Assembly (NCBI GenBank): GCA_963704035.1 | Contig: CAVPGR010000004.1 | Coordinates: forward strand, 1,338,438-1,402,437 | DNA length: 64,000 nt | Direction: 5' to 3' | Source of the DNA: an uncultured Actinomycetes bacterium | GTDB lineage: Bacteria; Actinomycetota; Acidimicrobiia; IMCC26256; JAOSJL01 | Part shown: in pieces, positions 1-64,000 of the stretch | How positions within the stretch are numbered: the stretch's first letter is position 1 | Layout: each line of letters starts with the position of its first letter | Translations under genes and position numbers: made by a program | Notes under the pieces: model-generated | Databases searched by the model: none | The model's input: only the letters and a program-made list of their open reading frames with translations | Told to the model about the DNA's origin: nothing

Positions 1-827
1 GCTTCGCGGGCGTCCTCGGGATCGAGGATCCCCTTCAACGCCAGTGGTCCCGACCAGTGTTCGCGGACCCAGGCGAGGTCGTCCCAGGTCACGCCGGGGT
101 CGAACTGGCCGTCGACCCACGCCTTGAACGCATCGGGCGTCGAGGCGTCGGGCACGGCCTTCTCGAGATTGCCGAACGTGAGTGGTTTGCCGCCGAGAGC
201 GACGTCGCGCACCCACGCCGGATGACGCGCGAAGTCGAGCCCCCGCACCAGCTTCCGGGCTGTCGGGAGTGGGCCGATGACGCCGTTGCGGACGTCGCGG
301 TAGCGGGCACCCACCACCGCGAGGTCGACGGTGAGCACGAGGACCCGGCACCCCGCTGCCTGTGCCCGGTGCATCAGGTCCTCGGCGTAGGCGCGGTCGC
401 GCATCACGTACAGCTGGTACCACAAGGGCCGGTCGGTGGCGGCGGCGACCTCCTCGATCGAACAGATCGACACCGTCGACTCGCAGAAGGGCACACCCGC
501 ATCGGCCGCCGCACGGGCGGCCTGGACCTCCGCGCGCGGGGCGAACATGCCGGCGAGGCCGACCGGCGCCAGCACGACGGGGAGCGACAGCTCCTCGCCC
601 AGCACCGTCGTCCCGAGATTCCGTACCGACACGTCGCGCATCACACGCTGGCGGAGGTGGATCCGACGGAGGTCGACGAGGTTGGCGGCCATCGTCGCTT
701 CCTCGTAGGCCCCACCTTCGATGTAGTCGAAGAGCTGGCGGGGCAGTCGCTTGCGTGCCAGATCCCGGTAGTCGCGTACCGACGCGGGCGCGAGCCCGAG
801 TGAGCGGTCTCCTCCGGTGAGGTTCAT
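1..827 (-). CDS. FMN-dependent alpha-hydroxy-acid dehydrogenase (L-lactate dehydrogenase/glycolate oxidase family), N-terminal part; continues past the window start
   Basis: My reverse translation from ATG at 827 gives MNLTGGDRSLGLAPASVRDYRDLARKRLPRQLFDYIEGGAYEE...GVPFCESTVS...PLWYQLYVMRDR...VLVLTVDLAVVGARYRDVRNG. It is absent from the ORF track because there is no stop inside the window. The + ORF 57..803 is its antisense shadow. Confidence 0.8.
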   Translation of the reverse strand, partial: MNLTGGDRSLGLAPASVRDYRDLARKRLPRQLFDYIEGGAYEEATMAANLVDLRRIHLRQRVMRDVSVRNLGTTVLGEELSLPVVLAPVGLAGMFAPRAEVQAARAAADAGVPFCESTVSICSIEEVAAATDRPLWYQLYVMRDRAYAEDLMHRAQAAGCRVLVLTVDLAVVGARYRDVRNGVIGPLPTARKLVRGLDFARHPAWVRDVALGGKPLTFGNLEKAVPDASTPDAFKAWVDGQFDPGVTWDDLAWVREHWSGPLALKGILDPEDARE

Positions 828-893
828 GGTGTTGATGGTGTCAGGTGGCGGCGCCACCACGATGAAGCACGGCGGTGGTCACGGAAGCGGAAT

Positions 894-1389
894 CTAGTCC
901 CGGAAGTTCACGAACTGGAGGGGGATGCCGAAGTCGGATTTCTTCAGCTCCGCGATGACCTCCTGGAGGGCGTCGCGCTTCTTGCCCGTGACGCGCAGCT
1001 GGTCGCCCTGGATCTGGTGCTGCACACCCTTCAGGCCCATGGCCTTGATGTGCTTGCCGATCTCCTTGCCCTTGGGCTGGTCGATCCCGACGTTGAGCGT
1101 GGCGACCTGGCGGGCGGTTCCCTTCGCCGCTTCCTCCACGGGTCCGTAGCTCACGGCCTTGAGCGACACCTTGCGCTTGACCAGCTTCTCCTCGAGCACC
1201 TGGCGGGCGGCCTTCAGGCGGTCCTCGGTGGCCGAGTTCACCTCGATCGTGCGGTCCTTGTCGTTCAGCTCGAGCTTGGTGCCGGTGTTCTTGAAGTCGA
1301 AGCGCGTGGAGCACCTCGCGGCCCGCCTGGTCCACTGCGTTGGTCACCTCGGCCATGTCGACCTCGGACACCACGTCGAAACTCGCCAT
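894..1389 (-). pseudogene. yajQ: YajQ-family nucleotide-binding protein (UPF0234), interrupted by a +1 frameshift near 1311
   Basis: The N-terminus MASFDVVSEVDMAEVTNAVDQAGREV (ATG at 1389) lies in the frame of ORF 841..1521. The C-terminus NSATEDRLKAARQVLEEKL...QIQGDQLRVTGKKRDALQEVIAELKKSDFGIPLQFVNFRD is ORF 894..1241. The span is 496 nt (3n+1). The coding strand reads GAG GTG [C] TCC ACG CGC TTC GAC TTC AAG. Confidence 0.85.
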
Positions 1390-1447
1390 CTGATCCCGCT
1401 CCCACAAGTCCGTTCCGGAAACCGCCGCTGGTATCGTACGCCGCTCA

Positions 1448-1530
1448 GGGTCGGTACCCGAGTGGCCAAAGGGGACGGGCTGTAAACCCGTTGCGGCAAC
1501 GCTACGTTGGTTCGAATCCAACCCGGCCCA
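1448..1530 (+). tRNA. tRNA-Tyr (anticodon GTA), long variable arm
   Basis: Acceptor GGGTCGG pairs with CCGGCCC. Anticodon loop is CTGTAAA. T arm is GTTGG-TTCGAAT-CCAAC. Discriminator is A and CCA is not encoded. Confidence 0.9.
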
Positions 1531-1551
1531 CTGGCGCGAGCCCGCGGAGAC

Positions 1552-2052
1552 CTAGAGCAATTCCTGGCAGATGGTGCGCTCGACGCCGTTGCTGATGATG
1601 CCGTAGTCGATGTCGCCCATCGTGCATTCGCCCGGCGCCTCGTCGACCAACTCGACGACGCGGGCGGTCGCCGCCGGGTCGTCGCACGGGAGGCTCGTGG
1701 AGGGCTCCGACTCTTCGGATGTCGCATCGGTGCAGTCGCCGACTTCGAGCGACGTCAGGTCGAAAGTGATCGGACCCAGACAGATGTTGTCGCCGTCGGC
1801 CTCGAACTTCTCGTAGCCCTCGCCACAGGCGCTGCCCTCCAGGCTGGTGGAGATGACCCCGTCGACCTCGTAGACGGCTGACGGGTCGTCGCAGGGGACC
1901 TTCTCCGCCGTGCCTCCTTCGAGCTCGGTGGTGCAGTCACCGACCTCGAAGCCACTTGCCGCGCTCTGCGACCCCGACGACGAGTCTCCGTCGCTGTCAT
2001 TCCCGCACGCAGCCATGAGCAGTCCCCGGCTGCGTAGCGGCGAGACGAGCAT
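1552..2052 (-). CDS. Cys-rich acidic lipoprotein of unknown function with an internal duplicated motif
   Basis: ORF 1552..2226. The internal start MLVSPLRSRGLLMAACGNDSDGD gives a signal peptide plus lipobox (LMAAC). The motif VGDCT...PCDDP occurs twice. Confidence 0.55.
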   Translation of the reverse strand: MLVSPLRSRGLLMAACGNDSDGDSSSGSQSAASGFEVGDCTTELEGGTAEKVPCDDPSAVYEVDGVISTSLEGSACGEGYEKFEADGDNICLGPITFDLTSLEVGDCTDATSEESEPSTSLPCDDPAATARVVELVDEAPGECTMGDIDYGIISNGVERTICQELL

Positions 2053-2164
2053 CAGCCGCCTGCATACTGTCTCCGTCTCATCGTCGACATCATGCGCTTC
2101 CCTCTTCGTCAGCGGCGAATCACGCCGAGCGTAGCACTCGCGGCGCCTGGGCTCGATCGGCATC

Positions 2165-2726
2165 TCAGAGCAGGCGCTGCATCTCGACGACGTCGAGCCA
2201 GCGACCGAACTTGCGCCCGACCTCACGCTCCACCCCGACCATCTCGAACCCGCACGCCGTGTGCAGCGCGATCGACGCCTCGTTGTGGTCGGCGATGCGT
2301 GCGATCACGGAGTGGAATCCGCCGTCGGCGGCCAGGACTAGGAGTTCGTCGAGCAGAGCGCGTCCGTGTCCGCGGCCGTGACGGTCTTCGCGGACGTAGA
2401 CGGAGTCCTCGACGGTGGTGGCGTAGGCCGGTCGGGAGCGGAACGGGGACAGCGACAGCGAACCCGACGATGTCTTCCACCGCCGGTGTCTTCCGGATCG
2501 GCTGTTCTCGACAGCCACGATCGCCGGGTGGCCGCCGGAGTGCTCCGCGATCCAGCGCACCTGATCCTCCGAGGCTGCGGGGGAGGATGTCGAAGATGGC
2601 CGTGGAGCGGGTGACGACCTCGTTGTGGATGGCGAGGATCCCGGCGGCGTCCGCCGGGTGACCCTCCGGATCGACACCGAGGGGCTCTGGCGTCGGCTCT
2701 GCGGGGCCCTTCGAGGCGTCGCTCAT
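2165..2726 (-). pseudogene. GNAT N-acetyltransferase (phosphinothricin/amino-acid N-acyltransferase-like) with several frame changes
   Basis: The N-terminus MSDASKGPAEP...GILAIHNEVVTRSTAIFDILP lies in the frame of ORF 2223..2726. The segment ...SEDQVRWIAEHSGGHPAIVAVENS and the C-terminus SLSPFRSRPAYATTVEDSVYVREDRHGRGHGRALLDELL...EMQRLL lie in the frame of ORF 2165..2677. The expected VEDIVGFA segment is back in the first frame. The span is 562 nt (3n+1). Shifts are near 2579-2583 (G5 run), about 2500 and about 2456. Confidence 0.7.
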
Positions 2727-2795
2727 GGGTCGCCAAGGTAGTTGCCGCCCGGCCGGATGGTGGCGAGCACGGCGTTGCTATCCTTGGCCGGCTCC

Positions 2796-2868
2796 GCCCC
2801 CTTAGCTCAGTCGGCAGAGCGCTTCCATGGTAAGGAAGAGGTCTACGGTTCAAATCCGTAAGGGGGCT
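2796..2868 (+). tRNA. tRNA-Thr (anticodon GGT)
   Basis: Acceptor GCCCCCT pairs with AGGGGGC. D arm is GCTC-AGTCGGCA-GAGC. Anticodon stem-loop is CTTCC-ATGGTAA-GGAAG. T arm is TACGG-TTCAAAT-CCGTA. Confidence 0.9.
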
Positions 2869-2894
2869 CTGTCCGGGGCTGCGACCCTGGTCAC

Positions 2895-2972
2895 GGCGGA
2901 GTAGCTCAGTCTGGTAAGAGCACGCGGCTCATAATCGCGGCGTCGCGGGTTCAAATCCCGCCTCCGCTACCA
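2895..2972 (+). tRNA. tRNA-Met (anticodon CAT, elongator-like), CCA encoded
   Basis: Acceptor GGCGGAG pairs with CTCCGCT. Anticodon loop is CTCATAA. T arm is GCGGG-TTCAAAT-CCCGC. The 3' end is ACCA. A tRNA-Ile2 identity (lysidine-modified CAT) cannot be excluded from sequence alone. Confidence 0.85.
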
Positions 2973-3031
2973 AGGCCGACGGCGGCGACGCCCGAGGCAC
3001 AGCGGTACACGGCGAACACAGGAGACGACCC

Positions 3032-4221
3032 ATGTCGAAGGAGAAGTTCGAGCGGACGAAGCCGCATTTGAATGTTGGGACGATTGGTCATATCGATCAT
3101 GGGAAGACGACGTTGACCGCTGCGATCACCAAGGTGTTGGCGGATCAGAATCCGGACGTGAATTTTTCGCCGTTTGATTCGATCGACAAGGCTCCGGAGG
3201 AAAAGGAGCGTGGGATCACGATTTCGATTTCTCATGTGGAGTATGAGACCGAGAATCGTCATTACGCCCATGTGGATTGTCCGGGCCATGCGGATTACAT
3301 CAAGAACATGATCACGGGTGCCGCGCAGATGGACGGCGCGATTTTGGTGGTGGCGGCGACTGATGGGCCGATGCCTCAGACCCGTGAGCATGTGTCTGTT
3401 GGCCCGCCAGGTCGGGGTGCCGATCGATTGTGGTGGCGTTGAACAAGGCCGACATGGTCGATGACGAAGAGATCATGGAGTTGGTGGAGCTCGAGGTGCG
3501 TGAGTTGTTGACCGAGTACGGCTTCGAGGGTGATGAGGTGCCGATCGTGGCGGTGTCTGCGTTGAAGGCTCTGGAGGGCGACGCCGATGCGGCAGCGCAG
3601 GTGTTGGAGTTGATGGAAAAGGTCGACGAGTACGTGCCCGAGCCGGTGCGTGATGTCGACAAGGCGTTTTTGATGCCGATCGAGGATGTGTTCACGATCA
3701 CGGGTCGTGGCACGGTCGTGACGGGTCGTGTGGAGCGTGGGATCGTGCATGTGAACGACGAGGTGGAGATCGTCGGGATCAAAGACACGCCGAACACGAC
3801 GGTCACGGGCGTCGAGATGTTCCGCAAGCTCTTGGACGAGGGTCGTGCGGGCGACAACATCGGTGCGTTGTTGCGTGGCACAGCCAAAGAAGACGTGGAG
3901 CGCGGTCAGGTGCTCGCCAAGCCGGGCAGTATCACGCCGCACACCAAGTTCGAAGGTCAGGTCTACGTGTTGACCAAGGACGAAGGTGGACGTCACACTC
4001 CGTTTTTCGGGAACTACCGTCCGCAGTTCTATTTCCGTACGACCGACATCACCGGCAGTATCGAGTTGCCCGAGGGCACCGAGATGGTGATGCCCGGCGA
4101 CAACACCGAGATGACCGTCGAGTTGATCAACCCGATCGCGATGGAAGAAGGCCTGTTGTTCGCCATTCGAGAAGGTGGCCGCACCGTCGGATCCGGCCGC
4201 GTCACCAAAATCATCGAATAG
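3032..4221 (+). pseudogene. tuf: Elongation factor Tu, copy 1, interrupted by two single-base insertions (3396 and 3426)
   Basis: ORF 3032..3442 ([28 protein letters not shown]...PMPQTREHV) plus ORF 3430..4221 ([13 protein letters not shown]...[14 protein letters not shown]). Alignment to copy 2 shows gtgt[c]tgttggcc and ccgatc[g]attgtgg. The frame goes 2, then 0, then 1. Confidence 0.9.
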
Positions 4222-4230
4222 GAAGAGACC

Positions 4231-4392
4231 ATGGCAAGCGACAAACGGGTCGAGGTCACGCTCGAGTGCACGGAGTGCAAGCGGCGCAACTACACGACCA
4301 CGAAGAACAAGATCAACCACCGAGAGCGGATCGAGATGAAGAAGTACTGCCGCTGGGAGCAACGTCACACGCTCCACAAGGAAACGCGCTGA
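4231..4392 (+). CDS. rpmG: 50S ribosomal protein L33
   Basis: My translation: [53 protein letters not shown] (53 aa, below the ORF-track cutoff). It starts 10 nt after the tuf stop. Confidence 0.9.
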
Positions 4393-4452
4393 TATCCCTG
4401 ATCCCGCTGGTCTTGCCGGCGAGTAACCCCCGGGGCTCCGCGGAGGTCCTAC

Positions 4453-5052
4453 ATGGGTGACGACAGCACCGTGGGCACAGACACCGGGGACGTTCTCGAC
4501 GAGCTGGCCGCGTCCGCACGCGACGGCGATCTGGTCGCGTTCGAGGAACTGGTCCGTCGCACCCACGCCGACACGTTCACCCTGGCTGTCAGGCTGATGG
4601 GGAACGAGGAAGACGCTGCGGACGTGACCCAAGAGGCGTACCTGCGGGCATGGAAGGGCATCCGGCGCTTCCGCGGCGACGCGCGCTTCACCACCTGGAT
4701 GTACCGCATCACGGCGAACACGGCGAACAACCACCGCGAGCGCCGGCGCCGCACTCAGGCCGACGCTCTCGACGAGCTGGCCGAGCCGATCGACCTCGCC
4801 CCCGAACGCCAGCCTGAGCTCATGGCCGAGTCGGATGAGGGAATGGTCGCTCTGTCGAGCGCACTCGACGCCCTGCCTCCGAAACTCCGTGCCGTGGTCG
4901 TGTTGAAGGACGTGTACGACCTGACCCACGAGGCCATCGCCGAGGAGCTCGACATTTCCGAGACCGCTGCCAAAGTTCGCCTCCACCGGGGCCGAAAGAA
5001 GCTGCGTGAGGAGCTCGACGCCCGGGAGGGGAGAGCCGCGCATGCCGTCTGA
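4453..5052 (+). CDS. ECF (group 4) RNA polymerase sigma factor
   Basis: ORF 4453..5052. Region 2 is FEELVRRTHADTFTLAVRLMGNEEDAADVTQEAYLRAWKGIRRFRGDARFTTWMYRITAN. Region 4 is LPPKLRAVVVLKDVYDLTHEAIAEELDISETAAKVRLHRGRKKL. Confidence 0.85.
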   Translation: MGDDSTVGTDTGDVLDELAASARDGDLVAFEELVRRTHADTFTLAVRLMGNEEDAADVTQEAYLRAWKGIRRFRGDARFTTWMYRITANTANNHRERRRRTQADALDELAEPIDLAPERQPELMAESDEGMVALSSALDALPPKLRAVVVLKDVYDLTHEAIAEELDISETAAKVRLHRGRKKLREELDAREGRAAHAV

Positions 5053-5443
5053 CGCCACGCTCGCGACCCGATCCGAACCGACCTGTGCCGAGGTGGCCGC
5101 GCTGTTGCCCGACGCGATCGACACCGCCGAGCCGTTCGACTTCGCGGTCCGGCACCACGTGGAGAGCTGCCTGCGCTGCCAGGCGGAGGTGGCGCGCTAC
5201 CGGGTCGTGCTCCGGGGACTTCACGAGCTGCGGACCCGCTATCTCGAGCCGGCTCCCGGTCTGTTGGCCGAGACACTGGCCGCCCTGGAAGCCGAGGGTG
5301 AACGTCGGGTACTGCGCTCGGTGCTCACCGGCCGTCGGCTGGCCTACGCCGGCGCCATCGGTGGCACGTTGGCGGCCGCAGGCGCCGCGGCGACCGCCGT
5401 GATGATCGCCCGCTCCCGACGCGGGCATCAGCTAGCAAGCTGA
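5042..5443 (+). CDS. Zinc-binding (ZAS-type) membrane anti-sigma factor
   Basis: The ATG at 5042 overlaps the sigma stop. An H-x3-C-x2-C motif is present (HVESCLRCQ). There is a C-terminal hydrophobic segment LAYAGAIGGTLAAAGAAATAVMIA. Confidence 0.75.
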   Translation: MPSDATLATRSEPTCAEVAALLPDAIDTAEPFDFAVRHHVESCLRCQAEVARYRVVLRGLHELRTRYLEPAPGLLAETLAALEAEGERRVLRSVLTGRRLAYAGAIGGTLAAAGAAATAVMIARSRRGHQLAS

Positions 5444-5469
5444 ATTCGCCAGCTGATCCTCCCGCTCTA

Positions 5470-5528
5470 GGCGCCTTCGGCGCCAGGCCGCTCGGGCCCC
5501 GGCTCGGGCGGCGCAGGATACCTGCGCC
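5470..5528 (+). terminator. Two GC-rich hairpins downstream of the anti-sigma gene (5470..5484 GGCGCC-ttc-GGCGCC; 5510..5528 GGCGCAGG-ata-CCTGCGCC)
   Basis: Both are perfect inverted repeats read directly from the sequence. Neither has a U-tract, so terminator function is uncertain. Confidence 0.3.
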
Positions 5529-5614
5529 ACTGTTCCTCGCCTTCGTTCCGTCCGGAGGGCTCGCAACCTCACTGCTAACCTCATGATGTTCTGTGCGCCG
5601 GTGCCGGTGTACGA

Positions 5615-5688
5615 AGGGCAGTAGCTCAATTAGGCAGAGCACCGGTCTCCAAAACCGGCGGTTGGGGGTTCGATTCCCTCCTGCCCTG
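5615..5688 (+). tRNA. tRNA-Trp (anticodon CCA)
   Basis: Acceptor AGGGCAG pairs with CTGCCCT. Anticodon stem-loop is CCGGT-CTCCAAA-ACCGG. T loop is TTCGATT. Confidence 0.9.
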
Positions 5689-5689
5689 C

Positions 5690-5770
5690 TCAGTTCCGAA
5701 TCAGTTCCGAATCAGCCCCGACGTACTCCCGCCACCGATCAGCACGACCCGAATCCGAGCGAATCCGAGC
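5690..5770 (+). repeat. Short tandem duplications in the tRNA-Trp/secE spacer: tcagttccgaa x2.4 (5690..5715) and gaatccgagc x2 (5751..5770)
   Basis: Read directly from the sequence. The core CCGAATC occurs four times in 80 nt. Confidence 0.8.
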
Positions 5771-5785
5771 AGAAGAAGAGCCAGC

Positions 5786-6079
5786 GTGTCGCAGAATCGC
5801 CAGACCCGGCGTCTCATGGAGAAGCAGGGTGAGGGAAAGGCCCCGAAAGACAAGAGGGCCAAGGCAGCGGCCGGCGCGGCGCGCCCGAAGAAGGAGCGCA
5901 CGTCACCGCGCACCTACCTCAGCGAGGTGCGCAGCGAGCTCAAGAAGGTCGTGTGGCCCGACCGCGCCGAGGTCGTCAACTCGACGGTGATCGTCCTGAT
6001 CGCCATCGTGATCCTGACGGCGTTCGTGTTCGGCGTCGACTGGGTCTCGTCCAAGTTCATCCTCTGGCTCTACGAGTAG
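5786..6079 (+). CDS. secE: Preprotein translocase subunit SecE
   Basis: ORF 5786..6079 has a basic N-terminus followed by LSEVRSELKKVVWPDRAEVVNSTVIVLIAIVILTAFVFGVDW. It sits in the conserved position before nusG. Confidence 0.85.
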   Translation: MSQNRQTRRLMEKQGEGKAPKDKRAKAAAGAARPKKERTSPRTYLSEVRSELKKVVWPDRAEVVNSTVIVLIAIVILTAFVFGVDWVSSKFILWLYE

Positions 6080-6085
6080 GAACCC

Positions 6086-6976
6086 ATGACCACCGACAGC
6101 ACACCGGTGGGTGAGCAGCCGCCCGCGGCTCCCGACGCCCCCGCAGACGACACCGAGACCGACGAGTCCCTCCCGGAGTGGGCCCAGGTCGAGCCGACGC
6201 GCCCTGAGGACGCCACGCCCGAAGAGGCCGTGGCCACGCTCGCGGCCGTTGCCGAGACACCTGCCGAGGAACCCGAGGAGCCGGCGGAAGAGCCCGAGGT
6301 ACCGGCCGAGGCGCTGGAGAGCGCGGAACTGATCGACGTCAGTGAAGAAGGTGGCGAAGAGGAGCCTGCCGCCCCGAGCCCCTTCGACCGCCCGGGCGAC
6401 TGGTACGTCGTGCACACCTACGCCGGCTACGAGAACAAGGTGAAGCAGAACCTCGAGAGCCGCGTCCGCTCGATGAACGTGGAAGAGCGGATCTACGAGA
6501 CGGCCGTACCGCTCGAGGACGTGATCGAGTTCAAGGGTGGCCGCAAGGTCACCGTGAAAAAGAAGGTGTTCCCCGGCTACCTGCTGGTGCGCTGCCGTCT
6601 CGACGACGACGCCTGGTACGTGGTGCGCAACACACCGGGGGTCACCGGTTTCGTGGGGAGTGGTTCCAAGCCCACGCCGTTGTCGCGCAAGGAAGTGGAG
6701 TCGATCCTCGGGGTCACCCCCGACAGCACGGGCCCGGAGCGCAAGGCCCGACCGCGTTTCGGCTTCGACGTCGGCGAGCAGGTGCGCGTCACCGCCGGCC
6801 CCTTCGCCGACTTCAACGGCGCGATCAGCGAGATCGACATGGACAAGTCCAAGCTCAAGGTCCTGGTGAACATCTTCGGCCGGGAGACCCCGGTCGAGTT
6901 GGAGTTCGGCCAAGTCGCCAAGCTTGTAGGAATCAGGAGCAAAGGGAAATGGCAAAAAAAGTCGCAGCAGTTGTGA
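6086..6976 (+). CDS. nusG: Transcription termination/antitermination factor NusG with a roughly 110-aa acidic N-terminal extension; the C-terminal 16 aa are suspicious
   Basis: ORF 6086..6976 contains [19 protein letters not shown]...[32 protein letters not shown]...[11 protein letters not shown]. It then runs on as [16 protein letters not shown], overlapping rplK by 28 nt. Confidence 0.9.
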
Positions 6977-7371
6977 AGATCCAGATTCCGGCCGGCGAGG
7001 CGAACCCCGCGCCGCCGGTGGGTACTGCCCTCGGTCCGCACGGGATCGCGATCATGGACTTCTGCAAGGCGTACAACGAGAAGACCCAGGACCAGCGCGG
7101 CACCGTGATCCCCGCGGAGATCACGATCTTCGAGGACCGCAGCTTCACGTTCATCACGAAGACGCCACCCACGGCCGTTCTCCTGAAGAAGGCGGCTGGT
7201 CTCGACAAGGCGTCGGAGGCACCGGGGCGTGAGCCGGCCGGCACGGTGCCGAAGGCCAAGGTGCGCGAGATCGCGGAGATCAAGATGCCCGACCTGAACG
7301 CCGTCGACATCGAGGGCGCCATGCTCCAGGTGGCGGGCACCGCCCGTTCGATGGGCCTGAAGGTCGAGTGA
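6949..7371 (+). CDS. rplK: 50S ribosomal protein L11
   Basis: [46 protein letters not shown]. An AGGAG motif at 6935..6939 lies 9 nt upstream. Confidence 0.95.
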
Positions 7372-8090
7372 TCATGACCAGGGGAAAGAAGTACACCGAC
7401 GCGACGCGTCGCTACGACGGGGAGAACCTGCACGAGCCCGCCGAGGCTCTCGAGCTGGTGAAGACCCTCGCCACGAAGAACTTCGACGAGACGATCGAGG
7501 CGACGTTCCGCCTCGGCGTCGACCCCCGAAAGGCGGAGCAGATGGTGCGTGGCACCGTCTCGCTCCCTTCCGGCACGGGTAAGTCGGTGAAGGTGGCCGT
7601 CTTCGCCGAGGGAGATCTCGCCACACAGGCGCAGGACGCCGGCGCCGACATCGTGGGTGCCGACGACCTCGTGGAGAAGGTCGAGGGGGGTTTCGTCGAC
7701 TTCGACGTGGCCATCTCCACGCCCGAGCTGATGGGCAAGGTCGGAAAGCTCGGTCGTGTCCTCGGGCCCCGCGGGCTCATGCCGAACCCCAAGACGGGCA
7801 CCGTCACCCCCGACATCGGCGAGGCTGTCGGGGAGTTCAAGGCGGGCAAGGTGGAGTACCGCACGGACAGGCACGGCAACGTGCACGTTCCCATCGGCAA
7901 GGCGAGCTTCTCCGCTGGAGACCTGTCGGCCAACTTCCACGCCGTGCTCGAGGAGATCATGCGGGCACGCCCGGCCTCCACCAAGGGGCGTTACCTCGTG
8001 ACCGTGTCGTTGTCGTCGACCATGGGTCCCGGCGTTCGGATCGACCCGGCCCACGCGGCCGATCTGACCGAGGAGGCCGAGGCGGGGTAG
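7368..8090 (+). CDS. rplA: 50S ribosomal protein L1
   Basis: ORF 7368..8090: [59 protein letters not shown]. An alternative ATG is at 7374. Confidence 0.95.
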
Positions 8091-8268
8091 CCTCTTCGGC
8101 TCACAACTTCATCTGTGCCGCAGACCTTCGGTCTCGGTCGGTGAACCTGCTCCGGCGGGTCGCCACCGAGGTAATCCGCCCAGCGTGGCGGGCCGGACGA
8201 GGTGCCCGACGTACGGGGTGCTGCGCGGTTCGCGGCACTCCGTTTTTCATTTTCTGAGAGGAAGGGCC
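8091..8268 (+). promoter_or_regulatory. rplJ leader with an attenuator-like hairpin plus T-tract (8218..8253)
   Basis: The stem GTGCTGCG-cggtt-CGCGGCAC is followed by tccgtttttcatttt, which is the only T-run in this GC-rich spacer. Its position matches known L10(L12)4-regulated leaders. Confidence 0.45.
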
Positions 8269-8889
8269 ATGGCCCGACCCGACAAGGTGGCGATCGTCGA
8301 GGAGATCCGGCAGAAGCTGGACGGATCCGACGCGGCCGTGCTCACCGAATACCGCGGTCTGACCGTCGGCGAACTGGCGGAGCTCCGGACGGCCCTGCGC
8401 CCCGCCGCCGCCGAATACAAGGTCTTCAAGAACTCACTCGCCCGCCGCGCCGTCGAAGCCTCGGGTCACGAGGAGCTCCTCGACCTACTCGAGGGCCCGG
8501 TTGCCTTCGCCTTCGTTCAGGGCGACGCAGCGGTGGCGGCCAAGGCCATCGACGATTTCGCCGGGGACCACGATGCGCTCATCGTCAAGGGCGGGCTGCT
8601 CGGCGACACGTTCCTCGCGGCCGTCGACGTGAAGGCGCTCGCCAAACTCGAGCCCCGCGATGTGATCCTGGCGAAGATCGCGGGTGCCTTCCAGGCCCCG
8701 ATGACCAAGGCTGCCGGTCTGTTCAGCGCCATCCCGCGCCAGATGGCGCAGCTCACCTCGGCCCTCGTCGACAAGCGCGTGGCCGAAGGCGAGGAGCTGC
8801 CGCCCGCCGAGCCCGACGAATCCGAAGAGAACGAAGCCGAGACAGAGACCGAAAAGAACGACGACGACACGGAAAGCACGGAGGACTGA
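8269..8889 (+). CDS. rplJ: 50S ribosomal protein L10 with an acidic C-terminal tail
   Basis: ATG at 8269: [40 protein letters not shown]. The tail is [34 protein letters not shown]. Confidence 0.9.
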
Positions 8890-8890
8890 C

Positions 8891-9280
8891 ATGGCGACCA
8901 AGCTCTCGACCGAGGACCTTCTCGAGGTCTTCAAGGAGATGAGCGTCCTGGAGCTCAACGAGTTCCTGAAGGCGTTCGAGGAGGAGTTCGACGTCACGGC
9001 GGCCGCACCGGTCGCGATGGCGGCGGCGCCCGCGGCCGGCGACGCCGGCGGTGGCGGCGAGGTCGAAAAGGACGAGTTCACCGTCGTCCTCACGGCGGCC
9101 GGCGACAAGAAGATCCAGGTCATCAAGGAGGTCCGGGCCCTCACGAGCCTCGGGCTGAAAGAGGCCAAAGGGGTCGTCGACGACGCTCCCAAGCCGGTTC
9201 TCGAGAACGTGCCCAAGGAAGAGGCCGAGAAGGCCAAGGCGCAGCTCGAAGAGGCCGGCGGCAGCGTCGAGCTCCAGTAA
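8891..9280 (+). CDS. rplL: 50S ribosomal protein L7/L12
   Basis: [35 protein letters not shown]...[52 protein letters not shown]. Confidence 0.95.
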
Positions 9281-9309
9281 GCGCGGCTCCGGCGCCCTTC
9301 CGGGGTCCG

Positions 9310-9338
9310 TTGACCCCTCGAAGGGCGGGGCGTATGCT
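9310..9338 (+). promoter_or_regulatory. Candidate sigma-A promoter upstream of rpoB (TTGACC, 17-nt spacer, TATGCT)
   Basis: The -35 element is at 9310..9315, the spacer is 17 nt, and the -10 element is at 9333..9338. This is a sequence match only. Confidence 0.4.
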
Positions 9339-9506
9339 CTGCTGGAGCACGCCCGGGGCGGCTCGTCTTTTCGCGCCGCGGCACTGGAATTCCCAGGCAG
9401 TCCCGCGTATACTGGCGGGTTGCAGTGACCGCCCTCTGGTTCGTCCGCTGAATCTCTCGTCCCCGTCCTTGCGCGCATCGGCACGCGCGCAGCAAAGGAG
9501 TGCTCG

Positions 9507-12500
9507 GTGTCCCGTCCCGCGACGCGTGAACGCTTCTCGTTCTCGAAGCTCAGTGAGCCCCTCGACCTGCCCGATCTGATCGCGGTCCAACGAGACTCGT
9601 TCCGCACCTTTCTCGACGTCGGCATCGCCGGGGTCCTGCGCGACATCTCCCCGATCGAAGACTTCACCGGTCAGCTCAAGCTCGAGCTCGCCGACCACGT
9701 CTTCGACCCTCCGAAGCACACCGAAGACGAGTGCCGCGAGAAGGACATGACCTACTCGCAGCCGCTGTTCGTCACGGCGCGCTTCCTGAACGCGGGTACG
9801 GGAGAGATCAAGGAGCAGACGGTCTTCATGGGCGACTTCCCCGTGATGACCAACCGGGGAACGTTCATCATCAACGGCACGGAGCGCATCGTCGTCTCCC
9901 AGCTCGTGCGTTCGCCGGGCGTCTACTTCAACATCTCACCCGACAAGACGAACCCCGAAAAAGACATCGTCGACGCCAAGATGATCCCGGGTCGTGGCGC
10001 GTGGCTCGAGTTCGAGGTCGACAAGAAGAACATCGTCCACGTCCGTGTCGACCGCAAGCGCAAGCAGCCGGTCACGATCCTGTTGAAGGCCCTCGGATTC
10101 GGCGAGAGCGACGAAGAGCTACTCGGCCTCGTCATCGACGAGAACGGCAACCCCTACGAGGCGATCGCGAACACGCTCGAGAAGGACAACACCGAGACCG
10201 TCGACGAAGCGTTCATCGACATCTACCGCAAGCTCCGCCCGGGTGAGCCGCCCACGCCCGAATCCGCGCGCACGCTGATCGAGAACCTGTTCTTCAACCC
10301 GAAGCGTTACGACCTCGCCAAGGTCGGTCGTCACAAGGTCACCAAGAAGCTCCAGGACGAGTACGGCAACGTCGACCTCAAGGGCTTCGACCTCGTCGCG
10401 CCCGAGGCCGACTCCAAGGACCTGACGCTCACGCGCGCCGACATCCTCGCCACGGTCTCCTACCTGGTGAAGCTCGCCAACAACGACATGGGGTACTTCC
10501 CCGACGACATCGACCACTTCGGCAACCGTCGGGTCCGCTCGGTCGGTGAGCTGATCCAGAACCAGGTGCGGGTCGGGCTCTCCCGCATGGAGCGCGTCGT
10601 GCGCGAGCGCATGACGACCCAGGACGTCGAGGCGATCACGCCCCAGACGCTGATCAACATCCGCCCGGTGGTGGCGGCGATCAAGGAGTTCTTCGGGTCC
10701 TCGCAGCTCAGCCAGTTCATGGACCAGACGAACCCGCTGTCGGGCCTCACCCACAAGCGGCGCCTCTCGGCTCTCGGGCCGGGCGGTCTGTCACGTGAGC
10801 GCGCGGGCTTCGAGGTCCGCGACGTCCACCACTCCCACTACGGCCGCATGTGCCCGATCGAGACGCCGGAGGGGCCGAACATCGGTCTCATCGGTTACCT
10901 GTCGAGCTACGCGCGGATCAACGAGTTCGGGTTCATCGAGACGCCCTACCGCAAGGTCGTGAAGGGCCGGGCGCTCGAGGAGGTCGAATACCTCGCCGCC
11001 GACGACGAAGACCGTGTCGTCATCGCGCAGGCCAACGCGCCGCTCGACGAGAAGGGGAACTTCCTCAACGAACGTGTGCTCGTTCGTGCCCAGCGGGGTG
11101 AGGTCGCCTACGTGGAGCCGACCCAGGTCGACTACATGGACGTGTCGCCCAAGCAGATGGTCTCGGTCGCCACGGCGCTGATTCCGTTCCTCGAGCACGA
11201 CGACGCGAACCGTGCCCTGATGGGCGCCAACATGCAGCGCCAGGCCGTTCCGCTTCTGCGTTCCACGGCGCCGTTCATCGGTACCGGAGTCGAGAAGCGC
11301 GCGGCGCACGACGCGGGCGACATGGTGCTCGCCGAAGACGCCGGAACCGTCAGCGGCGTCACCGGCGACTCGGTCACCGTCGACTACAAGAGGGAAGGTA
11401 CGAGCACCTACCGCCTGTCGAAGTTCCGTCGCTCGAACCAGGGCACCTGCATCAACCAGAAGCCGCGGGTGAGTGAGGGCGACGCCGTCAAGAAGGGCGA
11501 TGTACTCGCCGACGGTCCGTCGACCCAGCGCGGCGAGTTGGCGCTCGGCAAGAACCTCCTCGTGGCGTTCATGCCGTGGAAGGGCCACAACTTCGAAGAC
11601 GCCATCGTCATCTCCCAGCGACTCGTGCGCGACGACGTCCTCACGTCGATCCACATCGAGGAGCACGAGATCGACGCTCGCGACACCAAGCTCGGTGCCG
11701 AGGAGATCACCCGCGACATCCCGAACCTCTCCGAGGAGATCCTCGCCGACCTCGACGAGCGCGGGATCATCCGCATCGGCGCCGAGGTCGGCCCCGGCGA
11801 CATCCTCGTCGGCAAGGTCACGCCCAAGGGAGAGACCGAGCTGACACCCGAGGAGCGGCTGCTCCGCGCGATCTTCGGTGAGAAGGCCCGTGAGGTGCGC
11901 GACACCTCCCTCAAGGTTCCGCACGGTGAGACCGGACAGGTCATCGACCTGAAGCGCTTCTCGCGCGACGACGGCGACGAGCTTCCTCCCGGTGTCAACG
12001 AACTGGTCCGCGTGTACGTGGCGCAGAAGCGCAAGATCTCCGAGGGCGACAAGCTCGCGGGCCGTCACGGCAACAAGGGCGTCATCTCGAAGATCCTCCC
12101 GATGGAGGACATGCCGTTCCTCGAGGACGGCACGCCCGTCGACATCGTGCTCAACCCCCTGGGTGTGCCGAGCCGCATGAACGTGGGCCAGGTCCTCGAG
12201 GCGCACCTCGGCTACGTGGCACGTCACGGCTGGGACGAGGAGCGCCCCGCTCCCGTGGCTCCCGAAAAGACGCGTCCCGTCACCGAGCCCGCCGAGTGGA
12301 TCGCCAGCCCGGTCTTCGACGGCGCGCACTGGGACGAGCGCAACGAGGGCGAACCGGCCACGATCGAAGAGCTCTTCACGAAGATGAACCCCGACGGCGT
12401 CAACGGCACGCGGATGGTCGGTCCCGACGGCAAGGCGACGCTCTACGACGGTCGCAGCGGCGAGGCCTACGACCAGCCGGTCACGGTCGGTTACATGTAC

Positions 12501-12974
12501 ATCCTGAAGCTGGCGCACCTCGTCGACGACAAGATCCACGCGCGCTCCACGGGTCCCTACTCGATGATCACGCAGCAGCCCCTGGGTGGAAAGGCGCAGT
12601 TCGGTGGTCAGCGCTTCGGGGAGATGGAGGTGTGGGCCCTCGAGGCCTACGGCGCCAGCTACGCGCTCCAGGAGCTCCTGACGATCAAGTCCGACGACGT
12701 GCTCGGCCGCGTGAAGGTCTACGAGGCCATCGTGAAGGGCGAGAACATCCCCGAGCCGGGTATCCCCGAGTCGTTCAAGGTCCTCATCAAGGAGATGCAG
12801 GCTCTGTGTCTCAACGTGAGGGTGATGGACGAGGCCGGTGAAGAGGTCGAGATCCGCGAGCTCGACGAAGACGCGTTCCGCACCACCGAATCACTCGGCA
12901 TCGACCTCTCACGGCCGGAGCGGGGGACCGACGAGGAAGACGAACGACGACGCCGCGAACAGCCGGCCTTCTAA
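9507..12974 (+). CDS. rpoB: DNA-directed RNA polymerase subunit beta
   Basis: An intact 1155-aa ORF with hallmark segments [46 protein letters not shown] and NMQRQAVPL. Confidence 0.97.
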
Positions 12975-12995
12975 CAAAGAGCGAGGCAGAAGACA

Positions 12996-17030
<4,035 letters not shown>

Positions 17031-17071
17031 AGGTTGCGCGGCGAGCGGGCCTTTTCGAGTAGAAAGATTCG

Positions 17072-17810
17072 ATGAACGCGAACAAGGCGATTGCCGAGGT
17101 ATTCGGGACGGCGACTCTGGTGCTCGTGGCCGTCGGGACGGCGGTGCTGGCCGGGAGCTTCCTCGGGGACAGCACGCTCGGCATCGCGTTGGCGTTCGGG
17201 CTGACGTTGATGTCTCTGGCGTACGCCATCGGGCACATCTCGGGGTGTCACGTCAATCCGGCGGTCACGCTCGGCATGTGGGTCGGTAAGAAGATGGACG
17301 GCAAGGACGTGCCGCTCTACATGGTGAGCCAGGTGCTCGGCGCCCTGCTCGGTGCCGCCATCCTGTGGCTCATCGCCAACGGGGCCGACGGCTTCTCGAT
17401 CGACTCCGACGCGGCCGGCGCTGTTCGGGGCCAACGGCTACGACGACCTCTCGCCCGGTGGGTACAACCTTCTCGCAGCGCTCGTCTCGGAGATCGTCTT
17501 CACCGGCATCTTCGTGTTCGTGGTCCTCGCCACGACCACGCGGAACTTCCCGGCGGCCGCCGGCGGGATCGCCGCGGGCTTCGCGCTCGCCATCGTCCAC
17601 CTGGTGTCGATCCCCGTGACCAACACGAGTGTGAACCCGGCTCGCTCCATCGCCACCAACGTCTTTGCCGGTGGCGACTACATCCCGCAGCTCTGGCTGT
17701 TCATCGTGGCCCCCCTCGTCGGCGGGCTCCTGGCTGCCGGGCTCTTCCGGGCGCTGAACCCCAGCGAGGCCCAGGGTCACGTGGCACCCCTCGACCCCAC
17801 CTCAGACTGA
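17072..17810 (+). pseudogene. aqpZ: Aquaporin Z / MIP-family channel, +1 frameshift near 17420
   Basis: ORF 17072..17887 carries the first NPA box (GHISGCHVNPAVTLG) up to GFSIDSDAAG. ORF 17352..17810 carries LFGANGYDDLSPGGYN...PVTNTSVNPARSIATN with the second NPA box. The junction reads gcg gcc ggc [g] ctg ttc ggg. Confidence 0.85.
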
Positions 17811-17822
17811 TCCGGAGCGGGT

Positions 17823-17836
17823 CCCCGACCTCGGGG
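17823..17836 (+). terminator. Small hairpin after aqpZ (CCCCG-acct-CGGGG) followed by A/T-rich sequence
   Basis: Inverted repeat read directly from the sequence. The stem is weak. Confidence 0.25.
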
Positions 17837-17837
17837 C

Positions 17838-17883
17838 TGATAAATTATTTGTATACATCAATAAATGATTTTATCATTGAGGC
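17838..17883 (+). promoter_or_regulatory. AT-rich promoter/operator of fic: TTGTAT (17849..17854), 17-nt spacer, TATCAT (17872..17877); palindrome AATGAT-ttt-ATCATT (17864..17878)
   Basis: This is the only strongly AT-rich stretch I saw in the window. The -10 element ends 6 nt before the fic ATG at 17884, which implies a leaderless mRNA. The perfect 6-3-6 palindrome overlaps the -10 element. Confidence 0.45.
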
Positions 17884-19065
17884 ATGATCTTCAGGACACC
17901 GGTCCTCGGGGACCTGGAACGAGCGGCGATCTCGGAGATCGAGGATCGACGCAGGAGTCTTCGACACCGCGTGGGCGAACCCCGGCGCTGGTACGGGGGG
18001 CTTCGCCGACTCGTCTTCGCCAAGGCTGTCCAGGGCTCCAATTCCATCGAGGGGTACGACGCGTCTCTCGAGGACGTGATGGCGGCGGTGGACAACGAGG
18101 AGACCCTCGACGCCGACACCGAAACGATTCACGCGCTCCAGGGCTACCGGGATGCGATGACCTACGTCCTGCAGCTCGCCGACGACGATGACGTCACCAT
18201 CAACGAACAGCTCGTGAGGTCGCTCCACTTCATGATGATGAAGCACGACCTGTCGAAACGTCCCGGCAGGTACCGACAGGGCACGATCTTCGTACGGCGG
18301 GAGAGCGATGGTGAAACCGTCTACGAAGGCCCGCCTGCCGAGATCGTTCCGGATCTCATGGGCGAACTGCTCAACGACGCGCAGGAGAATGACGGGCCGG
18401 TCCTGATGCGTGCGGCGATGGCGCACCTGAATCTCGTCATGGTCCACCCCTTCCGGGATGGCAACGGGAGAATGGGCCGCTGCCTTCAGACGTTGGTACT
18501 GGCGCGCGAGCACATCGTGAGTCCCGTGTTCTCCTCCATCGAGGAGTACCTGGGTCGCAACACCCAGCCGTACTACGACGTTCTCGAACAGGTGGGCCGC
18601 GGTGAATGGCACTCGGAGGACGATGCCCGACCGTGGATTCGGTTCTGTCTGAACGCCCACTACCAGTGCGCGGAAACGATGCTGTGGCGGGTTCAGGAGG
18701 CAGAGGAGTTGTGGGATCTGTGCGGGCACCTCGCGCGTCGACAGGAGGTTGCCGAACGCGTCGTCGGCCCACTCTCGGATGCTGCCCGAGGGTTGCGAAT
18801 CCGAAATGCGTCCTACCGAGTCGCGGTCGAGGAGTCCGGGGGGGAGCAAATCGACGTCCCGACTGCCAGCCGTGACCTACGCGCGCTGGTGGCCTGCGGT
18901 CTCCTCGAATCGCACGGCGAAACCCGGGGTCGCTACTACGTCGGCTCCGCTGAGCTCCTCGACGGTTTCACGAAGATCCGAGCCAAGAAGCCGAAGTTCG
19001 AGAACGCCGATCTCTTCGGCGGGGAAGGCCAACAGCGGCTCGGTCTCGGTGACCTTGCGACCTGA
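17884..19065 (+). CDS. fic: Fic-family protein (class II, N-terminal inhibitory motif) with a C-terminal winged-helix-like region
   Basis: The core Fic motif HPFRDGNGRMGR is present. The alpha-inh motif S-x-x-x-E-G is present as SNSIEG. The ORF is 393 aa. Confidence 0.85.
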   Translation: MIFRTPVLGDLERAAISEIEDRRRSLRHRVGEPRRWYGGLRRLVFAKAVQGSNSIEGYDASLEDVMAAVDNEETLDADTETIHALQGYRDAMTYVLQLADDDDVTINEQLVRSLHFMMMKHDLSKRPGRYRQGTIFVRRESDGETVYEGPPAEIVPDLMGELLNDAQENDGPVLMRAAMAHLNLVMVHPFRDGNGRMGRCLQTLVLAREHIVSPVFSSIEEYLGRNTQPYYDVLEQVGRGEWHSEDDARPWIRFCLNAHYQCAETMLWRVQEAEELWDLCGHLARRQEVAERVVGPLSDAARGLRIRNASYRVAVEESGGEQIDVPTASRDLRALVACGLLESHGETRGRYYVGSAELLDGFTKIRAKKPKFENADLFGGEGQQRLGLGDLAT

Positions 19066-19088
19066 TCCGGGGCTGCTTCCCCGGATTT
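19066..19088 (+). terminator. Hairpin TCCGGGG-ctgctt-CCCCGGA followed by TTT, immediately after fic
   Basis: A 7-bp perfect stem plus a short T run, read directly from the sequence. Confidence 0.45.
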
Positions 19089-19183
19089 CGGTGGGGGCGG
19101 CCCGTCCTGTAACCTGACCCGTCGGCCCGGCCACGGTCGCGGCGTGCTTTTTCCCCCGAAATCTTCTGCCTACGAGGACACCT

Positions 19184-19552
19184 GTGCCCACGATTCAGCA
19201 ACTGGTCCGCAAGGGCCGGCAGCGCAAGACCGAGAAGTCGTCCACGCCGGGCCTCAAGGGCTCGCCGCAGCGACGTGGTGTGTGCACGCGTGTGTTCACC
19301 CACACCCCCAAGAAGCCGAACTCCGCGCTGCGCAAGGTCGCGCGTATCCGTCTCTCCACGGGCATGGAGATCACGGCGTACATCCCCGGTGTCGGTCACA
19401 ACCTCCAGGAACACTCGATCGTGCTCGTGCGCGGCGGTCGTGTGAAAGACCTTCCCGGTGTCCGTTACAAGGTCGTGCGCGGCGCGCTCGACGCGAGCGG
19501 GGTCTCCGATCGCAAGCAGGCCCGTAGTCGCTACGGCGCGAAGAAGGACTGA
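19184..19552 (+). CDS. rpsL: 30S ribosomal protein S12
   Basis: [57 protein letters not shown]. Confidence 0.97.
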
Positions 19553-19554
19553 CG

Positions 19555-20025
19555 ATGCCTCGCAAGGGACCCGCCTCCCGTCGTGACATCAAGCCCGACC
19601 CCGTCCACAAGTCGGTCGTCGTCACGCAGGTCATCAACAAGGTTCTCCAGCGCGGGAAGCGCTCGCAGGCCGAACAGATCGTCTACACCGCGCTCGAAGA
19701 GATGGAACAGAAGACCGGTTCCGAGCCGATCGCCACGTTGAAGCGTGCTGTCGAGAACGTTCGACCCGCTCTCGAGGTCCGATCCCGGCGTGTCGGTGGC
19801 GCCACGTATCAGGTTCCCGTCGAGGTTCGACCCCGTCGTGCGACGACGCTCGCGATCCGTTGGATCGTCGGCTACGCGCGCCAGCGACGTGAGAAGACCA
19901 TGTCGGAACGTCTGGCCAACGAACTGCTCGACGCGAGCAACGGCATCGGCGCCGCCATCAAGCGCCGCGAAGACCTTCAGAAGATGGCGGAGTCGAACAA
20001 GGCCTTCGCTCACTACCGCTGGTAG
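19555..20025 (+). CDS. rpsG: 30S ribosomal protein S7
   Basis: [44 protein letters not shown]...AFAHYRW. Confidence 0.97.
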
Positions 20026-20040
20026 TCGGAGCGACGTCAC

Positions 20041-22134
<2,094 letters not shown>

Positions 22135-22140
22135 GCCACC

Positions 22141-22161
22141 GACCGGCCCGGCGGGCCGGTC
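22141..22161 (+). terminator. Perfect 9-bp hairpin GACCGGCCC-ggc-GGGCCGGTC between fusA and tuf
   Basis: Read directly from the sequence. There is no U-tract, so it may be an attenuator or processing site rather than a full terminator. Confidence 0.3.
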
Positions 22162-22236
22162 GTCACACGTCAGACCGAAACCCCCAACCAAGTCCCGTCA
22201 CAAGAGCCCAGAAGGACACGAGGAGCAGTCACACCC

Positions 22237-23425
22237 ATGTCGAAGGAGAAGTTCGAGCGGACGAAGCCGCATTTGAATGTTGGGACGATTGGTCATATCG
22301 ATCATGGGAAGACGACGTTGACCGCGGCGATCACCAAGGTGTTGGCGGATCAGAATCCGGACGTGAATTTTTCGCCGTTTGATTCGATCGACAAGGCTCC
22401 TGAGGAAAAGGAGCGTGGGATCACGATTTCGATTTCTCATGTGGAGTATGAGACCGAGAATCGTCATTACGCCCATGTGGATTGTCCGGGCCATGCGGAT
22501 TACATCAAGAACATGATCACGGGTGCCGCGCAGATGGACGGCGCGATTTTGGTGGTGGCGGCGACTGATGGGCCGATGCCTCAGACCCGTGAGCATGTGT
22601 TGTTGGCCCGCCAGGTGGGTGTGCCGAGCATTGTGGTGGCGTTGAACAAGGCCGACATGGTCGATGACGAAGAGATCATGGAGCTGGTGGAGCTCGAGGT
22701 GCGTGAGTTGTTGACCGAGTACGGCTTCGAGGGTGATGAGGTGCCGATCGTGGCGGTGTCTGCGTTGAAGGCTCTGGAGGGCGACGCGGATGCGGCAGCG
22801 CAGGTGTTGGAGTTGATGGAAAAGGTCGACGAGTACGTGCCCGAGCCGACCCGTGATGTCGACAAGGCGTTTTTGATGCCGATCGAGGATGTGTTCACGA
22901 TCACGGGTCGTGGCACGGTCGTGACGGGTCGTGTGGAGCGTGGGATCGTGCATGTGAACGACGAGGTGGAGATCGTCGGGATCAAAGACACACCGAACAC
23001 GACGGTCACGGGCGTCGAGATGTTCCGCAAGCTCTTGGATGAGGGTCGTGCGGGCGACAACATCGGTGCGTTGTTGCGTGGCACAGCCAAAGAAGACGTG
23101 GAGCGCGGTCAGGTGCTCGCCAAGCCTGGGCAGTATCACGCCGCACACCAAGTTCGAAGGTCAGGTCTATGTGTTGACCAAGGACGAAGGTGGACGTCAC
23201 ACACCGTTTTTCGGGAACTACCGTCCGCAGTTCTATTTCCGTACGACCGACATCACCGGCAGTATCGAGTTGCCCGAGGGCACCGAGATGGTGATGCCCG
23301 GCGACAACACCGAGATGACCGTCGAGTTGATCAACCCGATCGCGATGGAAGAAGGCCTGTTGTTCGCCATTCGCGAAGGTGGCCGCACCGTCGGATCCGG
23401 CCGCGTCACCAAAATCATCGAATAG
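22237..23425 (+). pseudogene. tuf: Elongation factor Tu, copy 2 (canonical str-operon position), single-base insertion at 23127
   Basis: ORF 22237..24069 is EF-Tu up to GQVLAKPG and is nonsense after that. ORF 23039..23425 carries the true C-terminus [27 protein letters not shown]...RVTKIIE. Copy 1 reads aagccgggcagt where copy 2 reads aagcc[t]gggcagt. Confidence 0.9.
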
Positions 23426-23440
23426 GGACAACGACCACAC

Positions 23441-23770
23441 ATGGCAGCTACCGCGACGGGTCAGAAGATCCGCATCAGGCTCAAGGCCTACGACCACGAG
23501 ATCATCGACCAGTCGACGAAGAAGATCGTCGAGACGGTCGTGCGTACCAACGCGAAGGTGCGCGGTCCCGTGCCGTTGCCGACCGAGATCCACCGGTACT
23601 GCGTGATCCGCTCACCGCACGTCGACAAGGACAGCCGGGAGCACTTCGAGATGCGCATCCACAAGCGCCTTCTCGACATCGTCGAGCCGACGAGTCAGAC
23701 CGTCGAGTCGCTCCAGCGCCTCGACCTCCCCGCCGGCGTCGACATCGAGATCAAGATCCAGGGCGTCTGA
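23441..23770 (+). CDS. rpsJ: 30S ribosomal protein S10
   Basis: [49 protein letters not shown]. Confidence 0.97.
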
Positions 23771-23786
23771 CCGGTCACCCATCCCT

Positions 23787-23827
23787 AGATGCGTCCCTGG
23801 CGCGCGCTATGCGAGCCTCTCGGACGC
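23787..23827 (+). repeat. 41-nt hairpin element, copy A (AGATGCGTCC...GGACGC); second copy at 37302..37342
   Basis: Copy A is agatgcgtccCtggcgcgcgctatGcgAGcctctcggacgc. Copy B is agatgcgtccGtggcgcgcgctatTcgGAcctctcggacgc, with 4 mismatches. The terminal inverted repeat is GCGTCC/GGACGC. Confidence 0.8.
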
Positions 23828-23856
23828 ATCATGCCCACGCCGGCGACGCCGTTCCG

Positions 23857-24363
23857 TCAGTGAGCTGCGAAGAGCTCTTCGATGAAGAAGCGCGCGGCGG
23901 TGTCCAGCCGGTCGCCGAACACTCGCTCCGCTACTTCGAGGACTTCGGCGGATGTCTCCAGGTTGAGTTCCCCCGCCAGGAGGCGCACGTCGTCCTCGTC
24001 CTCGCCGACTCGGTGTGCGAGGACCTTGAGCGCCAGGAGGATCTCGGGCGACGCCACGAAGACACGTAGGCCCGGCTCGTCGAAGACCGAAGCAGCATTC
24101 GGGTCATCTGCGGCGAGGAAACCCTTCACGGCGTCGTTGAGCCAACCTTGCGGGAGCCCGAGGTCGCCTGCTACTTCGTCGGCCGCCTCGTAGATCGCCA
24201 TCTTCGGTTCGAACACAGCGTCGATGTCACGCGTGGAGCGACGCGGAGCGTAGGCGAGAGCCATCGCCGCACCGCCGACGACGTACATCTCACCGACGAC
24301 GTCGCGGCTTTCGAGCACCCGGGCCAACGCCTCGAAGGCGCGCAGAATCTCGTCGCGGTCCAT
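23857..24363 (-). CDS. Small pol-beta-fold nucleotidyltransferase, AbiEii/MenT/DUF6036-like putative toxin
   Basis: Internal start [53 protein letters not shown] (a GG-x14-DID NTase signature). The protein is 168 aa. Its ATG shares one base with the upstream gene's stop (TGATG). Confidence 0.65.
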
Positions 24364-24815
24364 CAGCAGCGGTCGAGGAAGCCTTCGGCGACGAAAATGC
24401 CGCGGCGACGAAAGGCTGCGGGGCTCTGAGCAACGGCCAGAGCGCGGAATCCCGGTGTGTCGCTCAGGAACCAGAAGTGGTCGAGGAAGCGATCGTTTCC
24501 CCGGGTCCAGCCCGGCGTCGGGAGGCGGGCCCGCACGGCGATCCATTCCCCGAGCCCACCGAAGAGCGCATCCACCCGGTCGTCACCGCAGAGCGTGGGC
24601 TCTCCTTCGATTGCGTGGGTGAGATCCTCCTTTGTCGCTGCGAACTGGAGCTCGTCGATGAGCTCGAAAACGGCGGGCTTGAAGGATTCACCTGCCAGCA
24701 CGCGATCTGAAGCACCTGCCAGCGACTGGGTGAGCGGCCGGGGGTGGTCGGCCACCCAGTCACGGACCGTGCCGGGCCCCGTCCGGGCAAGAAGACGGCC
24801 AACGGGAGAAACCAT
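24363..24815 (-). CDS. Hypothetical protein, putative cognate partner (antitoxin) of the NTase; start uncertain (alternative ATG at 24989)
   Basis: ORF 24363..24989: MVSPVGRLLARTGPGTVRDWVADHP...GNDRFLDHFWFLSDTPGFRALAVAQSPAAFRRRGIFVAEGFLDRC. I recognise no motif. It is translationally coupled to the NTase. Confidence 0.5.
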   Translation of the reverse strand: MVSPVGRLLARTGPGTVRDWVADHPRPLTQSLAGASDRVLAGESFKPAVFELIDELQFAATKEDLTHAIEGEPTLCGDDRVDALFGGLGEWIAVRARLPTPGWTRGNDRFLDHFWFLSDTPGFRALAVAQSPAAFRRRGIFVAEGFLDRC

Positions 24816-24998
24816 AGGCTGAAGGTAGTCGCCCGAACTGTCGAGGCGGGGCGGTTTCGCCCGGGGCGGGTGGGGCCGATACACTGCCCGTTCGGCGCTG
24901 GGGCCCTTCCCACGGCCCCGGATCGCAGATCGGACCACCTCGACAACCGAAGTCTGCTCAGGCCGCCCGCGGGCGGAACCAGGCGGCACAACCGAACC

Positions 24999-25032
24999 AC
25001 GCTCCGCCGGGGCCCTGCTCCGAGCGGAGCGT
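24999..25032 (+). promoter_or_regulatory. Stable hairpin in the new rplC leader: ACGCTCCGC, 16-nt loop, GCGGAGCGT
   Basis: A 9-bp perfect stem, extendable by CGAA/TTCG across a 3-nt bulge. It ends 40 nt upstream of the rplC ATG. Confidence 0.35.
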
Positions 25033-25072
25033 TCGCGTCGGCAGAAGACACCAGCAGAGAAGCGGGAAGACC

Positions 25073-25726
25073 ATGGCAGGCAAGGGGATCCTCGGGCGCA
25101 AGCTCGGAATGACCCAGGTCTGGGACGACGAGAACCGGGTCGTACCGGTGACGGTCATCCAGGCCGGGCCCTGTCGCGTCGTGCAGCTCAAGACTCCCGA
25201 GCGCGACGGCTACTCCGCGGTGCAGCTCGCGTTCGGTGACGTCAAGGAGTCCAGGCTCAGCAAGGGCGAGCTCGGCCACCTCGCTGCTGCCGAGGCGCCA
25301 CCCAGCAGACATCTCGCCGAATTGAAGGTCGACGACCTCGAGGGTTTCGAGATCGGACAGACCATCGCCGCCGACGTGTTCGAGAGCGGAGAGCTCGTCG
25401 ACATCTCGGGTATCAGCAAGGGCAAGGGCTTCACGGGAGTGATGGCCCGCCACAACTTCAAGGGACAGCCGGCCTCGCACGGTGCGCACAAGGTCCACCG
25501 CAAGCCCGGTGCCGTCGGCGCGTGTGCCACGCCCGCACGGATCTTCAAGGGCCAGAAGATGCCCGGACGTCACGGCAACGCCAAGACCACGACGCTCAAC
25601 CTCGAGGTCGTCGAGGGCGATGCCGAACGCAACCTCTTGTTGATCAAGGGATCTGTTCCCGGCGCCAAGGGCTCGGTCGTCTTCGTGCGCAACGCCGCCA
25701 AGCCGCGGGTGAGGAGCGCGTCGTGA
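25073..25726 (+). CDS. rplC: 50S ribosomal protein L3
   Basis: MAGKGILGRKLGMTQVWDDENRVVPVTVIQAGPCRVVQLKT. Confidence 0.97.
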   Translation: MAGKGILGRKLGMTQVWDDENRVVPVTVIQAGPCRVVQLKTPERDGYSAVQLAFGDVKESRLSKGELGHLAAAEAPPSRHLAELKVDDLEGFEIGQTIAADVFESGELVDISGISKGKGFTGVMARHNFKGQPASHGAHKVHRKPGAVGACATPARIFKGQKMPGRHGNAKTTTLNLEVVEGDAERNLLLIKGSVPGAKGSVVFVRNAAKPRVRSAS

Positions 25727-26449
25727 CCGCCGCTCTCGAGGCCGACGTGCGCGCCCAGGACGGCACGAAGAAGGGAAGCGTGGAGCTGCCCGAGGCGATC
25801 TTCGGGATCACGCCCAACGCTGCTGTGCTCCACCAGGTCGTCACCGCCCAACTCGCCGCAGCCCGCAGCGGAACGGCAAGCACCAAGACCCGCGCCGAGG
25901 TGGCCGGCGGCGGTGCCAAGCCGTGGCGGCAGAAGGGAACCGGGCGCGCCCGCCAGGGTTCCATCCGGGCCCCGCACTGGGAGGGCGGCGGAATCGCCCA
26001 CGGTCCCCGACCCCGCGACTACACCCAGCGCACACCGAAGAAGATGGTCCGTCTCGCTCTGCTGTCCGCGCTGTCGGACCGTGCGTCGGAGAGCCGGGTG
26101 CTCGTCGTCGACTCCTGGGACTTCCCCGAGCCCAAGACCAAGGACGCCAAGACCACCCTCGAGTCACTCGAGCTCCGCGGCACCGACGAGAAGAAGGACC
26201 CGCGGGTGCTGCTCGTTCTCGACCGCGGCGAGGTCAACACCTGGAAGTCGTTCCGCAACCTCGGTCGCAGCGTCCAGATCGTCGTGCCCGAGGAGCTCAA
26301 CGCGTACGACGTCCTCGCCAACGACTGGCTGGTGTTCTCACAGGCCACCCTCGACACCACCACGGCGCGTCTGAGCGGCACAGCTGACTCGGCGACTCCG
26401 CCGACTCCGCGACTCCGCCGACTCCGCCGACTCCGGGGACGCGTCATGA
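25723..26449 (+). pseudogene. rplD: 50S ribosomal protein L4; as given, the reading frame runs into rplW without a stop (indel inside a 9-bp tandem repeat)
   Basis: The GTG at 25723 overlaps the rplC stop (GTGA). The product reads VTAALEADVRAQDGTKKGSVELPEAIFG...KPWRQKGTGRARQGSIRAPHWEGGGIAHGPRPRDY. Frame +1 after about 26410 reads [12 protein letters not shown] and stops at TGA 26447..26449, forming ATGA with the rplW start. Confidence 0.8.
26386..26437 (+). repeat. Tandem repeat GACTCCGCC (units of 9,8,8,9,9,9 nt) at the rplD 3' end
   Basis: The units are gactcggcg actccgcc gactccgc gactccgcc gactccgcc gactccggg. The two 8-nt units break the (DSA)n reading frame. Confidence 0.85.
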
Positions 26450-26739
26450 ACCGCGAAGCGCGCAGCATCATCCGCGAACCGGTCGTGTCCGAGAAGTCGT
26501 ACGCGGCCTTCGACCGCAACGTCTACACATTCAACGTGGCTCCCGACGCCAACAAGGTGGAGATCGCCCAGGCGATCGAAACGATCTTCGGCGTGCGCGT
26601 CACGAAAGTGAACACGATCAACCGTCGCGGCAAGAAGATCCGCGACCGTCGCACCGGAACGTTCGGGCAGCGCAGTTCGCAAAAGCGCGCCATCGTGTCG
26701 CTCGCCGAGGGCGACTCCATCGAGATCTTCGGAGGCTGA
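26446..26739 (+). CDS. rplW: 50S ribosomal protein L23
   Basis: [63 protein letters not shown]. Confidence 0.93.
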
Positions 26740-26741
26740 GG

Positions 26742-27578
26742 ATGCCACCGCGCAAGCGCAAGCCGACGAGTCCCGGTCGCCGTTTCCAGACGGCCGCCGA
26801 CTTCTCCGAGCTCACGCGCTCGGAGCCCGAGAAATCGCTCACGAAGTCGAAGAAGCGCACCGGTGGCCGCAACTCCTACGGCCGAATCACGTCGCGTCAC
26901 CGCGGCGGAGGCCACAAGCGCAAGTACCGCGAGATCGACTTCAAGCGCGACAAGGACGGCGTGCCCGCCCGTGTGGCGAGCATCGAGTACGACCCCAACC
27001 GCAACGCACGTATCGCCCTTCTGCACTACCGCGACGGCGAGAAGCGCTACATCCTCGCCCCGGTGGGCCTCGCGGTCGACGACGTGCTCCAGAACGGTCA
27101 CGGAGCCGAGATCCGCGTCGGCAACGCCATGCCGCTGCGCTACATCCCGGTCGGTACCACCGTCCACAACGTCGAGCTGAAGCCCGGAGCGGGTGGCAAG
27201 CTCGGTCGCGGTGCGGGGTCGGCGATCCAGCTCGTGGCCAAGGAGGGGAACTGGGCCACCTTGCGCCTCCCCTCCACCGAGATGCGCCGCGTCCCCATCG
27301 ACGCCCGAGGCTCGATCGGACAGGTCGGCAACGTCGACGCCGAGTTGGTGTCGGTCGGGAAGGCGGGACGAAGCCGTTGGAAGGGCAAGCGCCCGCAGTC
27401 ACGTGGTGTGGCCATGAACCCCGTCGACCACCCCCTCGGTGGCGGAGAGGGCAAGAGCTCCGGCGGACGCCACCCGGTGTCGCCGTGGGGCAAGCCCGAG
27501 GGCCGCACACGCAAGAAGAACAAGAAGTCGAACGAGCAGATCGTGCGACGCCGCCGCGGACGCGGCTCGCGGAGGTAA
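26742..27578 (+). CDS. rplB: 50S ribosomal protein L2
   Basis: ORF 26742..27578: [28 protein letters not shown]...[28 protein letters not shown]. Confidence 0.97.
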
Positions 27579-27582
27579 CGCC

Positions 27583-27862
27583 ATGCCGCGCAGCTCTGAA
27601 AAAGGGACCGTTCATCGACGACCACCTCGCCAAGAAGGTGGAGGAGATGAACGCGTCCGGCGACAAGAAGGTCATCAAGACCTGGTCGCGTCGTTCCACG
27701 TTGACACCCGACATGGTCGGCCACACGCTCGCCGTACACGACGGCCGCAAGCACGTCCCGGTGTACGTGACCGAGTCCATGGTCGGGCACAAGCTCGGTG
27801 AATTCGCTCCGACGCGCACGTTCCGTGTGCACGCCAGCGGGGAAGGCATGGCTCGTCGCTGA
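27583..27862 (+). pseudogene. rpsS: 30S ribosomal protein S19, single-base insertion at codon 5 (about 27595)
   Basis: The start ATG CCG CGC AGC [T] CTG AAA AAG GGA CCG TTC ATC GAC gives MPRS then [58 protein letters not shown] in the next frame (ORF 27377..27862). Confidence 0.9.
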
Positions 27863-28512
27863 TGGCCGACACGACAGCGCTCGCCCGTGTCCGCTACCTG
27901 CGGACCGCACCGTCGAAGGTGCGACAGGTTCTCGACCTCATCCGGGGCGAGGACGTGGAGGTCGCGCGCGACATTCTGGAGCGCACCGACCGTGGTGCCA
28001 CCGGGCCCGTGTTGAAGCTGCTCGACTCCGCGGTGGCCAACGCGGAAGCGAAGCTGGCCGTCCCCGAAGAGGAACTGGTCATCGACGAAGCCTTCGCCGA
28101 CGAGGGACCGATTCTCAAGCGCTGGCGGCCCCGCGCTCGTGGCCGTGCGACGCGGATCAACAAGCGCACGTCGCACGTCACGATCGTCCTGGCTCGCCTC
28201 GACGAGGACGACCTGGCCCGCAAGTCCGAATCGGAGACGTCGGAAGGAGCGGCGCGACGCCGCTCGCTCCGCCGCCGCCGGGTGGAGGCTGCCCAGGCCG
28301 CATCCGACAAGGAAACCGAAGAGATCGAAGAGACCGACACCGACACCGAGATCGACACCGACACCGAGATCGGCACCGACACCGACACCGAGATCGGCAC
28401 CGAGACCGACACCGAGATCGGCACCGAGACCGACACCGAGATCGGCACCGACACCGACACCGACACCGAGATCGACGACGCGGACGACGAGTCCGCGGGC
28501 GGGGGCGAGTAA
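27862..28512 (+). CDS. rplV: 50S ribosomal protein L22 with a roughly 100-aa acidic, repeat-containing C-terminal extension
   Basis: [40 protein letters not shown]...[25 protein letters not shown], followed by ...[54 protein letters not shown]. Confidence 0.93.
28331..28477 (+). repeat. In-frame tandem repeat (18/24-nt units built from accgac/accgag/atcggc) encoding (T[DE])n-EI[GD]
   Basis: The units are accgacaccgagatcgac, accgacaccgagatcggc, accgacaccgacaccgagatcggc, accgagaccgacaccgagatcggc (x2), and accgacaccgacaccgacaccgagatcgac. Confidence 0.9.
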
Positions 28513-28516
28513 GCAC

Positions 28517-29467
28517 ATGGGTCAGAAGGTCAACCCCTACGGGTTCCGCCTGGGAATCACCACCGACTGGAAGTCGCGGTGGTTCGCCGACAAGGACTAC
28601 ACCGAACTCCTCATCGAGGACTGGAAGATCCGCGACTACCTGCGCACGGAACTTCCCCACGCGGCCGTCAGCCGTGTCGAGATCGAACGGACACGCGACC
28701 GCCTGCGTGTCGACGTCTACACCGCCCGTCCCGGAATCGTCATCGGTCGACGTGGCTCGGAGGCCGACCGCTTGCGTGCCGGTCTGCTCAAGATCACCGG
28801 GAACGCGCAGATCCACTTCAACATCCAGGAGATCAAGCAGCCCGAGCTCGACGCCACGCTCATCGCACAGGGTGTCGCCGACCAGCTCGCCGGGCGTGTG
28901 TCGTTCCGGCGTGCGATGAAGCGCGCCGTGCAGACAGCGATGAAGGCCGGCGGTCTGGGCGTCCGGGTGCAGTGCAGCGGTCGACTGGGCGGCGCGGAGA
29001 TGTCGCGCACCGAGTGGTACCGCGAGGGTCGAGTTCCGCTGCACACATTGCGTGCCGACATCGACTACGGCCTGGCCGAAGCTCGCACGACGCAGGGGCG
29101 GATCGGCTGCAAGGTCTGGATCTACAAGGGCGACATCCTTCCCTACAAGTCCGCTGCCGAAGACAAGATCACCAAGGAAGCGGCCATGGCCGTAGGTGAG
29201 ACGTCGGGCCAGACACCGGGTCGCAAGGTCGTCACCGCCGGTGGAGGCAAGCGTCGTCCGGTGTCCGAGCCCGTGTCCGAGGAAGAGGTCGGCGCTACAG
29301 CCGGCGACGACACGCCCGAGGAGGCAACGCCGCTCGTCAAGGAGGCCGACCCCGAGCTCGAGAAGCTCCTGGCCGAAGAAGAAGAGATCGAGCGCCGCAC
29401 CCGCGAGCACCACGAAGCCCCTCACTTCGGAACGAGGATTAGTCGAGATGGTCTCGAGCACACGTGA
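28517..29467 (+). CDS. rpsC: 30S ribosomal protein S3 with an acidic C-terminal extension
   Basis: ATG at 28517: [42 protein letters not shown]. The tail contains [40 protein letters not shown]. Confidence 0.9.
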
Positions 29468-29569
29468 CCGCAGGAGCCCGCGAGCGAGCAGCGTCGAGCG
29501 AGCAGGAGTCCCGAGCGGCCCGGAGGGCGCCGGAGGGGTATCCCCGGAGGCGAGCGAGGGCGACCAAAA

Positions 29570-29986
29570 ATGTTGATGCCGAAGAAGACCAAGCACCGCA
29601 AGCAGCACCGCGGTCGGATGAAGGGGACCGCCAAGGGTGGGACGAAGGTTTCCTACGGCGACTACGGCATCCAGGCACTCGAGCCGTGCTGGTTGACGAA
29701 CCGGCAGATCGAAGCCGCCCGTATCGCCATGACCCGCTTCATCAAGCGCGGCGGCAAGGTCTGGATCAACGTGTTCCCCGACAAGCCCGTCACCGAGAAG
29801 CCCGCCGAGACGCGGATGGGCTCGGGCAAGGGCAACCCGGAGTCGTGGGTGGCCGTCGTGAAGCCGGGCCGGGTTCTCTTCGAGCTCTCGGGTGTCGACG
29901 AGGCCACGGCGCGCGAGGCGATGCGACTCGCTCAGCACAAGCTGCCGATCAAGAGCCGTTTTGTGGTCCGACAGGACGAGGCGTGA
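29570..29986 (+). CDS. rplP: 50S ribosomal protein L16
   Basis: [56 protein letters not shown]. Confidence 0.95.
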
Positions 29987-30231
29987 TGACGACCGCAGCC
30001 GAACTCCGTGAGCTGGGCGATGACGATCTCGTCCAGCAGCTAGCAGGCGCCAAGGAGGAGCTGTTCAACCTCCGATTCCAGAACGCGACGGGACAGCTCG
30101 ACGCCTACTCGCGTCTCGGGCAGTTGCGTCGCGAAATTGCCCGAATCAGCACGGTGCTGCGCGAGCGCGAGATCGAGGCCGCCGAGGCCCTGTTTGCCGA
30201 GACCATGTTCGAGGAGCAGACCGATGCCTGA
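29986..30231 (+). CDS. rpmC: 50S ribosomal protein L29
   Basis: The ATG overlaps the rplP stop (TGATG). The product reads [62 protein letters not shown]. Confidence 0.9.
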
Positions 30232-30505
30232 ATCCGACACCGGAGACGACGCCGTGCGGGCGTCGCGCAAGGTTCGCGAAGGAATTGTCGTGTCCACCAA
30301 GATGGACAAGACAGCCGTCGTGGCCGTGACCGACCGCGTGCGTCACCGCAAGTACCGCAAGACACTGCAGCGCACGAGTCGTCTACACGCGCACGACGAG
30401 AACAACGACGTCAATGAAGGCGACCGGGTTCGTGTTGCCGAAACCCGGCCCCAGTCCAAACAGAAGCGTTGGCGGATCGTCGACGTGCTCGAACGGGCAC
30501 GCTGA
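30224..30505 (+). CDS. rpsQ: 30S ribosomal protein S17
   Basis: [86 protein letters not shown]. Confidence 0.9.
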
Positions 30506-30530
30506 GGATCCCGGAGAGAACGACGAAACC

Positions 30531-30899
30531 ATGATTCAGCAGGAGAGCAGGCTCAAGGTCGCCGACAACTCGGGCGCCCGCGAAGTCCTGTGCATCAAGG
30601 TGCTCGGAGGGACGCGCCGCCGCTACGCGGGTATCGGCGACGAGTTCGTCGCGACCGTGAAGGACGCCGTTCCCGGCGCCGCTGTCAAGAAGGGCGAAGT
30701 CGTTCGCTGCGTCGTGGTCCGCACGGCCAAGGAGCGCCGCCGCGAGGACGGCAGCTACATCCGTTTCGACGAGAACGCCGCGGTGCTCATCAACGAGCAG
30801 CAGCAGCCGAGGGGCACACGGATCTTCGGGCCCGTCGGTCGTGAGCTGCGCGACCGTCGTTTCATGCGCATCATCTCGCTCGCTCCGGAGGTGCTCTGA
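30531..30899 (+). CDS. rplN: 50S ribosomal protein L14
   Basis: [46 protein letters not shown]. Confidence 0.96.
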
Positions 30900-30902
30900 G
30901 CC

Positions 30903-31235
30903 ATGAAGATCAAGAAGGGTGATCAGGTCGAGGTGCTCGCCGGAAAGGACGTCGGCCGTCGTGGTGAGGTCATGGACGTGATACCGGCCAAGGAGCGTGT
31001 GATCGTCGACGGGATCAACGTGGCCAAGCGTCACCAGGCTGCGACGCGCGCCACCATGCAGGGCGGAATCATCGACAAGGACATGCCGATCCACGTGTCC
31101 AACGTCGCCATCGTGTGCGACTCCTGCGGCGCGGCCACACGTATCGGTTTTCGCTTCGATCCCGACGGCGCGAAGTTCCGCGTTTGTCGCAAGTGCGGCG
31201 CCGACCTGCCCGACAACGACAAGCGAGGTGCGTGA
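30903..31235 (+). CDS. rplX: 50S ribosomal protein L24
   Basis: [45 protein letters not shown]. Confidence 0.95.
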
Positions 31236-31813
31236 TGGCAGCAGACTCCGCCACGCAGGCACCACCACCCCGGCTGCGCGACCGCTATCGCGACGAGATC
31301 CGCTCGGCACTCCAGAGCGAGCTCGGGCTCGGCAACATCATGGAGGTCCCGCGCCTCGACAAGATCGTCGTCAACACAGGTGTGGGCGAGGCCGCCGACC
31401 AGAAGTCCATCCTCGACGGTGCGGTCACCGACCTGGGGGTCATCACGGGCCAGAAGCCCCTCGTGACCCGGGCGAGACACTCGATCGCCAACTTCAAGCT
31501 CCGGCAGGGCCAGCCGATCGGCGCCAAGGTCACCCTGCACGGCGCCCGGATGTGGGAGTTCTTCGACCGGCTGGTGAGCCTCGCGATCCCCCGGATCCGG
31601 GACTTCCGCGGCATGAACTCCCGCTCGTTCGACGGGCGCGGGAACTACACGTTCGGCGTTACCGAGCAGCTGATCTTCCCGGAGGTCGACTACGACTCGA
31701 TCGACACGGTCCGGGGAATGGACATCACGATCGTCACGACGGCGCGAACGAACGAGGAGGGTCGTGCGCTGCTCGCAGCGCTCGGCTTCCCGTTTGCCCG
31801 CGAGGAGGCGTAA
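31235..31813 (+). CDS. rplE: 50S ribosomal protein L5
   Basis: The ATG overlaps the rplX stop (TGATG). The product contains [42 protein letters not shown]...[18 protein letters not shown]. Confidence 0.95.
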
Positions 31814-31821
31814 AGGAACAG

Positions 31822-32007
31822 ATGGCGAAGAAGGCACTGGTCAACAAGCAGCAGCGCAAGCCCAAGTACGAGGTGCGCCGGTACACACGGTGTCGCCGCT
31901 GTGGTCGCGCGCGTGCGGTGTACCGCAAGTTCGGGCTCTGTCGAATCTGTCTGCGCGAGTTGGCGCACGCGGGTGAAGTCCCCGGGCTCACCAAGGCGTC
32001 GTGGTGA
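31822..32007 (+). CDS. rpsN: 30S ribosomal protein S14, type Z (zinc-binding, 61 aa)
   Basis: [61 protein letters not shown], with CxxC...CxxC. Confidence 0.93.
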
Positions 32008-32020
32008 GGGGGATGCTCCG

Positions 32021-32425
32021 ATGACAATGACCGACCCCATCGCCGACATGCTCACGAGGCTTCGCAACGCGAATCAGCGTCAGCACGACGACGTCTCGAT
32101 GCCGTCCTCGAAGGTGAAGGTGGCTCTCGCCGACGTGCTCGAACAGGCCGGCTACATCACGGGACACCGCGTGGAAGACAACCCGGGTCGCCCGGGCGAG
32201 ACCCTCACGATCGAGCTCAAGTACGACGCCTCGCGGCGACGGACGATCTCCGGTATCCGCCGGGTTTCCAAGCCGGGGCTGCGTGTCTACTCGAAGGCCC
32301 ATGACGTACCCCGGGTCCTCGGTGGAATGGGTATCGCCGTCTTGTCTACGAACGTCGGTCTGCTGACCGACCGCGAAGCGCGCAAGCGCAGGGTCGGCGG
32401 CGAGATCCTGTGCCAGGTCTGGTAG
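32021..32425 (+). CDS. rpsH: 30S ribosomal protein S8
   Basis: [46 protein letters not shown]. Confidence 0.95.
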
Positions 32426-32438
32426 GCGAGGAACGACG

Positions 32439-32987
32439 ATGAGCCGAATCGGCAAAGCTCCGATCCCGATCCCCGACGGCGTCGAGGTCACGGTCGCGGG
32501 CTCCCATGTCACCGTGAAGGGTCCCAACGGCACCCTGGAACACGACGCGCCCGAGAAGATCGCGGTCGCCGTGGCCGACGGCGAGGTCATCGTGAGTCGC
32601 GAGGGCGACGAACGGTCGGCGCGGGCGCTGCACGGTCTCACGCGTTCGCTCGTGGCGAACATGGTGACAGGTGTGTCCGAGGGATTCACCCGTGAGCTGC
32701 AGATCGTCGGGGTCGGATACAGGGCTCAGTCGAAGGGCTCGGGGATCGAGCTCCAGGTCGGCTTCTCGCACCCGGTCGTCTTCGACGCCCCCGACGGCAT
32801 CACGATCGAGGTGCCTCAGCCGACCCAGGTGATCATCAAGGGTGCCGACAAACAGTTGGTCGGTCAGGTCGCCGCCGACATCCGCAAGGTCCGAAAGCCC
32901 GAGCCCTACAAGGGCAAGGGAATCCGCTACGTCGACGAGCACGTCCGCCGCAAGGCCGGCAAGGCCGCCGTCGGCTCGGGCGCCTGA
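32439..32987 (+). CDS. rplF: 50S ribosomal protein L6
   Basis: [36 protein letters not shown]. Confidence 0.96.
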
Positions 32988-32997
32988 GAGGTTCGCG

Positions 32998-33354
32998 ATG
33001 CGACGCACCAAGGTGATCGGACGGAACCGGCGACACCGCCGGGTCCGCAAGAAGATTCGGGGAACTGCCAAGCGCCCGCGCCTGTCGGTCTACCGATCCA
33101 ACCGCCACATCTACGCGCAGCTCATCGACGACGTCGACGGTCGCACGCTGGCCGCCGCCTCCACGATGGAGCCCTCGGCGCGTGACAAGGCGTCGGGAAC
33201 CGTCGAGGCGGCTCGCAGAGTGGGCACACTCATCGGTGAGCGCGGCAAGGACGAGGGTGTCACGGCGGTCGTGTTCGATCGCGGTGGGTTCAAGTATCAC
33301 GGCCGGGTTGCGGGTGTGGCCGAGGCCGCACGCGAAGCCGGCCTCGAGTTCTGA
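32998..33354 (+). CDS. rplR: 50S ribosomal protein L18
   Basis: [56 protein letters not shown]. Confidence 0.94.
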
Positions 33355-33367
33355 GCAGGGAGCAGTC

Positions 33368-33919
33368 ATGGCCGAGGGCCAGTTCGAAGAGCGAGTGATC
33401 GACATCAACCGGGTCGCCAAGGTGGTCAAGGGCGGCCGGCGGTTCTCCTTCACCGCGCTCGTGGTCGTGGGTGACGGCGCCGGCAGTGTCGGTCTCGGCT
33501 ACGGCAAGGCCAAGGAAGTGCCGGCCGCGATCCAAAAGGGTATGGAAGAGGCGAAGAAGAACGTGTTCAAGCCCGCCCTGGCCGGGTCCACGGTTACCCA
33601 CCGGATCATCGGTCGTCATGACGCGGCCCGCGTTCTCATCAAGCCCGCTGCCCCCGGTACGGGGGTCATCGCCGGCGGTGCCGCGCGCCACATCCTGGAG
33701 GCCGCGGGTATCAACGACGTGCTGGCCAAGTCACTCGGGTCGGCCAATGCCGTCAACGTCTCGCGGGCCACGATCCAGGGCCTGAAGGACCTGCGGGACC
33801 CCGACGAGGTCGCGAAGCTGAGAGGCCTCACGCCCGAAGAGGTGTCGACGCCCGGGCTCCTGCGCGCCTTTCGGGAGCGCCAGCGCGGACCGGCACCCGA
33901 ACCCACCGAGGTCAAGTGA
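33368..33919 (+). CDS. rpsE: 30S ribosomal protein S5
   Basis: [58 protein letters not shown]. Confidence 0.95.
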
Positions 33920-34119
33920 TGGCCACCGTGCGCGTGACGCTCAAGCGGTCCTACATCGGCACCAAGCCCAAACAGCGCGGCACCCTGCGCGCGCTCGGAC
34001 TGCGCAAGATCGATCAGACCGTGGAGCACGAGGACGGCCCCGTACTGCGCGGAATGCTCGACAGGGTTCCGCACCTGGTCACCGTCGAAGAGAACGTCGA
34101 AGAGGACGCGTCGTCATGA
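33916..34119 (+). CDS. rpmD: 50S ribosomal protein L30
   Basis: [58 protein letters not shown]. Confidence 0.93.
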
Positions 34120-34607
34120 AGATCCACGACCTGCAACCGCCGGCCGGTTCGAAGAAGCCCGCGCGTCGCGTGGGCCGTGGTATCGGCGGCAAGGGCGGCA
34201 AGACCGCGGGCCGCGGCCACAAGGGCCAGCGGGCGCGCAACACGGTGAAGCCGGGCTTCGAAGGTGGTCAGACCCCCCTCGTGCGCCAGATGCCGAAGCT
34301 CAAGGGCTTCAACAACCCGTTCCGCGTGGAGTATGCGGTCGTGAATCTCGACACGCTCGGCTCCTTCGGTGGCGGGAGCGAGGTCAGCCCCCAGACGCTG
34401 CGCGAACGCGGCTTGGTCGCCAAGCGCGGACTCGTGAAGATCCTGGGGCGCGGTGACGTGTCGGTGTCGCTCACGGTGAAGGCACACGCCTGTTCGGCCG
34501 CCGCTCGAGAGGCCATCGAGGCCGCCGGCGGGAGTGTGGAGATCCTGCCCGCACCGTGGGGCGACCGCCGTCCGCCCGCCCGGGGAAACGCACTCACCAA
34601 TCGGTAG
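34116..34607 (+). CDS. rplO: 50S ribosomal protein L15
   Basis: [42 protein letters not shown]. Confidence 0.95.
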   Translation: MKIHDLQPPAGSKKPARRVGRGIGGKGGKTAGRGHKGQRARNTVKPGFEGGQTPLVRQMPKLKGFNNPFRVEYAVVNLDTLGSFGGGSEVSPQTLRERGLVAKRGLVKILGRGDVSVSLTVKAHACSAAAREAIEAAGGSVEILPAPWGDRRPPARGNALTNR

Positions 34608-34643
34608 ACTCGGGCGCCCGCCCGGTCAGGAGGATTTTCGCGC

Positions 34644-35957
34644 GTGTTGCAGCTCGGACGTCTTCGCAACATGTTCCGCGTTCCTGACCTGCGGAAGAAG
34701 ATCCTGTTTGTTTTCCTCATCGTGGCGGTCTACCGCTTCGGGTCGCACGTGCCGGTTCCCTACATCGACTTCGACGCGATCCGGTCGTTTCAAGACGAGG
34801 CGTCGCAGTCAGGCGTGCTCGGCCTGCTGAACCTGTTCTCCGGCGGTGCACTCACGAACGTGTCGGTCTTCGCGCTCGGGATCATGCCGTACATCACGGC
34901 GTCCATCATCATGCAACTGCTCGGTGTGGTCATCCCGAAGCTCGAGGAGTGGCAGAACGAGGGCCAGACAGGGCAGAAGAAGATCACGCAGTGGACCCGT
35001 TACCTGACTGTGGGCCTCGCCATCATGCAGGCGACCGGTCTGGCGTTCGCCTTCAAGAGCGGTACGTCGTCGGGAATCCTGAGTAGCGCCGGGTTGCCCC
35101 AGGGAATCAACCTGTTCCCGAGCTTCAATACGCCGCGGGCCCTGTTCTTCATCCTCACCTTGACCGCCGGCACGGCGTTGATCATGTGGCTGGGCGAGCT
35201 CGTGACCCAGCGCGGGATCGGCAACGGCATGTCGATCATCATCATGGCCTCGGTGATCTCGGCGCTTCCGGCGATGGGGCAGTCGGTGCTCGCCAACAAG
35301 GGCGAGTTCCAGTTCGTCATCGTGCTGCTGATCGGTGTGGCGATGATCGTGGCGATCGTCTTCGTCGAATCGGGCCAGCGCCGAATACCGGTGCAGTTCG
35401 CGAAGCGTGTCGTGGGTCGCCGCATGTACGGCGGCCAGAGCACCTACATCCCCCTGAAGGTCAACCAGTCGGGTGTGATCCCGGTGATCTTCGCCAGCTC
35501 GATCCTGTTCTTCCCTGCGCTGATCGCTCCGGTGCTGCCCTCCGGCGTCCAGACTTGGATCAGCGACAACCTCACGTCGCCGCAGGGCTTCTTCTACATC
35601 ACGACGTTCACGCTGCTCATCATCTTCTTCGCCTACTTCTACACGGCGATCGCCTTCAATCCGCAGCAGCAGGCCGACATCATCCGCAAGCAGGGTGGGT
35701 TCATCCCCGGTATCAGACCTGGGCCGCCCACGGAGCGCTACCTCGCCAAGACGCTGAACCGGATCACGCTTCCCGGGTCGCTGTTCCTGGCCACGATCGC
35801 ACTCGCCCCGCTGTTGTACTTCTCGCTGGCGAATCTGCCGACGGGCGCTGCGTTCGGCGGTACCTCGTTGCTCATCGTGGTGGGCGTGGCCCTCGAGACG
35901 ATGAAGCAGATCGACAGCCAGTTGATGATGCGCAACTACGAGGGATTCCTGAGCTGA
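34644..35957 (+). CDS. secY: Preprotein translocase subunit SecY
   Basis: A 437-aa multi-TM ORF: LRKKILFVFLIVAVYRFGSHVPVPYIDF...LFSGGALTNVSVFALGIMPYITASIIMQLL. Confidence 0.96.
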   Translation: MLQLGRLRNMFRVPDLRKKILFVFLIVAVYRFGSHVPVPYIDFDAIRSFQDEASQSGVLGLLNLFSGGALTNVSVFALGIMPYITASIIMQLLGVVIPKLEEWQNEGQTGQKKITQWTRYLTVGLAIMQATGLAFAFKSGTSSGILSSAGLPQGINLFPSFNTPRALFFILTLTAGTALIMWLGELVTQRGIGNGMSIIIMASVISALPAMGQSVLANKGEFQFVIVLLIGVAMIVAIVFVESGQRRIPVQFAKRVVGRRMYGGQSTYIPLKVNQSGVIPVIFASSILFFPALIAPVLPSGVQTWISDNLTSPQGFFYITTFTLLIIFFAYFYTAIAFNPQQQADIIRKQGGFIPGIRPGPPTERYLAKTLNRITLPGSLFLATIALAPLLYFSLANLPTGAAFGGTSLLIVVGVALETMKQIDSQLMMRNYEGFLS

Positions 35958-35962
35958 TCCCC

Positions 35963-36544
35963 ATGACACGTGGCCCGCGGCTCGTCTTTCTGGGGAAACA
36001 GGGATCAGGCAAGGGGACTCAGGCCGAGATCCTCGCCGCCGAGTACGGCGTGACCCACCTCTCGACGGGCGAGATCTTCCGCACATCCGCCGACGAGGGT
36101 TCCTCGCTCGGCCTCGAGGCCAAGGCCTACATGGACCGCGGGGAGCTGGTTCCCGACGAGACGGTCGTGCAGATCGTCGAGGAACACTTCGCTCGCCACG
36201 ACACGACGGCCAAGGGCTTCATCCTCGACGGCTTTCCCCGCACTCACAACCAGGCCGTGGAGCTTCGCCGCATCCTCGGCGACAACGCGCTCGATGCGGT
36301 CATCGACATCGACGTCCCCGACTCCGTCGTCCTGGAGCGCATGATCGAACGCGGTCGGGAGGACGACACGGCAGCGGCCATGAAGCGGCGCCTGGAGCTC
36401 TACCGTCGTGAGACGCAGCCTCTCGCGGAGTTCTACGGAGATCAGAACCTGCTCGAGCGCGTCGACGGTCTCGGCGAGGTCGGCGACATCACCAAACGGA
36501 TCGCGGTGGTGGTCGACGAACGCTTCGACCCCACGCGGCCGTGA
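35963..36544 (+). CDS. adk: Adenylate kinase
   Basis: MTRGPRLVFLGKQGSGKGTQAEILAAEYGVTHLSTGEIFR...GFILDGFPRTHNQA. Confidence 0.93.
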   Translation: MTRGPRLVFLGKQGSGKGTQAEILAAEYGVTHLSTGEIFRTSADEGSSLGLEAKAYMDRGELVPDETVVQIVEEHFARHDTTAKGFILDGFPRTHNQAVELRRILGDNALDAVIDIDVPDSVVLERMIERGREDDTAAAMKRRLELYRRETQPLAEFYGDQNLLERVDGLGEVGDITKRIAVVVDERFDPTRP

Positions 36545-37290
36545 TCTCCCGCAAGTCGCCTGATCAGATCGCCCTCATGAGGCGAGCCGGACGGGTGGTG
36601 GCCGAGATGCACGAGGAGTGCATCCGCGCCGCGAAACCCGGCGCCACGACCCTCGACGTGGACGCGGCAGCCCGCGAGGTTCTCGACAGACGCAACGCCC
36701 GGTCGAACTTCCTCAACTACCACGGCTTTCCTGCGGTGGTCTGCACGTCACCCAACGAGGTGATCGTGCACGGCATCCCCGACGAGACGGTCCTCGATGA
36801 GGGCGACATCCTCTCGATCGACTGCGGGGCGATCATCGAGGGCTGGCACGCGGACGCCGCCATCACGATGCCGATCGGTGACATCGACGATGTCTCACGG
36901 CGGCTGATCACCGTCACACGGCGTTCCCTGGAAGCGGCCATCGAACAGATCGTCGAAGGCAACCGTCTCGGTGACGTCGGGGCCGCCGTCGAGGAGGTTG
37001 CCGTCGCCGGCGGGTTCTCCGTGGTGCGGGAGTACGTCGGCCACGGCATCGGCACCGCGATGCACGAGGATCCCCAGATTCCCAACTACGGCCCGGCGGG
37101 GCGTGGCATGAAGATCCGCGAGGGGCACGTCTTTGCCGTCGAGCCGATGGTGAACGTCGGATCGGCCGGGAACCGGATCCTCGACGACGGCTGGGCCGTC
37201 GTGACCGATGACGGTTCCCGCTCGGCCCATTTCGAGCACACGATCGCCGTGACCGGCGAGGGCCCCGAGGTCCTGACGGTTCCGTGGTAG
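36541..37290 (+). CDS. map: Type I methionyl aminopeptidase
   Basis: KSPDQIALMRRAGRVVAEMHEE...FLNYHGFPAVVCTSPNEVIVHGIP...DILSIDCGAIIEGWHADAA...VGHGIGTAMHEDPQIPNY...FEHTIAVT. Confidence 0.95.
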   Translation: MISRKSPDQIALMRRAGRVVAEMHEECIRAAKPGATTLDVDAAAREVLDRRNARSNFLNYHGFPAVVCTSPNEVIVHGIPDETVLDEGDILSIDCGAIIEGWHADAAITMPIGDIDDVSRRLITVTRRSLEAAIEQIVEGNRLGDVGAAVEEVAVAGGFSVVREYVGHGIGTAMHEDPQIPNYGPAGRGMKIREGHVFAVEPMVNVGSAGNRILDDGWAVVTDDGSRSAHFEHTIAVTGEGPEVLTVPW

Positions 37291-37301
37291 CTCCGCTACC
37301 C

Positions 37302-37342
37302 AGATGCGTCCGTGGCGCGCGCTATTCGGACCTCTCGGACGC
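37302..37342 (+). repeat. 41-nt hairpin element, copy B (see 23787..23827)
   Basis: It matches copy A at 37 of 41 positions by eye. It lies 12 nt after the map stop. Confidence 0.8.
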
Positions 37343-37476
37343 CTCTTGGCGGGCTTGGGAAATCCCGGGGGGTTCGTGTAGCCTGAAGCGTTCGGCCCCG
37401 AGGTCGGCGCTTCCGACGCGGGGTGTTTCCTCGAGTGAATACATCCGAAATACGAGTACGCGCCGCGCGCGCGGGA

Positions 37477-37713
37477 GTGGTGAGGACACTGGCGAAGCCG
37501 AAAGACGACACGATCCTGGTGGAAGGCACGGTCATCGAGCCGTTGCCCAACGCCATGTTTCGTGTGGAACTGGAGAACGGGCACAAGATCCTCGCCCACA
37601 TCTCCGGGAAGATGCGGATGCACTACATCCGGATTCTCCCCGGCGACAAGGTGCAGGTCGAGCTCACGCCCTACGACCTGAGCCGCGGTCGCATCACCTA
37701 CCGCTACAAATGA
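37477..37713 (+). CDS. infA: Translation initiation factor IF-1 (start codon uncertain: GTG 37477/37480 or CTG 37489)
   Basis: [74 protein letters not shown]. Confidence 0.9.
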
Positions 37714-37735
37714 CCGGACGGGAACGAGAACGACG

Positions 37736-37849
37736 ATGAAGGTCCGACCCAGCGTCAAGAAGATGTGTGAGAAGTGCAAGGTGATCCGTCGGCACGGTGC
37801 TGTGCGCGTCATCTGCGAGAACCCGCGCCACAAGCAGCGGCAGGGTTGA
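37736..37849 (+). CDS. rpmJ: 50S ribosomal protein L36
   Basis: My translation: [37 protein letters not shown] (37 aa, below the ORF-track cutoff). Confidence 0.93.
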
Positions 37850-37861
37850 GGGGAACGGCAC

Positions 37862-38239
37862 ATGGCTCGAATTGCAGGCGTTGACATCCCCCGCGAGAAG
37901 CGGACGGACATCGCGCTCACCTACATCCACGGCATCGGGCAGAGCACCGGCTCGCTCATCTGCCAGGCCAACGGCATCGACCCGGGCACGCGGGTCCGCG
38001 ACCTCACCGATCCCGAGGTCACCAAGATTCGCTCGTGGGTGGAGCAGAACGTCAAGGTCGAGGGTGACCTGCGCCGTGAGGTCCAACAGGACATCAAGCG
38101 CAAGATGGAGATCGGCTGCTACCAGGGGATCCGCCACCGTCGCGGGCTCCCGGTGCACGGTCAGCGCACACGCACGAACGCCCGGACCCGCAAGGGTCCG
38201 AAGAAGACGGTCGCCGGTCGCAAGAAAGTGGTGAAGTAG
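37862..38239 (+). CDS. rpsM: 30S ribosomal protein S13
   Basis: [48 protein letters not shown]. Confidence 0.96.
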
Positions 38240-38241
38240 CC

Positions 38242-38637
38242 ATGGCGACTTCGGGCGGACAGAGACGACCCAAGCGCAAGGAACGGCGCAACGTCGGCTA
38301 CGCCATCGCGCACATCAAGTCGTCGTTCAACAACACGATCATCACGATCACCGACCAGAACGGTGAGGTCCTGTCGTGGGCCTCGGCGGGCAACGTCGGG
38401 TTCAAGGGATCACGCAAGTCCACACCCTTCGCTGCGCAGATGGCTGCCGAGACGGCCGCTCGCCGGGCGATGGAACACGGCGTGCGTAAGGTCGACATTG
38501 TCGTGAAGGGCCCCGGCTCCGGTCGTGAGACCGCGATCCGGTCCATCCAGAACACGGGCATCGAGGTCGCCGGCATCAAGGACGTCACGCCCATCCCGCA
38601 CAACGGCACCCGCCCCAAGAAGCGACGGAGAGTCTGA
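38242..38637 (+). CDS. rpsK: 30S ribosomal protein S11
   Basis: [48 protein letters not shown]. Confidence 0.96.
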
Positions 38638-39254
38638 TGGCTCGCTACACCGGACCCGTGTGCCGGCTCTGCCGGCGCGAGCGCATGAAGCTCTTCTTGA
38701 AGGGCCCCAAGTGCGAGTCGTCCAAGTGCCCGATCGAGCGCCGGCCCTACCCGCCCGGCGACCACGGCAGGGGGCGCATCCGCGAGAGTGAGTACATGCT
38801 CCAGCTTCGGGAGAAGCAGAAGGCCCGCCGTATCTACGGGCTTCTGGAGCGCCAGTTCCGCAACCTCTATGCCACCGCAGCGGCCGACGAGGGGATCACG
38901 GGTGAGAACCTCCTCCGGATGCTCGAGCAGCGCCTCGACAACGTCGTGTTCCGGGCAGGGTTCTCGACCAGTCGCAACCAGGCCCGCCAGTTCGTCCGCC
39001 ACGGGCACGTGTCGGTCAATGGCAAGCGGGTGACCATCCCGTCCTACCAGGTACGCAAGGAAGATGTCATCGAACTGTCCGACAAGGCCAAGGCGATGAT
39101 CGTCGTCCGTCACAACCTCGACACGATCGACCGCGCCGTCCCGGCGTGGCTCGACGTGTCCGGCGCTCAGGCGACCGTTCGGGAGCTCCCCATTCGGGAG
39201 CAGATCGACATTCCGGTGCGGGAGCAACTGATCGTCGAGCTCTACTCCAAGTAA
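38637..39254 (+). CDS. rpsD: 30S ribosomal protein S4
   Basis: [44 protein letters not shown]. Confidence 0.96.
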   Translation: MARYTGPVCRLCRRERMKLFLKGPKCESSKCPIERRPYPPGDHGRGRIRESEYMLQLREKQKARRIYGLLERQFRNLYATAAADEGITGENLLRMLEQRLDNVVFRAGFSTSRNQARQFVRHGHVSVNGKRVTIPSYQVRKEDVIELSDKAKAMIVVRHNLDTIDRAVPAWLDVSGAQATVRELPIREQIDIPVREQLIVELYSK

Positions 39255-39289
39255 GCGAGTCCAAGTAGGCGAGTTCGGGTAGCCGAGTT
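39250..39289 (+). repeat. Three tandem 14-nt imperfect repeats (GTAaGCGAGTcC / GTAgGCGAGTtC / GTAgcCGAGTTC) starting at the rpsD stop codon
   Basis: Read directly from the sequence, with units starting at 39250, 39264 and 39278. Confidence 0.7.
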
Positions 39290-39350
39290 CAACATCAGAA
39301 GATCGGGCGTCGGTACGGCGTCCTTCCCAAGCAACCAGAGGCGAACAGAG

Positions 39351-40292
39351 ATGCTCATCATTCAGCGACCTGACATCGAGGTCGGCGAGGCCCGAGGCTC
39401 CGCTCAGACCTTCACGATCGCTCCGCTCGAGCCCGGCTTCGGCCACACGTTCGGCAACAGCCTCCGGCGGACGCTGCTGTCGGCGATTCCTGGCGCCGCG
39501 GTCACGCAGGTGCGTTTCGACGACGCCCTCCACCCCTTCGACACCATCGACGGTGTCAAAGAGGACGCCACAGACATCATCTTGAACCTCAAGGACATCG
39601 TGCTGCACTGCCACAGCGACGAGTCCGTCACGCTGCGGCTCGACGTGGGCGGACCGGGCGACGTGACCGCCGGGGACATCCAGACCACCTCCGACGTCGA
39701 GATCCTCAATCCCGAACTGGTCATCGCCCAGGTCAACGCCAAGGGCCGCCTGGCCTGCGATCTCACGGTCGAGCAGGGCCGCGGCTACCTCTCGGCCGAC
39801 ATGGCCCGGGCGAACGCCTCGGGCACGATCGGCGAGATCCCCGTCGACGCCATCTTCTCGCCGGTGCGGCGCGTGGCGTTCACGATCGAGCCCACGCGTG
39901 TGGAGCAGGCCACGAACTTCGACAGCCTGAGCCTCGAGGTCGAGACCGACGGTTCGATCACACCGCTCGAGGCACTGGCGTCCGCGGGAGACACGCTGCG
40001 GAATCTCGTGGGCCTGGTGGCGGAGATCTCCGACCAGCCCAAGGGTCTGGAGCTCGGTGAGGTGGCGATTTCCTCACCGACGTCGCCCGACCTCGAGCTC
40101 CCCGTGGAAGATCTCGACCTGTCCGAGCGTCCGCGCAACTGCCTGAAGCGTGCACGTGTCGACACGATCGGTCAGCTGCTCGAGAAGTCGGAGGAAGACC
40201 TCCTGGCGATCACGAACTTCGGTCAGAAGTCGCTCGACGAGGTGCGTGTGAAGCTCGACGAGCGTGGCCTCACGCTGCACACGCGGGACTGA
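39351..40292 (+). CDS. rpoA: DNA-directed RNA polymerase subunit alpha
   Basis: [52 protein letters not shown]...[23 protein letters not shown]. Confidence 0.96.
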
Positions 40293-40297
40293 CGGTC

Positions 40298-40648
40298 GTG
40301 CCCACCCCCACGAAGGGACCTCGCCTGGGCGGAAGCCCCGACCACCAGCGGCTCATGCTGGCGAACCTCGCCGCGCACCTGTTCGAGGCCGAGGCGATCG
40401 TCACGACCGTGGCCAAGGCCAAGGCCTTGCGTCCGGTCGTGGAGAAGATGATCACCAAAGCCCGAAAGGGCGGCGTCCACAACCAGCGGGTCGTCGTGTC
40501 GCAGCTGCACGCCCCCGACGTGGCCGCGAAGCTCTTCGCCGAGATCGGCCCCCGCTACGAGGACCGTGACGGCGGGTATGTGCGTATCCTCAAGTTGGGC
40601 CCCCGCCCCGGCGACAACGCGCCAATGGCCCGCGTCGAGCTGGTCTAA
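40298..40648 (+). CDS. rplQ: 50S ribosomal protein L17
   Basis: [55 protein letters not shown]. Confidence 0.95.
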
Positions 40649-40706
40649 CTCCTTCCCGGTTGGGGGGTCTCCTATCAGCCTCTTCGACGCTGAGGGGCGA
40701 CCGAAA

Positions 40707-41441
40707 CTGCGCCTCGTCCTGGCCTACGACGGCACCGACTTCCGCGGGTTCGCCGAGCAGCCCGACGTTCGTACCGTCGGCGGTGTCCTCGTGCGGGCCA
40801 TCGAGAAGGTCCTGCGCCATCCGGTCGATCTCGTGTGCGCCGGGCGCACAGATTCCGGTGTCCACGCTCGCGGGCAGGTCGTGTCGTTCGAGTCCGATCC
40901 CGGTGTCGATCCCTGGAAACTGCGCGACTCCCTGAACAGCATGCTCGGACCGGAGGTCGTCGTCCGCTCCTGCGAACTCGTGGACGGCTCGTTCGACGCA
41001 CGTCGCTCGGCAGCGTGGCGTTCGTACCGCTACACGGTCGTCCAACGCCCCGAGCCCGACCCCTTCCTCGCCCGGTACGCCTGGTGGGTGTCGGAGCCGC
41101 TCGACCTCGCCGCGTTGCATCTCGGCGCCGACCCCTTCGTCGGGAATCACGAATTCGCTTCGTTCTGCCGGAAGAGACCGGAGGGGAACAACACGCGACG
41201 CACGGTGTTCGCTTCGGAATGGACCGACGCCGGTGACGGAATCCTCCACTACGACATCCGCGGGCAGGCCTTCTGCCACCAGATGGTGCGCTCCATCGTC
41301 GGCACCCTCGTCGACATCGGGCGGGGAGAGCTCCGACCTGGCGACGTGATGTCGATCCTGCGCGCCCGTGACCGTTCAGCCTCCGGTCAGGTCGCCCCGT
41401 CGCACGGCCTGTGCCTCACCGAGGTCGGCTACCCGTCCTGA
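40707..41441 (+). CDS. truA: tRNA pseudouridine(38-40) synthase TruA; start codon ambiguous (CTG 40707 proposed; in-frame ATG only at 40566 inside rplQ)
   Basis: (L/M)RLVLAYDGTDFRGFAEQPDVRTVGGVLVRAIEKVL...LVCAGRTDSGVHARGQVVSF...RSYRY...HQMVRSIVGTL. A GAGGGG motif lies 9 nt upstream of the CTG. Confidence 0.85.
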   Translation: MRLVLAYDGTDFRGFAEQPDVRTVGGVLVRAIEKVLRHPVDLVCAGRTDSGVHARGQVVSFESDPGVDPWKLRDSLNSMLGPEVVVRSCELVDGSFDARRSAAWRSYRYTVVQRPEPDPFLARYAWWVSEPLDLAALHLGADPFVGNHEFASFCRKRPEGNNTRRTVFASEWTDAGDGILHYDIRGQAFCHQMVRSIVGTLVDIGRGELRPGDVMSILRARDRSASGQVAPSHGLCLTEVGYPS

Positions 41442-41462
41442 GCTCCTGAGCCGTACGGGTGG

Positions 41463-42005
41463 TCAGCCGCCGGCGCCGTACGAGATCGAGAGGGCTCGAC
41501 GGTCGCTGTCCGGGTTGACGACGTCTTCGCTCGAGACGGTGATTCCACCGCCGGTGATCCCGTTTCCCTCGAAAGTGATCACAGCTGTTTCGGCGCCGTT
41601 GATCGTGGAGGTGCTGTTGCCCGTGACCTCGTAGCCGGAATCGGGAAGCCCGTCGGTGTACATGCTGACGAGGTCGTCGAAGGAGTCACCCGACGAGCCG
41701 GTCACCGAGGTGGCGTTGTCGGTGCCCGAGCCTCCGCTGAACGATGTGGTCACCTCGAAGTCGTCGGGGAGGGGGATGTCGTCGGGGAAGTCGTCGGGGA
41801 CTTCGCCGCCACCGATGTCGATGGAGCCGCCGTCGCCATCGGGGCCCGAGAACTCGACGGAGCCGCCGTCGCCGTCGGCGTTCGGGTCGACCTCCACCTT
41901 CCCTTCGGGGGTGTCGATCGAGACCTTGCCGTCGTCGCTACCGCAGGCCGCGAGAGCCACGATCGCCAGTGCTCCGAGCATCACCAGAACTGTCCGTCGC
42001 ATCAT
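41463..42005 (-). CDS. Acidic lipoprotein, paralog 1 of 3 (unknown function)
   Basis: MMRRTVLVMLGALAIVALAACGSDDG has a lipobox. The conserved core is GGGEVPDDFPDDIPLPDDFEV. Confidence 0.75.
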   Translation of the reverse strand: MMRRTVLVMLGALAIVALAACGSDDGKVSIDTPEGKVEVDPNADGDGGSVEFSGPDGDGGSIDIGGGEVPDDFPDDIPLPDDFEVTTSFSGGSGTDNATSVTGSSGDSFDDLVSMYTDGLPDSGYEVTGNSTSTINGAETAVITFEGNGITGGGITVSSEDVVNPDSDRRALSISYGAGG

Positions 42006-42032
42006 CTCTCCCGTTGTTCGATCGTCGATAGG

Positions 42033-42578
42033 TTAGCTCGTTCCGAGGCTGACCGAAACGAACCGCTTGTCGCTGTCTTCGGACAGGGCTTCGTCGGTGG
42101 AGACCGTGATCAGGCCACCGTTGAAATCGTCGCCCTCGAAGGTCATCGAGAAGTTCTCGGCACCGTTGAGGGTCGTCGTGCCGCTGCTGACGACGTCGTA
42201 GCCGGCGTCGGGCATGCCGTCCTCGTACATGCTCACCAGGTCCTCGAAGGACTCGCCCGTCGTACCCGTGACGGAGGCAGTGGCGGAGCCTGCCCCGTCA
42301 TCTCCGCTGAACGACGAGACGACCTCGAAGTCGTCGGGAAGAGGGATGTCGTCGGGGAAGTCGCTGGGGATTTCGCCGCCGCCGATGTCGATAGAGCCGC
42401 CTTCACCGTCCTCGCCCTGGAACTCGACGGAGCCGCCGTCGCCGCTGTTGGGGTCGACCTCGACCTTGCCCTCGGGAGTGTCGATGGACACCTTGCCGTC
42501 GCCATCGCTACCGCAGGCCGCGAGAGCCACGATCGCCAGCGCTCCGAGCATCGCCAGAACTGCCGTCCGTCGCATCAT
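42033..42578 (-). CDS. Acidic lipoprotein, paralog 2 of 3
   Basis: MMRRTAVLAMLGALAIVALAACGSDGDG. The core is GGGEIPSDFPDDIPLPDDFEV. It shares the leader cgatcgaacaacgggagagATGATGCGACGGAC with paralog 1. Confidence 0.75.
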   Translation of the reverse strand: MMRRTAVLAMLGALAIVALAACGSDGDGKVSIDTPEGKVEVDPNSGDGGSVEFQGEDGEGGSIDIGGGEIPSDFPDDIPLPDDFEVVSSFSGDDGAGSATASVTGTTGESFEDLVSMYEDGMPDAGYDVVSSGTTTLNGAENFSMTFEGDDFNGGLITVSTDEALSEDSDKRFVSVSLGTS

Positions 42579-42664
42579 CTCTCCCGTTGTTCGATCGAAC
42601 ACATCATCGTACGCTCTGCTCCGAACGGGCAGCTTGTCGGCAACGCGTCCGATTTCTCGGAATC

Positions 42665-43201
42665 CTAGGGGCTTGCGGCACCGTAGGCAACGGAGAGTGA
42701 GTTCTTGTCACTGTTCTCACCGCTGAAGTCCTGGGTCGAGATCGCCACTTTGCCGCCGACGATGCCGTTGCCCTCGAAGGTGATAGCGACGGCTTCCGCC
42801 CCGTTCACCTCGGAGGTGCTGTCGGACGTGATCGTGTAGCCCGCGTCGGGGAGAGCCTGTTCGTAGGTCGTGCGCAGATCGTCGACCGATTCCGCTGTCA
42901 CGCCCGACACGTTGGCTCCCAGACCTCCTTCACCGGTCGATCCGGAGAATGCGGCCGTGATCTCGTAGTCGTCGGGGAGTGGGATGTCGTCGGGGAAGTC
43001 GGCCGGCACCTCGCCACCACCGATCGTGACCGAGCCTCCGCCGTCGTCGTCGCTGAACTCGATCGTGTTGTCCCCTTCGCCCGTGATGCCGACGGAGCCC
43101 TTGCCTCCGTCTTCGGGGGTCGTCGACGAGGAGCCGCCGCCGCAGGCCGCGAAAAGGATCAGAGCGAACACCGCGGTCGTAGCGAGCACCATCCGTCGCA
43201 T
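42665..43201 (-). CDS. Acidic lipoprotein, paralog 3 of 3
   Basis: MRRMVLATTAVFALILFAACGGGSS. The core is GGGEVPADFPDDIPLPDDYEI. Confidence 0.75.
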   Translation of the reverse strand: MRRMVLATTAVFALILFAACGGGSSSTTPEDGGKGSVGITGEGDNTIEFSDDDGGGSVTIGGGEVPADFPDDIPLPDDYEITAAFSGSTGEGGLGANVSGVTAESVDDLRTTYEQALPDAGYTITSDSTSEVNGAEAVAITFEGNGIVGGKVAISTQDFSGENSDKNSLSVAYGAASP

Positions 43202-43210
43202 GGCCAGGAT

Positions 43211-43915
43211 CTAGGTGCCCGGTGTTGCGTTCTCGGGTGCGGGAGCCTCGAAGTCCGTCGCTTCGGGTGTGTCGACCTCGAGTGCTTCGAGACGAACGAT
43301 GGTTCCTTCCTCGTTCTCGGCGACCAGGAGAAGCGCGACACCCACGTCGGCGTCGACACATTCGGTGAGGCGGACTTCCCCCGCGGTGGGAGAGACGGTG
43401 ACGGGAGTCGTGGCATAGGCCGCGCACACGGCGGGCCGGTCAGCGATGACTCGACCGTCCTCGGGGGTGTAGCCCGCGAGGTCGGACGGAGAATCGTCGA
43501 AGACGAGCGACGCGAACACGCCGAGGAACCCGCTGAGAAGTCCCTGGCCTGCGTCGCCGACGCCGGGGAGGCGTACGCACACGGGTTCGTCGCCTTCCGT
43601 GCAACTCGCGAGACTGCCATCGCCGTTGTCGATGACGACCCCGTTCTTGGTGCGTACGGCGACGCGCGGGGGACTCTGCGAGAAGATGATCTCCTCGGTC
43701 TCGGTCGGCTCGGCGGTTCCGTCCTCGAAGCGGTACGTGACGCGCACTGCCGAGTCCTGCGAGGTCTCGAGGAGTGCCGCGAACTCGTCGCGGGTCGCCG
43801 CGGGGGGCGGTTCGGGCGCAGGAGGCTCGCCGCTCTGCCCGTCGTCCCCGGTGGTGCACGCGGTCAGGGTGAGGATCCCGGCCACGAACAGGCTCGTCGC
43901 GACTCGCACCTTCAC
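43211..43915 (-). CDS. Lipoprotein of unknown function (unrelated to the trio)
   Basis: GTG at 43915: VKVRVATSLFVAGILTLTACTTGDDGQSGEPPAPEPPP. The remainder of ORF 43211..44437 upstream of this start is antisense to the VIT1 gene. Confidence 0.6.
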   Translation of the reverse strand: MKVRVATSLFVAGILTLTACTTGDDGQSGEPPAPEPPPAATRDEFAALLETSQDSAVRVTYRFEDGTAEPTETEEIIFSQSPPRVAVRTKNGVVIDNGDGSLASCTEGDEPVCVRLPGVGDAGQGLLSGFLGVFASLVFDDSPSDLAGYTPEDGRVIADRPAVCAAYATTPVTVSPTAGEVRLTECVDADVGVALLLVAENEEGTIVRLEALEVDTPEATDFEAPAPENATPGT

Positions 43916-43972
43916 TGCTCGTTCCTTCGTTCCGGTCGGCGCGGCGAGGGTACCCGCTCGTAGTCTGAATGC

Positions 43973-45106
43973 GTGGCGTCGGATCAGGCAATGGAAGACC
44001 CGCAGAAGCGTGCTCCCGAGCTCGTAGAGCGCTACGGCGAGCTCTGGCTCGACGAGATGGCGGCCGCCGAGCTGTACCGTCGCCTCGCCGGTTCGCGGAC
44101 CACGGAACTCGCGGACGAACTCCGAGCGATCGCGGTTACCGAAGACGAGCACGCCGCCTACTGGGCGACGCTCCTCGAGGAGTCGGGGGCCGACAAGCCC
44201 CGTTACAGGACCCCCTTCCGGGTCCGGGCTCTCGGAGCGGCCGCGCACCTCATCGGGGTCAAGCGGATTCTGCCGTTCGTGGCGCGAATGGAGGCCGAGG
44301 AGGTCCGCCGCTACCGCGACGACGACGATATCCCCGACGAGCTCGTCGACGAGGAGGTCGCGCACGGTCGTCTCGTGGCCGGGCTCCACGGGGACAGCGG
44401 CGTCGGTGCGGCGATCGCCGCCGCCGAAGGGCGTCACCGGATCGGTGTCGGCGGACCGTTGCGTCCGCTCGTGTTCGGGGCGAACGACGGTCTCGTGTCG
44501 AACCTGTCGCTCGTTCTCGGCGTGGCCGGGGGAACCTCCGACGAGTCCTTCATCCTTCTGGCCGGCATGGCGGGCCTCGTGGCGGGTGCGTGTTCGATGG
44601 CCGCCGGCGAGTGGGTGTCGGTGCGCGCTCAGGCCGAGCTCTACGAACGGGAGCTCGAGGTCGAACGCCTCGAGATCCGTTACTTCCCCGAGGAGGAGTT
44701 CGAAGAGCTGGAGACGATCTACCGTGCGCGCGGCCTGAGCGAGGACGAGGCACGAGCGCTCGCCGAGCGCATCATGGAAGACGAAGACGTGGCGCTCGAC
44801 GTGATGGCCCGCGAGGAACTCGGTATCACGCCCGGAGATCTTCCTTCGGCCTGGATGGCTGCGGTTGCTTCCTTCTTGGCGTTCAGTATCGGTGCATTGA
44901 TTCCCGTGTTGCCCTATGTGTTCAGCTCGGGTGACCCGGCATTCGTCATGGCCGCGACGCTCTCGGGTGTCGCTCTCTTCTGCGTCGGCTCCCTGATCTC
45001 GATCTTCACCGGTCGCAACGCCGTCGTGTCCGGCCTGCGCATGGTCGCGATAGGTGGAGGCGCGGCGACAGCGACGTTCCTCATCGGAACCGCGATAGGA
45101 GGGTGA
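43973..45106 (+). CDS. VIT1/CCC1-family Fe/Mn transporter with an N-terminal ferritin/rubrerythrin-like domain
   Basis: The ORF contains LVFGANDGLVSNLSLVLGVAG...AGMAGLVAGACSMAAGEWVSVRAQAELYE...MVAIGGGAATATFLIGTAIGG. An alternative start is ATG 43991. Confidence 0.8.
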   Translation: MASDQAMEDPQKRAPELVERYGELWLDEMAAAELYRRLAGSRTTELADELRAIAVTEDEHAAYWATLLEESGADKPRYRTPFRVRALGAAAHLIGVKRILPFVARMEAEEVRRYRDDDDIPDELVDEEVAHGRLVAGLHGDSGVGAAIAAAEGRHRIGVGGPLRPLVFGANDGLVSNLSLVLGVAGGTSDESFILLAGMAGLVAGACSMAAGEWVSVRAQAELYERELEVERLEIRYFPEEEFEELETIYRARGLSEDEARALAERIMEDEDVALDVMAREELGITPGDLPSAWMAAVASFLAFSIGALIPVLPYVFSSGDPAFVMAATLSGVALFCVGSLISIFTGRNAVVSGLRMVAIGGGAATATFLIGTAIGG

Positions 45107-45118
45107 AGACTCGCGAGT

Positions 45119-46663
45119 TCATGTTGCTGGCTCGTTCAGGTAGAGGAAGCCGCAGGCTTCGTTGCGGACCGGCACTTCGGCGTCGCGCAACACGGCATCC
45201 CAGTCACTGCGGACACCCGGGTTCGTCTGTTCCATCCCGTGATCAGCGAGGAGGACAAAGGCCGTGTCGTCGTAGACGCCTGCCTTCTCGACGGCGTCCA
45301 GAACGGCACCGAGGCGGGCGTCGGTGTCGCGGACGGCGGCTTCGGCGATGTCGGAGTGTGGTCCTCCTTCGTGCATGGCGGAATCGATGACGGTGAAGTT
45401 GATCCACATGAACCGCGGAAGGGGATAGCTCTGGTCGCGGTATCGACCCGACCAGATACCGACGGCCTGTTCGACGGCCTGGTGGTCGATGATCGTCCAG
45501 GCGGCGTAGCCGAGCGACGAGGTGGCATACGCGGGGTTCGTGTACGGCAGCTCCGATGTGTCGGAGGAGATCTCGGGGACGTCGCCCGATCGGAAGAAGT
45601 CGAACGTCGAGTAGGCCGCTCCGCGGTCGCAGGGTTCGTCGACCGCTGCCGTGAAGGTGTCGGGCCACGTGCGCCTGATCGCCTCGAAGAGGGTCTCGGT
45701 CCCTTCGACGAGGTGCTGCATCGCGAACGCCCAGGTTGCCAGCGAGTTGGTCTCGATCGACTTCTCGATCCGGCGGTCGTACCAGGAATTGTGCAGCACA
45801 CCGTGATGTCCGGGGAGCCGCCCCGTCAGGATCGACGTGTGGTTCGCCAGAGTCACGGTGGGCATGCCCGACATCGCTCCGAATCGCAGTGCGGTCCCGG
45901 CCTCGATGAGGCGTGCCACGTTGGGGGCGTCCCCGGAAGCGGCCAGGTTGTAGAGGACGTTCGGATTGGCGCCGTCGAAGAGGAAGCCCACGACGTGTTC
46001 CGGACGCCCGTCGTCGGGGTCGAGCAGTTCGCGTCGGACCACTCCGTCGGTTCCCGCGAGGAACTCGCCGGTGTCGTCGTGGGGTGCGACGCCCAGCAGC
46101 TCGGCCAGGGTGGGCCCGACGTCGACGAGGCGGATCGACCGGTCGACCATTCCGTGACGACGGATTCCGCGACCGGCGACGACGAACGGGGCCCGTGCCT
46201 GGATGACGTCGAGAGACCCGTGCTCGCCGACGTGACCGCCGCTTTCGGGCCAGTGGTGCCCGGCGGAGTGCACGACGCAGAGGTCGGGAGCCGCGGCGTG
46301 ATCGAAGAGCTGGGCCACCTGGTCGTAGCCGTGGGGATAGGAGTTGGCCGTACGGTCGGGATGCAGTGACGCCCGCTCCCTTTCCAATCCCACGAAGCGG
46401 TCGACGGACCGGTCGCCCAGGGGGTTTCTCCCTTCCACGGTCACGGTCGACGGTTCGGCATCGGGCCCGTCGGGCCGGTCGAAACGGACTCGACCGTCGG
46501 GAGCGATGGCCTCGTAGAGGCCGTCGGCGACCCGCAGCACCATCTCGACGCTCGGTGCCACCGCCGGATCACACAGAGCCGTGATCGCCCGCTCCGAGAG
46601 CTCCCGCAGTGCCGGATCGGGTTCCCGGGTCGTCATCGTGGAAGTGAGGTTCTCTGGGGCCAT
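45119..46663 (-). CDS. Alkaline-phosphatase-superfamily enzyme (nucleotide pyrophosphatase/phosphodiesterase-like)
   Basis: A 514-aa ORF with FLFDGANPNVLY, MPTVTLANHTSILTGRLPGHHGV and FVLLADHGM, which are motifs typical of type I phosphodiesterase/AlkP metal sites. Confidence 0.7.
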   Translation of the reverse strand: MAPENLTSTMTTREPDPALRELSERAITALCDPAVAPSVEMVLRVADGLYEAIAPDGRVRFDRPDGPDAEPSTVTVEGRNPLGDRSVDRFVGLERERASLHPDRTANSYPHGYDQVAQLFDHAAAPDLCVVHSAGHHWPESGGHVGEHGSLDVIQARAPFVVAGRGIRRHGMVDRSIRLVDVGPTLAELLGVAPHDDTGEFLAGTDGVVRRELLDPDDGRPEHVVGFLFDGANPNVLYNLAASGDAPNVARLIEAGTALRFGAMSGMPTVTLANHTSILTGRLPGHHGVLHNSWYDRRIEKSIETNSLATWAFAMQHLVEGTETLFEAIRRTWPDTFTAAVDEPCDRGAAYSTFDFFRSGDVPEISSDTSELPYTNPAYATSSLGYAAWTIIDHQAVEQAVGIWSGRYRDQSYPLPRFMWINFTVIDSAMHEGGPHSDIAEAAVRDTDARLGAVLDAVEKAGVYDDTAFVLLADHGMEQTNPGVRSDWDAVLRDAEVPVRNEACGFLYLNEPAT

Positions 46664-46776
46664 GGGACGAGGTTAGCGGCCCGATTGCCGGAATCCGGTC
46701 GGCGCGGGTACCCTGAATGACCCGTTTCGAATGCGGTCCCGCGTTGTGCTCTTCGCGGCATCTTCACGCGTCGCGC

Positions 46777-46836
46777 GGCACGAGAGCGGCACGAGAACGG
46801 TCGGACGACCGGTTTCACGAGATCAAACACGAGATC
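46777..46836 (+). repeat. Four CACGAGA-containing direct repeats in the rplM leader (GGCACGAGA x2 at 46777 and 46788; CACGAGATC x2 at 46816 and 46828)
   Basis: Read directly from the sequence. The last copy ends 12 nt before the rplM GTG. Confidence 0.7.
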
Positions 46837-46848
46837 GAACAGGACAGC

Positions 46849-47310
46849 GTGCGTACCTACACCCCCAAGCCCGACGATCTGAGCAGCGACTGGTATGTCA
46901 TCGACGCCCGAGGGGCACGTCTCGGCCGTGTCGCCACCGAGGTCGCCACGCTTCTGCGCGGCAAGCACAAGCCCACGTGGGCTCCGCACGCGGCGGGGGG
47001 CGACCACGTCATCGTGATCAACGCGTCCGAGCTCGACGTCACACTGCGCAAGGCGGAACAGAAGATCTATCACCGCCACTCCGGGTACCCGGGTGGTCTG
47101 CGCAGTGAGTCTCTCGAGCACATGATCGAGCGCGACCCCGCGAGGGTCGTCAAGAAGGCGGTCAAGGGGATGCTCCCGAAGAGCCGTCTCGGACGCTCCA
47201 TGCTCCGAAACCTGCGCGTCTACGCGGGTGCCGCCCACCCGCACGCTGCGCAGCAGCCCGAGACCCGCGTGTTGCCAGGCGGCAGCACAACCGGCACGAA
47301 CGCCGGCTGA
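46849..47310 (+). CDS. rplM: 50S ribosomal protein L13
   Basis: GTG start: [47 protein letters not shown]. Confidence 0.93.
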
Positions 47311-47323
47311 CGAGGAGATCCAC

Positions 47324-47716
47324 GTGTCGAAGCCGCTCATCCAGTCCACCGGACGTCGCAAGAGCAGCGTCGCCCGCGTCCGCGTGCGCCCCGGCACGGG
47401 TGTCGTGACCATCAACGGCAAGTCCTACACGGAGTACTTCCCGACACTCGTGCAGCAGATGACGGTCAGTGAGCCGTTGCGCCTCACTGAAACTGCCGAG
47501 GTCTACGACATTGACGCCAGCGTGAACGGCGGTGGTGTGAGCGGTCAGGCCGGTGCGGTCCGACTCGGCATCGCCCGCGCGCTGTCGATTCTCGATGATG
47601 AGCAGCGACCCGAGTTGAAGAAGCAGGGTCTTCTCACCCGCGACGCGCGTGAGAAGGAGCGTCGCAAGTACGGTCTCAAGAAGGCCCGCAAGGCGCCGCA
47701 GTACAGCAAGCGCTGA
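47324..47716 (+). CDS. rpsI: 30S ribosomal protein S9
   Basis: [34 protein letters not shown]...[17 protein letters not shown]. Confidence 0.94.
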
Positions 47717-47734
47717 GCCCCGGCGGAGAGCACC

Positions 47735-49114
47735 ATGTCGCTGCGGTTCGGTACCGACGGCGTTCGCGGGGTCGCCAACCGTGATCTGACTCCCGAGCTC
47801 GTGCTCGCGCTCGGTCGCGCGGTGGTGCGGGCACTCGGGGCGGACCGCCCACTCCTGGTCGCCAGCGACACACGGCGCTCCGGCCCGATGCTCGAGGCCG
47901 CGCTCACCGCGGGTGTGTGCGGTGAGGGGGGCACTGTCGTCTCGCTCGGCGTCCTGCCGACTCCCGGCCTGGCTCATGCCTCCCGGGAGAGCGACGCTCC
48001 CGCGGCCATGATCTCGGCCAGCCACAACCCCTTCGCCGACAACGGCATAAAGATCTTTGCCGCCGGGGGCCGCAAGCTTCCCGACGAGTTGGAGCGCCGT
48101 ATCGAGACCGAGCTCGTGACGGTTCTCGGACGTGCCGTCGACGAGCAGGAGCCTGTGGGTGCTGCGGTGGGCACGTCGCGCGCCGGGCCCGACGCCGCGC
48201 GGCGGTACGTCGATCACCTCGTCGAGACACTCGAGGGACGCCGTTTCGACGGTCGGCGTGTCGTGCTCGATTGCGGCAACGGCGCAGCGTCGCGCACGGC
48301 GCCCGCGGTCTTCGAGCGACTCGGTGCCGATGTCTCCACGATCGGCGTTGATCCCGACGGCCTCAACATCAACGACGGTTGTGGTTCCACGGCTCCCGAA
48401 CAGCTCCAGCGAGCGGTTGTCGAGAACCGTGCGGATGCCGGGTTCGCCTTCGACGGTGACGCGGATCGCTGTGTGGCTGTCGACGAGAACGGCACGCTGC
48501 GCGACGGTGACCACATTCTGGCCATCACCGCCTTCGACCTCGCGGCCCGCGACGCGCTGCCGGGACGGGCAATCGCCACGACGGTCATGGCGAATCTCGG
48601 TCTTCGACGTGCGTTGGCGGCGGAGGAGATCACGATCGTGGAGACACCCGTCGGGGATCGCCACGTGCTCAGCGCGATGGAGGACCAGGGCCTCGCTCTC
48701 GGGGGCGAACAGTCCGGGCACGTGATCTTCTCCGAGCACGCGTCGACCGGCGACGGCACTCTCACCGCCCTCATGCTCCTCGACGTCGTGTGTCGCAGCG
48801 GGAGGAGCCTCGGAGACCTCGCCGACGCCGTCGTGAAGCTCCCGCAGATCCTGACGAACGTCGCCGTCGAGTCCACCGAGGACCTCGACGTTTCGGAGGG
48901 CTTCTGGAACGACGTGCATGTCGCCGAAGCCGAGCTCGCCGACGACGGTCGGATCCTCGTGCGCGCGTCCGGCACTGAGCCCGTCGTGCGGATCATGGTC
49001 GAGGCGACCGAGATCGACGTGGCGAACGCCGTTGCTCGACGTCTGGAGTCGTCGCTGGCGGCTCACCTCCGGATCTCGGAAGCGACACAGGAGGAAGAGC
49101 AAGGGGAGTCGTAG
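47735..49114 (+). CDS. glmM: Phosphoglucosamine mutase
   Basis: MSLRFGTDGVRGVANRDLTPE...MISASHNPFADNGIKIF...FDGDADRCVAVD...GGEQSGHVIF. Confidence 0.95.
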   Translation: MSLRFGTDGVRGVANRDLTPELVLALGRAVVRALGADRPLLVASDTRRSGPMLEAALTAGVCGEGGTVVSLGVLPTPGLAHASRESDAPAAMISASHNPFADNGIKIFAAGGRKLPDELERRIETELVTVLGRAVDEQEPVGAAVGTSRAGPDAARRYVDHLVETLEGRRFDGRRVVLDCGNGAASRTAPAVFERLGADVSTIGVDPDGLNINDGCGSTAPEQLQRAVVENRADAGFAFDGDADRCVAVDENGTLRDGDHILAITAFDLAARDALPGRAIATTVMANLGLRRALAAEEITIVETPVGDRHVLSAMEDQGLALGGEQSGHVIFSEHASTGDGTLTALMLLDVVCRSGRSLGDLADAVVKLPQILTNVAVESTEDLDVSEGFWNDVHVAEAELADDGRILVRASGTEPVVRIMVEATEIDVANAVARRLESSLAAHLRISEATQEEEQGES

Positions 49115-49124
49115 ACTCACCCCT

Positions 49125-50960
49125 GTGTGCGGCATCGTCGGTTTCACGGGCTCTGACGCGGCTCTGCCCGTCCTGCTAGACGGCCTGGCCTCCCTGGAGT
49201 ACCGCGGCTACGACTCCGCCGGTGTGGCCCTCCAGGTTCCCGGCGACGGCCTGTGGCTACGTCGTCGCTCGGGCAAGCTCGCTGAGCTCACCGGCGCCGT
49301 GGGTGACGCGCCGGCAGACGCCACCACAGGAATCGGTCACACCCGTTGGGCCACCCACGGGCGACCGTCGGAACGGAACGCCCATCCCCAGACAGACGGC
49401 TCCGGGGATCTGGCGATCGTGCACAACGGCATCGTCGAGAATTTTCTGGAGCTGCGCGAGGAGCTCGAAGCGAGTGGGCACGAGTTCCGCTCCGAAACCG
49501 ACACCGAGGTTCTGGCACACCTCGTCGCCGATGAGCTGGCCGAAGGACGAAGCCTCGCCGACGCCGTCCGATCGCTGCTCCACAGCGCTGACGGAAGCTT
49601 CGCTGTGGCCGTGGTGCACGCCGACGACCCCGGGCTCATCGTGGCTGCCCGGCGCGTGTCGCCCCTGGTGGCAGGTGTCGCCGACGGAGCGGCGCTCGTG
49701 GCGTCCGACATCCCCGCGCTGCTCCCGCACACCCGCGACGTCCTGATCGTCGACGACGACCAGGTCGTCGAGCTGCGTCCGGGTTCGGTGCGCATCACCG
49801 ACCTCGACGGCGCCGAACTGACGCCCGCGCCGCGCACGATCACGTGGGACGTCGAGCAGGCCGAGAAGGGCGGCTACGAGGATTTCATGCTCAAGGAGAT
49901 CCACGAGCAGCCGGCGGCCGTCAGGGACACGTTGAGCGGACGGACCGCGCCGAGCGGTGAGCTCATGCTCGACGAGTTGCGGCTCTCCGAGGACGAGTTG
50001 CGGGCGGTCGACAAGGTGTTCCTGGTCGGATGTGGTACCAGCTACCACGCCGCGATGGTCGCCAAGTACGCCCTGGAGCACTGGACCCGTCTGCCGTGCG
50101 AGATCGACATCGCGTCCGAGTTCCGCTATCGGGACCCTGTGGTCGACACCCGCACGCTCGTGGTCGGGGTGAGCCAGTCGGGAGAGACCGCCGACACGAT
50201 CGAGGCGATGAAGTACGCCAAGCGCTGGGACGCCCGCATCATCGCGGTCACCAACGTCGTCGATTCGAGCATGGCACGCCTCGCCGACGCCGTCCTCTAC
50301 ACGCACGCGGGGCCCGAGATCGGCGTCGCCGCCACGAAGACGCACCTTGCGCAGGTCGTGGCGCTCGAGTTGCTGGCGCTGTACCTGGCTGGCCTGCGGG
50401 GAACCCGCTACACGAGCGAGGCACGTGATCTGCTCGCGGAGTTGTGTGAGATCCCTTCGCGAATCGAGACGGTGATCAGTCGTAGCGACGACATCCGTCC
50501 GATCGCCCACGAACTGGTCGACGTCCGAGACTTCTTCTTCCTCGGCCGCGGCGTGGGATACCCCGTGGCGATGGAGGGCGCACTGAAGCTCAAGGAGATC
50601 AGCTACGCGCGAGCGGAGGCCTACCCGGGCGGCGAGATGAAACACGGCCCGATCGCGCTGATCGAACCGGGAACCGTCGTCGTCGGTGTGGCGACCCGCT
50701 CGCACGTCTACGCCAAGGTGCTCGGGAACGTCTCGGAAATGCGTACGCGGGGAGCGACCGTCGTCCTCGTGGCCAACGACGGCGATGACACCGCGGCGGG
50801 GCTCGCCGATCACGTGCTGTGGGTGCCGCCCACGATCGAGCTCTTCTCGCCGGCGGTCGACACCGTGGCGCTCCAACTCTTTGCCTATCACCTCGCCAAG
50901 GAGCGCGGGCGTGACGTCGACAAGCCGCGGAATCTGGCCAAGACCGTGACCGTGGAGTGA
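49125..50960 (+). CDS. glmS: Glutamine--fructose-6-phosphate aminotransferase (isomerizing)
   Basis: A GTG precedes CGIVGFTGSDAALPVLLDGLASLEYRGYDSAGVAL. The C-terminus is PRNLAKTVTVE. Confidence 0.95.
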   Translation: MCGIVGFTGSDAALPVLLDGLASLEYRGYDSAGVALQVPGDGLWLRRRSGKLAELTGAVGDAPADATTGIGHTRWATHGRPSERNAHPQTDGSGDLAIVHNGIVENFLELREELEASGHEFRSETDTEVLAHLVADELAEGRSLADAVRSLLHSADGSFAVAVVHADDPGLIVAARRVSPLVAGVADGAALVASDIPALLPHTRDVLIVDDDQVVELRPGSVRITDLDGAELTPAPRTITWDVEQAEKGGYEDFMLKEIHEQPAAVRDTLSGRTAPSGELMLDELRLSEDELRAVDKVFLVGCGTSYHAAMVAKYALEHWTRLPCEIDIASEFRYRDPVVDTRTLVVGVSQSGETADTIEAMKYAKRWDARIIAVTNVVDSSMARLADAVLYTHAGPEIGVAATKTHLAQVVALELLALYLAGLRGTRYTSEARDLLAELCEIPSRIETVISRSDDIRPIAHELVDVRDFFFLGRGVGYPVAMEGALKLKEISYARAEAYPGGEMKHGPIALIEPGTVVVGVATRSHVYAKVLGNVSEMRTRGATVVLVANDGDDTAAGLADHVLWVPPTIELFSPAVDTVALQLFAYHLAKERGRDVDKPRNLAKTVTVE

Positions 50961-50964
50961 TGTC

Positions 50965-51414
50965 GTGGCCACCGTTCACGCACTCACCGTGGAGCTGACC
51001 CGGGATCTCGAGCGCGTCACCGTCGGCCGGCAGGTGACGAGCATCGGGGTCGACCTCGTCGAGCTGGACCGCATGCGGTTGGCTCTCAGCAGGCGCCCGA
51101 CCCTGGCGGAACGCTGCTTCTCCCCGGCCGAACGCGAGTACGCCCACCGGTCGCGTGACCCCGTGCCCAGCCTGGCCGCGCGTTTCGCCGCGAAAGAGGC
51201 CGTGATGAAGGCCCTCGGTGTCGGACTCTGGAAGTTCCGACTGCGCGACGTAGAGGTGGGCCGTTCACCGAGCGGTGAGCCGATGCTCGTTCTCACCGGT
51301 CGGGCCGCGGAGCTGTGCGAGGAGCGCGTCGTCGGGTCCTGGGCGCTGACTCTCACCCACACGGCGACCACCGCTCTGGCGGTGGCTCTGGCGTTCGCAC
51401 CGGAGAGTCGCTGA
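50965..51414 (+). CDS. acpS: Holo-[acyl-carrier-protein] synthase (start possibly GTG 51034)
   Basis: VTSIGVDLVELDRMRLALSRRPTLAERCFSPAEREY...RFAAKEAVMKALG. Confidence 0.85.
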   Translation: MATVHALTVELTRDLERVTVGRQVTSIGVDLVELDRMRLALSRRPTLAERCFSPAEREYAHRSRDPVPSLAARFAAKEAVMKALGVGLWKFRLRDVEVGRSPSGEPMLVLTGRAAELCEERVVGSWALTLTHTATTALAVALAFAPESR

Positions 51415-52884
51415 ATGCGACCGCTGCTCACCCCCGAGGAGATGTCGGCGGCCGATGCCACCACGATCGCCGCGGGCACGCCGGGCGAGGTGCTCATGGA
51501 GCGCGCCGGACGTGCCGTGGCCCGGAAGGCGTTGCGCCTCCTCGGAGGCGGCTACGGCAAACGGTGCGTCGCGGTGTGCGGCGCCGGGAACAACGGAGGA
51601 GACGGACTCATTGCCGCGGCGGCTCTGCGGCGGCGCGGCGTAGGCGTCGACATCGTCCGGCTGGAGGAAGGAATCCGGTCTTCGGATCTCGACCGGAGCC
51701 TGAAACGCGCCGATCTCGCACTCGATGCGATGTTCGGCACGGGTTTCCACGGAGAGCTGAGTGGTGACGCCGCCGAGGTCGCTGACTGTCTCGCTGACGG
51801 TCCTCCCGTCCTGGCCGTCGACATTCCGTCGGGGGTCCACGGTGCGACGGGAGCTGTGGAGGGGCCGGCGGTGCGGGCAGTCGCCACGCTGTCGTTCGCA
51901 GCATTGAAACCCGGCCTCGTGTTCGAGCCCGGCGCGACTCACGCCGGCGAGGTCGAGGTCGCCGACATCGGAATCGACGTTTCCGGGGCGACGATGGGTG
52001 TCACCGAGCGCTCGGATGTCGCGTCGTGGCTTCTCCCACCGAATCCGGTCACCAACAAGTGGACGTCGGGGGTGTCGGTCGTCGCGGGATCGGGGGGAAT
52101 GACCGGTGCACCGAACTTCGTGAGCCACGCGGCGATGCGCGCGGGAGCGGGCATCGTGTGGTGCAACCTGCCGGGACGCGACGCCGCCCGTGCCGCCTCG
52201 GGAAATGAGGTCATCACGCGGGCGATCGCCGCCACACCGGACGGCTCCCTCGATCTTCCCGGAGCCGACGAGGTCCTGACGAGTCTGGGTCGCTTCCGCG
52301 CGCTGGCGCTCGGGCCCGGTCTGGGGCGGAGCGCACACACGGCGCTCGCCGTGATCCGGTTGGTCGAGCAGGCGTCGATTCCGCTCGTGCTCGACGCCGA
52401 CGGCCTCAACGCTCTCGACGGAAAACCCGAGATCCTCCGAACCCGTCCGGCTCCGACTGTTCTGACCCCGCACGACGGCGAGTACGAGCGACTGATGGGC
52501 CGCGCTGTCGGTGACGACCGGGTGGGCGCCGCCGCCGACCTCGCGGCCCGTTCGGGTTCCGTGACGCTTCTGAAGGGCCCGGCAACCGTGGTGGCAGATC
52601 CCGGCGGACGTACGGCAGTGAACCCGACGGGAGGCCCGTGGCTCGGCACTGCGGGAACGGGCGACGTCCTCACCGGAATCGTCGCAGCGTTCCTCGCCCG
52701 GGGGATGGGGCCGTTCGAGGCGGCCGCGGCCGGAGCTTTCGTGCACGGCCTGGCGGCCGACACCGCCACAGAAGGCACGACGGGGCACAGCGGCCTGGTC
52801 GCGGGTGACCTCATCGGCGCACTCGGGCCTACGCTGGCACGGATCACCGGCGGAGACCCAGCCCCAGAGGCGGAGGAACAATGA
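51415..52884 (+). CDS. nnr: Bifunctional NAD(P)H-hydrate repair enzyme (epimerase + ADP-dependent dehydratase)
   Basis: The YjeF_N part is GKRCVAVCGAGNNGGDGLIAA. The carbohydrate-kinase part is VLDADGLNAL...LTPHDGEYERL...GTAGTGDVLTG. Confidence 0.9.
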   Translation: MRPLLTPEEMSAADATTIAAGTPGEVLMERAGRAVARKALRLLGGGYGKRCVAVCGAGNNGGDGLIAAAALRRRGVGVDIVRLEEGIRSSDLDRSLKRADLALDAMFGTGFHGELSGDAAEVADCLADGPPVLAVDIPSGVHGATGAVEGPAVRAVATLSFAALKPGLVFEPGATHAGEVEVADIGIDVSGATMGVTERSDVASWLLPPNPVTNKWTSGVSVVAGSGGMTGAPNFVSHAAMRAGAGIVWCNLPGRDAARAASGNEVITRAIAATPDGSLDLPGADEVLTSLGRFRALALGPGLGRSAHTALAVIRLVEQASIPLVLDADGLNALDGKPEILRTRPAPTVLTPHDGEYERLMGRAVGDDRVGAAADLAARSGSVTLLKGPATVVADPGGRTAVNPTGGPWLGTAGTGDVLTGIVAAFLARGMGPFEAAAAGAFVHGLAADTATEGTTGHSGLVAGDLIGALGPTLARITGGDPAPEAEEQ

Positions 52885-53345
52885 CCGAGGAAACCCGCGT
52901 CGAAGATGTCATGACCAGCGAGGTCGTGACGTTGCGTCCCGACCAGAGTGTCGCGGAGGCCGCTGACGTGCTGGCCGGTGATGCCATCGGGGCGGCGCCG
53001 GTGGTCGACGACGGCACGTACGTGGGAATGCTCAACGACGACGACCTCATCGTCTCCGAGGCTCGCCTCCACCTGCCCACGACGTTCAACATCCTCGGCG
53101 CCCAGATCGTGATGCCCGGCTCGCAGCACCGCTTCGAGGAGGAGCTGGAGAAGGCTGTGGGCGCCACCGTCGGCGACGTGATGGACACCGACCACCCGAG
53201 TGTCGCGTCCGACGATCCCCTCATGGCCGTCGCCACGCTGATGCACGACAAGGGAGTCACCCACGTTCCCGTCATCGACGACGGTGCGGTCGTGGGAATC
53301 GTCGCTCGTGGCGACCTGATCCGGCACCTGTCCGACACGACATGA
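52881..53345 (+). CDS. CBS domain pair protein
   Basis: VEDVMTSEVVTLRPDQSVAEAADVL... and VGDVMDTDHPSVASDDPLMAVATLMHDKGVTHVPVIDDGAVVGIVARGDLI. Confidence 0.8.
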   Translation: MTEETRVEDVMTSEVVTLRPDQSVAEAADVLAGDAIGAAPVVDDGTYVGMLNDDDLIVSEARLHLPTTFNILGAQIVMPGSQHRFEEELEKAVGATVGDVMDTDHPSVASDDPLMAVATLMHDKGVTHVPVIDDGAVVGIVARGDLIRHLSDTT

Positions 53346-54475
53346 GCGCCCTCCGCCCCGCGTGGGCGGCCATAGACCTCGACGCCGTGCGGCACAACGT
53401 GTCCGTGCTCCGGAGCGCGGCACCGTCGGCGGCCCTGATGGCCGTGGTGAAGGCCAACGGTTACGGACACGGCGCTGAGCAGGTCGGTCGCGCGGCTCTC
53501 GGCGCCGGTGCGTCGTGGCTCGGCGTCGCGCGGGTGGCCGAGGGTGTGGAGTTGCGGGATGCGGGCATCGACGCGCCCGTCATGGTGTTGTCCGACCCGC
53601 CGGCCGGTGCCGCAGGCGAGGTCGTGTCAGCCCGTCTGACTCCGATGATCAGTGACAGCGCGTCGCTTCGGCCCCTTGCCGACGCCGCTCGCGTAGCGAA
53701 GACACGTCTCGACGTCCACCTGAAGGTCGACACGGGAATGCACCGGGTGGGGTGCTCTCCGGACGCGGTTCGGGACATCGTGGATCGTCTCCAGGCCGAA
53801 CCCGAGCTCCGATTCTCCGGCATCGGAACCCACTTCGCCGTCGCCGACGCGGTCGGCGATCCCTTCACCGACCGTCAGCTCGACGAGTTCCTCCGGGTGC
53901 TCGACGATCTCGACCGAGTCGACGCACGCCCCCCGCTGGCGCACGCTGCGAACTCGGCGGGCCTGCTGGCGCACCCCCGGTCCCACCTCGACCTGGTTCG
54001 TGCCGGGATCTCCGTCTACGGGCTCGCGCCGGGCAAGGAGATCACTCCCGATCCGGCGTTGCGTCCGGCGATGTCCCTGCACGCCCGCGTGTCGGCGGTG
54101 CGCGACCTCGACGCCGGGGAGCGGGTGTCCTACGGCCGCCGCTACGAGCTCTCTGCTCCGGGCCGGATCGCGACCATTCCACTGGGCTACGCCGACGGTG
54201 TCCCCCGTCGCCTGGCGGAAGTCGGTGGCGAAGTTCTCGTGGGCGGGACACGTCGACCGGTGGCCGGTACCGTCACGATGGACCAGATGATGGTGGATCT
54301 CGGGTCCGCGTCGGTCGACGTGGGCGACGAGGTCGTGCTGATCGGTTCCCAGGACGGACCCGACGGATCCGACACGATCACCGCCACGGAATGGGCCGAC
54401 CGGCTCGGCACGATCGACTACGAGATCGTCACCGGGATCCGCAGCAGGGTCCCGCGCACCTACAGCGGGGGGTGA
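53342..54475 (+). CDS. alr: Alanine racemase
   Basis: AWAAIDLDAVRHNVSVLRSAAPSAALMAVVKANGYGHGAEQVG (PLP lysine motif) ...IDYEIVTGI. Confidence 0.93.
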   Translation: MSALRPAWAAIDLDAVRHNVSVLRSAAPSAALMAVVKANGYGHGAEQVGRAALGAGASWLGVARVAEGVELRDAGIDAPVMVLSDPPAGAAGEVVSARLTPMISDSASLRPLADAARVAKTRLDVHLKVDTGMHRVGCSPDAVRDIVDRLQAEPELRFSGIGTHFAVADAVGDPFTDRQLDEFLRVLDDLDRVDARPPLAHAANSAGLLAHPRSHLDLVRAGISVYGLAPGKEITPDPALRPAMSLHARVSAVRDLDAGERVSYGRRYELSAPGRIATIPLGYADGVPRRLAEVGGEVLVGGTRRPVAGTVTMDQMMVDLGSASVDVGDEVVLIGSQDGPDGSDTITATEWADRLGTIDYEIVTGIRSRVPRTYSGG

Positions 54476-54484
54476 CCGACCCCG

Positions 54485-55075
54485 ATGAGCGCCGAAGAAC
54501 CCGTGGCCGTGGAGTTCGCGAACTTCGGGGAACTCGAACGCGCCGCCATGGTGTGTACACGTTGCGATCTGGCGGAAGGTCGCACGCAGGTCGTGTTCGG
54601 TAGCGGTGATCCCGCGGCGGACCTGATGTTCGTGGGAGAGGGTCCCGGTGCCCGCGAGGACGAGCAGGGTCTGCCGTTCGTGGGCCCGTCGGGCAATCTG
54701 CTCACGGAGCTGATCCACGGGATCGGGTTGGAGCGTTCCGCGTGCTACATCGCGAACGTCGTGAAGTGTCGACCGCCCGGCAACCGTGATCCACTCCCCG
54801 GGGAGATCACCGCGTGCCGGCCGTATCTCGAGGCGCAACTCGGGTTCATCCGGCCTCGCGTCGTCATGACGCTGGGAAACTTCGCGATGAAGCTGCTTCT
54901 CGACACGAAGGAGGGCATCACGAAGATGAGAGGGAAGCAGTATCCGTATCGCGACGCCGTTCTGATTCCATCGTTCCACCCGGCCGCCGCGTTGCGAGGG
55001 GGCGGAGGAGTGCTCGCCGACATGCGGGCCGACTTCGTCCGCGTCCGGCGTGTCCTCCACGGGTCCTCGATCTGA
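54485..55075 (+). CDS. Uracil-DNA glycosylase, family 4
   Basis: CTRCDLAEGRTQVVFGSGDPAADLMFVGEGPGAREDEQGLPFVGPSGNLL...ANVVKCRPPGNRDP...SFHPAAALR. Confidence 0.88.
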   Translation: MSAEEPVAVEFANFGELERAAMVCTRCDLAEGRTQVVFGSGDPAADLMFVGEGPGAREDEQGLPFVGPSGNLLTELIHGIGLERSACYIANVVKCRPPGNRDPLPGEITACRPYLEAQLGFIRPRVVMTLGNFAMKLLLDTKEGITKMRGKQYPYRDAVLIPSFHPAAALRGGGGVLADMRADFVRVRRVLHGSSI

Positions 55076-55076
55076 G

Positions 55077-55571
55077 ATGGATCTCGTCACGCACGCCCCC
55101 GAGGCCACGTTGGGCTTCGGCGCCGCACTCGCCGAGATACTCGAGCCGGGCGATCTCCTTCTCGTCGGAGGAGGGTTGGGAAGCGGCAAGACGGTTCTCG
55201 CTCGAGGTGTCGGCGCGGGCCTCGGCGTGGAGGGACCTGTCGTGTCGCCCACGTTCACGCTCGTCCGGGAGTACGACGGTCGTGTCCCGTTCGTCCATGC
55301 CGACGTGTACAGGCTCGACGACCTGGCCGAGTTCGTCGATCTCGACGTCGGTGAGGCGTTCAACGGCACGGCTGTCACTCTCGTGGAATGGGGCGATGTC
55401 GTCGCTTCGGCGCTGCCCGCCGACCGCCTGGAGATCACACTGGAGCGCGTGGAAGACGCACCCGATTCGCGTCGAATTCTGATCGAGGCTCGCGGGCCGA
55501 CCTGGGCGGCGCGCCGCGCGACGTTGGCGAGTCTCTGCGACAGCCCTGCGAACAGGCCTGAGAAGTCGTGA
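55077..55571 (+). CDS. tsaE: tRNA t6A37 biosynthesis ATPase TsaE
   Basis: LLLVGGGLGSGKTVLARGVGAGLGVEGPVVSPTFTLVREY. Confidence 0.88.
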   Translation: MDLVTHAPEATLGFGAALAEILEPGDLLLVGGGLGSGKTVLARGVGAGLGVEGPVVSPTFTLVREYDGRVPFVHADVYRLDDLAEFVDLDVGEAFNGTAVTLVEWGDVVASALPADRLEITLERVEDAPDSRRILIEARGPTWAARRATLASLCDSPANRPEKS

Positions 55572-56269
55572 CGATGCACGTGCTCGTCATGGACACGGCG
55601 ACGGCCCAGGTGGGAGTCGCCATCGGGGTCGGTGACCACGTCGCCGGTGAGGTCCGTCTCGTCGGCGGTCGCCGCCACGCCGAGCACTTGGTGCCGGTCG
55701 TGGAGCGGCTGTGTGACGACACCGGCGTGCGTCTCGATCGGCTCGCGGCGATCGGCGTGGGTGTCGGTCCCGGCCTCTTCACCGGGCTCCGGGTGGGCGT
55801 GGCCACGGCGAAGATGCTGGCGCGGGTACTGCGCATTCCGATGGTCGCTGTGGGGAGTCTCGACCTCGTGGCCCATCCGCTTCGCCACGCAGACCGCCAG
55901 ATCGCCGCCGTGCTCGACGCCCGGCGCTCCGAGGTGTTCTACGGCCGCTACCGCACGGTGCCGGGAGGGGTGCTACGGATCGGCGACCCCACCGTCGTGC
56001 CACCGGAAGACGTCGTCGGCGATCTGCTGAGCCGAGGTGTGGAGACGCTGCTTGCCGGCGACGGCGTGTCGGCCCATCCGGAGGTCTTCACCGACGTGGA
56101 TCGCGCCGAGTGGGCAGGTCCGACGTTCGACTTCCCGAGCCCGGCTTCGCTCGTGGCGCTCACCGCTCACCGCGTGGAACGTGAGGAGTTCGCCCAGCCC
56201 GCCGAGGTTGCCCCCGTCTACCTGCGGGCGGCGGACGCACGCATCAACTGGGAACAGCGCAGCTCATGA
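55568..56269 (+). CDS. tsaB: tRNA t6A37 biosynthesis protein TsaB
   Basis: MHVLVMDTATAQVGVAIG...IGVGVGPGLFTGLRVGVATAKMLA. Confidence 0.88.
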   Translation: MTMHVLVMDTATAQVGVAIGVGDHVAGEVRLVGGRRHAEHLVPVVERLCDDTGVRLDRLAAIGVGVGPGLFTGLRVGVATAKMLARVLRIPMVAVGSLDLVAHPLRHADRQIAAVLDARRSEVFYGRYRTVPGGVLRIGDPTVVPPEDVVGDLLSRGVETLLAGDGVSAHPEVFTDVDRAEWAGPTFDFPSPASLVALTAHRVEREEFAQPAEVAPVYLRAADARINWEQRSS

Positions 56270-56793
56270 GCATTCGTCCACCCGACACGCGCCCGATGGG
56301 TATCGAGGTGGCCGTGATGCGTCGCCGCCACCTCCGGGGCGTCCTCGCTATCGAGGAGCAGGTCTACCCGCGCCCGTGGAGCGGGTCCCTGTTCCTCAGT
56401 GAGATGTCGTTGCGCTCCAGCCGCGCCTACTTCGTCGCCCGCTCGGGCCGGTCGGTCGTGGGCTACGGCGGGGTCATGTTGAGTGACGACGACGCTCACG
56501 TCACGACGCTCGCCGTCGACCCTGACCACCAGCGCCGTGGTATCGGAACTCGACTCATGCTGACGCTGACCCGTGCCGCTGTGCAGCGCGGCGCGCGCCA
56601 TCTCACTCTCGAGGTCCGTTCCAACAACATCGCCGCCCAGGCGCTCTACCGGCGCTTCGGCCTCGCTCCCGTGGGCACCCGGCCCGGCTACTACACAGCG
56701 ACCAACGAGGACGCGCTGATCATGTGGGTTCACGACATCGACACCCCCGAGTACTCCGTCCGACTCACCGGCATCGAGGAGGAACTCCGGTGA
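56266..56793 (+). CDS. rimI: Ribosomal-protein-alanine N-acetyltransferase
   Basis: VTTLAVDPDHQRRGIGTRLMLTLTRAAVQRGARHLTLEVRSNNIAAQALYRRFGL. It sits in the conserved tsaB-rimI-tsaD context. Confidence 0.88.
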   Translation: MSIRPPDTRPMGIEVAVMRRRHLRGVLAIEEQVYPRPWSGSLFLSEMSLRSSRAYFVARSGRSVVGYGGVMLSDDDAHVTTLAVDPDHQRRGIGTRLMLTLTRAAVQRGARHLTLEVRSNNIAAQALYRRFGLAPVGTRPGYYTATNEDALIMWVHDIDTPEYSVRLTGIEEELR

Positions 56794-57785
56794 CACGTCT
56801 GACTCTGGGTATCGAAACGTCGTGCGACGAAACGGCCGCGGCGGTAGTGGCCGACGGCGTGGACGTGCGGTCGTCGGTCGTGTCGAGCCAGGTGGACCTG
56901 CACGCCGGGTTCGGCGGTGTGGTCCCCGAACTCGCGAGTCGTGCCCATGTGGAACTCATCGACGAAGTCGTCAACGAGGCCCTTGTCGAGGGTGGTGCCG
57001 ACTTCGACACGATCGACCTCGTCGGAGCGTGTTTCGGACCGGGCCTTGCCGGTGCGCTCCTCGTCGGCGTGAGCGCCGCCAAGGCGATCGCGCTTGCAGC
57101 TTCGATCCCCTACGTAGGGGTGAACCACCTCGAAGCGCACCTGCACGCGACCGTGCTCGAGCATCCGTCGGTGGAGTTCCCCGCGGTGGTCCTGATCGCC
57201 TCGGGTGGTCACACGATGCTCGTGGAGGTGCGCGACCGACTCGACTACAGCGTGCTCGGAGAGACGGTCGATGACGCGGCGGGTGAGGCGTTCGACAAGG
57301 TCGCGCGGTTCCTCGGTCTCGGATACCCCGGAGGCCCCGCCATCGACAGCATCTCGACCGAGGGTGACCCGACCGTCGTGAGGTTCCCCCGTCCGATGAT
57401 GGACGCGGGAGACATGTTCTCCTTCTCCGGTCTGAAGACGGCGGTTGTCAACCGCGTGCACGAGGAACCCGGCCTCGCGACCGCAGATGTGGCGGCGGCG
57501 TTCCAGGAGGCGGTGGTCGATGTGCTCGCCACGAAACTCGCCCGTGCCGCAGAGCGTTCGGGTGCGGCCACCGTGGCGCTGGGCGGAGGCGTGGCGGCGA
57601 ACAGGGCTCTGCGCTCACGGGTGGCGGTCGACAGCGAGGCGGGAGGGTGGGCCGTGGCTCTCCCCGGACCGGCGTTCTGCACCGACAACGGTGCCATGAT
57701 CGCCGCCGCCGCCCACGTCCGCTTCGGCGCGGACGGACCGACACCCCTCAGCGGGGGAGTGGAACCCGGCCTGCGCCTGGGGTGA
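56790..57785 (+). CDS. tsaD: tRNA N6-adenosine threonylcarbamoyltransferase TsaD
   Basis: The GTG overlaps the rimI stop (GTGA). The product contains LTLGIETSCDETAAAVV...GPGLAGALLVGVSAAKA...VNHLEAHL...GGHT...GEAFDKVAR. Confidence 0.93.
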   Translation: MTRLTLGIETSCDETAAAVVADGVDVRSSVVSSQVDLHAGFGGVVPELASRAHVELIDEVVNEALVEGGADFDTIDLVGACFGPGLAGALLVGVSAAKAIALAASIPYVGVNHLEAHLHATVLEHPSVEFPAVVLIASGGHTMLVEVRDRLDYSVLGETVDDAAGEAFDKVARFLGLGYPGGPAIDSISTEGDPTVVRFPRPMMDAGDMFSFSGLKTAVVNRVHEEPGLATADVAAAFQEAVVDVLATKLARAAERSGAATVALGGGVAANRALRSRVAVDSEAGGWAVALPGPAFCTDNGAMIAAAAHVRFGADGPTPLSGGVEPGLRLG

Positions 57786-57836
57786 GTGGTCCGGCCCCGT
57801 GTTGCCGGGCCCGGCGGCCTGCTGGTACCTTGGCCG

Positions 57837-57863
57837 TTAGCACTCGTCGAGGGCGAGTGCTAA
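57837..57863 (+). promoter_or_regulatory. CIRCE operator (HrcA binding site) upstream of groES
   Basis: TTAGCACTC-gtcgagggc-GAGTGCTAA is a perfect match to the consensus TTAGCACTC-N9-GAGTGCTAA. Confidence 0.9.
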
Positions 57864-57974
57864 CACCACCGGGGCACGGGTCAGCGCCACCGGCCCCGAG
57901 ACATCGCAGTACACCCGGCTCAGGCCGGGCACAGACCCGTCATTCAGCCGAAAACAGCACGTGGAGGCACGTCG

Positions 57975-58280
57975 ATGAATCTGCAGCCGCTCGAAGACCG
58001 CATCGTGGTCCGTTCCGCCGAGGCGGAGGAGACCACCGCCAGCGGACTGGTCATCCCCGAAACCGCCAAGGAGAAGCCCCAGCAGGGCGAAGTGCTCGCC
58101 GTGGGCCCGGGCCGACGCTCCGACCAGACCGGCGAGATCATTCCTCTCGATGTCGAGGTGGGCGACGCCATCGTGTACTCGAAGTACGGCGGCACCGAGA
58201 TCGAGGTCGACGGCGAGGAGCTGTTGATCCTCTCCGGCCGCGACGTTCTCGCCAAGGTGGGTGGCAAGAAGAAGAAGTAG
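57975..58280 (+). CDS. groES: Co-chaperonin GroES
   Basis: [46 protein letters not shown]...[31 protein letters not shown]. Confidence 0.95.
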
Positions 58281-58288
58281 AGAGTCGA

Positions 58289-59905
58289 CTACGTGAGCGG
58301 GGAGTCGAGCGCTCGGCTCTTCGCCCACGTGTAGTCGGCCTTGCCGTTGGGTCCCCGCGGCACGGAGTCGACGATCACGACGTGACGGGGCCGCTTGAAC
58401 CCTGCCAGGTGAGCACGCGTGATGTCGGCGATCTCCTGTGGCGTTGCTGATGATCCCGGCTCGAGCTCGACGACGGCAGCAACAGCCTCGCCGAACTTGT
58501 CGTCGGGCACACCCACCACCACGGCGTCCACCACGTGGGGATGGGTCTTGACGGCCTCCTCCACCTCTTCGGGGTAGACCTTTTCTCCGCCGCTGTTGAT
58601 CGACACCGATCCACGGCCCAGCAGATTGATGGTGCCGTCGGCGTCGACGGTGGCCCAGTCGCCGGGGATGGAGTAGCGCACGCCGTCGTGGGTCGGGAAG
58701 GTCGCGGCGGTCTTCTCCGGGTCCTTGTAGTAGCCGAGAGGTATGGCGCCAGCGAGGGCCAGGAGCCCCTTTTCCCCGGAGCCGGGCTCGACCTCGCGGC
58801 CGTCTTCGGCGAGCACCTTGGTCGTCTCGCCGATCGTGAAGCGCGCCGTCTTGGCCTCTCCGCCGGGGCCGTCCATGCTCGCTCCGAAGCCGATGCCCTC
58901 GCTGGAGCCGAGCGTGTCGATGCAGATGACGCCGGCCTTGTCCGCAAGGGCGTTCTTGCACGGGGCACTCCACATGACACCGGAGCTCACGATCAGGAAG
59001 AGCGACGAGAGGTCGAAACTGCGTCCGGAGGCCTCGGCAGCCTCGAGGGCGGCGACCATGGGCTTTCCGAAAGCGTCGCCCACGATGGAGATCTGCGTCG
59101 CCGCCTCGCGTTCCACGGTCTCCCACAGCTCCGTGGCGTCGAAGTGCCGGTTATCGAGCGTGACGGCCGTTCCGCCCACGACCATGGCGATCATCGTGGT
59201 GAAGAATCCGGTGCCGTGCATGAGGGGCGACGCAGGGATCTGCACCGGCGCGCGACCCGAGGACAGGAAGTCTGCTGCGAGACGGCCGGCGCTGACCGCG
59301 TCGGTGGGAATCTCGAATCCCGCCAAGGGGTAGACGGTCGGGGCGAGCGAGCCGAACAGGTCGTCGTGGCGCCACATGACGCCCTTGGGCATACCCGTCG
59401 TGCCGCCGGTGTAGAGGATGTAGAGGTCGTCGCCGCTGCGGTCGATGCGCGGCGCCGGGTCGTTCTCGGCGATGAGATCTTCGTAGCGGAGAGCACCGTC
59501 GAGGTGTGGCGCTCCGTCGTCGACCTGCACGACCGCCCGCAGGCCCGGCGCTTTGTCGCGCACAGCGTCGACCCGATCGGCCAGCGATCCGTGGAACAAC
59601 AGGATCTCGGTGTCGGAGTTGTCGAGGAGGTAGAGCAGTTCGTCTTCGACGTAGCGGTAGTTGACGTTGACCGGCGCCGCCCGGAGCTTGAAGGCGGCCA
59701 GAATCCCCTCGAGGTACTCGCTCGAGTTGTACAGGAAGGAGGCGACCTTGGCGCCGGGAGCACACCCCAGCTTCTCGAAGCCCGCAGCGAGGCGGGCGCT
59801 GCGGTCCTCGAACTCCGACCACGTCCGACGTACGTCGCCGTGGACGAGCGCCGTGTGGTCGCCGATGGTGTCGGCGACCGTTTCCCACAACGTTGCCAGG
59901 TTCAT
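58289..59905 (-). CDS. Acyl-CoA synthetase / AMP-dependent ligase (FadD-like)
   Basis: Start MNLATLWETVADTIGDHTALV preceded by GAAGGG. The AMP-binding motif is LYTGGTTGMPKGV. The C-terminus contains ...GRGSVSINSGGEKVYPEEVE...PRGPNGKADY. Confidence 0.88.
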   Translation of the reverse strand: MNLATLWETVADTIGDHTALVHGDVRRTWSEFEDRSARLAAGFEKLGCAPGAKVASFLYNSSEYLEGILAAFKLRAAPVNVNYRYVEDELLYLLDNSDTEILLFHGSLADRVDAVRDKAPGLRAVVQVDDGAPHLDGALRYEDLIAENDPAPRIDRSGDDLYILYTGGTTGMPKGVMWRHDDLFGSLAPTVYPLAGFEIPTDAVSAGRLAADFLSSGRAPVQIPASPLMHGTGFFTTMIAMVVGGTAVTLDNRHFDATELWETVEREAATQISIVGDAFGKPMVAALEAAEASGRSFDLSSLFLIVSSGVMWSAPCKNALADKAGVICIDTLGSSEGIGFGASMDGPGGEAKTARFTIGETTKVLAEDGREVEPGSGEKGLLALAGAIPLGYYKDPEKTAATFPTHDGVRYSIPGDWATVDADGTINLLGRGSVSINSGGEKVYPEEVEEAVKTHPHVVDAVVVGVPDDKFGEAVAAVVELEPGSSATPQEIADITRAHLAGFKRPRHVVIVDSVPRGPNGKADYTWAKSRALDSPLT

Positions 59906-60036
59906 CCCTTCGCCCACGCGTGTTGAGACGTCATCTTCTGGAGTCATGGACAAGAAGAATGACACAGGCCCCATTTCCTCGTCTCGGGTCCCCATGTGCT
60001 CGCCTCGGGTTCCCGCTCACATATCCTCTATCTCCC

Positions 60037-61530
60037 ATGGCCGAACCTGCGCGGCGTCCGAACGTCCTTCTCGTGATCTCCGACCAGGAGCGCCAGCGTG
60101 ACTGGCTTCCCGACTCGATCGACCTCCCCGCCCGACAGCGCCTGATCGACGAGGGTGTCGAGTTCACGAACTACTACACGCATTCGGTCCCCTGCTCACC
60201 GTCGCGGGCTTCGCTGATGACCGGCCAGTACCTACCGCAGCACGGTGTGGTCGACAACGTGATTCACGACCACCACGCGGAACTCAGTCGGGACACACCG
60301 ACGATCGGGTCGTTGTTGCGTGACGCCGGCTACCGCTCGAGCTACATCGGCAAATGGCACCTGTCGCGGGGAGCACATCCCGACATGGAGGCCTACGGCT
60401 ACAACGACTGGGAGGGCGACGACCGCCAGTTCATGGGGTGGGCCGGAACGGGCGTGCACTTCGATCCCGTCATCGCCGAGAACGCATCGCAATGGTTGCG
60501 CACCAACGGCACGTCACTCGACCGGCCGTGGTTCCTGACTGTCGGCCTCGTGAATCCGCACGACGTGATGTGGTACCCGATCGATCAGAGCACCTACCAG
60601 GATCAGAACGCGACGGAAGTCGGCTTCTTCAAGAAGCTGCTCGCGTCCGCGCAGTGGAAGGAGGGCGATCCGATTCCCGTCTTCGAGGACGACTACGACG
60701 AGATCTTCGAGGAGCTTCCCGACAACTTCCACGACGACCTCTACACGAAACCGGGAACACATCGGCAGTGGCGCTGGGACCAGCAGCACGGCACCTGGGG
60801 ATACATCGACCCTGACGACCACAAGGCCTGGCTCCGGCACCTCGACTACTACGTGAAGCTCCACCAACTCGGCGACCGGAGCCTGGGGACGGTTCTCGAC
60901 GCCCTCGATGCCAGCGGAGCCGCCGACGACACGATCGTCATCTTCACATCCGACCACGGCGACATGTGCGGCTCGCACGGCCTCCGTTCGAAGGGCCCGT
61001 TCGTGTACGAGGAGGTCATGAACGTCCCGCTCTATGTGCGTGCACCGGGGATCACGTCGCCGGGAACGGCCACGGACTCACTCGGATCAGCGGTCGACAT
61101 CTCGGCCACGGTCTGCTCGCTCGCGGGTGTCGACGTCCCGTCGACGTTCCGTGGTGTCGATCTCACGCCCGTGCTGTCGGATCCGTCGTCGGCCGTTCGC
61201 GATCGGGTCCTCTTCGCCCAGGACTCGGCGCACACCACCAACATCCAGCGAACCCGCTACGCGCTGCGCGGGTACTTCGACGGCCGCTACAAGTACGCGC
61301 GCTACTACGGCGTCGGTGGGGGGCTTCCCAACGATCTGTTCGACCCGGCCCTCGCCGGGGAGAAGTTGTATCCGGTCGATGCCGCGTTCGACGACCAGGA
61401 CCACGAGCTCTACGACCTCCAGGAGGATCCCGGCGAGATGGTCAACCTGGCCATGGATCCCGGGCGACGCGACGAAGTCCGCCGCCGTTTCGACGAGCTT
61501 CTCGACCTCGAGGCGAAGAACTTCGCCTGA
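60037..61530 (+). CDS. Formylglycine-dependent sulfatase
   Basis: MAEPARRPNVLLVISDQERQ...HSVPCSPSRASLMTGQ (C-x-P-S-R motif) ...IFTSDHGDMCGSHG. Confidence 0.88.
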   Translation: MAEPARRPNVLLVISDQERQRDWLPDSIDLPARQRLIDEGVEFTNYYTHSVPCSPSRASLMTGQYLPQHGVVDNVIHDHHAELSRDTPTIGSLLRDAGYRSSYIGKWHLSRGAHPDMEAYGYNDWEGDDRQFMGWAGTGVHFDPVIAENASQWLRTNGTSLDRPWFLTVGLVNPHDVMWYPIDQSTYQDQNATEVGFFKKLLASAQWKEGDPIPVFEDDYDEIFEELPDNFHDDLYTKPGTHRQWRWDQQHGTWGYIDPDDHKAWLRHLDYYVKLHQLGDRSLGTVLDALDASGAADDTIVIFTSDHGDMCGSHGLRSKGPFVYEEVMNVPLYVRAPGITSPGTATDSLGSAVDISATVCSLAGVDVPSTFRGVDLTPVLSDPSSAVRDRVLFAQDSAHTTNIQRTRYALRGYFDGRYKYARYYGVGGGLPNDLFDPALAGEKLYPVDAAFDDQDHELYDLQEDPGEMVNLAMDPGRRDEVRRRFDELLDLEAKNFA

Positions 61531-61552
61531 GTCCCGCACATAATGTGAGGGG

Positions 61553-62230
61553 ATGGCGACACGCGGCGGACGACAGCGCATTCCGCGGCCTCCCACGATC
61601 CGGCCGGGGCGACCTTCGCCGTGGGCGCACGTGCCCGCGGAGCGACGCCATCTCAGTCTCGACGCCGTCCGAGCGCGCCTGGCTGATCTCCCACCACCCT
61701 CGCCCCCCGACATCACGATGGCGGGCGCGCGCGACGCCGCGGTCCTGCTCCCCATTTTCGAGGAGGCCGGGGAGACACACCTCATCCTCACCAAGCGACC
61801 CGACACGATGCCGACGCACCGGGGCGAGATCGCCTTTCCCGGCGGGAAGCTGGACGAGGGCGTGGACGACAGCCTGGTCGCCGCGGCACTGCGGGAGACT
61901 CATGAGGAGATCGGAATCGATCCCGGAGAGGTGGAGATCGCCGGCGAGCTCGACACGCTCGGAACGGTGGGTTCCCGTTTCACTATCGCGCCGTTTGTCG
62001 GCCTCCTGGAGGGTCGCCCCGAGCTCAGCCCCGATCCCGTGGAGGTCGTGAAGGCGTTCGATGTTCCGCTGGCTGAGCTCCTGGCCGACGGCGTCCACAG
62101 CGAGGAGGAGTGGGAGGTGGGCCTGCCCGACTTCACGATCCAGCTCTTCGAGCTGGAGGACGAGACCGTCTGGGGCGCCACGGCCCGGATCCTGACCCGC
62201 TTCCTGGCCCACCTGGTCGACACCCCGTAG
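61553..62230 (+). CDS. NUDIX hydrolase, CoA pyrophosphatase-like
   Basis: The Nudix box is GEIAFPGGKLDEGVDDSLVAAALRETHEEIGI. The start is uncertain. Confidence 0.8.
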   Translation: MATRGGRQRIPRPPTIRPGRPSPWAHVPAERRHLSLDAVRARLADLPPPSPPDITMAGARDAAVLLPIFEEAGETHLILTKRPDTMPTHRGEIAFPGGKLDEGVDDSLVAAALRETHEEIGIDPGEVEIAGELDTLGTVGSRFTIAPFVGLLEGRPELSPDPVEVVKAFDVPLAELLADGVHSEEEWEVGLPDFTIQLFELEDETVWGATARILTRFLAHLVDTP

Positions 62231-62342
62231 ACCCGCCCTTCCCGATGCCATCCCACCCGGGACGGGAGCGAAGCGGACAGTAGGCTAGAGGGTTCGACAG
62301 CGCGGGCGGGCGAGCGAACACAATCACGAACGGGGTGCACCG

Positions 62343-63503
62343 GTGGAAGTCGAGATCGGGATCGGGAAGTCGGGTCGTCGGGCGTACGGGTTCGACGACA
62401 TAGCGATCGTCCCCAGTCGCCGCACACGCGACCCCGAAGACGTCGATATCTCGTGGGAGCTCGACGCCTACAAGTTCGACCTTCCGCTGATGGCCTCGGC
62501 GATGGACGGCGTCGTCTCGCCGAGCACTGCGGTGCAGATCGGAAACCTCGGCGGCCTGGCGTGCTTGAACCTCGAAGGTCTGTGGACGCGCTACGAGGAC
62601 CCCGAGCCGCTTCTCGACGAGATCGCCAATGAGCCGCCCGAGAAGGCGACACGGCGGATGCAGGAGATCTACAACGAGCCGATCAAGGAGGAACTGATCG
62701 GCCGGCGTATCCGCGAGATCAAGGATGGCGGCGTCGTGGCGTGCGCGTCGATCACCCCTCAGCGCACCGAGCAGTACGCCAAGCTCACCGTCGAAGCGGA
62801 GCTCGACATCCTCGTGATCCAGGGGACGGTCGTATCGGCCGAACACGTGTCCAAGTCGGTCGAGCCGCTGAACCTCAAGAAGTTCATCCGGCACTTCGAC
62901 CTTCCCGTGATCGTCGGTGGATGTTCGAGCTATTCCACGGCCTTGCACCTCATGCGTACCGGCGCCGTGGGAATTCTCGTGGGCGTCGGTCCCGGTCACG
63001 CCTGCACCAGCCGCGGTGTTCTCGGAATCGGTGTGCCGCAGGCCACCGCCATCGCCGATGTCGCGGGCGCCCGTATCCGTCACCTCGACGAAACCGGCGT
63101 CTACGTCCACGTGATCGCCGACGGCGGCATGGGTACGGGAGGCGACATCGCCAAGGCGATCGCCTGCGGTGCCGACGCCACCATGGTCGCGTCGCCTCTG
63201 GCGTGTGCACACGAGGCGCCGGGGCGCGGGTACCACTGGGGCATGGCGACGTTCCACCCCACGCTGCCACGCGGCGCACGTGTCTACGCCGGCCAGAAGG
63301 CCACGTTGTCGGAGATCATCGCCGGCCCCGCGCACGAGAACGACGGAACGCTGAACCTCATGGGCGGCCTTCGCACGTCGATGGCCACCACGGGTTACGA
63401 GACCGTCAAGGAGTTCCAGAAGGCCGAGGTCATGGTCGCGCCGTCACTTCAGACGGAGGGCAAGACCCTCCAGCGCGCCCAGGGCATCGGCATGGGTAAA
63501 TGA
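62343..63503 (+). CDS. guaB3: IMP dehydrogenase-related protein (GuaB3 / GMP reductase-like, no CBS insert)
   Basis: [31 protein letters not shown]...[14 protein letters not shown]...[26 protein letters not shown]. Confidence 0.85.
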
Positions 63504-64000
63504 GCCAACCTTCCCCTGTCCTCGTCATAGATTTCGGGGCGCAGTACGCGCAGCTGATCGCCCGACGCGTCCGTGAGGCGCACATCTATTCCGAGATCGT
63601 CCCGCACGACATGCCAGTTACCGAGATGCTCGACCGCCATCCAGCGGGAATCATTCTCTCGGGTGGCCCGAAGTCGGTCCACGTCGAGGGCGCCCCGTCG
63701 ATCGACCCGGCGATCTTCGAGTCCGACGTCCCCGTGCTGGGCATCTGCTACGGCTCGCAGCTCCTCGCCCAGCAGCTAGGTGGTGTGGTCGAACGCACCG
63801 GTTCGGGTGAGTACGGGGGCACGTCCCTGACGGTCACGAATCCGGGCGTTCTCTTCGCCGACCTCCCGTCCAGACAGCAGTGCTGGATGAGCCACGGCGA
63901 CGCCATCACGGCCGCACCCGACGGCTTCGTCGTCACCGCTTCCTCTCCCGGTGCTCCCGTTGCCGCCCTGGAAGACCGCGCGCGTGGCCTCTATGGAACG
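63500..64000 (+). CDS. guaA: GMP synthase (glutamine-hydrolysing), N-terminal GATase part; runs off the window end
   Basis: My translation from the ATG at 63500 (ATGA overlap with the guaB3 stop): [40 protein letters not shown]...[12 protein letters not shown]...[19 protein letters not shown]. It is absent from the ORF track because there is no stop inside the window. Confidence 0.9.

Follow-up and report, generated by a model that had tools for sequence, protein, structure and literature searches.

The gene for elongation factor Tu (tuf) is the textbook example of a gene written in "optimal" codons, and it is widely used both as the yardstick of codon adaptation indices and as a marker in phylogenetics. 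Why should such a gene depart from the codon usage of everything around it? The question is raised by the DNA analysed here, a window of 64 kb from an Acidimicrobiia genome (~66% G+C) with two tuf copies that use CAT, GAT, TTG and NNG where all neighbouring genes take C-ending codons. A preliminary description of the window read the departure as the mark of a mosaic or xenologous origin. We come to a different answer, namely, removal of cytosine that occurred in place and is maintained by selection, combined with gene conversion between the copies and with errors of assembly, a reading to which we give a probability of about 0.55–0.6.

The two tuf loci, their homogenisation and their broken frames

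Both copies lie where the preliminary description had placed them. Copy 1 follows tRNA-Thr and tRNA-Met and precedes rpmG, with tRNA-Trp, secE and nusG further on, and copy 2 belongs to the str operon, with rpsL, rpsG and fusA before it and rpsJ after it. Both contexts recur in the sister genomes G1 and G2 (the genome of the window is denoted W). Simple promoter and terminator scans and Rfam searches around the two copies returned nothing beyond the tRNAs. The relevant features are the following, where C3, T3, G3 and A3 are the frequencies of the respective bases at third codon positions.

2796..2869, forward strand: tRNA-Thr (GGT), 5′ of tuf copy 1 (ARAGORN, Rfam)
2895..2972, forward strand: tRNA-Met (CAT), 59 nt upstream of tuf copy 1 (ARAGORN, Rfam)
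2973..3031, forward strand: leader of tuf copy 1, C 0.35–0.37, T 0.09–0.10
3032..4221, forward strand: tuf copy 1 in a tufB-type context, 1190 nt as written, frame broken by two extra bases
3394..3426, forward strand: cluster of five differences between copy 1 and copy 2, holding both extra bases of copy 1; a stop follows at 3440-3442
4231..4392, forward strand: rpmG, 9 nt past the stop of tuf copy 1, codon usage normal (C3 0.43, T3 0.02)
5615..5689, forward strand: tRNA-Trp, followed by secE (5786-6079) and nusG (6086-6976)
20041..22134, forward strand: fusA, codon usage normal (C3 0.56, T3 0.06, G3 0.33), an internal control directly 5′ of copy 2
22135..22236, forward strand: fusA-tuf spacer and leader of copy 2, C 0.39–0.41, T 0.06
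22237..23425, forward strand: tuf copy 2 in the str-operon context, 1189 nt as written, frame broken by one extra base
23127, forward strand: extra T in tuf copy 2, CC[T]GGGC, shifting the frame
23441..23770, forward strand: rpsJ, 15 nt past the stop of tuf copy 2, codon usage normal (C3 0.53, T3 0.05)

The near-identity of the copies reported earlier holds (98.5%, with 15 substitutions and 3 single-base indels) and is confined to the coding sequence: the copies match exactly from position −4 relative to the ATG up to the first nucleotide past the stop, and their flanks bear no relation to each other. Across W, G1 and G2, the limits of the repeat vary only between −4 and −6 nt before the ATG and between 0 and +2 nt after the stop. 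The paralogues within a genome differ at 15 (W), 11 (G1) and 6 nt (G2), whereas the orthologues of W differ at 53–66 nt from those of G1 and at 109–122 nt from those of G2. The earlier proposal of gene conversion limited to the coding sequence is thus borne out in three genomes, in which paralogues are separated by 6–15 nt and orthologues by 53–122 nt and the repeat ends at the edges of the gene: the two coding sequences have been inherited vertically and homogenised by conversion restricted to them. Conversion of tuf was already known in six phyla, Actinobacteria among them (PMC6053082).

Although the two intervals are correctly located, neither contains an intact open reading frame, their lengths of 1190 and 1189 nt not being multiples of three. 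Copy 1 carries an extra C at 3396 and an extra A at 3423 (or, equivalently, G at 3426), at the sites GTG[T]CTG (where the aligner marks the C at 3396 as extra) and CCG[A]TCG, and as written it runs into the stop at 3440-3442; past 23127, copy 2 as written continues in the wrong frame through to 24069. Removal of the three bases restores a gene of 1188 nt for an EF-Tu of 395 aa, 99% identical to the products of two intact 395-aa genes of a sister genome (annotated as EF-Tu in an Acidimicrobiia metagenome-assembled genome). The corrected product matches the Pfam domains GTP_EFTU (218 bits), GTP_EFTU_D2 (69 bits) and GTP_EFTU_D3 (131 bits), in this order, over residues 10–393. Of ~30 conserved genes, the tuf copies and a single aquaporin gene are the only ones split by frameshifts, and all four sites (three in tuf, one in the aquaporin gene) read as if both alleles of a synonymous polymorphism had been retained next to each other. 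The extra bases therefore look like consensus errors of the assembly at polymorphic sites, not biology.

Could both copies instead be true pseudogenes, or be expressed through programmed frameshifting? Both frames are, after all, broken as written; three of the four frameshifts fall within 2.4 kb of tuf (p=0.002 if uniform); and synonymous change is faster in the W lineage, which drifts towards the genome-typical C content. EF-Tu is essential, however, and the window holds no third tuf copy. The protein, once corrected, is nearly unchanged from that of the sister genome, change being almost entirely synonymous; the juxtaposed alleles take the same form in the single-copy aquaporin gene; and in sister assemblies tuf is intact and the errors lie elsewhere, as in the one with single-base gaps in rplA and rplL. 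We consider either possibility highly improbable, and tentatively attribute the clustering in tuf to cross-mapping between repeats together with higher synonymous diversity. In practice, two-copy genes in long-read metagenome assemblies can hold frame-breaking consensus errors.

Shape and spread of the cytosine depletion

The deviant codon usage of tuf was confirmed on a reference set comprising the 64 kb window and 7–21 kb from each relative. The third positions of tuf differ from those of fusA, rpoB and rpoC taken together (chi-square, p=6e-25); histidine is encoded by 9 CAT and 2 CAC, against 3 and 96 in 14 reference genes (p=2e-9), and in the same comparison TTG accounts for 20 of 26 leucine codons against 26 of 472 (p=4e-18), and aspartate for 12 GAT and 15 GAC against 19 and 328. 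Overall, tuf has C3 of 0.31, T3 of 0.18–0.19 and G3 of 0.46, compared with a mean C3 of 0.49 (sd 0.047, minimum 0.39) and a mean T3 of 0.082 (sd 0.029, maximum 0.16) in the other 59 tabulated ORFs of the window. Thus, far from falling within the normal range, tuf is a true outlier among the window ORFs, and "foreign" is correct as a description of its codons, though only as that.

The neighbours do not share the trait. In every lineage examined, fusA, rpsL, rpsG, rpsJ, rpmG, rplK and the tuf leaders are normal, the leaders not being cytosine-depleted because they are C-rich and T-poor, and the next gene is normal even where it starts 0–15 nt past the tuf stop. Among 242 coding-like ORFs from 11 loci, the tuf copies are the only real genes with C3 below 0.33. 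The depletion is specific to tuf and bounded by its coding sequence. As a separate observation, rplK, rpmG, secE and rplP lean faintly the same way (C3 0.41–0.45, G3 0.44–0.48).

At homologous codons, comparison with a normal orthologue reveals the replacements GCC→GCG, GTC→GTG, ACC→ACG, CCC→CCG, GGC→GGG/GGT, CAC→CAT and CTC→TTG. GGG and CGG rise in depleted tuf, CGT and GGT are also enriched, and A-ending codons are not raised, A3 remaining unchanged at 0.02–0.05. The pattern, then, is removal of C from the sense strand, as NNC→NNG in four-fold families, NNC→NNT in two-fold families and CTC→TTG. When 14 depleted tuf genes are pooled and compared with 8 normal ones, the C fraction in the depleted pool is 0.07–0.21 in four-fold families, 0.28 for His and 0.39 for Asp, and 0.67–0.76 for Phe, Ile and Asn; C has been purged most thoroughly at the codons where translation pays the smallest price. 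The fading towards the 3′ end that had been noted by eye is likewise real: C3 climbs from 0.12–0.14 in the first codons to 0.5–0.55 at the end, and in a related locus, L086, it runs 0.09, 0.17, 0.27, 0.35, 0.45 and 0.59 from 5′ to 3′. In sliding windows, C3 increases monotonically in W, G1, G2 and L086 and shows an overall rise in L088, with no step apparent.

The anomaly, again limited to tuf, is present in at least six further Acidimicrobiia lineages. Among the matches listed, which form a broad sample, about 16 of 92 high-GC tuf loci have a C3 no higher than 0.32, and almost all of these are Acidimicrobiia-like, whereas the bulk lies at 0.5–0.6; the strongly depleted examples all come from metagenome-assembled genomes. 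The lineages L025 and L058 have normal tuf genes. In the trio L086, L087 and L088, the tuf genes of L086 and L088 are depleted and that of L087 is normal, so that the anomaly is absent from a relative whose EF-Tu is 93% identical to that of a depleted lineage, and the EF-Tu identities within the trio (0.93, 0.88 and 0.88) track those of the flanking ribosomal proteins. Removal of C, strongest at the 5′ end and varying in degree, is thus common to many Acidimicrobiia. Our literature search found no description of a tuf anomaly of this kind.

These observations bear directly on the mosaic or xenologous origin proposed in the preliminary description, under which the 5′ two-thirds of tuf would have been imported from another organism through recombination inside the conserved coding sequence, the second locus receiving a copy afterwards. 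A composition unlike that of all neighbours, changing exactly at the boundaries of the coding sequence, is what recombination in a conserved gene would give. The C-terminal third is relatively nearer to the corresponding part of the Acidimicrobiia lineage L006 than the N-terminal part is (0.868 versus 0.815), synonymous divergence between W and G1 is twice as high in tuf as in its neighbours (11.6% versus 5.4%, p=1e-5), and some differences involve whole codons (TCG/AGC, ACC/GTG), which could be small imports. Against this stand the relationships of the gene, which are congruent with those of linked core genes: among the matches listed, EF-Tu and EF-G share their nearest relatives in rough neighbour-joining trees and identity ranks, and in the trio L086, L087 and L088 EF-Tu agrees with the flanking ribosomal proteins. 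The composition itself lacks a donor-like signature, in which G+C would shift symmetrically and A3 and T3 would both go up: A3 stays at 0.02–0.05 while T3 reaches 0.18–0.22, C is replaced mainly by G, and a combination of lowered C, raised G and T and flat A matches no plausible donor genome. Furthermore, many Acidimicrobiia lineages show the anomaly, and each does so with a sequence of its own; the depleted gene of L086 is closest to the normal one of L087, not to other depleted alleles; and in sliding windows the gradient looks smooth in five genomes, not like a breakpoint. Import is therefore largely refuted, what remains of it being very unlikely, and the removal of C arose in place, not by transfer. 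Transfer detectors that rely on composition will nevertheless label such tuf genes as foreign, as was the case here.

Causes of the depletion

What maintains a C-poor gene in these genomes? Variants between the paralogues that have not yet been homogenised gained C 15 times and lost it 5 times; in a small sample of 32 polarised paralogue-specific variants, only 2 are C→T and most are T→C and G→C; and the W lineage has fixed a net +12 C and −13 G. Young variants and W fixations alike thus run towards C, indicating mutation or conversion pressure in that direction, and the long-term state is C-poor. We infer that selection on the translated tuf message preserves the removal of C, in the face of a background pressure that continually brings C back. 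The restriction to tuf, with ribosomal protein genes spared, counts against this reading; selection may be visible only in the single most expressed gene.

Selection has to be weighed against mutation associated with transcription, in which C in the single-stranded non-template strand would deaminate and G+C pressure would then turn T into G. Transcription-induced C→T change on the non-template strand was reportedly observed in E. coli by Beletskii and Bhagwat in 1996, and Francino and Ochman are said to have treated transcription-associated deamination and strand skew in 2001. The skew in tuf has the expected direction (on the sense strand, C is lowered and T and G are raised), the synonymous change CTG→TTG is itself of the C→T type, and a simple model with an 8–12-fold higher C→T rate roughly gives the C:T:G ratios of W and L086. 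An argument to the contrary, that T does not rise at four-fold sites, was dropped after a test of T/(C+T), which is alike at two-fold and four-fold sites; therefore, composition alone leaves an extra input of C→T possible. The evidence beyond composition is less accommodating. The leaders are co-transcribed with tuf and yet have C of 0.35–0.41 and T of 0.06–0.10, fusA in the same operon is normal, and so are rpmG and rpsJ 9–15 nt past the stop (0 nt in L050), with no terminator found by the simple scans. Moreover, the young variants go mostly from T or G to C, with C→T making up just 2 of 32, and C is retained unequally among two-fold families (Phe 0.76, His 0.28). We therefore regard a mutational origin as improbable.

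Unusual translational selection, whereby in slow growers only tuf would be expressed strongly enough to show the true optima (G- and T-ending codons), is also unlikely. It would account for the enrichment of CGT and GGT, which are classic preferred codons, for the faint like shift in rplK, rpmG, secE and rplP, and for the retention of C in codons with two weak first bases (Phe, Ile, Asn) while His and Asp take T, which fits an optimum of codon–anticodon strength. However, one tRNA reads both NNC and NNT of the two-fold families, and a C bias in these codons was found in highly expressed genes throughout the 29 prokaryote families studied (PMC7374057). GGG and CGG increase as well, tRNA supply would not produce a gradient running 5′ to 3′ along the whole gene, and of two lineages with 93%-identical proteins only one has the trait.

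If selection acts on the message, the leading candidate for its benefit, proposed tentatively and on the strength of sequence analysis, is avoidance of the termination factor Rho. Recoding of tuf would remove the long stretches of C over G at which Rho loads, and transcription of the most heavily expressed gene of the cell might thereby be shielded from premature termination. Such stretches are the main experimental predictor of Rho termination, and their avoidance is already known to shape codon usage (PMC13323073). The share of 150-nt windows with more C than G is 0–14% in depleted tuf, compared with 51–71% in normal tuf and 51–89% in most other genes of the window; mean positive CG skew falls from 0.026–0.079 in normal tuf to 0.000–0.012 in depleted tuf, and on the antisense strand the skew reaches up to 0.46. 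Several findings run counter to Rho. The leaders just 5′ of tuf are themselves C-rich and G-poor; T3 in tuf rises from 0.06 to at least 0.18, although T-rich RNA is also preferred by Rho of B. subtilis; Phe and Ile, which have the dinucleotide TC in their NNC codons, retain C better than His and Asp; and the bias is seen in tuf alone, not across the coding strands of the window and of the relatives' loci. Avoidance of the pyrimidine-C dinucleotide, the ligand of the primary site of Rho, gives a mixed picture, with pooled Gly codons purged at least as much as the other four-fold families and C retained best in Phe and Ile.

The message might, alternatively, be guarded against a cytosine-dependent ribonuclease, either the actinobacterial RNase E or a ribosome-dependent toxin acting in translated regions, which we rate as improbable. 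RelE-type toxins are ribosome-dependent nucleases, and an enzyme of this kind would explain the restriction to the coding sequence and possibly the 5′ emphasis, but we know of no C-specific one. Mycobacterial RNase E, for its part, requires C at the cleavage site and cuts 5′ of it (RN|CNU), according to one study (PMC10641625). The density of RNCNU in W, G1 and L086 is nonetheless not lower than in the normal L087 (3.0–3.2 versus 3.0 per 100 nt), being kept up because U rises as C falls; the consensus is mycobacterial and may not be that of Acidimicrobiia.

Three further candidates were tried and rejected. Weaker mRNA structure is not the main driver, given that mean folding energy per nucleotide in 120-nt windows is just −0.34 versus −0.37 to −0.39 and that, over the most depleted 5′ third, L086 is on a par with its normal orthologue (L086 −0.332, L087 −0.328). 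For a more open ribosome-binding site, the unpaired probabilities over −18..+12 overlap completely (0.28–0.59 in depleted tuf, 0.26–0.46 in normal tuf, 0.38–0.58 in other genes). Reassignment of ACA to Asp is reportedly described for one Acidimicrobiales clade in a preprint, but does not hold for this gene; of the three ACA codons of tuf copy 2, the two checked stand at conserved Thr.

Implications and comparison with known systems

The pattern suggests that nucleotide content is under selection of a kind separate from tRNA adaptation. It is possible, although we hold the broader claim only tentatively, that much of the Acidimicrobiia has recoded tuf to be nearly free of wobble C, as a gene-specific "hidden code" addressed to a process that senses cytosine and operates on translated RNA alone. 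Such recoding would defy both genomic G+C pressure and the near-universal preference for NNC, and would be gained or lost quickly between close relatives. The sensing process would be either the loading of Rho in the wake of an uncoupled polymerase or a hypothetical nuclease linked to the ribosome, and the depleted L086 and normal L087 would offer a natural experiment to identify it. If it is Rho that is avoided, sequence-based protection from termination would extend from the genome-wide purine bias of Firmicutes to a gene-specific C/G skew in high-G+C Actinomycetota. A class-wide departure of tuf would also skew expression predictions that use this gene as a reference.

Among known systems, the tufA/tufB duplicate pair, reportedly described as being under long-lasting concerted evolution by Abdulkarim and Hughes in 1996 and by Lathe and Bork in 2001, is the closest to the arrangement of the copies. 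Its copies occupy the same conserved settings, one in the str operon and the other at the tRNA-tuf-secE-nusG locus, with homology likewise confined to the coding sequence and paralogues closer than orthologues. Nothing essential differs here; the particulars of the present case are rpmG separating tuf from secE, an inserted ECF sigma factor gene and a distance of 19 kb between the copies, which share a strand. Second tuf genes gained by horizontal transfer, such as tuf3 of Streptomyces and, reportedly (Ke and colleagues, 2000), tufB of Enterococcus, resemble the present ones in a composition unlike that of their neighbours, but their proteins are divergent and phylogenetically misplaced, whereas the copies here are near-identical, occupy ancestral contexts and group with the host lineage. 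Transcription-associated skew shares the excess of G over C and of T over A on the non-template strand; the skew in tuf, by contrast, is bounded by the start and stop codons, leaves leaders and co-transcribed neighbours unaffected, and is accompanied by young variants that run towards C. Long-lasting concerted evolution of the tufA/tufB pair is also documented in PMC5485169 and PMC6053082. Standard codon optimisation, with its C bias in two- and three-fold pyrimidine-ending codons and U bias in four-fold ones (PMC7374057), likewise enriches CGT and GGT and shows tuf codon choice responding to selection; here, the two-fold preference is reversed (CAT, GAT, TAT), four-fold families move to G and not U, and Leu moves to TTG. 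The nearest parallel to the depletion itself is the Rho-avoidance "hidden code" (Dierksheide et al. 2026, PMC13323073), by which bacteria with runaway transcription favour purines on their coding strands. There, too, synonymous choice strips long stretches of C over G from the sense strand, antisense RNA is C-rich and ordinary codon preference is overridden, but that bias is genome-wide, whereas the one described here is limited to a single gene, exchanges C for G and T instead of purines in general, and is graded from 5′ to 3′.

Gene context and conversion of the two tuf copies

Both tuf genes of the window (G+C about 66%, with nearly all genes of the first 41 kb on the + strand) lie in the tufB-like and str-operon contexts assigned to them by the preliminary description, because the order of related-genome proteins mapped onto the window matches: tuf, rpmG, an ECF sigma factor gene, a small ORF, secE, nusG, rplK, rplA, rplJ, rplL, rpoB, rpoC, rpsL, rpsG, fusA, tuf, rpsJ, rplC and onward. 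ARAGORN also places a tRNA-Tyr gene in the window. The following features concern us here.

2796-2869, tRNA-Thr (ARAGORN)
2895-2972, tRNA-Met (ARAGORN)
3032-4221, tuf copy 1
4453-5440 (+), ECF sigma factor gene and small downstream ORF, between rpmG and tRNA-Trp
5615-5689, tRNA-Trp (ARAGORN)
17072-17810 (+), aquaporin (MIP) gene in the rpoC-rpsL interval, split over two frames with a break near 17422
17884-19065 (+), Fic/DOC-family gene (393 aa; Pfam PF02661, 59 bits) inserted in the rpoC-rpsL interval, 3 kb 5′ of tuf copy 2
22237-23425, tuf copy 2
23857-24989 (-), two ORFs, one a DUF6036 nucleotidyltransferase, inserted between rpsJ and rplC and splitting the S10 operon
25522-26739 (+), rplD and rplW read in the same frame without an intervening stop codon, as one ORF of 405 aa

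The global alignment of the two copies (3032-4221 versus 22237-23425) contains 15 substitutions and 3 single-base indels; identity reaches exactly from 4 nt 5′ of the ATG to 1 nt past the stop, and the flanking sequences are unrelated to each other. Paralogues differ at 15 nt in the window genome, 11 nt in its sister genome G1 (GCA_027494115.1) and 6 nt in its sister genome G2 (GCA_041394025.1), whereas orthologues differ at 53–66 nt between the window genome and G1 and at 109–122 nt between either of these and G2. Given that the copies within a genome differ far less than orthologues, sequence comparison indicates that the tuf pairs of all three genomes are under concerted evolution, and the earlier proposal of gene conversion stands. 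Serine codons switch between the TCG and AGC/AGT families with the residue unchanged, at codon 131 between the window copies (3422-3426 / 22627-22629) and at codon 299 between the G1 copies (10895-10897 of G1 locus L002); codon 205 of copy 1 shows a whole-codon difference, ACC/GTG (Thr/Val).

The preliminary description, although correct that two copies are present, overlooked that both reading frames are broken. As written, the intervals span 1190 and 1189 nt: two surplus bases in copy 1 lead its frame to a stop at 3440-3442, and a surplus T at 23127 in copy 2 causes wrong-frame read-through to 24069. Removal of the three bases yields 1188 nt and a 395-aa product with all three EF-Tu domains. 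G1 and G2 hold both loci with intact 395-aa genes (99% and 95% protein identity to the window genome, respectively). Of some 30 conserved genes that were compared, the tuf copies and the aquaporin gene alone are split across frames in the window. All four break sites read as both alleles of a synonymous polymorphism, side by side:

GTG[T]CTG, copy 1; relatives have TTG or CTG
CCG[A]TCG, copy 1; the other copy has AGC, relatives TCG
CC[T]GGGC, copy 2; relatives have CCG or CCC
GC[T]GTTC, aquaporin gene; same both-alleles form

Thus, the tuf frameshifts are most likely assembly errors, apparently a consensus error in a mixed population aggravated by cross-mapping between the two copies. Chance alone would seldom put three of the four breaks in tuf (p=0.002). 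The aquaporin gene is intact in G2 (244 aa) and absent in G1. The G1 assembly has frame errors of its own, since, aligned to the window, it has single-base gaps within rplA (window 7690) and rplL (window 9069); both genes are unannotated in G1 (L002, about 14360-15255 and 15844-16428).

Several neighbouring arrangements deserve mention. The small ORF after the ECF sigma factor gene possibly encodes an anti-sigma factor, and the arrangement is kept in G1, G2 and three other loci (L086, L087, L088). The Fic/DOC gene is absent from the rpoC-rpsL site in both G1 and G2; some Doc toxins inactivate EF-Tu. The minus-strand ORFs are possibly a toxin-antitoxin-like pair. The rpsJ-rplC junction holds FG-GAP/CARDB and peptidase C14 genes in G1, and MMPL plus an HTH-rhodanese gene in G2, so that, with cargo differing among the three genomes, it looks like an insertion hotspot. 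The rplD-rplW ORF reflects either an assembly error near the rplD end or a real fusion; in G2, the two genes overlap in different frames.

The codon anomaly and its distribution

The codon usage of tuf is, as first noted, unlike that of its neighbours.

Base fractions at third codon positions (C3, T3, G3, A3)
tuf: C3 0.31, T3 0.18, G3 0.46, A3 0.05
fusA, rpoB, rpoC: C3 0.52–0.56, T3 0.06–0.07, G3 0.33–0.38, A3 0.03–0.05

The two compositions differ strongly (chi-square p=6e-25), and tuf falls outside the range of the other 59 tabulated ORFs of the window (C3 0.49±0.047, minimum 0.39; T3 0.082±0.029, maximum 0.16). Histidine is CAT 9 : CAC 2 in tuf against 3 : 96 in the reference genes, and TTG accounts for 77% of leucine codons against 6%. 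The anomaly fades toward the 3′ end, as previously described, with C3 at 0.12 over the 40 initial codons and near 0.5 at the end of the gene.

Both copies in G1 and in G2 share the anomaly, and fusA, rpoC, rpsL, rpsG and rpsJ there are normal. It recurs, with tuf alone affected in each case, in independent Acidimicrobiia: Microthrixaceae (L009), Ilumatobacteraceae (L027) Acidimicrobiales (L045), and the lineages L050, L086 and L088, reaching C3 0.08 and T3 0.45 in L045; it is missing in L025, L058, L013 and L087. Among the matches listed, about 16 of 92 high-G+C tuf loci have C3 ≤0.32, and nearly all of these 16 are the loci most like the window EF-Tu; the bulk of the 92 lie at 0.5–0.6. The anomaly is real, strong and lineage-wide. 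A milder shift of this kind (C3 0.2–0.4, G3 0.4–0.6), which may be no more than ordinary codon optimisation, occurs in L035, L046, L026, L085, L061 and L041, from some high-G+C Gammaproteobacteria, Alphaproteobacteria and Acidobacteriota, with fusA C3 about 0.5 where present.

The mosaic or xenologous origin initially proposed finds no support in these comparisons. The nearest database proteins to the window EF-Tu are from Acidimicrobiia metagenome-assembled genomes, and EF-Tu and EF-G identify the same nearest relatives for the window genome. A-ending codons are not raised, so that tuf bears no signature of a lower-G+C donor, and the C3 gradient is not stepped: it is monotonic in the window genome, G1, G2 and L086 (0.09, 0.17, 0.27, 0.35, 0.45, 0.59 in succession), with an overall rise in L088. 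EF-Tu identity between depleted L086 and normal L087 is 93%, and the two are mutually closest in their flanking ribosomal proteins, whereas L088, also depleted, is farther from both. Given that the close pair differs in the trait while the distant locus shares it, the sequences indicate that depletion changes in place. On these comparisons, horizontal transfer of tuf fails as an explanation.

Mutation, selection and the loss of cytosine

Comparison of homologous codons between the normal tuf of L087 and depleted tuf genes shows C replaced by G in four-fold families (GCC→GCG, GTC→GTG, ACC→ACG, CCC→CCG, also GGC→GGG and CGC→CGG) and by T in two-fold families; leucine CTC becomes TTG, losing both cytosines. 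When 14 depleted and 8 normal genes are pooled by codon family, C makes up, in depleted tuf, a fraction of 0.07–0.21 in four-fold families, 0.28 for His, 0.39 for Asp and 0.67–0.76 for Phe, Ile and Asn. The purge is thus fullest where the decoding cost is least, as the C fraction is lowest in four-fold families.

T/(C+T) in tuf is alike at two-fold and four-fold sites, and base composition by itself decides neither for mutation nor for selection. A transcription-linked rise of C→T on the sense strand, 8–12-fold, could roughly yield the observed base ratios, but the tuf leaders, transcribed with the gene, are C-rich and T-poor; the genes directly 3′ of tuf, which begin 0–15 nt past its stop with no terminator detected, are normal; and fusA, upstream in the same operon as copy 2, is normal. 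Moreover, among variants not yet homogenised between paralogues there are 15 gains and 5 losses of C, and C→T accounts for only 2. Since the split from G1, the window lineage fixed 20 changes in both copies (G1, 12), which leaves a balance of +12 C and −13 G against G1. Young and fixed variants both gaining C, the background pressure appears directed toward C; yet the long-term state of tuf is C-poor, the picture expected of mutation-selection balance. Synonymous divergence of tuf between the window genome and G1, twice that of neighbouring genes, is consistent with turnover under such a balance. The tuf genes of the window genome are drifting back to genome-typical codons. Thus, we favour, with a probability of roughly 0.6, in-place, tuf-specific cytosine removal maintained by selection.

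Possible target of selection and relation to known systems

Predicted mRNA folding and ribosome-binding-site accessibility hardly differ between depleted and normal tuf, and tuf is not short of the mycobacterial RNase E motif. The largest change is in the C/G balance: 150-nt windows with C>G make up 51–71% of normal tuf, 0–14% of depleted tuf and 51–89% of most other genes of the window, and the antisense strand of depleted tuf is strongly C-rich. In experiments, an excess of C over long stretches is the chief predictor of Rho termination, and Rho avoidance shapes codon usage genome-wide in Bacilli (PMC13323073). By analogy, cytosine removal might serve Rho avoidance, a tentative and rather doubtful reading. 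Rho loading early in the gene would cut the transcript short, unlike loading near its end, and the nascent RNA would be most exposed while the first ribosome still lags behind, which would account for the 5′ emphasis of depletion. However, the model leaves the restriction to tuf unexplained, the tuf leaders are themselves C-rich, T rises in depleted tuf, and pyrimidine-C dinucleotides are not specifically avoided.

Duplication and conversion of tuf are already known biology, concerted evolution of the gene being known in six phyla, Actinobacteria among them (PMC6053082). No prior description of the codon anomaly was found in the literature searched, and it is best taken as a lead of moderate interest rather than as a new system already established. 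Highly expressed genes are usually C-biased in two-fold families (PMC7374057), whereas the depleted tuf genes go the opposite way.
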